Virus genome (UHGV): UHGV-0823586 | Source of the DNA: a virus | Length of the DNA stretch: 12,846 bases | Reading direction: 5' to 3' (one strand) | Shown here: positions 1-12,846 of the stretch, in pieces | Layout of the letters: each line of letters starts with the position of its first letter | Position numbering within the stretch: the first letter of the stretch is position 1 | Notes under the pieces: generated by a model | Told to the model about the DNA's origin: nothing | The model's database searches: none | What the model saw: the letters and a program-made list of their open reading frames with translations, nothing else | Made by a program: the position numbers and the translations under genes

Positions 1-1
1 G

Positions 2-40
2 CTGACTATTTATCAAATAGATAACCTTGCTAATAGTCAG
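2..40. repeat. Nested inverted repeat at the window edge: outer 9-bp arms CTGACTATT (2-10) and AATAGTCAG (32-40), inner arms TTATC (10-14) and GATAA (20-24)
   Basis: Read directly: the reverse complement of 2-10 equals 32-40, and an inner 5-bp inverted repeat with a 5-nt spacer lies inside the loop. The region is AT-rich and upstream of the 499-aa ORF. A possible sigma70-like -10 TAATAT lies at 59-64. Confidence 0.3.
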
Positions 41-96
41 ATGAAAAGCAAAGGAAGTTAATATTAGAACAGCTTGAGCCAGCTATTAATAACACC

Positions 97-1596
97 ATGG
101 CCCAGCTATATAACGGTGAGGTTCCAGATTATATACCGGCTCAGGAGACCATCATCAGGGGGTATGGAAAAAACGCAGATAAAATAATCAATCAACTGGA
201 TATAGCGATTGATAACGCGAGAATATTCCAGGCAATTCAGTATTTGCCTCCTTCTCAGCAGCAAGAAGAAATGCAGAAAGTGAAGCCTGAGGTTAACGAT
301 CCTCACTATGCGTTAAAACTCGATGCTTACGGAAAATTGTCTGCATTGCTTCAGAGATCAAATGAAGCAATTCAGGCGCAACGGGATTCACGCAGATTCA
401 ATGAGGCGCTGACAATAGGTGAAAAATTAGACCCAAGCAACAAGTCAATGCAGAAAGCTGCTGATTACACAGAAATGGCGCAGAACTTTCGTATTAATGA
501 TGTCTCCACTCATGATGGGGTTGTTCGGCTTGTGGCTCAGACTGGCATAATGCCTTCGCAGGTCATCACGCAGCTTTCAGCAGTATCCCGATCCAGCAAT
601 CAGGAAGTGGTTAAAAATGCGGCGGAACTGTTTAGTCGGTTATATGAAACAGACAATGCATCTATTGGAAATATGCCGAAGGATATGCAGGGTTTTTATC
701 TGACTGTTAAGCAACTAACTGATTCTGGCATGTCTGCTGATGCGGCTATCGAGCAGGCGCAGAACCTTACGTACAACCAGACCGATGCTCTTAAAGCTCA
801 ATTGGCATCAACGCAGAGTTCAAAAGAGTACAAAAATGATCGCAGCAAGGCGATGAATTCTGCTGTCAGCAATATGGCGCAGTGGTTCCGTTGGGATCCG
901 TCTGCGGATGACCAGACGCCGGAAGCAGCTAGATTCCGTAATGACTATCAGACGCTGTATGACATTAACTACCGCGTTGCTGGTGGTAACGCTGACGTAG
1001 CGAAGCAAATGACCAACCAGCAGATAGCCCGCACCTGGAGTATCAGCGAGGTTAACGGAGAAGCGCAGTTTATGAAATATGCACCGGAGGCGCTTTATCA
1101 ATATGGGCCGTCAGGCTGGCAGGCGGCGCAGTGGAAAGCTGAAAAAGAACGGCTGATGTACGGTGAGCGCAAAGAGATTATAACAACCAGTCCGACGTTG
1201 CTTGGGATCACGTCAGGTAATGCTCCTGTAGTTGAGACAAAAACCCCTGAGAGTCGTATTAATGGAGAATTATTCATAACCCCTGACGTGTTAACACCCC
1301 GTAATGGTGATTACGCCATTATGGTAAGAACTAAGGATAAAAATGGCATCGATCGGGTCCAGCCGTTTTATAACAAACATGGGCGTCCTATGCGTTGGGA
1401 ACCATCACTAGAAGATTGGGAACCTTATAAGGAAATGCAGCAGGAACGGGAGCAGTACGAGCAGGAAGAAATTATGCGTGGACAGGCTATACGAAACTTC
1501 AAAGACAAGCATCGCGCTCTGGATGAGCAGTATCAGCGCCTGCATAACGAACGTATGGACAAATTTAAAGATTACTTTTCGTGGGGATCTAAATAA
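97..1596 (+). CDS. Hypothetical protein, 499 aa, Gln/Glu-rich and probably largely alpha-helical; possibly a virion internal/ejection protein or an accessory gene
   Basis: Long uninterrupted ORF with an ATG at 97 and in-frame stops upstream at 22-24 and 34-36. It has no convincing Shine-Dalgarno sequence. Its stop TAA (1594-1596) overlaps the ATG of the next gene (TAATG). I recognise no enzymatic motif and no P-loop. Confidence 0.55.
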   Translation: MAQLYNGEVPDYIPAQETIIRGYGKNADKIINQLDIAIDNARIFQAIQYLPPSQQQEEMQKVKPEVNDPHYALKLDAYGKLSALLQRSNEAIQAQRDSRRFNEALTIGEKLDPSNKSMQKAADYTEMAQNFRINDVSTHDGVVRLVAQTGIMPSQVITQLSAVSRSSNQEVVKNAAELFSRLYETDNASIGNMPKDMQGFYLTVKQLTDSGMSADAAIEQAQNLTYNQTDALKAQLASTQSSKEYKNDRSKAMNSAVSNMAQWFRWDPSADDQTPEAARFRNDYQTLYDINYRVAGGNADVAKQMTNQQIARTWSISEVNGEAQFMKYAPEALYQYGPSGWQAAQWKAEKERLMYGERKEIITTSPTLLGITSGNAPVVETKTPESRINGELFITPDVLTPRNGDYAIMVRTKDKNGIDRVQPFYNKHGRPMRWEPSLEDWEPYKEMQQEREQYEQEEIMRGQAIRNFKDKHRALDEQYQRLHNERMDKFKDYFSWGSK

Positions 1597-2432
1597 TGCC
1601 AGTTTATGCACAAGCTGAAGATCTTAATAACGGACTGATCCCGTCAGGTAATATTTTGCCGGAACAAACTGGGTTTGATGTTGCCCCTCCGGAAGGGGCT
1701 AATCCTGAGCCATTGCCACCTGAGCCTTCCGTATGGGGGGCTGCAATGCGACAGAACAATATTCTGTCTGGTTTTTTCCGCCCAGCCAGACAGTTTGAAC
1801 CGGTCGAGGGTTATAACCCATATGCTGATAAAAATGAGTTGCACGGTTATGAATACTGGGGGGCGAAATTTGCAGATTCCCGATCGCCAGAGGAAACGGC
1901 GTGGATTAAGCAGCAGATAGATGATGAAAATGAAGACAGACGTTTATTGTCTGATGCTGGCGTAGTTGGAACCATTGCCAGTATTGCTGCGGGAATGGAT
2001 CCGGTTACTGTTGCGTCAATGTTTATTCCCGGTGCTCAAGGAGGGGCACTGGCGCGTATTGGCTCACAGATTGCGATTGGTGCTGCCGGTACAGCATTAA
2101 GCGAGGTTGTACTGAATAATCAGCAAATAACACGCTCATGGGGTGAAAGTGCCGCTCACGTTGCAGCGGGTGCGATGATGAGCGGCGTGTTTGCCAGTGC
2201 TGGTGTTGCGCTTTCGCCATCCGTCCGGGCTGCAGCCACGCGTGAGGTTGCTGATGCTCTTGATAATATGAGCATTACATCAGCGACTGACAGGGCTGCC
2301 GCTTCGCTTTCTGATGGTGGTAGTGTTGGTGCTATGAAAATTGATACAGCGACTCTGGATGATTTAACCCCTGTTTCCGGTGGGTGGGTTGGAAAGGCTG
2401 CATGGAAGATTTCGGATAAATTCTTCTTCTGA
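1596..2432 (+). CDS. Hypothetical protein, 278 aa, with Gly/Ala-rich hydrophobic segments (glycine-zipper-like); possibly membrane-active
   Basis: ATG at 1596 is coupled to the upstream stop, with GGGGA 8 nt upstream. The central region (GVVGTIASIAAGMDPVTVASMFIPGAQGGALARIGSQIAIGAAGTALS ... AAGAMMSGVFASAGVALS) has repeated small-residue spacing typical of membrane-inserting segments. The stop TGA is at 2430-2432, inside the 3' end of the convergent minus-strand gene. Confidence 0.55.
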   Translation: MPVYAQAEDLNNGLIPSGNILPEQTGFDVAPPEGANPEPLPPEPSVWGAAMRQNNILSGFFRPARQFEPVEGYNPYADKNELHGYEYWGAKFADSRSPEETAWIKQQIDDENEDRRLLSDAGVVGTIASIAAGMDPVTVASMFIPGAQGGALARIGSQIAIGAAGTALSEVVLNNQQITRSWGESAAHVAAGAMMSGVFASAGVALSPSVRAAATREVADALDNMSITSATDRAAASLSDGGSVGAMKIDTATLDDLTPVSGGWVGKAAWKISDKFFF

Positions 2433-3467
2433 TATTTCACCTTTACGTGGATCACCGACTTTGGCGATCAGTTTATCCACGTTACCCATCCCCCAGTTAT
2501 ATGCTGCTCCGGCCAATATTTCGGAGCCGTACTTACCATACAGTTGATTTACATAGTCACTGGCAAGCATTTCATGCTGTTGTTCGTCCGTAGGGTTGTA
2601 TTCAACGCCACGTTTGGCCGCCAGTTCTTTCCCTGTGCCCGGCATTAACTGGTATTTCCCCTGGGCCCTCTCTCCAGAAGATGTTTTCGGTCCTTCAAGA
2701 ATACTACCATCAGGATTAAAATGACGATCACCTGATTCAACAAGGCGTATGGCACGCATGTCCATGCCTCCAGAATCATTTTTCTGAAACTGACCATTTA
2801 ACCATCCTTCCGGATTAGCAGCGGCATAATTCTTCGCCCGCATTTCTGTGGCACTGCGATCATCACTTTCTATTTCTTCCAGAATGCGTTCTTGTGACCA
2901 TCCCCTGGCTGCTCCATATCTGGCAATGGCTACCATTCTGGAATTTCTGGCTAAAGTGGCAGTTTGCGGGTCATTCCAGGCATCCGCTTCATTTTGTATC
3001 CATAATTTTCTCGTTGCCTGATATTGCTCATCTTCATAGGCATTTGTCTGCCCTATCTCATGTCTGAGAACTCCAGTACTGAACTGAATTTTCTGTGTTC
3101 TGGCTTGTTGCAAAAACATATTTCTTGCTGCTTCATCAGTCAATGAAGCAGCTATTTCTTCCACATCCTGATCAAATCCAGATATGTACTCTTGCCCCTT
3201 ACCAATCGCATTTTTGCCTTGTTGTGCATAAAAACCGGTTTGAGGGTTATAAAGACGTTCATTGCTGCGCTGATTAAGCTGAAGGATGGCATCCTGAGAC
3301 AATGCAACATTCGCTTTCTGCCTGGCTTCACCATATGCCACCGCATACTGATCTGCGACATTCGCCAGCACCTGACCTGCTTGAGGAACATCGAAGGTCT
3401 GAAAACCACCGGTTTGCACACCACGACTTTGCACCTGGCGTCCGGATGTAGTAGGAACAACAGGCAT
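2364..3467 (-). CDS. Internal virion protein with a C-terminal soluble lytic transglycosylase (SLT-like) domain
   Basis: Motifs read in the translation: catalytic-type E-S-G (RLVESGDRHF), then GKYQLMPGT, then AYNWG, in the order expected for family-1 lytic transglycosylases. The first codon in the ORF track is TTG; the ATG is at 3465-3467 and overlaps the upstream stop (TGATG). It sits where the T7 gp16 transglycosylase would be expected. Confidence 0.7.
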   Translation of the reverse strand: MPVVPTTSGRQVQSRGVQTGGFQTFDVPQAGQVLANVADQYAVAYGEARQKANVALSQDAILQLNQRSNERLYNPQTGFYAQQGKNAIGKGQEYISGFDQDVEEIAASLTDEAARNMFLQQARTQKIQFSTGVLRHEIGQTNAYEDEQYQATRKLWIQNEADAWNDPQTATLARNSRMVAIARYGAARGWSQERILEEIESDDRSATEMRAKNYAAANPEGWLNGQFQKNDSGGMDMRAIRLVESGDRHFNPDGSILEGPKTSSGERAQGKYQLMPGTGKELAAKRGVEYNPTDEQQHEMLASDYVNQLYGKYGSEILAGAAYNWGMGNVDKLIAKVGDPRKGEISEEEFIRNLPCSLSNPPTGNRG

Positions 3468-4033
3468 CAATAACCTCCTATTTTGAATCGGGAGTCAGAA
3501 TTCATAAAACCTGAGTTAGATAACATTGGCGTGTTTCCTTGCTTACTAATCGGATTGATACTTCCGCCACCCAACTTATATGCACCGTATGCTTTTAGTG
3601 GTGCCGTTAACAAAGTGCTGGTCATCGATGATTTAGCAGCCGACTGAGCAGCAGCCCCCTGTGCCTGAGCATTCATTCCCTGAACCTGATACCCATATGC
3701 CTCACGCTGAGCATTATTCACTGTCGTTAACGCATCAAGAGTGCCGAACTGAGCATTATCCGCAAAAACGTCAAGAGCTGTTCCGCTACTTAATTCCGCA
3801 CCGGTAGCCCCCATAGTGGCCGCCGCAGTGCCTGAGCGTTGACGCATTTCACGACGACGCTGATCCGCTTCAATATTCCCACGATTGATTGAATCCTGTG
3901 CCTGAGCTTCAGCAATTTCAGCATTCCGATCAGCTATGGCTGACTGGTATTTTGCCTGCTTGCTCTGGCTGTACATTGACGCGGCTGTGGATGCCACTGT
4001 GACGGCAACCAAAGCGATGGCTGGGTTACACAT
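3467..4033 (-). CDS. Putative internal virion/ejection protein with an N-terminal transmembrane segment (T7 gp14 positional analogue)
   Basis: ATG at 4031-4033 overlaps the upstream stop (TAATG). The N-terminus is hydrophobic (NPAIALVAVTVASTAAS) and is followed by a Gln/Ala-rich, probably helical region. The gene lies between the tubular proteins and the transglycosylase protein. Confidence 0.55.
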   Translation of the reverse strand: MCNPAIALVAVTVASTAASMYSQSKQAKYQSAIADRNAEIAEAQAQDSINRGNIEADQRRREMRQRSGTAAATMGATGAELSSGTALDVFADNAQFGTLDALTTVNNAQREAYGYQVQGMNAQAQGAAAQSAAKSSMTSTLLTAPLKAYGAYKLGGGSINPISKQGNTPMLSNSGFMNSDSRFKIGGY

Positions 4034-4497
4034 TATTTTCTCTCCATGTGAAATCTGTGGAAATTAAGACCAAGAGCACCATAAGGCGCGGCTTCTTCAA
4101 GCCTGAATCCAAGCCAGTGCAGCCATGCTTTGGCAACATGGTTTCGCTCGTCGACGTAGTTTTCCAAGCGCGGATAAACTGCCAGCATCTGCTGCAATAC
4201 AGGGCGGCAGTGGCGCAGAAATGTCTTCTGATATTTTTCAATACGGCTGGTCCCGACCAGCCATGGCGTACCATTGCCACCGATCATTGACGCCGGAGAT
4301 ACACCAAACATGGTTACCAGCTCTCCGTTCGCGAACCCTGACCAGGCCATAGTCGCAGTGCGCAGACCAACACGCAGCGCATCTTCGGTAGTCATCAGCG
4401 ATACCGCATACAGTTCGTCAATATCAGCCTGACGAACATCCGGCAAAATCATCTGAAGATGCTCTTCGGTAGCGGGAATAATTCGAACATCGATCAT
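4033..4497 (-). CDS. Hypothetical virion-associated protein, 154 aa (T7 gp13 positional analogue)
   Basis: ATG at 4495-4497 overlaps the stop of the 823-aa gene (TGATG). The call rests on position in the operon only; I recognise no motif. Confidence 0.5.
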   Translation of the reverse strand: MIDVRIIPATEEHLQMILPDVRQADIDELYAVSLMTTEDALRVGLRTATMAWSGFANGELVTMFGVSPASMIGGNGTPWLVGTSRIEKYQKTFLRHCRPVLQQMLAVYPRLENYVDERNHVAKAWLHWLGFRLEEAAPYGALGLNFHRFHMERK

Positions 4498-6968
4498 CAG
4501 AATCCCCCAACAGTAAGGCGAGGAATAACGGCAAGAACAGACAGCGGCAACGGGTCAAGCTGACGGATTTTTACACGTCCGTTTTTGCCCCAGTTACTGT
4601 CCAGTTTCACTTCTACTTTTCCGGTAGCATCATCAACAGGATCATCGTAGAACTCGAATTCACGCTGTGGATATTCGTACCATTTACCGCCGGGCGTAGT
4701 CGCCCAGATGCCGCGGCTGGCATTCACAACCAGAGTAACGGACGGGATCACCTGTTTTTTGTCCAGCAGCGTTTCCTGTCCGTTAATGTTGATATCCAGT
4801 GTTTCGAATTCAGCAGTTATTGGCAGGCCGATGTGAACTACAGCCCCCGGAGATTCCAGCGTGACGGCACCTCCGGAAACCACTTTCTGTGGTTCCACGT
4901 TCGCATCAGAGAGAATGTTTACGGTCTGGCCTTCAAGATGAGACAGGCCTCCAAATGTCCGGCGCGCCATCTGCCAGTTCGTGGTGGCCACATTCCTGAG
5001 GGATGGCGGGACGTTCCTGTTAGCACGAACCACTACAGCGGTATTGCTGGTTACAGAAATAATGTCGCAACGTAATTCTTTTGACACCTCATCACCAGTA
5101 TCAGGATCAGTTCCGGTATAAGGGAACTGTAGTTGCGCGCCGACATCACTACTGGTGAAGTACGCACCACCAGAAACACTGATTGTATATTCCGCGCGGT
5201 AATCCCATTCACCAGAACCACCAGTGATGGTCATCGTTCTGTCAGACGTATTTCTTCCATCATAGCTAAGGCCAGAATCAACAAAGAAAGCATCTTCATC
5301 GCTGGTAAATAAACGGCTGGACAGTCGCTCGATGTATCTCACTGTTTGCCCGTTAACGGTTCGGTTAACGACGAAATACACCGCATCTTCATTTCCTTCG
5401 CTGATACTGCATGTGCTTTCATATTTTCCGGTACTGGATTGTGGTGCCCATGCAAAAACCTGCTGATCACGCAAATAGGTCATCACCAGTAATTTACCGT
5501 CATCACGAATGCAGAAGGCGCTGGAGTAAGGGACAATAGAGAAGCACCAGTCAACAATACTGTGCTTCTGAAAAAGATGATTGGCAAGGATGGTCAGGTC
5601 GTTCCCCTGATAGCCGTCAACATCGAATGAGTAGGCCAGATCACGGACAACACTGCCTTTCTCCTGGACGAACAGAGCAATATTCGCCACGGCAATTGGT
5701 GGGACATTGCTCGAGCCATTTGATCCCTGAGAGCTGAATGCAAATGATGATGGGGTAAGCACTTTGTTCTGGTCGCCAGTGATGACGTACTCACCTCCGG
5801 AAGTCAGCGCCACCAGCGAACCAACATCAATCAGGTGACGGATCTCATTAACCTGACGCCCGGCATAGGTGTAGATAATTCTGTCGTCATCCTGCGTAGG
5901 ATTGCTTTTGCCAAAATCCTTATAATCCCCGGTACGGCTGGCCCAGATAGTCTGAGGAAACGCAGTCGATGCGGCGAAGTAAAGACGTTGTTGATAATAA
6001 ACAACAGTGCCAGGATAACCATTAACACTGTTCCAGGCATATTTAGCCCATTTATAGCTGGCATTATCCTCGCCAACTACCTGCGAAGGGATATAGGAAA
6101 TCACCTCGGCAGTTGCAGTAGTTCCATTTGCAGCAGTGATACGGGCAATGCCAAAACCACTGTGCAGATATTCCCACTCAATGCCAGTATCATCATCACC
6201 GGATCCGCCCCAGCCATCCCATGATGTGCCTTCTGTATGCGAAGGGCGCAAAGTACCTGTTTTGCCTGCTTTAACGGCGCGATAGTAGTTACTGTCTGCT
6301 CGGCGAATATCGCCAATCGACGTACTCTTACTGGTTTCCCATACCGGCACAGAATCCACTGCAGGCTGTTCCAGATAGAACAATTTGCCTACCTGCTCCG
6401 CGCCAAAAATAGAGGCGCTTGCCGTTAGCGTAATTGTCCCGGTGCTGGCGCTGGCATAAACCGTCACTGACTCGTCAATATTGATATCTTCAAATGGCCC
6501 GTTCTTCGTTACCACATCAACCAGTTGCCAGTTGTCATGCGCATAGCGGCGCAACTCTTTCGGCGGGTATGCCGGATGAACCAGCGTAAGCACGTCTGCG
6601 CTTTGCGTGAATTTAATTCGGAACAGATCGGCTTCAGTATATGGCGTGGAAATTTCATAAATAACATTGCTGCTGTTCAGCACCAACGCACCATCTTTGA
6701 TAACGCGCATGTACTGGTGTCCGAACTCCAGAGCATAAGTCTGAACCGTCGAGAACTGGAACGGGATCAGGCGGCATTTCCGATTTGGATATTTGGCGGC
6801 ACCGACAAAACGCGTACCAGGTCGATTCTCAACGCCGCCATACTGCCGCACGATAAAGTTATCGCACTTGCGCAATGCCACCTGGTACTTCGCCATGTCG
6901 ATACGTCCGTACAACGACGGTCCAATCTCACCACCAGCAAAGCTGGGCTGGATCCAACTGATAGCCAT
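4497..6968 (-). CDS. Tail tubular protein B / nozzle (T7 gp12-like)
   Basis: The 823-aa ORF directly follows the gp11-like gene with a TGATG overlap. Its size is close to T7 gp12 (about 794 aa) and the gp11-gp12 order is conserved. The assignment is by size and synteny, not by sequence alignment. Confidence 0.65.
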   Translation of the reverse strand: MAISWIQPSFAGGEIGPSLYGRIDMAKYQVALRKCDNFIVRQYGGVENRPGTRFVGAAKYPNRKCRLIPFQFSTVQTYALEFGHQYMRVIKDGALVLNSSNVIYEISTPYTEADLFRIKFTQSADVLTLVHPAYPPKELRRYAHDNWQLVDVVTKNGPFEDINIDESVTVYASASTGTITLTASASIFGAEQVGKLFYLEQPAVDSVPVWETSKSTSIGDIRRADSNYYRAVKAGKTGTLRPSHTEGTSWDGWGGSGDDDTGIEWEYLHSGFGIARITAANGTTATAEVISYIPSQVVGEDNASYKWAKYAWNSVNGYPGTVVYYQQRLYFAASTAFPQTIWASRTGDYKDFGKSNPTQDDDRIIYTYAGRQVNEIRHLIDVGSLVALTSGGEYVITGDQNKVLTPSSFAFSSQGSNGSSNVPPIAVANIALFVQEKGSVVRDLAYSFDVDGYQGNDLTILANHLFQKHSIVDWCFSIVPYSSAFCIRDDGKLLVMTYLRDQQVFAWAPQSSTGKYESTCSISEGNEDAVYFVVNRTVNGQTVRYIERLSSRLFTSDEDAFFVDSGLSYDGRNTSDRTMTITGGSGEWDYRAEYTISVSGGAYFTSSDVGAQLQFPYTGTDPDTGDEVSKELRCDIISVTSNTAVVVRANRNVPPSLRNVATTNWQMARRTFGGLSHLEGQTVNILSDANVEPQKVVSGGAVTLESPGAVVHIGLPITAEFETLDININGQETLLDKKQVIPSVTLVVNASRGIWATTPGGKWYEYPQREFEFYDDPVDDATGKVEVKLDSNWGKNGRVKIRQLDPLPLSVLAVIPRLTVGGF

Positions 6969-7573
6969 CAGGACAACCTCGCAATGGTAAACTCGTCAAC
7001 CGGTGGCTGTGGTTCCTGTGATTCATTCTGGCTATGCGAGCCAGCACTAAGAATCACGCGATTGTACATATTGAGGGCAAACGTACCGAGGTCTGCATTC
7101 CCAGTCAGCGCCATGTTAATAGCTGCCGCAAGACGCCAGGCCAACGCCTCCATAAAAATGGCATCAAACATGTTCACATCTGTAACGCGAGAGACATACT
7201 TGAGCCATGCCTGAGGCTGGTCTGTGTAGATCAACTTTCCTGTTCCGTTGGTGTCTGCACCAACTTCGTACTGAACGCGCATTGCTGCTGTTGGATTGCG
7301 TACACCAGGAAGCATAATTTCAGTAATGCGCAGACAATCTGACGGGTACTGGTACGCATATTCCCAGTCAGGCGGTGGATTGCTCGTATCTGCAAGCGCC
7401 ACGCGTTTGGTAGCAAAGTTCCAGTCAAAATCAGAAAGCACAGTATCACGGCAGGCCTCAAAGTGCAGCGAACATTCCCCCGCTTCCTTGCTGGCTTCCG
7501 TCAGGCTGTTAATGCTGCGGCTGTTGCCAATATTGGACAGCGCACGATTACAGATCTCTACTACAGAGGCCAT
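6968..7573 (-). CDS. Tail tubular protein A / adaptor (T7 gp11-like)
   Basis: About 201 aa from the ATG at 7571-7573 (the ORF track starts at a GTG 3 nt upstream). A GGAGGT Shine-Dalgarno lies 5 nt upstream. The N-terminal pattern (ICNRALSNIGNSRSINSLTE ... WNFATKRVAL) resembles the N-terminus of T7 gp11 as I recall it. Size and position before the large nozzle gene match. Confidence 0.65.
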   Translation of the reverse strand: MASVVEICNRALSNIGNSRSINSLTEASKEAGECSLHFEACRDTVLSDFDWNFATKRVALADTSNPPPDWEYAYQYPSDCLRITEIMLPGVRNPTAAMRVQYEVGADTNGTGKLIYTDQPQAWLKYVSRVTDVNMFDAIFMEALAWRLAAAINMALTGNADLGTFALNMYNRVILSAGSHSQNESQEPQPPVDEFTIARLS

Positions 7574-7896
7574 CACTCACCTCCGTTACCGTACAGAGTT
7601 TCAGCCGCTGATTTTTCTACATCCCCGGAAACAGGAGCGATCGCCATATCAGTGATCTGCAGATCGGCGCTGCGATTAACGCCATCGTCAGTTTCTCTGG
7701 CAGACAGGCCTCGAATAACAGCCTTTGCAGTTATCATCACTTCCGTTCCGACGCCCTTAGGTTGCGCCTTCAGCTTATTCAATGTGTCGTTATTCAGCGT
7801 GATGCACAGCCCCCACGGGTATTCATCGCGAGTTCTGGTTTCTCCGCTCTCATCCTGGTAGCTGTCAGTGCCGGTTTTGAGGTTTACGAGTTCCAT
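7573..7896 (-). CDS. Hypothetical small protein, about 107 aa, first gene after the terminator hairpin
   Basis: ATG at 7894-7896 with AGGAG 5 nt upstream; the ORF track starts at a GTG at 7902. Its stop overlaps the start of the gp11-like gene (TGATG). Confidence 0.5.
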   Translation of the reverse strand: MELVNLKTGTDSYQDESGETRTRDEYPWGLCITLNNDTLNKLKAQPKGVGTEVMITAKAVIRGLSARETDDGVNRSADLQITDMAIAPVSGDVEKSAAETLYGNGGE

Positions 7897-7912
7897 ATAC
7901 ACTCCTGCAATA

Positions 7913-7930
7913 AAGGGGCCGAAGCCCCTT
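7913..7930 (-). terminator. Rho-independent terminator hairpin on the minus strand: 7-bp stem AAGGGGC/GCCCCUU with a UUCG tetraloop, followed by UAUU
   Basis: Read directly: 7913-7919 pairs perfectly with 7924-7930 around loop 7920-7923. On the minus-strand RNA the stem is followed by a U-rich run (UUUAUU, counting the closing stem Us). It lies between the stop of the 111-aa gene (7947) and the Shine-Dalgarno of the 107-aa gene. Confidence 0.6.
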
Positions 7931-7946
7931 GTCTGATCCGCGAGGC

Positions 7947-8282
7947 TTACACGCCCAGTTCTTTACGCTTATCTGCGATCTTCTCGCGGAGCGTTTCGGC
8001 TTTGGCGTTATGGTGTGGCTTCTGGTTAAAGAGCAATTCGTACTCTTCACGGAGCTTATCCAGTTCACCATCATCTGACACATCGTTGATGATTTTGGTG
8101 CTGGTTGCTGCCATTGACACCTTTCCTGCAACTTTTGCTTTTGCCTGTCTGGCTGCATCGTTAACAGGTTCCAGTGCGCTACCAGGCTCACCTTCGTATT
8201 CGATTTCTGCCCCCTCCGGCCACAGAGTGTTATGGATATGAGAGAGGCGCAGAACGCGGTATCTTGGTTTCTCACCTGACAT
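7947..8282 (-). CDS. Hypothetical small protein, about 111 aa
   Basis: ATG at 8280-8282 with AAGGTG 6 nt upstream; the ORF track starts at a GTG at 8291. Charged, helical-looking C-terminus. No motif recognised. Confidence 0.5.
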   Translation of the reverse strand: MSGEKPRYRVLRLSHIHNTLWPEGAEIEYEGEPGSALEPVNDAARQAKAKVAGKVSMAATSTKIINDVSDDGELDKLREEYELLFNQKPHHNAKAETLREKIADKRKELGV

Positions 8283-8292
8283 CAATATCACC

Positions 8293-8730
8293 TTAACCAG
8301 TTACTTTTGAGCGGATCGGATACGGCGTATTGGCATCAACATCCAGACTGATACCCGCAGTGAATTTGCCGGCCGTTAGTGGGCCAGTTGCGACGGAGTA
8401 GTTAACACGCAGATATCGCTGAACACCGGCAGGCACCTTTGCAGAAACAACTCGTTTACCTGCTGTCAGGGTATCCTTTGCCAGTGCGCCACTATCATAA
8501 ATAGTGGACCATGAGCTGTTATTCTCACTCGTCTGCAACTGGATGTTTACAGTTTCCTCACCACTTGCCGTGGCGGCTTCGTTAACCAGCACCCAAAACT
8601 CAAGCGGATAACCCACGCCGATATCACGACGTTTTCCGTCAATTGGACCGAGATCGATTACGTCAGTAGAAGCCGCGGTATTCGTAACCGCCTGAGCTTC
8701 GGAGAACATCAACAGTTTGTCGGTGATCAT
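8293..8730 (-). CDS. Hypothetical Ser/Thr-rich, probably beta-rich protein, 145 aa; possible capsid decoration or head-associated protein
   Basis: ATG at 8728-8730 with GGAG 7 nt upstream. It lies immediately downstream of the capsid gene. The composition (TAG/TGP/SVATG repeats) suggests an Ig-like or decoration-type fold, but this is inference only. Confidence 0.5.
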   Translation of the reverse strand: MITDKLLMFSEAQAVTNTAASTDVIDLGPIDGKRRDIGVGYPLEFWVLVNEAATASGEETVNIQLQTSENNSSWSTIYDSGALAKDTLTAGKRVVSAKVPAGVQRYLRVNYSVATGPLTAGKFTAGISLDVDANTPYPIRSKVTG

Positions 8731-8745
8731 CTTCTTTCTCCATTA

Positions 8746-8765
8746 GTGGGTCTGTTACGACCCAC
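8746..8765 (-). promoter_or_regulatory. Intercistronic stem-loop (7-bp stem GTGGGTC/GACCCAC, 6-nt loop) between the capsid gene and the next gene; possible RNA processing or stabilising element
   Basis: Perfect inverted repeat 8746-8752 / 8759-8765 inside the 51-nt gap after the capsid stop. It has no U-tract, so it is not a canonical terminator. Confidence 0.4.
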
Positions 8766-8781
8766 AGGTTAATAACAGGCG

Positions 8782-9774
8782 TTACACCACGCGGGCTTCT
8801 GTTTCCAGAAGCGCATCAGTTTCACGGATTGGTACACCACGGAATGAAGTCCACCACTCGCCTTCTGTCTCTTTTACGCTGATCGCCAGAGATGTTTTCT
8901 CCAGAGATTGCAGATCAAGAGCCTGGCCTACAGTGCGGTTCATGTAGAACACCGGGCGACCCATGCCACGATTTGGAATGCGATGCAGTGCTTTAACCAT
9001 CAACTTCGCAATATCTGCGGCAGAGGAAGGTTCTGAAAGATTGCTGACATCGATGTTTGCAATGCGAACAACATAACGCCAGTCACGCAGAGCAAGTCCG
9101 TTGTCCCATTTGTAATGGGTACGGTAGCCTTCGTACTTGCCGCCATTCGCATCTTCCAGTGTCACCTGGCCTTTATCTTCCATCTGGATGCCAGCCTTCT
9201 GCCCTTTCGGGAAGATGCCATGCACGGTGTTTTCGCCCCACACCACTAACCAGATTGAGGTGTTATCTGTACCCGTGCCACCAGCATCAATGATGTTCTG
9301 AGCATTACCCGCAGACAGGCTGGAATAGCGGGAGGACAGTCCCATAAACTGCTGAGGGTTAACGCTGGAATCACCATAAAACAGTGTCTGCGCCATCTGC
9401 TGATTCATCGCTTCAATAAATGCGCGGTCTTCAGACAGGCGGAATTCGGCAGTATTACCGTTCAGATCAGCCAGTGACTTATCGACTTCAGCATAGGTTT
9501 CCAGCATGCCAACGTAATCGGTTACCTGCACTGTGGTTGATTTGCTTGGCTGTACGCCATAGTTCAGCAAACGCCAGGTAGCTGAAGGTAAACCAGAACG
9601 AATGGTGGTTCGGTGTCCGGTAGGAAGGTTCCCTTCGACAAAAGGCATATCCTGAAGGATCGGGTTTGTTTGACCGAGAAGCTCGATAATCTTATCGACT
9701 TTCCCGTTTGGATCGACGCGCTTACCCCAGTCAGCCAGCGTTAGCGCAGTTAAGCCTTTAACAGCCATTGTCAT
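8782..9774 (-). CDS. Major capsid protein (putative)
   Basis: The 330-aa ORF follows the scaffold-like gene and precedes a stem-loop, the classic scaffold-then-capsid arrangement. The true start may be the second ATG at 9766-9768, which has better spacing to GAGAGG. The call is by size and synteny; the sequence does not obviously resemble T7 gp10. Confidence 0.65.
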   Translation of the reverse strand: MTMAVKGLTALTLADWGKRVDPNGKVDKIIELLGQTNPILQDMPFVEGNLPTGHRTTIRSGLPSATWRLLNYGVQPSKSTTVQVTDYVGMLETYAEVDKSLADLNGNTAEFRLSEDRAFIEAMNQQMAQTLFYGDSSVNPQQFMGLSSRYSSLSAGNAQNIIDAGGTGTDNTSIWLVVWGENTVHGIFPKGQKAGIQMEDKGQVTLEDANGGKYEGYRTHYKWDNGLALRDWRYVVRIANIDVSNLSEPSSAADIAKLMVKALHRIPNRGMGRPVFYMNRTVGQALDLQSLEKTSLAISVKETEGEWWTSFRGVPIRETDALLETEARVV

Positions 9775-9782
9775 TTCCTCTC

Positions 9783-10478
9783 TTATTTGCCATAGAGCAC
9801 TTCGGCCGCACTACGCTGGCCTTCATTACCACCGGTGACCATGCCATCTTCAGACATCGCCTTTCCGATTCTCACGAACGTTTTGACCAGATCAGGGTGA
9901 TTACCCAGCCCGGTGGTGTTCAGATATTCTTTGAGTTCAGGTGTCCCGAACTGGTCAAGCGCACGCTGTGCGACGCTAAGGTTAGAAATCAACTTGCCGC
10001 CACCGATTTCTTTGTCAGCTTTTACATCCGCAGCCCACTGCTCGGTTGTTTTCTGCCAGGCTTCTGCCTGGCGCTGCTGAACACCTGCCAGAATCTTCGG
10101 ATAAGCATCAACCAGCTTTTGCGCTTGCTCGTTGGTCAGGTTAAGTTCTCGCGCCACCGGCTCGAATTCCTTCAACGCTTCTGTATCCAGCTCTACGCCT
10201 TCGGCAGCCTGAAACTCGTACTTCTCAGGCGCACCCTCTGGTTTATCGCCGTCCTTTTTTTCACCCTGCTTATCGTTTTCAGGCTTTTTGTCATCAGCAG
10301 GTTTATCGCCATCAGCAACAGGTTGTGGCTTATCACCTTCCGGTTGTGATGGATCACCAACTGGAGCAGGGTTATCACCTGCAGGCGCTGACGGTTCTGA
10401 CGCAGCCGGAGCTGCTCCACCATCGACTGGTTGCTCATTGCAAAGACGGCGATACAGCAAACGCTCAAATAAATTCAT
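9783..10478 (-). CDS. Scaffolding protein (putative), with a Pro/Asp/Lys/Glu-rich low-complexity N-terminal region and a helical C-terminal domain
   Basis: ATG at 10476-10478 with AGGAG 5 nt upstream; the ORF track starts at a GTG at 10484. It lies between the portal and capsid genes. The acidic low-complexity linker (PAPAASEPSAPAGDNPAPVGDPSQPEGDKPQP...) is typical of scaffold proteins. Confidence 0.55.
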   Translation of the reverse strand: MNLFERLLYRRLCNEQPVDGGAAPAASEPSAPAGDNPAPVGDPSQPEGDKPQPVADGDKPADDKKPENDKQGEKKDGDKPEGAPEKYEFQAAEGVELDTEALKEFEPVARELNLTNEQAQKLVDAYPKILAGVQQRQAEAWQKTTEQWAADVKADKEIGGGKLISNLSVAQRALDQFGTPELKEYLNTTGLGNHPDLVKTFVRIGKAMSEDGMVTGGNEGQRSAAEVLYGK

Positions 10479-10480
10479 GA

Positions 10481-10777
10481 TCACTCCTGTTCACTGGCCT
10501 CTTTGGCCATCTTCAAATACTGTTCAGGGCAATGCGCCATAACGCGCTGAAACAGTTCCAGCGCCAGATTGCGTTGCCCCTCATTAAATGCCATTGCCAT
10601 AGCGTCCATCGGTGAGATAGCGGAAAACACACGGCCTTTCTCCAGCACCGACCAGACAACGCGACGCCCCTGTTCACTGCTCATGACAAAGCAAATGTCA
10701 TCAATTTCACGCTGTGCCATGTCACGTTGCTTACGGGCGTTTTCTTCTTTCAGTTGATCGTCTTCGTAATCTGTCAT
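10481..10777 (-). CDS. Hypothetical small acidic protein, 98 aa, between portal and scaffold
   Basis: ATG at 10775-10777 overlaps the portal stop (ATGA). Charged and helical-looking. Function unknown. Confidence 0.5.
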   Translation of the reverse strand: MTDYEDDQLKEENARKQRDMAQREIDDICFVMSSEQGRRVVWSVLEKGRVFSAISPMDAMAMAFNEGQRNLALELFQRVMAHCPEQYLKMAKEASEQE

Positions 10778-12452
10778 TGTGATTGCCCACCCTGACCACT
10801 AACTGCATTCGCCATAGCTGACAAAACACTCGGATCCGAAGTTTTAGCTTCGCTTAGCGTCTTGGCACCCTGTGCCGCCGCCATCCCCATCGCCATCATT
10901 TGTTGCTGCTGTTGTTGCTGTGCCCGTTGCTGGCGAGCCTGCTCAACCTGTTCCTGCGGAACAATGACGGTTGGAGACACTCCGGACATATCAGCGAATG
11001 CATCGATCGCCTGATCAACGTTGAGTTTGTCGAGAGCTTCTGGTTTCGCTTGCGCAAGTTGACCAATGAAGTTGACCGTAGACGCCAGACTGGACAGGCC
11101 GATAGACTTCTGCGCCTGAGCCATGACGGAAATGTATTCGACCTTCAGGGGCATACCTTCCATCACGTCAGGCGGTGGCGGCAGCATGTTTTTACGCACC
11201 ATCATCGAGAAAGCGCGGTCAATGAGAGGATTAAGACATTCGTCGTTCAGACGCTCCAGAACCGGCCCAACATCAGAAGTTTTTCTTCTTTCATTTCGAT
11301 CACCGCTTCAACAGGCATCGAGCGGGTATTGATGTTCTGCAACATCATGAACAGATCGACAAAGTAGGCGCTGTTAATGATTTGACGGGTGTCCTGAATG
11401 TCTGCCACCAAATCTGCTGTACTGGGGTTAACCAGATAAGCAGGCCTGAAACCATCCTGACCAGTAATCAGATCGATATACGTGATGTCGCCAGGAAGAA
11501 GGGAGGCACGCTGATTCTTGAGGGAAGTCGGAGCAACCATCGGCGGATTGGTGGCTTTATCAATCAACTGCGACTTGCGCTTCTGGAGAAGCTGCAATGC
11601 CTTAACAGGTCCAAGCGCCAGCATACCCGGGCATGATGATCCATAAACATCTTCGCCGTTAACTTCCCAGCGCGGAGCCATAATTGGAAACTCATCGAAT
11701 CCGGACTCACGCAACAACTTGTCGTTATCGCCACCAACCTCGTAATAAACCGATTTGAATGGCTTGTTCTTGCTATCCAGCTTCGATGTATCGCGGTCAA
11801 TGTTCGGGTAAACCGAATGCATCACTTCAATCCACTTCTCGTAGGTTCCGCTTTCCCACATGCTTTTTACGGATTCGCTGACGTTATTTAGCCCGAACTC
11901 CTGAACAAGCTGACGAACAGTCATAGAGAACTTGCGAAAACAGGTGTCCACACTGCCACGAGGTGAGTTAGCCAGGTAGTAACTGCCTATCGGGAATGGC
12001 ATTGTGCGAATGATGTCCTCGTCATCCTCCAGCACTGCCATTGCACCAGTGCTGTATGTGCCGAGGCTTCCGTATAACTGCGGCAGCGACTGATAGAGAT
12101 TCGACTTATTGAACATATCGTTCATGCGGTTCTGCACCGCCTCAAGCCACAACTTAACAGGGCCATAATCCATCATTTCAGGATCTGGCGTAGCCAGGCG
12201 AAACCACGGACGCGCGGGGCTTGTGATGCCTGACATCATGCCGCTGGCGAGAGTGCGCGCCGCCATAGTCCCGGTCGAATCAATAATGCGTGTATTGCGT
12301 CGATCGTTACGGTTGACCTCAGAAGTCAGAAAGCGGGAACCACGCGGGTTGATGTAATCACTCAACTCGCGCCAGTGCGGCTCGAACGACTGACGCTCGC
12401 TTTCAAGTTGTGCGAACTGTTTGTTCAATCGCTCTTTAGTTGTTTCCGCCAT
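10774..12452 (-). pseudogene. Portal (head-to-tail connector) protein, T7 gp8-like, interrupted by a frameshift near 11280-11284
   Basis: Two adjacent ORFs (12452..11247, 401 aa; 11205..10774, 143 aa) belong to one gene. The downstream frame is open from 11307, and a single extra A in the A5 run (T5 on the plus strand, 11280-11284) joins them into one protein of about 545 aa. The C-terminal part (QQRAQQQQQQQMMAMGMAAAQG...) resembles the T7 gp8 C-terminus as I recall it. ATG at 12450-12452 with GGAG upstream. Confidence 0.8.
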
Positions 12453-12466
12453 TTCAATGACTCCGG

Positions 12467-12673
12467 TTACTGACCAAGCAGCGTTTTACCGCTGGTATTA
12501 GCAGTTGATGTGTCGCCCTGAGAACCGGTAAGCAGCGTAGAACTACGACCAGCAGCAGCGCGACGGCGACGAGTTTCTTCGTCGCGGGCATCAACAACGG
12601 CGGCATCCTGCTCCTGTGGTGCTGCCTGAACTTCTGGTGTTGCAGGCACTGATGGTGAGCTACCCATGCACAT
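12467..12673 (-). CDS. Hypothetical small protein, 68 aa, Ala/Arg-rich low complexity, immediately upstream of the portal gene
   Basis: ATG at 12671-12673 with GGAG 8 nt upstream. The spacer sequence is identical to the one in front of the portal gene. Preferred over the overlapping 79-aa ORF (12454..12693), which starts at TTG and has a His/Cys/Leu-rich, noncoding-like composition. Confidence 0.4.
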   Translation of the reverse strand: MCMGSSPSVPATPEVQAAPQEQDAAVVDARDEETRRRRAAAGRSSTLLTGSQGDTSTANTSGKTLLGQ

Positions 12674-12741
12674 ATCAATGACTCCGTACGCAATTAAATT
12701 ATTACCAATTTAACCACATATGATTTATTTATCGTAGACAG

Positions 12742-12805
12742 TTGACATTTAACGCGCGAATTATTACCTTTCAGGTAACCAAAGAGTTCATTCCGGTTAC
12801 TAACC
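12742..12805. promoter_or_regulatory. Putative control region upstream of the minus-strand operon: TTGACA hexamer (12742-12747, plus strand) and GGTNACC-type palindromes (GGTAACC 12774-12780; GGTTACTAACC 12795-12805)
   Basis: AT-rich noncoding region. The palindromes and hexamer were read directly from the sequence. Promoter direction and function are not established. Confidence 0.25.
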
Positions 12806-12846
12806 TGACTGGCTTGTCGTTAAATTGAACAGGTGGAGTGAGCTTT

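What the first reader, a model, noticed from the sequence alone, without database searches (positions are those of the whole stretch)
97..2432. Convergent, translationally coupled gene pair of unknown function; the second protein has glycine-zipper-like hydrophobic segments
The two plus-strand genes (499 aa and 278 aa, joined by a TAATG overlap) run against the whole structural operon, which is unusual for T7-like modules where all genes share one strand. The 499-aa gene lacks a recognisable Shine-Dalgarno sequence. The 278-aa protein carries Gly/Ala-rich hydrophobic stretches with small-residue periodicity, a feature of membrane-inserting or pore-forming proteins. It could be an ejection/channel protein, a superinfection-exclusion or lysis-related factor, or a horizontally acquired accessory gene. 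I recognise no enzymatic motif in either protein.
Basis: partly seen in the sequence, partly recalled or inferred. Interest (0 to 1): 0.55.

Follow-up and report, generated by a model that had tools for sequence, protein, structure and literature searches.

The report
Inverted fragments of phage ejection-protein genes
The two "opposite-strand genes" are not an accessory module. They are a 2.4-kb piece of the phage's own DNA-ejection (internal virion) protein genes, turned around by a single inverted join that breaks both genes, so the finding is ordinary.

Summary
The ORFs exist exactly as described: 97-1596 (499 aa) and 1596-2432 (278 aa), with a TAATG overlap and no Shine-Dalgarno sequence before 97. 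They are not independent genes.

The window is an epsilon15/phiV10-like prophage structural module, closest to Escherichia phage TL-2011b.
- Window 2398-12846 is the reverse complement of TL-2011b 14751-25178.
- Window 1-2407 is TL-2011b 25231-27638 in forward orientation (99.3% identical; 99.9% to E. coli N25).

In TL-2011b, and in every relative whose layout was examined, everything lies on one strand:
- a T7-gp14-family protein;
- a 905-aa SLT-domain internal virion protein (gp37);
- a 1004-aa gp16-like internal virion protein (gp38).

The window pieces map onto these genes as follows:
- The 499-aa ORF is gp37 residues 407-905 and starts at an internal Met.
- The 278-aa ORF is gp38 residues 1-271 plus 7 junction-derived residues.
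- The minus-strand 368-aa ORF is gp37 residues 1-355 (SLT domain) plus 12 junk residues.

The join (ATGGAA microhomology, 2402-2407) was not found in 5,426 E. coli genomes, IMG/VR, GTDB representative genomes or JGI metagenomes. Two unique 1-nt deletions also frameshift gp37 and the portal gene.

Verdict: broken known genes, in either a decaying prophage or a chimeric assembly. Low interest.

The parts
1..61 (+). Remnant of the SLT internal-virion protein gene (TL-2011b gp37 codons 375-387, LTIYQIDNLANSQ). A 1-nt deletion between window 42 and 43 shifts the frame and gives a stop at 59-61.
   Evidence: Alignments to TL-2011b and KC-Dl-1 show a single missing A. Every relative aligned over this stretch carries the extra base.
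97..1596 (+). 499-aa ORF. It equals gp37 residues 407-905, the C-terminal domain of the SLT-domain internal virion protein, and starts at an internal Met.
   Evidence: 4 amino-acid differences from TL-2011b gp37 407-905. phrog_1044 positions 427-900 of 900, E 4e-211. DNA identity is 99.3% to TL-2011b and 99.9% to E. coli N25.
1596..2432 (+). 278-aa ORF. It equals residues 1-271 of the 1004-aa gp16-like internal virion protein (TL-2011b gp38) plus 7 junction-derived residues (ISDKFFF). It contains the Gly/Ala-rich hydrophobic segments.
   Evidence: 4 substitutions over residues 1-271, then divergence. phrog_342 positions 203-416 of 1235, E 4.5e-48. Full-length gp38 covers phrog_342 positions 203-1225.
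2402..2407 (.). Inversion-type junction. ATGGAA is shared by both parental sequences (CTGcATGGAA against CTGATGGAA, 9 of 10 with a one-base bulge). It joins TL-2011b position 27638 (+) to position 25178 (-).
2364..3467 (-). N-terminal fragment of the same SLT internal-virion protein: gp37 residues 1-355, including the SLT domain, plus 12 junction-derived residues (CSLSNPPTGNRG).
   Evidence: Pfam SLT PF01464 at 35.2 bits (cut-off 21.3), residues 261-343. phrog_1044 positions 1-358.
3467..4033 (-). Intact T7-gp14-family virion core protein, the first gene of the ejection-protein set.
   Evidence: Pfam PF24072 T7_gp14 at 32.9 bits (cut-off 27); phrog_418 'internal virion protein' E 2.6e-65.
4033..4497 (-). 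154-aa internal virion protein (phrog_308), upstream neighbour in the same translationally coupled operon.
   Evidence: phrog_308 E 1.8e-62.

Best explanation
Window 1-2407 is a piece of the phage's own ejection-protein (internal virion protein) operon that now lies in inverted orientation next to the rest of that operon.

In the intact phage the order on one strand is:
- a gp14-family protein;
- a 905-aa protein with an N-terminal SLT lytic-transglycosylase domain;
- a 1004-aa gp16-like protein whose N-terminal quarter carries Gly/Ala-rich hydrophobic helices.

By analogy with T7 gp14/gp15/gp16 (inferred, not shown here), these proteins are packaged in the head and ejected at infection. They would build the trans-envelope DNA channel, with the SLT domain cutting peptidoglycan and the hydrophobic segments entering the inner membrane.

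In this window one inverted join at 2402-2407 (6-nt microhomology) cuts the SLT protein gene after codon 355 and the gp16-like gene after codon 271. The 499-aa and 278-aa ORFs are therefore a C-terminal and an N-terminal gene fragment. The fragments keep their native TAATG coupling. The first has no ribosome-binding site, and no promoter is recognisable upstream of it. They are most likely non-functional remnants.

Whether the join arose in vivo (microhomology-mediated inversion in a decaying prophage) or in vitro (amplification or assembly chimera) cannot be decided from the window. I rate the two about equally.
For: Shown:
- Window 1-2407 equals TL-2011b 25231-27638 on the + strand (99.3%). 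Window 2398-12846 equals the reverse complement of 14751-25178.
- TL-2011b, E. coli N25 and E. coli KC-Dl-1 annotate one-strand 905-aa SLT and 1004-aa genes there. A 75%-identical relative (Logan contig L006) has a 901-aa SLT gene followed on the same strand by 271-aa and 706-aa ORFs. I read those two ORFs as one roughly 1000-aa gene split by a frameshift.
- PHROG and Pfam assignments: phrog_1044, phrog_342 'internal virion protein with endolysin domain', PF24072 T7_gp14 and PF01464 SLT, the two Pfam hits both above their curated cut-offs.
- The C-terminal part of gp38 shows tblastn similarity to annotated internal virion or transglycosylase proteins of phiKMV-like phages.
- In every comparison locus that holds both parts, the two window parts lie on opposite strands relative to the window, 52 nt apart.
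- None of the 516 E. coli genomes that match window 1-4100 holds it in one piece.
- 27 IMG/VR contigs carry the wild-type sequence across the breakpoint and none carries the junction.
- There are no promoter-like sites in 1-2700, against 4.0 +/- 2.0 expected from shuffles.
- The gp14-gp15-gp16 synteny and roles come from PMC8954989.
Against: - The second breakpoint of a reciprocal inversion would lie 52 nt to the left of window position 1. It is not in the window, so 'inversion' is inferred from one junction only.
- Function of the intact proteins rests on family annotation and synteny. There is no solved-structure relative by sequence, and the structure prediction failed (pLDDT 42).
- Expression of the fragments from an unseen promoter left of the window cannot be excluded.
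Confidence: 0.9

Rival explanations
1. The inverted join is not biological. It is an amplification chimera (for example from multiple displacement amplification) or a long-read or assembly chimera, and the source phage or prophage has the normal collinear genes.
For: - The junction is unique. It was not found in 5,426 complete E. coli genomes or the phage collection. It was also absent from IMG/VR, GTDB representative genomes and JGI metagenomes.
- The geometry matches the dominant class of MDA chimera: an inverted join between two sites 2.46 kb apart with short complementarity. That study found more than 85% of chimeras inverted and 2-21 nt of complementarity at over 70% of junctions (PMC1855051).
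- Two further single-base deletions, one of them a CCCC to CCC homopolymer contraction, are unique to the window among all relatives aligned. They look like residual sequencing errors. Against N25, the left part differs by only 1 substitution and 1 deletion.
- The window ends 52 nt short of the reciprocal breakpoint, which suggests the sequence end is tied to the rearrangement (inference).
Against: - A 12.8-kb sequence runs cleanly through the junction, with no duplication of flanking sequence.
- Nothing is known here about the sequencing method.
- Real prophages also accumulate frameshifts and rearrangements. N25 and ETEC1749 have IS3 insertions in this same prophage type.
Confidence: 0.5
2. 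The join is a real in vivo inversion (microhomology-mediated end joining or replication template switching) in a cryptic, decaying prophage. The fragments are pseudogenes.
For: - There is 6 nt of perfect microhomology (9 of 10 with a bulge) at the join, far more than a blunt or random join would give.
- Three independent inactivating lesions lie in 12.8 kb: the join, the gp37 frameshift and the portal frameshift. This fits relaxed selection.
- Related prophages are often degraded by IS elements, and some database relatives have a split or truncated SLT gene (PHROG families of 374, 479 and 534 aa).
Against: - It is seen in no other genome.
- The indel-to-substitution ratio against the closest relative of the left part is 1:1, which is high for natural decay.
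- The second junction has not been observed.
Confidence: 0.4
3. A programmed invertible segment (Gin/Hin/Cin-type or shufflon-like) switches between two forms of the ejection proteins.
For: Only the fact of an inverted segment inside a phage structural region.
Against: - No inverted repeats flank the segment in the parental arrangement. The longest inverted-repeat pairs in TL-2011b are chance-like, at 12-22 nt and 70-92% complementarity, and none sits at the breakpoints.
- Both breakpoints are inside coding sequence and destroy two essential genes.
- No recombinase is annotated next to the region in relatives.
- None of the relatives examined shows the flipped state.
Confidence: 0.02
4. One reading: a bona fide convergent accessory module (superinfection exclusion, lysis or horizontally acquired cargo) made of two complete genes. 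A variant is that the truncated fragments have been co-opted for such a role.
For: - The ORFs are open and translationally coupled.
- The second product keeps the hydrophobic N-terminal region of an ejection protein, which could in principle be membrane-active.
Against: - DNA identity of 99.3-99.9% to the interior of intact genes means there has been no independent evolution as separate genes.
- There is no RBS for the first ORF and no promoter-like site.
- The C-terminal tail of the 278-aa product is antisense read-through of the SLT gene.
- Neither exact protein is on record in the collection of public assemblies searched by exact sequence.
Confidence: 0.03

Closest known systems
Escherichia phage TL-2011b gp37 (YP_007001988, 905 aa, annotated endolysin / lytic transglycosylase) and gp38 (YP_007001989, 1004 aa), with the equivalent prophage genes of E. 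coli N25 and KC-Dl-1
   Same: Window 1-2407 is 99.3-99.9% identical in DNA to the 3' 60% of gp37 plus the 5' 27% of gp38, including their native TAATG overlap.
   Different: In the window this piece is in the opposite orientation to the rest of the operon. 52 nt (gp37 codons about 357-374) are missing from the window, and 1 nt is deleted at window 42/43. Neither gene can therefore be translated full length.
T7 ejection proteins gp14 / gp15 / gp16 (the ejectosome), as reviewed in PMC8954989
   Same: The gene order is the same: gp14-family protein, then a large protein, then a larger protein. A lytic transglycosylase domain is present, and the proteins are annotated as internal virion proteins.
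   Different: The transglycosylase domain sits at the N-terminus of the gp15-position protein, not of the gp16-position protein. gp38 matches phrog_342 only from profile position 203 onward, so it lacks the stretch that carries the lytic domain in T7 gp16 (residues 1-156 by the review). There is no detectable sequence similarity to solved structures. Membership in the T7 gp15 family was not shown.
Inverted chimeras of multiple displacement amplification (Lasken and Stockwell 2007, PMC1855051)
   Same: An inverted join between two nearby positions of one molecule, with short complementarity (6 nt here) at the junction.
   Different: There is no read-level or protocol information for this window. 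A consensus sequence, not a single read, carries the join.

Membership tests
gp16-like internal virion (ejection) protein, PHROG phrog_342 | Significant match to the family profile | tested here: met
   278-aa ORF residues 24-232 match profile positions 203-416 of 1235, E 4.5e-48. The parental 1004-aa protein covers 203-1225, E 4.8e-210.
gp16-like internal virion (ejection) protein, PHROG phrog_342 | Full-length architecture of about 1000 aa, including the C-terminal region shared with phiKMV-like internal virion proteins | tested here: not met
   Only residues 1-271 of 1004 are encoded, followed by 7 unrelated residues. The C-terminal region that carries the tblastn similarity (residues about 430-1000) is absent from the window.
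gp16-like internal virion (ejection) protein, PHROG phrog_342 | Same-strand position after the gp14-like and gp15-position genes | tested here: not met
   Opposite strand in the window. Same strand in TL-2011b, N25, KC-Dl-1 and L006 by annotation or gene calls, and in every IMG/VR locus that holds both parts.
gp16-like internal virion (ejection) protein, PHROG phrog_342 | Presence in virions and ejection into the host envelope | not testable with these tools
   Needs virion mass spectrometry or infection assays.
SLT-domain internal virion protein, PHROG phrog_1044 | Covers the whole 900-position profile as one polypeptide with an N-terminal SLT domain | tested here: not met
   The 499-aa ORF covers only positions 427-900. 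Positions 1-358 and the Pfam SLT domain (35.2 bits, cut-off 21.3) are on the minus-strand ORF 2364-3467. TL-2011b gp37 covers 1-900.
Site-specific invertible segment (Gin/Hin/Cin type, shufflon) | Inverted-repeat crossover sites at both ends of the segment | tested here: not met
   No inverted-repeat pair at the two breakpoints in the parental arrangement. Only 6 nt of shared sequence at the join.
Site-specific invertible segment (Gin/Hin/Cin type, shufflon) | Both orientations found among related genomes | tested here: not met
   None of the 516 E. coli genomes that match window 1-4100 holds it in one piece. No hits to the junction in three collection scans, against 27 IMG/VR hits for the wild-type sequence.
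Glycine-zipper / small-xxx-small membrane segment | Repeated G/A/S-xxx-G/A/S motifs inside segments hydrophobic enough to span a membrane | tested here: inconclusive
   There are 15 motif positions and three segments with Kyte-Doolittle maxima of 1.4-1.6. That is moderately hydrophobic and borderline for a classical transmembrane helix. The structure model has too low confidence to help.
Amplification or assembly inverted chimera | Inverted join of nearby sites with 2-21 nt of complementarity, unsupported by independent sequences | tested here: met
   The two sites are 2,460 nt apart with 6 nt of microhomology, and the junction is unique.
Amplification or assembly inverted chimera | Junction supported only by a minority of reads or by chimeric reads | not testable with these tools
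   No reads and no source record are available. Exact look-ups of the window's proteins found nothing.

The most novel reading that the evidence does not exclude
A genuine in vivo inversion has created a new convergent transcription unit. A truncated, membrane-active N-terminal fragment of the gp16-like ejection protein (residues 1-271), and perhaps the C-terminal domain of the SLT protein, would then be expressed from a cryptic prophage. They could interfere with the ejectosome of incoming related phages, as a dominant-negative form of superinfection exclusion.
Probability: 0.03. Interest if true: 0.4.

Novelty: already known. Interest (0 to 1): 0.08.

Why it matters
It matters mainly as a caution. 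An apparent opposite-strand accessory module inside a podophage structural operon turned out to be a flipped piece of the operon itself. A tool-free reader, or a gene caller, would annotate three truncated ORFs as novel proteins.

The sequence also carries two frameshifts, in the portal gene and the SLT protein gene. The element is therefore either a dead prophage or a flawed assembly, and it should not be used as a reference for this phage group.

No new biology is implied unless the inversion is shown to be real and the fragments expressed.

Tried and rejected
- Exact-sequence look-ups of the 278-aa, 499-aa and 367-aa products in the public assembly index found nothing on record.
- Exact scans for the junction in IMG/VR, GTDB representative genomes and JGI metagenomes gave 0 hits.
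- Scans for the gp37 frameshift allele in all three collections, and for the portal frameshift allele in IMG/VR only, gave 0 hits.
- The PDB sequence search found no relative. Its only hit was a ryanodine-receptor chain at E 0.2, which is noise.
- NCBIfam gave no family for the fragments or the full-length parents.
- Pfam on the two + strand ORFs gave only a sub-threshold FlxA hit (15.4 bits, cut-off 26.3), which I rejected.
- The search for homologous proteins returned only fragmentary homologues, at most 85% identical. Two of similar length to the 278-aa ORF (P0002, 276 aa; P0003, 271 aa) might have suggested a natural short form. Their contigs look like frameshift-broken pieces of collinear genes, so I rejected that idea.
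- AlphaFold2 on the 278-aa fragment with a 24-sequence alignment gave pLDDT 42 and pTM 0.32. It was not used for a fold search.
- Rfam gave no hits.
- I looked for flanking inverted repeats that could explain a programmed or assembler-ambiguous inversion and found none.
- I checked whether the IS3 insertion in ETEC1749 sits at the same site. It does not.
- I tested whether the 154-aa neighbour resembles the acetyltransferase at the same position in L006. It does not (E 0.48).
Full report
**Observation.** The window has + strand ORFs at 97-1596 (499 aa) and 1596-2432 (278 aa). Every other long ORF, from 2364 to 12693, is on the minus strand.
- The two ORFs overlap as TAATG. There is no Shine-Dalgarno-like sequence before ATG97, and GGGGA lies 9 nt before ATG1596.
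- GC skew changes sign at about 2400.
- The 278-aa product has three Gly/Ala-rich, moderately hydrophobic segments with Kyte-Doolittle maxima of 1.4-1.6, and many small-xxx-small motifs.

**What the window is.** A megablast search against phage genomes shows an epsilon15/phiV10-like structural module (phiV10, TL-2011b, O157 typing phages, Tyrion, epsilon15).
- The closest phage record is Escherichia phage TL-2011b. Window 2398-12846 is the reverse complement of record 14751-25178. Window 1-2407 is record 25231-27638 in forward orientation at 99.3% identity.
- In TL-2011b all of this lies on one strand, in this order:
  - portal, protease, major capsid protein and two tail proteins;
  - two small internal virion proteins;
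  - gp37, a 905-aa SLT protein at 24110-26827;
  - gp38, 1004 aa, at 26827-29841.
- Prophages in E. coli N25 and KC-Dl-1 have the same one-strand layout, with 905-aa and 1004-aa genes.
- A 75%-identical relative on a Logan contig has a 901-aa SLT gene followed on the same strand by 271-aa and 706-aa ORFs. I read these two ORFs as one gene of about 1000 aa split by a frameshift.

**What the two ORFs are.** Residue by residue:
- The 499-aa ORF is gp37 residues 407-905, with 4 substitutions. It starts at an internal methionine, which explains the missing ribosome-binding site.
- The 278-aa ORF is gp38 residues 1-271, with 4 substitutions, followed by 7 residues (ISDKFFF) read from the antisense of the SLT gene.
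- The TAATG overlap is simply the native gp37/gp38 junction. The other gene junctions of the operon are the same kind of 1-nt stop/start overlap, TAATG or TGATG.
- The minus-strand ORF 2364-3467 is gp37 residues 1-355, including the SLT domain, followed by 12 residues read from the antisense of gp38.

Family searches agree.
- phrog_1044 (900 positions) is matched at 427-900 by the 499-aa ORF and at 1-358 by the minus-strand ORF.
- phrog_342, 'internal virion protein with endolysin domain', is matched at 203-416 of 1235 by the 278-aa ORF and at 203-1225 by full-length gp38.
- The neighbouring gene is a T7-gp14-family protein by Pfam, and the SLT domain also passes its Pfam cut-off.

**The junction.** The two parental sequences read AAGGCTGCATGGAAAGCAGG (gp38 side) and GTGTTTCTGATGGAAGATTT (gp37 side). 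The window reads AAGGCTGCATGGAAGATTTCGG.
- The join therefore lies within a shared ATGGAA (window 2402-2407). With a one-base bulge, the shared stretch is 9 of 10.
- No inverted repeats flank the segment in the parental arrangement.
- If this is a reciprocal inversion, its second breakpoint lies 52 nt to the left of window position 1, so it cannot be seen. Those 52 nt (gp37 codons about 357-374) are absent from the window.

**How common it is.**
- No E. coli complete genome holds window 1-4100 in one piece, although 516 genomes hold the parts.
- Every comparison locus that holds both parts has them on opposite strands relative to the window, 52 nt apart. That is the collinear arrangement.
- Exact scans for the junction found nothing in IMG/VR, GTDB representative genomes or JGI metagenomes. 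In contrast, 27 IMG/VR contigs carry the wild-type sequence across the same breakpoint.
- The junction-specific proteins are not on record.

**Other lesions.** Two single-base deletions are unique to the window among all relatives aligned.
- One lies between positions 42 and 43. It frameshifts the remaining upstream part of gp37 and gives a stop at 59-61.
- One lies at 11265 (CCCC to CCC). It splits the 559-aa portal gene into 401-aa and 143-aa ORFs.
- Against its closest relative (N25), the left 2.4 kb differs by only one substitution and this one deletion.

**Mechanism.** What is shown is the identity of the pieces and the single inverted join. What is inferred concerns function.
- The intact proteins would be the phage's ejectosome, analogous to T7 gp14/gp15/gp16: stored in the head, ejected at infection, and forming a channel across the envelope.
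- The SLT domain would cut peptidoglycan. The Gly/Ala-rich hydrophobic helices of the gp16-like protein would enter the inner membrane.
- This rests on synteny and family annotation, on weak tblastn similarity of the gp38 C-terminal part to annotated internal virion or transglycosylase proteins of phiKMV-like phages, and on the review PMC8954989.
- One difference from T7 is that the transglycosylase domain sits on the gp15-position protein rather than on the gp16-like one.
- In the window these genes are broken. The + strand fragments have no recognisable promoter (0 sites, against 4.0 +/- 2.0 expected from shuffles), and the first has no RBS. They are most likely inert.

**Real inversion or artefact?** The evidence does not decide.
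- For an artefact:
  - The junction is unique.
  - The geometry is an inverted join of sites 2.46 kb apart with short complementarity. This is the dominant class of multiple-displacement-amplification chimera (PMC1855051).
  - Two error-like single-base deletions are present.
  - The sequence ends 52 nt from the expected second breakpoint.
- For a real lesion:
  - The join is homology-guided.
  - There are three independent inactivating changes, as expected in a decaying prophage.
  - This prophage type is frequently degraded. N25 and ETEC1749 carry IS3 insertions, and PHROG has families of 374, 479 and 534 aa that represent split or truncated versions of the SLT gene.

I give about 0.5 to artefact and 0.4 to real. 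Either way, the 'gene pair' consists of fragments of known genes.

**Dead ends.**
- The PDB sequence searches, NCBIfam and Rfam gave nothing.
- The large protein search returned only fragmentary homologues. Two short ones turned out to be frameshift-broken pieces of collinear genes.
- The structure prediction of the 278-aa fragment had pLDDT 42 and was not used.

**Verdict.** The genes are already known, and interest is low.

Noticed in passing
window 11265 (portal gene, minus strand; ORFs 11247-12452 and 10774-11205): A 1-nt deletion (CCCC to CCC relative to TL-2011b and KC-Dl-1) splits the 559-aa portal gene into 401-aa and 143-aa ORFs. The three relatives that span this site each show the corresponding single gap.
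   Followed up: partly
window 42/43: A single A is missing relative to every relative aligned over this stretch (GATAGAAAAG becomes GATGAAAAG). This frameshifts the part of the SLT internal-virion gene that precedes ATG97.
   Followed up: yes
window 3479-4028 (T7-gp14-family gene, minus strand): This stretch has no megablast match to TL-2011b or phiV10 but matches E. coli KC-Dl-1 and several IMG/VR prophages. It is a swapped allele or mosaic boundary inside the ejection-protein operon.
   Followed up: partly
TL-2011b record 25179-25230 (L001 7949-8000), the 52 nt missing just left of window position 1: PHROG holds separate families of 374 aa (phrog_36437) and 534 aa (phrog_38128, starting at Met372 of gp37), and a 479-aa family (phrog_19141). 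The SLT gene is therefore annotated as split or truncated in other database phages. The 374/534 split point falls in these 52 nt, which contain the A-rich run GAAAAAATAAAA.
   Followed up: no
L004 (E. coli ETEC1749) 2059-3272 and L002 (E. coli N25) 1-61: IS3-family insertions disrupt the same prophage type elsewhere: inside the SLT gene in ETEC1749, and next to a truncated capsid-cement gene in N25. Decay of this prophage is common.
   Followed up: partly
Homologous-protein output for window 1596-2429: The search returned only fragmentary homologues at most 85% identical, and none of the 98%-identical full-length 1004-aa proteins that exist in RefSeq E. coli genomes. Close relatives seem to be absent from that index.
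   Followed up: no

What the first reader, a model, noticed from the sequence alone, without database searches (positions are those of the whole stretch)
7573..8730. Three small genes inserted between capsid and tail tubular A that have no counterpart in canonical T7
In T7 the capsid gene is followed directly by gp11. Here three ORFs (145 aa Ser/Thr-rich and probably beta-rich; about 111 aa; about 107 aa) sit in that position, and the terminator falls between the second and third. They are candidates for decoration, head-completion or head-tail joining proteins particular to this lineage. I recognise none of them.
Basis: inference. Interest (0 to 1): 0.45.

Follow-up and report, generated by a model that had tools for sequence, protein, structure and literature searches.

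The report
Epsilon15-type capsid cement gene trio
The three small genes are the already known gp8-gp9-gp10 set of epsilon15/phiV10-type phages: the first encodes the capsid "cement" protein, the third belongs to a family that databases probably mislabel as that cement, and the second has no known function.

Summary
Three minus-strand genes lie between the major capsid gene and the adaptor (tail tubular A) gene: 8293-8730 (145 aa), 7947-8282 (111 aa) and 7573-7896 (107 aa). A GC hairpin sits between the second and third.

They are neither new nor particular to this lineage. The window is a phiV10/epsilon15-like (Uetakevirus) prophage of E. coli, 98% identical to phiV10. The region occurs in 538 of 5426 complete E. 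coli genomes. The trio matches epsilon15 gp8-gp9-terminator-gp10 gene for gene.

- **ORF1** is a Bbp16-family cement (decoration) protein. It matches Pfam at 1.7e-47 and is 44% identical to the BPP-1 cement protein solved at 3.5 Å.
- **ORF3** is a homolog of epsilon15 gp10, which PDB 3J40 models as the staple and RefSeq names "capsid staple protein". That role very probably belongs to gp8/ORF1. The gp10/Bbp20 family is large (3566 clusters), has no known function, and its gene sits beside the terminase, portal or adaptor gene.
- **ORF2** (phrog_590) has a small N-terminal module, a linker of variable length and a conserved C-terminal module. Its function is unknown.

This is ordinary, known biology. 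The useful points are the annotation caveat and one open family.

The parts
8293..8730 (-). ORF1, 145 aa: Bbp16-family capsid cement (decoration, 'staple') protein; ortholog of epsilon15 gp8
   Evidence: Pfam PF21190 Bbp16 at 1.7e-47, 160.9 bits against a cutoff of 27.1. PDB 3J4U_H BPP-1 cementing protein at 1.8e-27 and 8CJZ_B (Cobetia phage Carin1 cement protein) at 1.7e-22. 44% identical to Bbp16 and 36% to epsilon15 gp8. RefSeq names it 'Bbp16 family capsid cement protein'.
7947..8282 (-). ORF2, 111 aa: ortholog of epsilon15 gp9 (phrog_590). It has a small N-terminal beta module, an Ala/Lys-rich helix, a variable linker and a conserved basic C-terminal helix-extended-helix module. Function unknown.
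   Evidence: phrog_590 at 1.3e-60. No Pfam, NCBIfam or PDB match. 39% identical to epsilon15 gp9; the N-terminal 46 aa are 48% identical to Caulobacter phage Jess A gp045. The AF2 model is weak, pLDDT 64. Homologs carry 1-4 tandem copies of the linker. The C-terminal module also occurs in stand-alone small phage proteins.
7907..7930 (-). Terminator-like hairpin (stem 7924-7930 / 7913-7919, UUCG loop 7920-7923) followed by UAUUG, between ORF2 and ORF3
   Evidence: Sequence and fold. Identical in Tyrion. Epsilon15 has a hairpin plus T-run of different sequence at the same position, annotated as a rho-independent terminator. BPP-1 has CGGGGGC-TTCGT-GCCCCCG followed by CTTTTTC between bbp15 and the adaptor gene. 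The consensus scan did not call the window's hairpin.
7573..7896 (-). ORF3, 107 aa: gp10/Bbp20-family protein (PF21628, phrog_825); ortholog of epsilon15 gp10. Its TGA overlaps the adaptor ATG (ATGA).
   Evidence: Pfam PF21628 at 7.3e-52. PDB 3J40_N 'gp10' at 1.2e-21. 43% identical to epsilon15 gp10 and 49% to BPP-1 Bbp20. AF2 model pLDDT 77 with two hairpins, not a jellyroll. No match to a solved fold. The BFVD hit to BcepC6B gp06 has E 5e-6. 3566 clusters.
8746..8765 (-). Stem-loop GUGGGUC-GUAACA-GACCCAC in the capsid-cement intergenic spacer
   Evidence: Tyrion keeps the stem through a compensatory T:A to C:G change, and BPP-1 has an unrelated GC hairpin at the same position. Function not tested.
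8782..9774 (-). Major capsid protein (epsilon15 gp7 family), context
   Evidence: PF20911 GP7 at 4.5e-149. RefSeq 'major capsid protein'.
6968..7573 (-). Adaptor / tail tubular protein A homolog (epsilon15 gp11), context
   Evidence: phrog_394 tail protein at 8.7e-87. Epsilon15 gp11 is annotated by HHpred to T7 tail tubular protein A, 3J4B.
4497..6968 (-). Nozzle / tail tubular protein B homolog (epsilon15 gp12), context
   Evidence: phrog_376 at E 0. Epsilon15 gp12 is listed as a tubular tail B homolog in PMC4819975.

Best explanation
The region is the gp8-gp9-terminator-gp10 segment of an epsilon15/phiV10-type (Uetakevirus) prophage head-tail operon, read on the minus strand.

**ORF1.** It is the capsid cement protein, an eight-stranded jellyroll. 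[quoted passage not shown] They clamp capsomers against DNA pressure.

**ORF2.** It is co-transcribed with the capsid and cement genes, upstream of a terminator-like hairpin. It is a flexible two-module protein of unknown role. My inference is a non-icosahedral accessory or assembly factor whose basic C-terminal module may bind nucleic acid.

**The hairpin.** Like T7's terminator after gene 10, it probably lowers transcription into the neck and tail genes.

**ORF3.** It lies downstream of the hairpin and is translationally coupled (ATGA) to the adaptor gene. It belongs to the very widespread gp10/Bbp20 family. It is most likely a low-copy virion-associated or head-completion factor working near the portal, not the capsid staple that its PDB and RefSeq labels state.

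**Shown:** gene identities, homologies, synteny, the hairpin, and the published structures of relatives. **Inferred:** copy numbers in this phage, terminator function, and the roles of ORF2 and ORF3.
For: **Source and synteny.** The region is 98.4% identical to phiV10 and 99.9% to an E. coli prophage whose genes RefSeq annotates the same way. The gene order is identical to epsilon15, terminator included.

**ORF1.** Pfam Bbp16 at 1.7e-47; PDB 3J4U_H at 1.8e-27; 8CJZ_B at 1.7e-22. In BPP-1, Bbp16 is one of the two most abundant virion proteins, was traced at side-chain level, and is essential (PMC3863775). Cement proteins are also modelled in Carin1 and in PhiXacm4-11, with seven cement and seven capsid subunits per asymmetric unit at 3.16 Å.

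**Epsilon15 re-evaluation.** Of four candidate proteins of similar size, only the 130-aa one fits the 'gp10' density: map-model CC 0.61, or 0.81 after refinement, against 0.10 for gp10 (PMC9207676). That 130-aa sequence is gp8.

**ORF3.** The AF2 model has four strands in two hairpins and no jellyroll. It matches no solved fold. Its BPP-1 homolog Bbp20 lies next to the portal gene and is not part of the 3.5 Å shell. Gene position varies but is always beside the terminase, portal or adaptor gene. The ATGA overlap with the adaptor gene is read from the sequence.

**Terminator.** It is conserved by position, not by sequence, in epsilon15 and BPP-1.
Against: - PDB 3J40 and RefSeq assign the staple role to gp10, and a 2025 paper still does.
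- According to PMC9207676, proteomics of epsilon15 virions identified gp10, not gp8.
- No structure or proteome exists for this phage itself.
- The hairpin's U tract is short. The scan did not call it, and its folding energy is not unusual for its composition (z = -0.79).
- In Vibrio phage 1.021.A, the gp10-like gene follows the post-cement gene with no detected terminator between them. The expression argument is therefore not general.
- The roles proposed for ORF2 and ORF3 rest on gene context and negative structural evidence only.
Confidence: 0.78

Rival explanations
1. The database reading is correct: ORF3 (gp10) is the capsid staple protein present 1:1 with the capsid protein, and ORF1 (gp8) has some other role in Uetakeviruses.
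For: PDB 3J40 chains H-N are built with the gp10 sequence. RefSeq names the family 'capsid staple protein'. According to PMC9207676, proteomics of infectious epsilon15 identified gp10. PMC12391199 repeats the assignment.
Against: - The 3J40 map is 4.5 Å, by the record's own HHpred note.
- The gp10 AF2 model fits that map at CC 0.10, against 0.61-0.81 for gp8.
- My ORF3 model has no jellyroll.
- Three related capsids solved at 3.2-3.5 Å use the Bbp16 family as cement.
- ORF1 is 44% identical to that cement protein.
- The BPP-1 homolog of gp10 (Bbp20) is absent from the BPP-1 shell model.
- Epsilon15 gp8 yields only 3 tryptic peptides of 7-25 aa, against 6 for gp10. A co-migrating minor gp10 could therefore have been the protein identified (inference).
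Confidence: 0.06
2. ORF3 (the gp10/Bbp20 family) is an internal virion protein. It would be part of the core or ejection complex, or of the axial density in the portal channel, packaged at low copy and released at infection.
For: It was reported in epsilon15 virions, yet it is absent from the icosahedral and C6/C12 models of relatives. PhiXacm4-11 has an unassigned needle-like axial density and core density. The protein is small and acidic, pI 4.5. Its extreme N- and C-terminal motifs are conserved, and the model has a long beta-hairpin that suggests assembly into an oligomer.
Against: There is no direct localisation in any phage. The recognised core genes (T7 gp14-16 analogs) lie elsewhere, downstream of the nozzle gene. 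The PhiXacm4-11 proteomics table was not readable, so presence of its homolog gp18 in virions is unknown.
Confidence: 0.25
3. ORF2 and/or ORF3 are non-structural morphogenesis factors. They would act as chaperones for portal or adaptor incorporation, or for the switch from DNA packaging to head completion, and would be absent from mature particles.
For: The ORF3 family gene sits next to the terminase, portal or adaptor gene in different lineages. Neither family is seen in any solved particle of the group. ORF2 is largely flexible, and its linker length varies freely.
Against: Proteomics is reported to have identified gp10 in infectious epsilon15 particles. ORF2 lies upstream of the terminator with the two most abundant shell proteins, which suggests high expression (inference).
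Confidence: 0.3
4. One reading: three lineage-specific additions to a T7-type head-tail module, serving as decoration, head-completion or head-tail joining proteins.
For: None of the three matches a T7 protein family. ORF1 is a decoration protein. The adaptor and nozzle are T7-like.
Against: The capsid protein, the scaffold-region genes (including the Bbp19-like gene) and all three small genes belong to the epsilon15/BPP-1 module, which is conserved from enterobacteria to Bordetella, Xanthomonas, Vibrio and Caulobacter. Nothing shows a head-tail joining role for ORF2 or ORF3.
Confidence: 0.1

Closest known systems
Salmonella phage epsilon15 gp8-gp9-gp10 (and the same genes in E. coli phage phiV10 / TL-2011b)
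   Same: The gene order is identical: capsid, 130-145 aa Bbp16-like gene, about 100 aa gp9-like gene, terminator, about 110 aa gp10-like gene, adaptor, nozzle. The DNA is 98% identical to phiV10. The proteins are 36, 39 and 43% identical to epsilon15 gp8, gp9 and gp10.
   Different: Compared with epsilon15, ORF1 is 15 aa longer at its C-terminus and ORF2 has a longer linker. The terminator sequence differs. This copy sits in a prophage with a frameshifted portal gene and an inverted segment.
Bordetella phage BPP-1 cement protein Bbp16 (PDB 3J4U chain H; Pfam PF21190)
   Same: ORF1 is 44% identical over 138 aa and matches the full-length Pfam model. Its gene also lies directly after the epsilon15-gp7-type capsid gene. 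A terminator follows the next small gene in both phages.
   Different: In BPP-1 only one small gene (bbp15, 68 aa) lies between the cement and adaptor genes. The gp10 homolog (bbp20) is next to the portal gene instead.
Epsilon15 gp10 'staple' (PDB 3J40 chains H-N; Pfam PF21628; RefSeq 'capsid staple protein')
   Same: ORF3 is a clear sequence homolog (1.2e-21, 43% identity) occupying the same gene position.
   Different: The function attached to the name probably does not belong to this family. The ORF3 model is not a jellyroll and does not resemble any solved fold.
T7 gene 10 - T-phi terminator - gene 11 arrangement
   Same: A terminator lies after the abundant shell genes and before the adaptor and nozzle genes. 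The adaptor and nozzle are T7 gp11/gp12 homologs. The T7 gene order and T-phi are taken from established knowledge.
   Different: T7 has no cement protein, no gp9-like gene and no gp10/Bbp20-like gene. The capsid protein belongs to a different family (PF20911).

Membership tests
Bbp16 capsid cement protein family (PF21190) | Full-length match to the family profile above the curated cutoff | tested here: met
   160.9 bits against a cutoff of 27.1; residues 9-127 cover profile positions 1-115 of 115.
Bbp16 capsid cement protein family (PF21190) | Sequence homology to cement proteins modelled in solved capsids | tested here: met
   3J4U_H at 1.8e-27 and 8CJZ_B at 1.7e-22. 44-45% identity to each.
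Bbp16 capsid cement protein family (PF21190) | Gene immediately downstream of an epsilon15-gp7/Bbp17-type major capsid gene | tested here: met
   The capsid gene at 8782-9774 matches PF20911 at 4.5e-149, and ORF1 starts 51 nt downstream. The order is the same in BPP-1, Carin1, BcepC6B, Vibrio 1.021.A and Tabio.
Bbp16 capsid cement protein family (PF21190) | Eight-stranded jellyroll fold, with dimers on the outer capsid surface at two-fold and quasi-two-fold positions | not tested
The feature is inferred from 44% identity to 3J4U_H. Capsid binding needs cryo-EM of this phage.
gp10-like family (PF21628 / phrog_825) | Full-length profile match and homology to epsilon15 gp10 | tested here: met
   174.2 bits against a cutoff of 27. 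phrog_825 at 1e-57. 3J40_N at 1.2e-21.
Capsid 'staple' function attached to gp10 (PDB 3J40, RefSeq name) | Fold compatible with the staple density (six to eight beta strands in a jellyroll) | tested here: not met
Capsid 'staple' function attached to gp10 (PDB 3J40, RefSeq name) | Presence at about 1:1 with the capsid protein in virions | not testable with these tools
   This needs quantitative virion proteomics. Two indirect points weigh against it: the gene lies downstream of the terminator, and its BPP-1 homolog is not among the two abundant virion proteins.
T7 head-tail gene set | Homologs of the three ORFs among T7 proteins | tested here: not met
   None of the three hits a T7 family in Pfam or PHROGs. 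Only the adaptor, nozzle and gp13/gp14-like genes relate to T7.
HeH / SAP-like DNA-binding motif (ORF2 C-terminal module) | Match to a curated HeH, SAP or Rho_N profile, or a confident helix-extended-helix fold | tested here: inconclusive
   No Pfam hit even at E <= 10 and no PDB hit. AF2 gives helix 73-86, an extended stretch, then helix 98-108, but at pLDDT 55-72. The module's basic residues are invariant, and it recurs in stand-alone small phage proteins.

The most novel reading that the evidence does not exclude
The gp10/Bbp20 family (ORF3) is a near-universal component of epsilon15/BPP-1/CP2-type podophages that has not been seen in any structure. It would be an asymmetric or internal portal-channel or core protein, or a factor that hands the DNA-filled head from terminase to adaptor. 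Its true role would have been hidden since 2008 by misassignment as the capsid staple, a label that RefSeq now propagates.
Probability: 0.3. Interest if true: 0.55.

Novelty: already known. Interest (0 to 1): 0.22.

Why it matters
For genome annotation, this region shows how a low-resolution model assignment can spread. The protein named "capsid staple protein" (ORF3) is probably not the staple. The real cement protein is its neighbour ORF1, which also carries a separate, correct name. Anyone engineering phiV10/epsilon15-type capsids for display or reporter phages, or interpreting their proteomes, should target ORF1.

Biologically, the module is well understood for ORF1. Two conserved small proteins remain without a function. 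One of them belongs to a family of more than 3500 sequence clusters, which makes it a reasonable target for a knockout and localized cryo-EM study. Nothing here changes current understanding of phage assembly.

Tried and rejected
- **Carin1 gp40.** I considered whether ORF3 equals the Carin1 'head spike base protein' gp40, or gp38, which occupies the same position before the connector gene. The sequences are unrelated, so I rejected this.
- **ClpP fusions.** Two ORF3 hits carry ClpP segments (P0022, P0117). On reading the sequences they look like assembly chimeras joined at a short shared motif, so they give no functional clue.
- **ORF2.** Pfam at E <= 10, NCBIfam, and PDB searches with the single sequence, the family profile and an N-terminal-domain profile all gave nothing credible; DivIVA, hemagglutinin and cupin hits at E of about 0.2-1 were rejected. 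The AF2 model was too weak (pLDDT 64) to justify a fold search. My recollection of a resemblance to B. subtilis YqbF (N-terminal domain plus HeH) could not be tested and is not claimed.
- **Broader gp10 profile.** A profile of 106 sequences searched against PDB found only 3J40_N.
- **Literature.** The primary epsilon15 proteomics and genetics papers (PMC2698709, PMC3832910, PMC1559657) are not held. No paper was found for Carin1. No Uetakevirus virion proteome was found. The PhiXacm4-11 proteomics table is an image.
- **Early wrong turn.** I first thought BPP-1 lacks a gp10 homolog, because only bbp15 lies between its cement and adaptor genes. Bbp20 corrected this.
Full report
**1. What is in the sequence**

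All long ORFs from about 2400 to 12450 lie on the minus strand and form a phage head-tail operon. In the direction of transcription they are:
- portal, split here into 401 and 143 aa;
- a 98-aa Bbp19-like protein;
- a 233-aa scaffold or 'protease' region protein;
- the major capsid protein (8782-9774);
- ORF1 (8293-8730, 145 aa);
- ORF2 (7947-8282, 111 aa from the ATG with an AAGGTGA ribosome-binding site);
- a GC hairpin (7913-7930);
- ORF3 (7573-7896, 107 aa from the ATG preceded by GGAG);
- the adaptor (6968-7573), nozzle (4497-6968), a gp13-like protein and a gp14-like protein;
- a lytic-transglycosylase internal protein.

ORF1's stop codon is 10 nt from ORF2's start. ORF3's TGA overlaps the adaptor ATG as ATGA.

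**2. Where it comes from**

The 2.9-kb region is 98.4% identical to Escherichia phage phiV10 and related phages, 83% to Enterobacter phage Tyrion (genus Uetakevirus), and about 77% to Salmonella phages. It is present in 538 of 5426 complete E. coli genomes, almost always on the chromosome, and is 99.9% identical to a prophage in strain SURV0398.

RefSeq annotates the three genes there as 'Bbp16 family capsid cement protein', 'hypothetical protein' and 'gp10: capsid staple protein'. Epsilon15 has the same order: gp7 capsid protein, gp8 (130 aa), gp9 (94 aa), an annotated rho-independent terminator, gp10 (111 aa), gp11 adaptor and gp12 nozzle. ORF1, ORF2 and ORF3 are 36, 39 and 43% identical to gp8, gp9 and gp10. 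The trio is a standard part of a known phage type, not an insertion into a T7 module.

**3. ORF1 is the cement protein**

- It matches Pfam Bbp16 over the full profile (1.7e-47).
- It matches the BPP-1 'cementing protein' chain 3J4U_H (1.8e-27) and chain 8CJZ_B (1.7e-22). The latter is the cement protein gp42 of Cobetia phage Carin1.
- In BPP-1, Bbp16 and the capsid protein are the two most abundant virion proteins. Bbp16 was traced for 139 of 140 residues as a two-sheet jellyroll with an exposed C-terminal extension, and deleting it abolishes infectious particles (PMC3863775).
- A 2026 preprint on Xanthomonas phage PhiXacm4-11 shows the same arrangement at 3.16 Å. There are seven cement and seven capsid subunits per asymmetric unit. 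[quoted passage not shown]

By homology, ORF1 does the same job here. I did not model ORF1 itself.

**4. ORF3 and the 'staple' label**

ORF3 matches Pfam PF21628 (7.3e-52) and chain 3J40_N, 'gp10' of epsilon15 (1.2e-21). In the 4.5 Å epsilon15 model, gp10 was built into the density that corresponds to the BPP-1 cement protein.

Hryc and Baker (PMC9207676) re-examined this with AlphaFold2. The gp10 model did not fit the map (CC 0.10). A 130-aa epsilon15 protein did fit (CC 0.61, or 0.81 after refinement). They concluded that gp10 was probably misassigned. Their 130-aa sequence (supplement) is identical at its N-terminus, and nearly so throughout, to my translation of epsilon15 gp8, which is the Bbp16 homolog.

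My own results agree:
- The ORF3 model (pLDDT 77) has two hairpins and two short helices, not a jellyroll.
- It resembles no solved fold.
- ORF1 and ORF3 share no sequence similarity.

A possible reason for the original assignment is that gp8 gives only 3 tryptic peptides of 7-25 aa (36 of 130 residues), while gp10 gives 6 (90 of 111). A minor co-migrating gp10 would then be the easier protein to identify. This is inference.

**5. What ORF3 might be**

The BFVD search linked the ORF3 model to BcepC6B gp06 (E 5e-6). Direct translation showed that BPP-1 Bbp20 (109 aa) is a clear homolog (49% identity; shared motifs YP[WY]GL, LQITDM, LYG).

The family occurs in 68 phage records and in 3566 clusters at 50% identity. 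Among the 150 best hits it is almost always a stand-alone protein of about 100-112 aa, aligned from end to end. The conserved positions suggest no catalytic residues.

Gene position varies but stays within one neighbourhood:
- before the adaptor gene in Uetakeviruses and Vibrio phage 1.021.A;
- right after the portal gene in BPP-1, BcepC6B, Caulobacter phage Jess A and a metagenomic contig;
- between the large terminase and portal genes in Xanthomonas CP2-like phages.

No member has been modelled in the icosahedral shells of BPP-1, Carin1 or PhiXacm4-11, nor in the 3.45 Å C6 portal-tail model of PhiXacm4-11. Proteomics is nevertheless reported to have identified gp10 in infectious epsilon15 particles.

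The most economical reading is a low-copy, non-symmetric virion-associated protein or head-completion factor acting near the portal. An internal location or a purely morphogenetic role remain open. None of this is shown.

**6. ORF2**

ORF2 belongs to phrog_590. It has no Pfam, NCBIfam or PDB relative.

The alignment shows three parts:
- a conserved N-terminal module of about 40 aa;
- an Ala/Lys-rich stretch and a linker that is duplicated 1-4 times in natural variants;
- a strongly conserved basic C-terminal module (consensus LDKLREEYExLFNEKPHHNxKAETLREKIAxKRKELGV).

AF2 gives only a weak model: two strands, a long helix, and a helix-extended-helix C-terminus, at pLDDT 64. The N-terminal module is significantly similar to the gene following the cement gene in Caulobacter phage Jess A (4e-8). 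BPP-1, BcepC6B, Vibrio and Xanthomonas phages also have a small protein with a charged tail at that position, but homology to those is not significant. The C-terminal module recurs in stand-alone small phage proteins.

The HeH-like reading and the nucleic-acid-binding idea are inference. The function is unknown.

**7. Regulation**

The hairpin between ORF2 and ORF3 (AAGGGGC-UUCG-GCCCCUU, then UAUUG) is identical in Tyrion. In epsilon15 it is replaced by a different hairpin plus T-run at the same site, annotated as a terminator. BPP-1 has a strong terminator, CGGGGGC-TTCGT-GCCCCCG followed by CTTTTTC, between bbp15 and its adaptor gene. A terminator after the shell genes and before the neck and tail genes is thus conserved by position, as with T-phi after T7 gene 10 (established knowledge).

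Two caveats apply. The consensus scan did not call the window's hairpin, and its folding energy is not exceptional. Function as a partial terminator is inferred.

**8. Verdict**

The locus is already known and already annotated. Its residual interest lies in a probable annotation error for ORF3 and in two conserved small proteins of unknown function.

Noticed in passing
window 10774-12452 (about 11265): The portal gene is split into 401-aa and 143-aa ORFs by a one-base deletion in a short C/G run (CCGG-CCC against CCGGCCCC). A 99.9%-identical prophage has an intact 559-aa portal. This is either a recently inactivated prophage or a homopolymer sequencing error.
   Followed up: partly
window 1-2407, junction at 2402-2407: Bases 1-2407 are inverted relative to the rest of the operon when compared with phage TL-2011b (99.3% identity). 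The inverted part holds the C-terminal part of the gp15-like lytic transglycosylase and the start of the gp16-like gene. The junction overlaps by 6 bp and 55 bp are missing, so the gp15-like gene is broken at 368 aa. The inverted block starts exactly at the window edge, so an assembly artefact cannot be excluded.
   Followed up: partly
window 8746-8765: A stem-loop (GUGGGUC-GUAACA-GACCCAC) lies in the 51-nt spacer between the capsid and cement genes. Tyrion keeps it through a compensatory T:A to C:G change. BPP-1 has an unrelated GC hairpin at the same place, and epsilon15 has none. It may be an mRNA processing or stability element, or an element that tunes translation.
   Followed up: partly
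window 7573-7896 and RefSeq annotation in L001 7674-7997: RefSeq names the gp10 family 'capsid staple protein' and Pfam calls it 'Major coat protein-like', while the neighbouring gene is correctly named 'Bbp16 family capsid cement protein'. The two names describe the same structural role, and the published refit favours the Bbp16 homolog.
   Followed up: yes
homologs of window 7947-8282 (P0118, P0153, P0154, P0161, P0150): Natural variants of ORF2 carry one to four tandem copies of a 16-30 aa Ala/Lys-rich linker unit, giving lengths of 111 to 192 aa. The two terminal modules stay nearly invariant.
   Followed up: partly
L005 (Cobetia phage Carin1) 4031-5993: In Carin1 the space between the cement and connector genes holds different genes: a 29-aa ORF, a 92-aa 'head spike base protein' (annotated in the GenBank record as structurally identified and validated), a 384-aa protein and a 132-aa protein. 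The slot between cement and adaptor genes therefore varies across the group.
   Followed up: partly
window 4033-4497 and 3467-4033: The 154-aa protein matches phrog_308 'internal virion protein' and weakly matches T7 gp13. Its epsilon15 counterpart is annotated as GNAT-like. The 188-aa protein is named 'virion core protein, T7 gp14 family' in RefSeq. The ejection-protein block is T7-like although the head genes are not.
   Followed up: no
proteins P0022 and P0117 (hits to ORF3): Two metagenomic 'proteins' join gp10-like sequence to ClpP protease sequence at the short shared motif QITDMAI. They look like assembly chimeras, not real fusions.
   Followed up: partly

What the first reader, a model, noticed from the sequence alone, without database searches (positions are those of the whole stretch)
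7913..7930. UUCG-tetraloop intrinsic terminator dividing the head gene block from the tail gene block
A perfect 7-bp GC-rich stem with a UUCG loop followed by a U-rich tract lies on the minus strand after the capsid-side genes (capsid, 145-aa, 111-aa) and just before the Shine-Dalgarno of the 107-aa gene that leads into tail tubular A and B. This matches the logic of the T7 T-phi terminator after the capsid gene: partial termination would set the stoichiometry of abundant head proteins against less abundant tail proteins.
Basis: partly seen in the sequence, partly recalled or inferred. Interest (0 to 1): 0.4.

Follow-up and report, generated by a model that had tools for sequence, protein, structure and literature searches.

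The report
Weak terminator hairpin inside phage head-tail operon
A small, conserved RNA hairpin in the structural-gene operon of a phiV10/epsilon15-type E. coli prophage looks like a deliberately leaky transcription stop; the same site is already annotated as a predicted terminator in phage epsilon15, so it is ordinary.

Summary
AAGGGGC-UUCG-GCCCCUU lies on the minus strand at 7930..7913. UUUAUUG follows the GC core, then AGGAG (7906..7902) and the ATG (7896) of the 107-aa gene.

The window is a Uetakevirus (phiV10/epsilon15-like) prophage. In my terminator-score scan this is the only positive site in the window on either strand. It is also the only positive site inside the roughly 16-kb structural operon of phiV10 and of epsilon15. 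It scores far below the operon-end terminators because its U-tract is short.

The hairpin recurs at the same gene junction in Enterobacterales, Rahnella/Advenella, Pantoea, Citrobacter/epsilon15 and Stenotrophomonas prophages. The arms change together and the loops vary (UUCG, GAAA, GGAU, AUUC). The epsilon15 RefSeq record already annotates the orthologous stem-loop as a rho-independent terminator.

Best reading: a leaky intrinsic terminator for the host RNA polymerase whose hairpin also protects the 3' ends it makes.

The "head versus tail" framing is only partly supported. The downstream gene belongs to the epsilon15 gp10 "capsid staple" family. A 2022 re-analysis argues that the real staple is a 130-aa protein; I infer this is gp8, whose homologue lies upstream here. 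No transcript data exist. Low novelty.

The parts
7913..7930 (-). Stem-loop AAGGGGC-UUCG-GCCCCUU. The conserved part is the GGGGC/GCCCC core plus the adjacent pair (7929 with 7914). The outermost A-U pair (7930 with 7913) is not conserved.
   Evidence: dG -12.1 kcal/mol; core -9.6; the core is invariant; the adjacent pair is A-U in 6, G-C in 4 and C-G in 2 of 12 sequences and never unpaired; the next pair out is paired in only 6 of 12.
7908..7914 (-). U-rich tract UUUAUUG directly after the GC core. It overlaps the last two stem positions. The expected RNA 3' ends, if termination occurs, are at about 7908-7905 (inferred).
   Evidence: T-score 3.2, against 4.7-5.2 for operon-end terminators. 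A U/C-rich tail is kept in all Enterobacterales, Pantoea, Rahnella, L115 and L156 orthologues but is absent in Stenotrophomonas.
7902..7906 (-). Shine-Dalgarno AGGAG of the 107-aa gene, 5 nt before the ATG at 7896.
   Evidence: GGAG is invariant in the alignments. The distance from stem end to ATG is 16-22 nt in all orthologues.
7931..7946 (-). 16-nt spacer between the stop codon of the 111-aa gene and the hairpin. It is variable except for GCCUC (7946-7942).
   Evidence: All four polymorphic sites among 80 close relatives fall in this spacer.
7947..8282 (-). Upstream gene: 111-aa homologue of epsilon15 gp9. Function unknown.
   Evidence: (phrog_590). One search shows variable Ala/Lys repeats. 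The AF2 model has low confidence (pLDDT 62).
7573..7896 (-). Downstream gene: 107-aa homologue of epsilon15 gp10 (Pfam PF21628, annotated 'capsid staple protein'). Its real location in the virion is disputed.
   Evidence: PMC9207676. AF2 model and fold search without a match.
8293..8730 (-). 145-aa Bbp16-like capsid cement protein, the probable true decoration or staple protein.
   Evidence: 3J4U_H at E = 1.8e-27; 8CJZ_B at E = 1.7e-22. (PF21190)..
8782..9774 (-). Major capsid protein gene.
   Evidence: phrog_212 at E = 1.6e-112..
4497..7576 (-). Homologues of tail tubular protein A (6968-7576) and B (4497-6968), downstream of the 107-aa gene.

Best explanation
The hairpin is a weak (leaky) Rho-independent terminator for the host RNA polymerase. 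It sits inside the long structural-gene operon of a Uetakevirus prophage, between the gp9-like gene and the gp10-like gene.

Proposed mechanism (inferred). As the polymerase transcribes UUUAUUG, the nascent GGGGC-UUCG-GCCCC hairpin forms; its C(UUCG)G tetraloop is exceptionally stable and quick to fold. A fraction of elongation complexes then releases RNA at about 7908-7905. The remainder reads through into the gp10-like gene, the tail tubular A and B genes and the internal-protein genes, which are essential.

The released transcripts end in a stable hairpin that also shields them from 3' exonucleases. The expected result is more mRNA for portal, protease, capsid and cement proteins than for the genes downstream.

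Shown: the anatomy, the position, the conservation and the weak score relative to operon-end terminators. Inferred: that termination actually occurs, how efficient it is, and its effect on protein ratios.
For: 1. Anatomy: a GC-rich stem, a UUCG loop and a U-rich tail on the coding strand, 16 nt after a stop codon.
2. It is the only site with d > 0 in the window on either strand, and shuffles rarely match it.
3. The same scan over the whole phiV10 and epsilon15 genomes recovers most of the depositors' annotated terminators. All of those lie between genes, mostly at operon or cluster ends. The scan finds this site as the only one inside the ~16-kb structural operon. It is the weakest plus-strand site in phiV10 (d = 7.4 against 17-39) and, at d = 6.0, far below the three epsilon15 operon-end terminators (27-39). 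A terminator that must let essential tail genes through is expected to be weak.
4. Conservation at the same junction across divergent hosts, with coordinated changes in both arms: A-U to G-C to C-G at the base pair next to the core, and matched inner extensions in Pantoea, epsilon15 and Stenotrophomonas.
5. The sense-strand loops are UUCG or GAAA in different clades, which argues for selection at the RNA level on this strand.
6. Hairpins of unrelated sequence followed by U-rich tails occupy the same place in the more distant loci L115, L156 and L103.
7. No polymorphism in stem, loop, tail or SD among 80 close relatives, against four polymorphic sites in the adjacent spacer.
8. The epsilon15 RefSeq annotators marked the orthologous stem-loop (7664..7686) as a rho-independent terminator.
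Against: - There are no transcript 3'-end, RNA-seq or in vitro data for any member.
- The stem core is only 5-6 bp, and the U-tract is short and interrupted (5 U in 7). Predicted efficiency could therefore be close to nil.
- The Stenotrophomonas orthologues keep a 9-bp hairpin but have no U-tract (d = -14).
- A second conserved, covarying hairpin after the capsid gene (8765..8746) never has a U-tail. These phages therefore also use intergenic hairpins for something other than canonical termination.
- If the gp10-like protein really is an equimolar capsid staple, attenuation just before it would be counter-productive.
- The d-score formula was recalled from d'Aubenton-Carafa et al. 1990 and applied with modern energy parameters, so its absolute value is approximate.
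Confidence: 0.55

Rival explanations
1. The hairpin is mainly an mRNA-stability or processing element, with little or no termination. After endonucleolytic cuts downstream, the stable tetraloop hairpin stalls 3'-to-5' exonucleases. The upstream capsid/cement segment of the polycistronic mRNA would then outlive the downstream segment, as with the intercistronic hairpins of the Rhodobacter puf operon or the E. coli malEFG operon.
For: - The post-capsid hairpin at 8765..8746 is equally conserved and covaries strongly, yet has no U-tract. That points to a shared non-terminator role for intergenic hairpins in this module.
- The Stenotrophomonas orthologues keep the hairpin without any U-tail.
- The U-tract here is weak.
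Against: A decay barrier does not need a U-rich tail. A U/C-rich tail abutting the stem is nevertheless kept in nearly all lineages, including hairpins of unrelated sequence (L115, L156, L103). The two roles are not exclusive, because a terminator hairpin also stabilises the 3' ends it creates.
Confidence: 0.22
2. The hairpin is a translation-initiation element for the gp10-like gene. It would insulate the ribosome-binding site from upstream structure or from terminating ribosomes, and the U-rich stretch would act as an S1-binding enhancer. It could also serve as a protective 5' hairpin after processing.
For: - Hairpin, U-rich tract, SD and ATG are packed into 37 nt, with a conserved distance of 16-22 nt from stem end to ATG.
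- The post-capsid hairpin has the same position relative to the SD of the cement gene.
- Stem, tail and SD are all invariant among close relatives.
Against: - Many distant homologues of the gene have a plain SD and no hairpin at all.
- The proximity to the SD is also explained by compact phage intergenic regions.
- The candidate anti-SD pairing (GCCUC with the SD) is only 3 contiguous bp and shows no covariation.
- There is no direct evidence.
Confidence: 0.12
3. The hairpin has no function, or acts at the DNA level as a chance palindrome or a protein-binding inverted repeat.
For: - Perfect 7-bp stems occur 14 times in the window.
- The local fold is not better than shuffles.
- The GGGGC/GCCCC core itself never varies, so the core provides no covariation evidence.
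Against: - Position-specific conservation across orders of bacteria, with coordinated arm changes.
- RNA-specific stable tetraloops (UUCG, GAAA) on the sense strand only.
- A strand-specific U-tail; the plus strand scores below zero.
- A single copy in the window.
Confidence: 0.05

Closest known systems
Stem-loop annotated 'rho-independent terminator; transcriptional termination' at 7664..7686 of Salmonella phage epsilon15 (RefSeq NC_004775.2), between gp9 and gp10
   Same: - Orthologous flanking genes.
- The same GGGGC...GCCCC core.
- The same order of stop codon, hairpin, U-rich tail, SD and ATG.
- A similarly weak score (d = 6.0 against 7.4).
   Different: - epsilon15 has a longer stem (CGGGGCC/GGCCCCG plus a bulged extension, -16 kcal/mol), an AUUC loop and the tail CUUUUCUAU.
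- It is also annotated on the opposite strand.
- The phiV10 record, which is the closest relative of the window, does not annotate the site.
- The epsilon15 feature is a prediction. I found no experimental test of it.
T7 T-phi terminator, between capsid gene 10 and tail tubular gene 11 (from established knowledge, Dunn & Studier 1983)
   Same: An incomplete terminator in a late structural operon, upstream of homologues of T7 tail tubular proteins A and B. The proposed purpose is the same: more capsid mRNA than tail mRNA.
   Different: - T-phi acts on the phage's own single-subunit RNA polymerase. Uetakeviruses encode none, so the host polymerase is the target.
- The site here is two genes after the capsid gene and one gene before tubular A.
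- The hairpin is much smaller than T-phi.
Canonical E. coli intrinsic terminators with C(UUCG)G or GNRA tetraloop hairpins (d'Aubenton-Carafa et al. 1990, from memory)
   Same: A short GC stem, a stable tetraloop, a U-rich tail, an upstream A residue pairing with the tail, and a positive d-score.
   Different: The stem core (5-6 bp) and the U-tract (5 U in 7, interrupted) are at the weak end of the range. The operon-end terminators of the same phages have T-scores of 4.7-5.2.
Intercistronic mRNA-stabilising hairpins (Rhodobacter puf operon, E. coli malE-malF REP; from established knowledge)
   Same: A stable hairpin between cistrons of one operon, upstream of genes needed in lower amounts.
   Different: Those elements lack a U-tract and act purely on decay. 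REP elements are multi-copy, whereas this element occurs once in the window.

Membership tests
Rho-independent (intrinsic) terminator of bacterial RNA polymerase | GC-rich stem-loop (stem of about 5-14 bp, loop of 3-8 nt) on the transcribed strand | tested here: met
   Seven perfect pairs (five G-C), UUCG loop, -12.1 kcal/mol, on the minus (coding) strand.
Rho-independent (intrinsic) terminator of bacterial RNA polymerase | U-rich tract of about 7-9 nt immediately 3' of the stem | tested here: met
   UUUAUUG directly follows the GC core (5 U in 7). It is short and interrupted: T-score 3.2, against 4.7-5.2 for the operon-end terminators of epsilon15 and phiV10. The tool's stricter scan, which extends the stem into the U run, did not call it.
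Rho-independent (intrinsic) terminator of bacterial RNA polymerase | Composite hairpin-plus-tail score above threshold (d > 0) | tested here: met
   d = 7.4, the only positive site in the window; shuffles average 0.32 per window. The formula was recalled from memory and used with Turner-2004 energies, so the value is approximate.
Rho-independent (intrinsic) terminator of bacterial RNA polymerase | Located downstream of a stop codon, in an intergenic region | tested here: met
   It starts 16 nt after the TAA of the 111-aa gene, in a 50-nt gap.
Rho-independent (intrinsic) terminator of bacterial RNA polymerase | RNA 3' ends or release of polymerase at the site | not testable with these tools
   No Term-seq, RNA-seq or in vitro data were found.
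T7 T-phi-type terminator for a phage single-subunit RNA polymerase | The phage encodes and uses a T7-like RNA polymerase for late genes | tested here: not met
   No RNA polymerase gene is annotated in the complete epsilon15 and phiV10 records.
T7 T-phi-type terminator for a phage single-subunit RNA polymerase | Lies directly between the capsid gene and the tail tubular A gene | tested here: not met
   Two genes (145 aa, 111 aa) separate it from the capsid gene, and one gene (107 aa) separates it from tubular A. The position is analogous, not identical.
Uetakevirus gp9|gp10 intergenic stem-loop (annotated in epsilon15, NC_004775.2 7664..7686) | Orthologous flanking genes and a shared hairpin core | tested here: met
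   The flanking genes are gp9 and gp10 homologues. The GGGGC...GCCCC core aligns.
Repetitive extragenic palindromes (REP-like) | Many dispersed copies | tested here: not met
   One copy in the window even with 2 mismatches allowed. One place per genome (median) in E. coli, always in this prophage context.
RNase III processing site | About 20 bp or more of double-stranded RNA | tested here: not met
   The stem is 7 bp, and no longer helix appears in the fold of the region.
Any curated RNA family (Rfam 15) | Covariance-model match | tested here: not met
   No hit at gathering threshold in the window, and none at E <= 1 in 7700-8900.

The most novel reading that the evidence does not exclude
The gp9|gp10 hairpin and the covarying post-capsid hairpin (8765..8746) together form a conserved system that does not act by termination. 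Each places a very stable tetraloop hairpin immediately 5' of the Shine-Dalgarno of a small virion-protein gene. Protein ratios would then be set after transcription, through segmental mRNA stability or through insulation or boosting of translation initiation. Under this reading the U-tract would serve as a ribosome (S1) landing site rather than a release signal.
Probability: 0.15. Interest if true: 0.4.

Novelty: already known. Interest (0 to 1): 0.2.

Why it matters
As a terminator-like hairpin it is routine. The orthologous site is already annotated in the type phage epsilon15, and the idea of attenuating tail genes relative to capsid genes is textbook (T7 T-phi).

Two modest points of value remain.

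First, this prophage region is present in about one in ten complete E. coli genomes (515 of 5426). A measured read-through value would therefore help interpret prophage transcriptomes.

Second, the element is the only internal terminator-like signal of the structural operon, so its position bears on a live annotation question. If it separates high-copy from low-copy products, it agrees with the 2022 proposal that the real epsilon15 staple is a 130-aa protein, which I infer to be the Bbp16-like gp8, upstream of the hairpin. The gp10 family downstream, which NCBI's pipeline labels 'capsid staple protein', would then be misnamed. This is suggestive only.

Tried and rejected
- Rfam found nothing, neither over the whole window at gathering threshold nor over 7700-8900 at E <= 1.
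- The tool's simple terminator scan did not list the site, because it extends the stem into the U run. I replaced it with my own d-score scan.
- A bidirectional terminator is rejected for this window: the plus-strand reading has no U tail and no d > 0 site. epsilon15 is annotated on both strands, but the minus-strand reading scores -16.
- An anti-SD clamp (GCCUC after the stop codon pairing with the SD) appears in the MFE fold. It is only 3 contiguous pairs, and its extension is not conserved, so I did not adopt it.
- The REP-like and RNase III readings are rejected.
- I looked for a Q-like antiterminator that would make internal terminators irrelevant. epsilon15 gp49, gp48 and gp31 have no antiterminator domain; gp31 matches PerC. 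This is inconclusive.
- The epsilon15 genome paper (Kropinski 2007) could not be retrieved under the PMC and PubMed ids I recalled. The ZX5 paper has no terminator or transcript-mapping data.
- The AF2 model of the 107-aa protein (pLDDT 75) gave no PDB fold match (best E = 0.7).
- The AF2 model of the 111-aa protein was too poor to search (pLDDT 62).
- The first viral-contig scan returned only near-identical loci. Diversity came from genome contigs and from scans seeded with divergent homologues.
- MAFFT put the 3' arms out of register. I therefore counted pairs on a hand-registered, N-padded alignment, which leans towards the structure.

Full report
**What the window is**

The central 2.9 kb of the window is 98% identical to Escherichia phages phiV10, TL-2011b and HEMP4, and 83% identical to Enterobacter phage Tyrion. 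These phages belong to the genus Uetakevirus, whose type member is Salmonella phage epsilon15.

The structural genes run on the minus strand in this order:
- portal (split by a frameshift, see the last section)
- a 98-aa gene
- protease (9783-10484)
- major capsid protein (8782-9774)
- a 145-aa Bbp16-like cement protein (8293-8730)
- a 111-aa gp9-like gene (7947-8282)
- the hairpin
- a 107-aa gp10-like gene (7573-7896)
- tail tubular A (6968-7576) and tail tubular B (4497-6968) homologues
- internal virion proteins

**The observation**

The minus strand reads UAA-GCCUCGCGGAUCAGAC-AAGGGGC-UUCG-GCCCCUU-UAUUGC-AGGAG-UGUAU-AUG.

The hairpin alone folds at -12.1 kcal/mol, and the 5-bp GC core at -9.6 kcal/mol.

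There are two qualifications:
- The two outer pairs are A-U pairs that borrow the first two U of the tail. The "7-bp GC-rich stem plus U-tract" is therefore better described as a 5-bp GC core followed by UUUAUUG.
- Neither the stem nor the local fold is unusual on its own. There are 14 perfect stems of 7 bp or more in the window, and the 61-nt context has z = -0.39.

**Is it more than chance?**

I scored every position on both strands with a hairpin-plus-U-tail discriminant. The form is that of d'Aubenton-Carafa et al. 1990, recalled from memory and used with ViennaRNA energies, so absolute values are approximate.
- This is the only site with d > 0 in the whole window (d = 7.4).
- Dinucleotide shuffles give 0.32 such sites per window, and 2 of 25 shuffles reach d >= 7.4.

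The same scan over complete phiV10 and epsilon15 gives 9 positive sites in each genome.
- In phiV10, seven of the nine coincide with terminators the depositors annotated (2238-2257, 19505-19522, 20394-20415, 26781-26813, 32040-32066, 33078-33100, and one at the genome end). The eighth (2689..2674, minus strand) is unannotated, and the ninth is the gp9|gp10 hairpin.
- In epsilon15, four of the nine coincide with annotated stem-loops, one being the gp9|gp10 site.
- All the annotated terminators lie between genes, mostly at operon or cluster ends.
- In both phages the gp9|gp10 hairpin is the only positive site inside the ~16-kb structural operon.
- It scores d = 6.0-7.4, against 17-39 for the other plus-strand sites of phiV10 and 27-39 for the three epsilon15 operon-end terminators. 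Its U-tract T-score is about 3.1, against 4.7-5.2 for the strongest of them.

The pattern, terminator-like but consistently weak, is what a terminator placed upstream of essential genes should look like.

**Conservation**

Among 80 viral contigs with 98-100% identical downstream protein, the intergenic region has four polymorphic sites. All four lie in the 17-nt spacer 5' of the stem, and none lies in the 36 nt from the stem to the ATG.

In more distant prophages, found through homologues of the downstream protein, the same junction carries these hairpins:

| Source | Stem and loop | 3' tail |
|---|---|---|
| Klebsiella, Scandinavium, Kluyvera, Pseudocitrobacter, Pseudescherichia, Salmonella PAT1 | GGGGC-UUCG-GCCCC | U-rich |
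| Superficieibacter | GGGGGC-UUCG-GCCCCC | U-rich |
| Rahnella, Advenella | GGGGC-GAAA-GCCCC | U-rich |
| Pantoea | GGGGCC-GGAU-GGCCCC | U-rich |
| epsilon15, Citrobacter | CGGGGCC-(A/U)UUC-GGCCCCG | U-rich |
| Stenotrophomonas | GGGGGCGCC-UUCG-GGCGCCCCC | none |

Hairpins of unrelated sequence followed by U-rich tails are found at the same place in L115, L156 and L103.

On a hand-registered alignment of 12 distinct versions:
- The pair next to the core is A-U in 6, G-C in 4 and C-G in 2, and is never unpaired.
- The inner extension pairs are always Watson-Crick.
- The next pair out (window 7930 with 7913) is paired in only 6 of 12.
- The covariation score exceeds all 500 shuffles. This alignment was fitted to the structure, and the GC core itself is invariant.

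The sense-strand loops belong to the extra-stable UUCG and GNRA classes in different clades. That points to selection on the RNA of this strand.

Many still more distant homologues of the gene have no hairpin, and the gene follows its upstream neighbour directly.

**What is already known**

The epsilon15 RefSeq record annotates a "rho-independent terminator" stem-loop at 7664..7686, exactly between gp9 and gp10. The element has therefore been recognised, as a prediction, in the type phage. The phiV10 and Tyrion records do not annotate it.

I found no transcript mapping for any Uetakevirus. The epsilon15 genome paper was not retrievable under the ids I recalled. Rfam has nothing for the region.

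**Does it divide head genes from tail genes?**

The downstream 107-aa protein matches epsilon15 gp10 in PDB 3J40 (E = 1.2e-21) and Pfam PF21628. NCBI names it "capsid staple protein". gp10 has been described as essentially 1:1 with the major capsid protein (PMC9207676). On that view the hairpin lies inside the head block, and attenuating just before gp10 makes little sense.

The same paper reports three things:
- The AlphaFold model of the 111-aa gp10 does not fit the staple density.
- A 130-aa epsilon15 protein does fit it.
- The original assignment was therefore probably wrong.

The paper does not name the 130-aa protein. I infer it is gp8, for these reasons:
- The gp8 CDS is 393 nt, which gives 130 aa.
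- gp8 is Bbp16-like.
- Bbp16 is the solved cement protein of BPP-1, whose capsid protein is reported as about 46% identical to epsilon15 gp7 (PMC3863775).

The window's 145-aa protein matches Bbp16 at E = 1.8e-27.

My own AF2 model of the 107-aa protein (pLDDT 75) is dominated by one long beta-hairpin. It has no significant match in the PDB, not even to the deposited gp10 model, which is consistent with the mis-assignment.

If the re-assignment holds, both abundant shell proteins lie upstream of the hairpin and everything downstream could be low-copy. The gp9-like protein remains uncharacterised: it has conserved N- and C-terminal parts, a variable Ala/Lys repeat linker, and an AF2 pLDDT of 62.

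**Mechanism and rivals**

| Explanation | Confidence |
|---|---|
| Leaky intrinsic terminator for the host polymerase, whose hairpin also protects the 3' ends it generates | ~0.55 |
| Pure mRNA-decay barrier | ~0.22 |
| Translation-initiation element for the gp10-like gene | ~0.12 |
| Chance or DNA-level palindrome | ~0.05 |

- **Decay barrier.** It gains weight from the second intergenic hairpin, after the capsid gene (8765..8746, GUGGGUC-GUAACA-GACCCAC). That hairpin covaries extensively across relatives: GUGGGCC/GGCCCAU, AUGGGCC/GGCCCAU, a 9-bp stem in the Klebsiella, Scandinavium and Kluyvera relatives, and AGCGGGGC/GCCCCGCU. It sometimes has a GAAA loop, but it never has a U-tail. The U-less Stenotrophomonas version of the gp9|gp10 hairpin points the same way. 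Against this rival, a U/C-rich tail is kept at the gp9|gp10 site in almost every other lineage.
- **Translation element.** The conserved 16-22 nt from stem end to ATG suggests it, but nothing shows it. The possible GCCUC-SD pairing is too weak to count.
- **T7 T-phi.** The analogy is positional only, because these phages have no RNA polymerase of their own.
- **Antitermination.** Whether late transcription is antiterminated is unknown. I found no Q-like domain.

**Verdict**

The feature is real and conserved. Its most probable function is that of a weak terminator, already predicted in epsilon15, and it is of low novelty. Its only wider interest is as circumstantial evidence in the gp8/gp10 "staple" naming question.

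**Other things seen in the window**

- The portal gene carries a 1-nt deletion in a G run.
- Window 1-2407 is inverted relative to TL-2011b and breaks two virion genes.

The window therefore comes from a defective prophage or from an imperfect assembly.

Noticed in passing
window 8746-8765 (minus strand): A second conserved hairpin, GUGGGUC-GUAACA-GACCCAC, lies in the 51-nt gap between the capsid stop (8782) and the ATG of the 145-aa cement gene (8730). It has no U-tail. Compensatory arm changes occur in Tyrion, PAT1, Klebsiella phi3.2, Scandinavium, Kluyvera, Superficieibacter, Rahnella and Pantoea, sometimes with a GAAA loop. It is absent in the epsilon15 clade, where gp7 and gp8 are 12 nt apart.
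   Followed up: partly
window 10774-12452 (minus strand), about 11268: The portal gene is split into ORFs of 401 and 143 aa by a 1-nt deletion in a G run (GGGG to GGG) relative to phiV10 (1679 nt against 1680 nt). This is either a pseudogene in a defective prophage or a homopolymer sequencing error.
   Followed up: yes
window 1-2407: This segment matches TL-2011b 25231-27638 in the opposite orientation to the rest of the window. It cuts the SLT-domain ejection protein (905 aa in TL-2011b) into an N-terminal part (2364-3470, minus strand) and a C-terminal part (97-1596, plus strand), and it truncates the next gene (1596-2432, plus strand). The inverted block ends exactly at window position 1. 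It is either a real inversion or an assembly fold-back artefact.
   Followed up: partly
window 7573-7896 (minus strand): The 107-aa protein carries the propagated name 'capsid staple protein' (PF21628, and PGAP annotation in the E. coli genomes listed). A 2022 re-analysis (PMC9207676) argues that the epsilon15 staple density belongs to a 130-aa protein, which I infer to be the Bbp16-like gp8. My AF2 model (pLDDT 75, one long beta-hairpin) matches nothing in the PDB, including its own homologue's deposited model 3J40_N.
   Followed up: partly
window 7947-8282 (minus strand): The gp9-like 111-aa protein has conserved N- and C-terminal parts joined by an Ala/Lys-rich linker. In homologues the linker varies in length through tandem duplications (EPLNDAAKEAKAKA...), giving proteins of up to 165 aa. 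The function is unknown, and the AF2 model has low confidence.
   Followed up: partly
window 7942-7946 (minus strand): GCCUC, immediately after the stop codon of the 111-aa gene, is invariant across the Enterobacterales clade while the next ~10 nt vary freely. It resembles the anti-SD sequence and pairs weakly (3 bp) with the downstream SD in the MFE fold. Its significance is unclear.
   Followed up: partly
L164 (phiV10) 50-67, plus strand: A fairly strong terminator-like hairpin (GCCGCCAACUAUGGCGGC followed by UUUAUUUUG, d = 21) lies just after the gp55 'transcriptional regulator' gene, inside the annotated 5' end of the small terminase CDS (41-715). epsilon15 annotates a terminator at the equivalent genome end (39646-39672). 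The order of regulator gene, terminator and packaging genes recalls the lambdoid Q/tR' arrangement and could mean that late transcription is antiterminated.
   Followed up: no
window 7880-7960, searched against complete E. coli genomes: The region containing the hairpin is present in 515 of 5426 complete E. coli genomes, almost always once per genome and on the chromosome. This prophage type is therefore very common.
   Followed up: no

What the first reader, a model, noticed from the sequence alone, without database searches (positions are those of the whole stretch)
10774..12452. Portal gene split by a 1-nt indel in a homopolymer run
The N-terminal 401-aa ORF stops at 11247-11249, while the frame encoding the C-terminal 143 aa is open from 11307. 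The only homopolymer in the 60-nt overlap is T5 at 11280-11284 (A5 on the coding strand, GAAGAAAAACTT). Adding one A gives a continuous portal of about 545 aa (...IEMKEEK-TSDVGPVLERLNDECLNPLIDRAFSMMVRKNML...). This is either a sequencing or assembly error, a real inactivating mutation in a decaying prophage, or, least likely, -1 ribosomal slippage on the A AAA Lys codon.
Basis: seen in the sequence. Interest (0 to 1): 0.55.

Follow-up and report, generated by a model that had tools for sequence, protein, structure and literature searches.

The report
Portal gene broken by one-base deletion
An ordinary phiV10/epsilon15-type prophage portal gene is split because this one sequence record lacks a single G, most likely a sequencing or assembly error rather than biology.

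Summary
The split is really in the sequence. A 401-aa ORF (11247-12452, minus strand) and a downstream frame open from 11307 together cover one T7-gp8-type portal (PF12236). Relatives show that the missing base is one G of a GGGG run, now GGG at 11266-11268, not the A5 run at 11280-11284. Restoring that G gives a 559-aa portal (...MKEEKLLMLGPVLERL...). That protein is an exact known E. coli allele seen on 103 contigs.

The deletion is private. It is absent from about 520 complete E. coli genomes, 15 phage records, 10 plasmids and 176 viral or metagenome loci. A short-read contig (L187, run ERR975277) matches all 12,846 bases of the window with zero substitutions and has an intact portal. It differs from the window only by this deletion, a second one-base deletion at position 43, and an inversion of 1-2407.

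Three disruptive lesions with no substitutions point to an error in the record (about 0.8). A very recent real mutation is possible (about 0.17). There is no slippery heptamer, no stimulatory fold and no conservation, so recoding is about 0.01. The finding is ordinary and of low interest.

The parts
11247..12452 (-). N-terminal portal fragment as written: 401-aa ORF. Residues 1-396 are native portal sequence; the last five (RFWSV) are out of frame before the stop at 11247-11249.
   Evidence: PF12236 E 3e-144, model 2-388 of 489. Alignment to intact portals.
11266..11268 (-). The lesion: GGG on the coding strand where every relative has four bases (GGGG, or GGGT in 5 loci). One base is missing, which shifts the frame after codon 396.
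   Evidence: 178 of 178 aligned relatives have the extra base. The deleted allele is absent from complete E. coli genomes, phages, plasmids, and IMG/VR, metagenome and GTDB contigs.
10774..11265 (-). C-terminal portal coding sequence, now in the -1 frame: residues 397-559 of the intact protein (PVLERLNDE...GGQSQ) plus the stop. The listed 143-aa ATG ORF (10774-11205) is its tail.
   Evidence: PF12236 model 384-488, E 2e-36.
11280..11284 (-). It is unchanged relative to intact relatives, so it is not the lesion.
   Evidence: GAAGAAAAACTT is identical in the window, L001 and phiV10.
10481..10777 (-). Downstream Bbp19-family gene, intact, with its start overlapping the portal stop as in relatives.
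   Evidence: The exact protein is in the public collection on at least 1000 contigs.
12467..12673 (-). Upstream small gp3-like gene (68 aa), intact.
   Evidence: The exact protein is a known allele.
43..43 (+). Second private one-base deletion (GATAGAAAAG reads GATGAAAAG), not in a homopolymer. It frameshifts the C-terminal part of the 905-aa SLT-domain internal virion protein gene.
1..2407 (+). Segment inverted relative to every relative. The junction lies at ATGGAA (2402-2407). It cuts the SLT-domain gene in two and truncates the 1004-aa downstream gene to 278 aa. Window position 1 lies 55 nt from the reciprocal breakpoint.
   Evidence: The junction is absent from complete E. coli genomes and IMG/VR.

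Best explanation
The window carries the virion-gene module of an ordinary phiV10/epsilon15-type (Uetakevirus) E. coli prophage. Its portal gene is a standard single 559-aa T7-gp8-family portal. In this particular record one G of a GGGG run is missing, so the frame shifts after codon 396, five wrong residues follow, and translation stops. The most likely cause is an error in how this sequence was produced: a consensus or assembly error, or some other alteration of the record. In that case the real DNA probably has GGGG and an intact portal. Shown here: the position of the deletion, its absence from all relatives, and the existence of an otherwise identical sequence with an intact gene. Inferred: that the cause is technical rather than mutational.
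For: (1) The gap maps to the GGGG run. (2) The deleted allele was not found anywhere else. About 520 complete E. coli genomes have the region, all with one extra base, and a 46-nt query spanning the site gives no match. It was also absent from 15 phage records, 10 plasmids, 120 IMG/VR and 56 metagenome loci, and exact-pattern scans. The 401-aa product is not among about 15 billion proteins. (3) Restoring the G gives exactly a known portal allele seen on 103 contigs. (4) L187, a short-read assembly of run ERR975277, matches the whole window with 0 mismatches and has intact 559-aa portal, 905-aa SLT and 1004-aa genes. (5) The only differences from L187 are three disruptive lesions: two one-base deletions and one inversion joined at 6 nt of microhomology. 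From my own knowledge, E. coli mutation-accumulation studies find base substitutions roughly ten times as frequent as small indels. Two indels plus an inversion with no substitution in 12.8 kb therefore fits a technical error profile better than natural divergence. (6) All 11 other genes are intact and encode exact known alleles.
Against: No reads or platform information are available, so the error has not been observed directly. Real portal frameshifts do occur in this prophage family. Five of 135 full-length portal regions in other assemblies carry disruptive lesions, and one of these (a C lost at CDS position 314) is shared by two independent assemblies. The deletion at position 43 is not in a homopolymer. 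An inversion joined at microhomology is also what a real illegitimate recombination would look like. A prophage already killed by the inversion could accumulate frameshifts neutrally.
Confidence: 0.8

Rival explanations
1. The deletion is real in the DNA. It would be a very recent inactivating mutation in a prophage that is starting to decay. The lysogen would make a 401-aa portal stub lacking the C-terminal 163 residues and could not assemble DNA-packaging-competent heads.
For: Other members of this prophage family carry independent portal-disrupting lesions (5 of 135; one shared by L106 and L138), so such decay happens. The window has two further disruptive lesions in neighbouring virion genes, as expected for a dead prophage. 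The break lies in a strongly conserved stretch: EEKLLxLGPVxERL is kept in epsilon15 gp4 and in solved portal 8ck0. The stub would therefore not be functional.
Against: There are zero substitutions against L187 over 12,846 nt, yet three rare lesions. The allele is private among more than 700 relatives, and its product is absent from a 15-billion-protein collection. There is no sign of older decay: all 11 other genes are exact known alleles.
Confidence: 0.17
2. The frameshift is real and is bypassed by -1 ribosomal slippage, either on A_AAA (GAA AAA C) or on G_GGC. This would yield enough full-length portal, since only 12 copies are needed per virion.
For: The downstream frame is -1 relative to the upstream ORF, and the two overlap by about 58 nt that contain an A5 run. 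From my own knowledge, tRNA-Lys is slippage-prone in E. coli.
Against: No 0-frame X XXY YYZ heptamer occurs in the overlap (read). The 121 nt around and downstream of the site fold no better than shuffles, with z = 0.00. There is no Rfam match. The flanking nucleotides are the same as in relatives that encode the portal in one ORF, so no recoding signal can have been selected. Slippage at A5 would also replace five conserved residues.
Confidence: 0.01
3. The portal is naturally encoded as two separate genes in this phage lineage.
For: None beyond the two ORFs themselves.
Against: Every relative examined has a single ORF across this point. The Pfam model and solved structure 8ck0 are continuous across it. 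Apparent 143-aa 'split' relatives turned out to be contig edges or a scaffold gap of N.
Confidence: 0.005

Closest known systems
Portal (head-to-tail connector) of Escherichia phage phiV10 (PhiV10p07) and Salmonella phage epsilon15 gp4, genus Uetakevirus
   Same: 98.8% nucleotide identity to phiV10 over 1.8 kb and about 77% to epsilon15. The gene order is the same: small gp3-like ORF, portal, Bbp19-like gene, protease, major capsid protein, Bbp16-like gene.
   Different: Those genes are single ORFs of 559 and 556 aa. The window lacks one G and is split.
E. coli prophage portal allele P0061 (UniRef UPI00038F3B7E), and contig L187 from run ERR975277
   Same: The repaired window protein is identical to P0061. 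L187 is identical to the window at every aligned base.
   Different: Only the one-base deletion, plus the second deletion and the inversion elsewhere in the window.
Solved portal structure PDB 8ck0 (556 aa) and Pfam PF12236, the T7 gp8-type Head-tail_con family
   Same: Full-length sequence match: E 7e-179 to 8ck0 and E 1e-184 to PF12236 for the repaired protein.
   Different: As written, the window's product stops at model position about 388 of 489.
Programmed -1 frameshifting (for example E. coli dnaX, or phage tail-chaperone G/GT genes)
   Same: Two overlapping ORFs in a -1 relationship.
   Different: No slippery heptamer, no stimulatory structure, no conservation of the two-ORF layout.
Other frameshifted portals in this prophage family (L012, L096, L106/L138, L182)
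   Same: One-base deletions or a 49-nt deletion that disrupt the same gene.
   Different: They lie at different positions (CDS 256, 314, 986, 610). One is shared by two assemblies and so is probably real, whereas the window's lesion is unique.

Membership tests
T7 gp8-type portal (Pfam PF12236 Head-tail_con) | Full-length match to the family profile | tested here: met
   The two fragments cover model positions 2-388 and 384-488. The repaired protein covers 2-488 of 489, E 1.4e-184.
T7 gp8-type portal (Pfam PF12236 Head-tail_con) | Encoded as one continuous ORF of about 556-559 aa | tested here: not met
   The window as written is split after codon 396. Relatives are continuous.
Uetakevirus (phiV10/epsilon15-like) virion module | Conserved gene order around the portal and high nucleotide identity | tested here: met
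Programmed -1 ribosomal frameshift site | Slippery heptamer X XXY YYZ in the 0 frame within the overlap | tested here: not met
   0-frame codons ATG AAA GAA GAA AAA CTT CTG ATG TTG GGC CGG TTC TGG AGC GTC contain no such heptamer.
Programmed -1 ribosomal frameshift site | Downstream stimulatory RNA structure | tested here: not met
   MFE -25.5 kcal/mol against a shuffle mean of -25.49, z = 0.00. No Rfam family.
Programmed -1 ribosomal frameshift site | The two-ORF arrangement is conserved in relatives | tested here: not met
   0 of 178 aligned relatives and 0 of about 520 genomes.
Pseudogene in a decaying prophage | The lesion is present in the DNA and not only in the record | not testable with these tools
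   No reads are available. An identical background with an intact gene exists in L187.
Pseudogene in a decaying prophage | Other lesions in neighbouring phage genes | tested here: met
   Deletion at position 43 and inversion of 1-2407.
Pseudogene in a decaying prophage | Accompanying neutral divergence (substitutions), or the lesion shared by descent | tested here: not met
   0 mismatches to L187. The allele is private.
Sequencing or assembly artefact | Reads disagree with the consensus at the site | not testable with these tools
   Needs the source reads. Only indirect support is available: private indels with no substitutions.

The most novel reading that the evidence does not exclude
The one-base deletion is real, and the prophage still makes a little full-length portal by unprogrammed -1 slippage in the 58-nt overlap. 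Because only 12 copies are needed per virion, it would remain weakly viable.
Probability: 0.01. Interest if true: 0.35.

Novelty: not a real feature. Interest (0 to 1): 0.05.

Why it matters
It matters mainly for annotation quality. The gene should be annotated as a frameshifted or low-quality portal of a phiV10-like prophage, with the lesion placed at the G run. It should not be annotated as two genes or as a recoding site. If the deletion proved real, it would be one more example of routine prophage decay, which is already well known. The case also shows that choosing the longest homopolymer in the overlap can misplace a frameshift, and that comparison with relatives is needed to place it.

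Tried and rejected
(1) A5 as the indel site: rejected, because that run is unchanged in intact relatives. (2) Relatives that appear to call the same 143-aa ORF as a separate gene: L004 and L006 are contig-edge effects, and L005 has a scaffold gap of N across the site. None shares the deletion. (3) Scans of GTDB representative genomes found neither the deleted allele nor the flanking pattern, so they were uninformative. I used a flank-only pattern from the window instead. (5) Looking up the lesion-specific products (401, 278, 499 and 368 aa) to find the source assembly: none is on record. (6) Literature searches for 8CK0, for phiV10 and epsilon15 portal, and for ERR975277 gave nothing useful. 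(7) A programmed invertible segment as the explanation for 1-2407: rejected. The junction lies inside structural genes with only 6 nt of microhomology and is absent elsewhere. (8) I did not run structure prediction, because the sequence evidence was already decisive.

Full report
**What is in the sequence**

All large genes from about 2.4 kb to the right end of the window lie on the minus strand. The ORF at 11247-12452 encodes 401 aa. The neighbouring frame is open from 11307 down to the stop at 10774-10776, and its first ATG, at 11205, gives the listed 143-aa ORF.

Both pieces hit Pfam PF12236, the T7 gp8-type head-to-tail connector. The N-terminal piece covers model positions 2-388 and the C-terminal piece covers 384-488 of 489.

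**Where the lesion really is**

The region is 98.8-99.9% identical to E. coli prophages and to phages of the phiV10/epsilon15 group (genus Uetakevirus). In those, the portal is a single 1680-nt, 559-aa gene; in epsilon15 it is 556 aa.

Alignment shows exactly one gap in the gene. Relatives read GATGTTGGGGCCGGTT and the window reads GATGTTGGGCCGGTT. The missing base is one G of a GGGG run, now GGG at 11266-11268 (CCC on the plus strand). It is also not the only homopolymer in the overlap.

Restoring the G gives a 559-aa protein reading ...IEMKEEKLLMLGPVLERLNDE....

The stretch EEKLLxLGPVxERL is conserved in epsilon15 gp4 and in the solved portal 8ck0, which matches the repaired protein at E 7e-179. 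The break therefore lies in conserved core sequence. As written, the product keeps residues 1-396, adds RFWSV and stops, losing 163 C-terminal residues.

**How common the deleted allele is**

I found it nowhere else.
- About 520 complete E. coli genomes contain the region. The 60 best-ranked records all span one base more than the 200-nt query and none matches at 100%.
- A 46-nt query that can only seed across the deleted allele found nothing in 5,426 genomes.
- 15 phage records and 10 plasmids lack it.
- 120 IMG/VR loci and 56 metagenome loci have GGGG (171) or the synonymous GGGT (5).
- In local alignments, 178 of 178 relatives carry the extra base.
- Exact-pattern scans for the deleted allele in viral, metagenome and GTDB contigs returned nothing.
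- The 401-aa product is not among about 15 billion public proteins.

In contrast, the repaired 559-aa protein is an exact known allele seen on 103 contigs.

**The decisive comparison**

The window's major capsid protein is a rare allele, seen on 14 contigs. It led to L187, a short-read (Logan) assembly of run ERR975277.

L187 matches the entire window with zero mismatches. It encodes an intact 559-aa portal, a 905-aa SLT-domain internal virion protein and a 1004-aa downstream protein.

The window differs from L187 in only three ways:
- the portal deletion;
- a second one-base deletion at window position 43 (GATAGAAAAG reads GATGAAAAG, not a homopolymer), which frameshifts the SLT-domain gene;
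- an inversion of window 1-2407, joined at a 6-nt microhomology (ATGGAA, 2402-2407), which splits the SLT-domain gene and truncates the 1004-aa gene to 278 aa.

Window position 1 lies 55 nt short of the reciprocal breakpoint. The junction is absent from complete E. coli genomes and from IMG/VR. All 11 other genes are intact and encode exact known alleles.

**Interpretation**

There are three disruptive, private lesions and no substitution in 12.8 kb. From my own knowledge of E. coli mutation-accumulation studies, base substitutions outnumber small indels roughly ten to one in natural mutation. This profile therefore looks like a fault in how the record was produced (consensus indels plus a misjoin) rather than evolutionary divergence. 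I give this about 0.8.

The main rival is a real, very recent mutation in a prophage that is beginning to decay. It cannot be dismissed. Five of 135 full-length portal regions in other assemblies of this family carry different disruptive lesions, and one of them (a C lost at CDS position 314) is shared by two independent assemblies. The inversion junction also looks like plausible illegitimate recombination. I give this about 0.17.

Ribosomal slippage is very unlikely, about 0.01:
- there is no X XXY YYZ heptamer in the overlap;
- the surrounding RNA folds no better than shuffled sequence, z = 0.00;
- there is no Rfam match;
- the flanking nucleotides are those of relatives that need no frameshift.

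A naturally two-gene portal is refuted by all the comparative data. The few apparent 143-aa 'split' relatives were contig edges or a scaffold gap of N.

**Comparison with known systems, and verdict**

Apart from one missing base, the gene is a standard member of the T7 gp8-type portal family and of the Uetakevirus virion module. Nothing here is new. At most it is a routine prophage pseudogene, and most probably it is an artefact of the record.

The lesion should be annotated at 11266-11268. Only the source reads or Sanger sequencing can settle error against mutation. Interest is low.

Noticed in passing
window 1-2407 (junction at 2402-2407): This 2.4-kb segment is inverted relative to every relative, including the otherwise identical L187. 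It is joined at a 6-nt microhomology (ATGGAA). It splits the 905-aa SLT-domain internal virion protein gene and truncates the 1004-aa downstream gene to 278 aa. Window position 1 lies 55 nt from the reciprocal breakpoint, which suggests that the contig end and the junction are linked (a misassembly or a chimeric molecule).
   Followed up: partly
window 43: A second private one-base deletion (an A lost from GATAGAAAAG), not in a homopolymer. It frameshifts the C-terminal part of the SLT-domain gene, so the ORF list shows a 499-aa ORF starting at 97 instead.
   Followed up: yes
L187 (Logan contig ERR975277_57), whole window: An independent short-read assembly is identical to the window at all 12,846 aligned bases apart from the three lesions. 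It may be the same strain or clone as the window's source.
   Followed up: partly
L012, L096, L106, L138 and L182 (portal CDS positions 256, 986, 314, 314 and 610-658): Other public assemblies of this prophage family carry their own portal-disrupting deletions. The C lost at CDS position 314 is shared by an IMG/VR contig and a metagenome contig, so it is probably a real inherited pseudogene. About 4% of sampled portals are broken.
   Followed up: partly
L004 positions 1-31 (Logan SRR34729665_47): This contig starts with 31 nt unrelated to the portal and joins the portal sequence at TTCTGGAGCG, a few bases from the window's lesion. It is probably a k = 31 graph-edge or structural-variant breakpoint and is unrelated to the deletion.
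   Followed up: no
window 2398-4029 compared with 4029-12846: The prophage is mosaic. The region from 4029 rightwards matches phiV10-type phages at about 98%. The gp14-like and SLT-domain region (2398-4029) matches only TL-2011b-type relatives, whose SLT protein is 905 aa rather than 837 aa.
   Followed up: no
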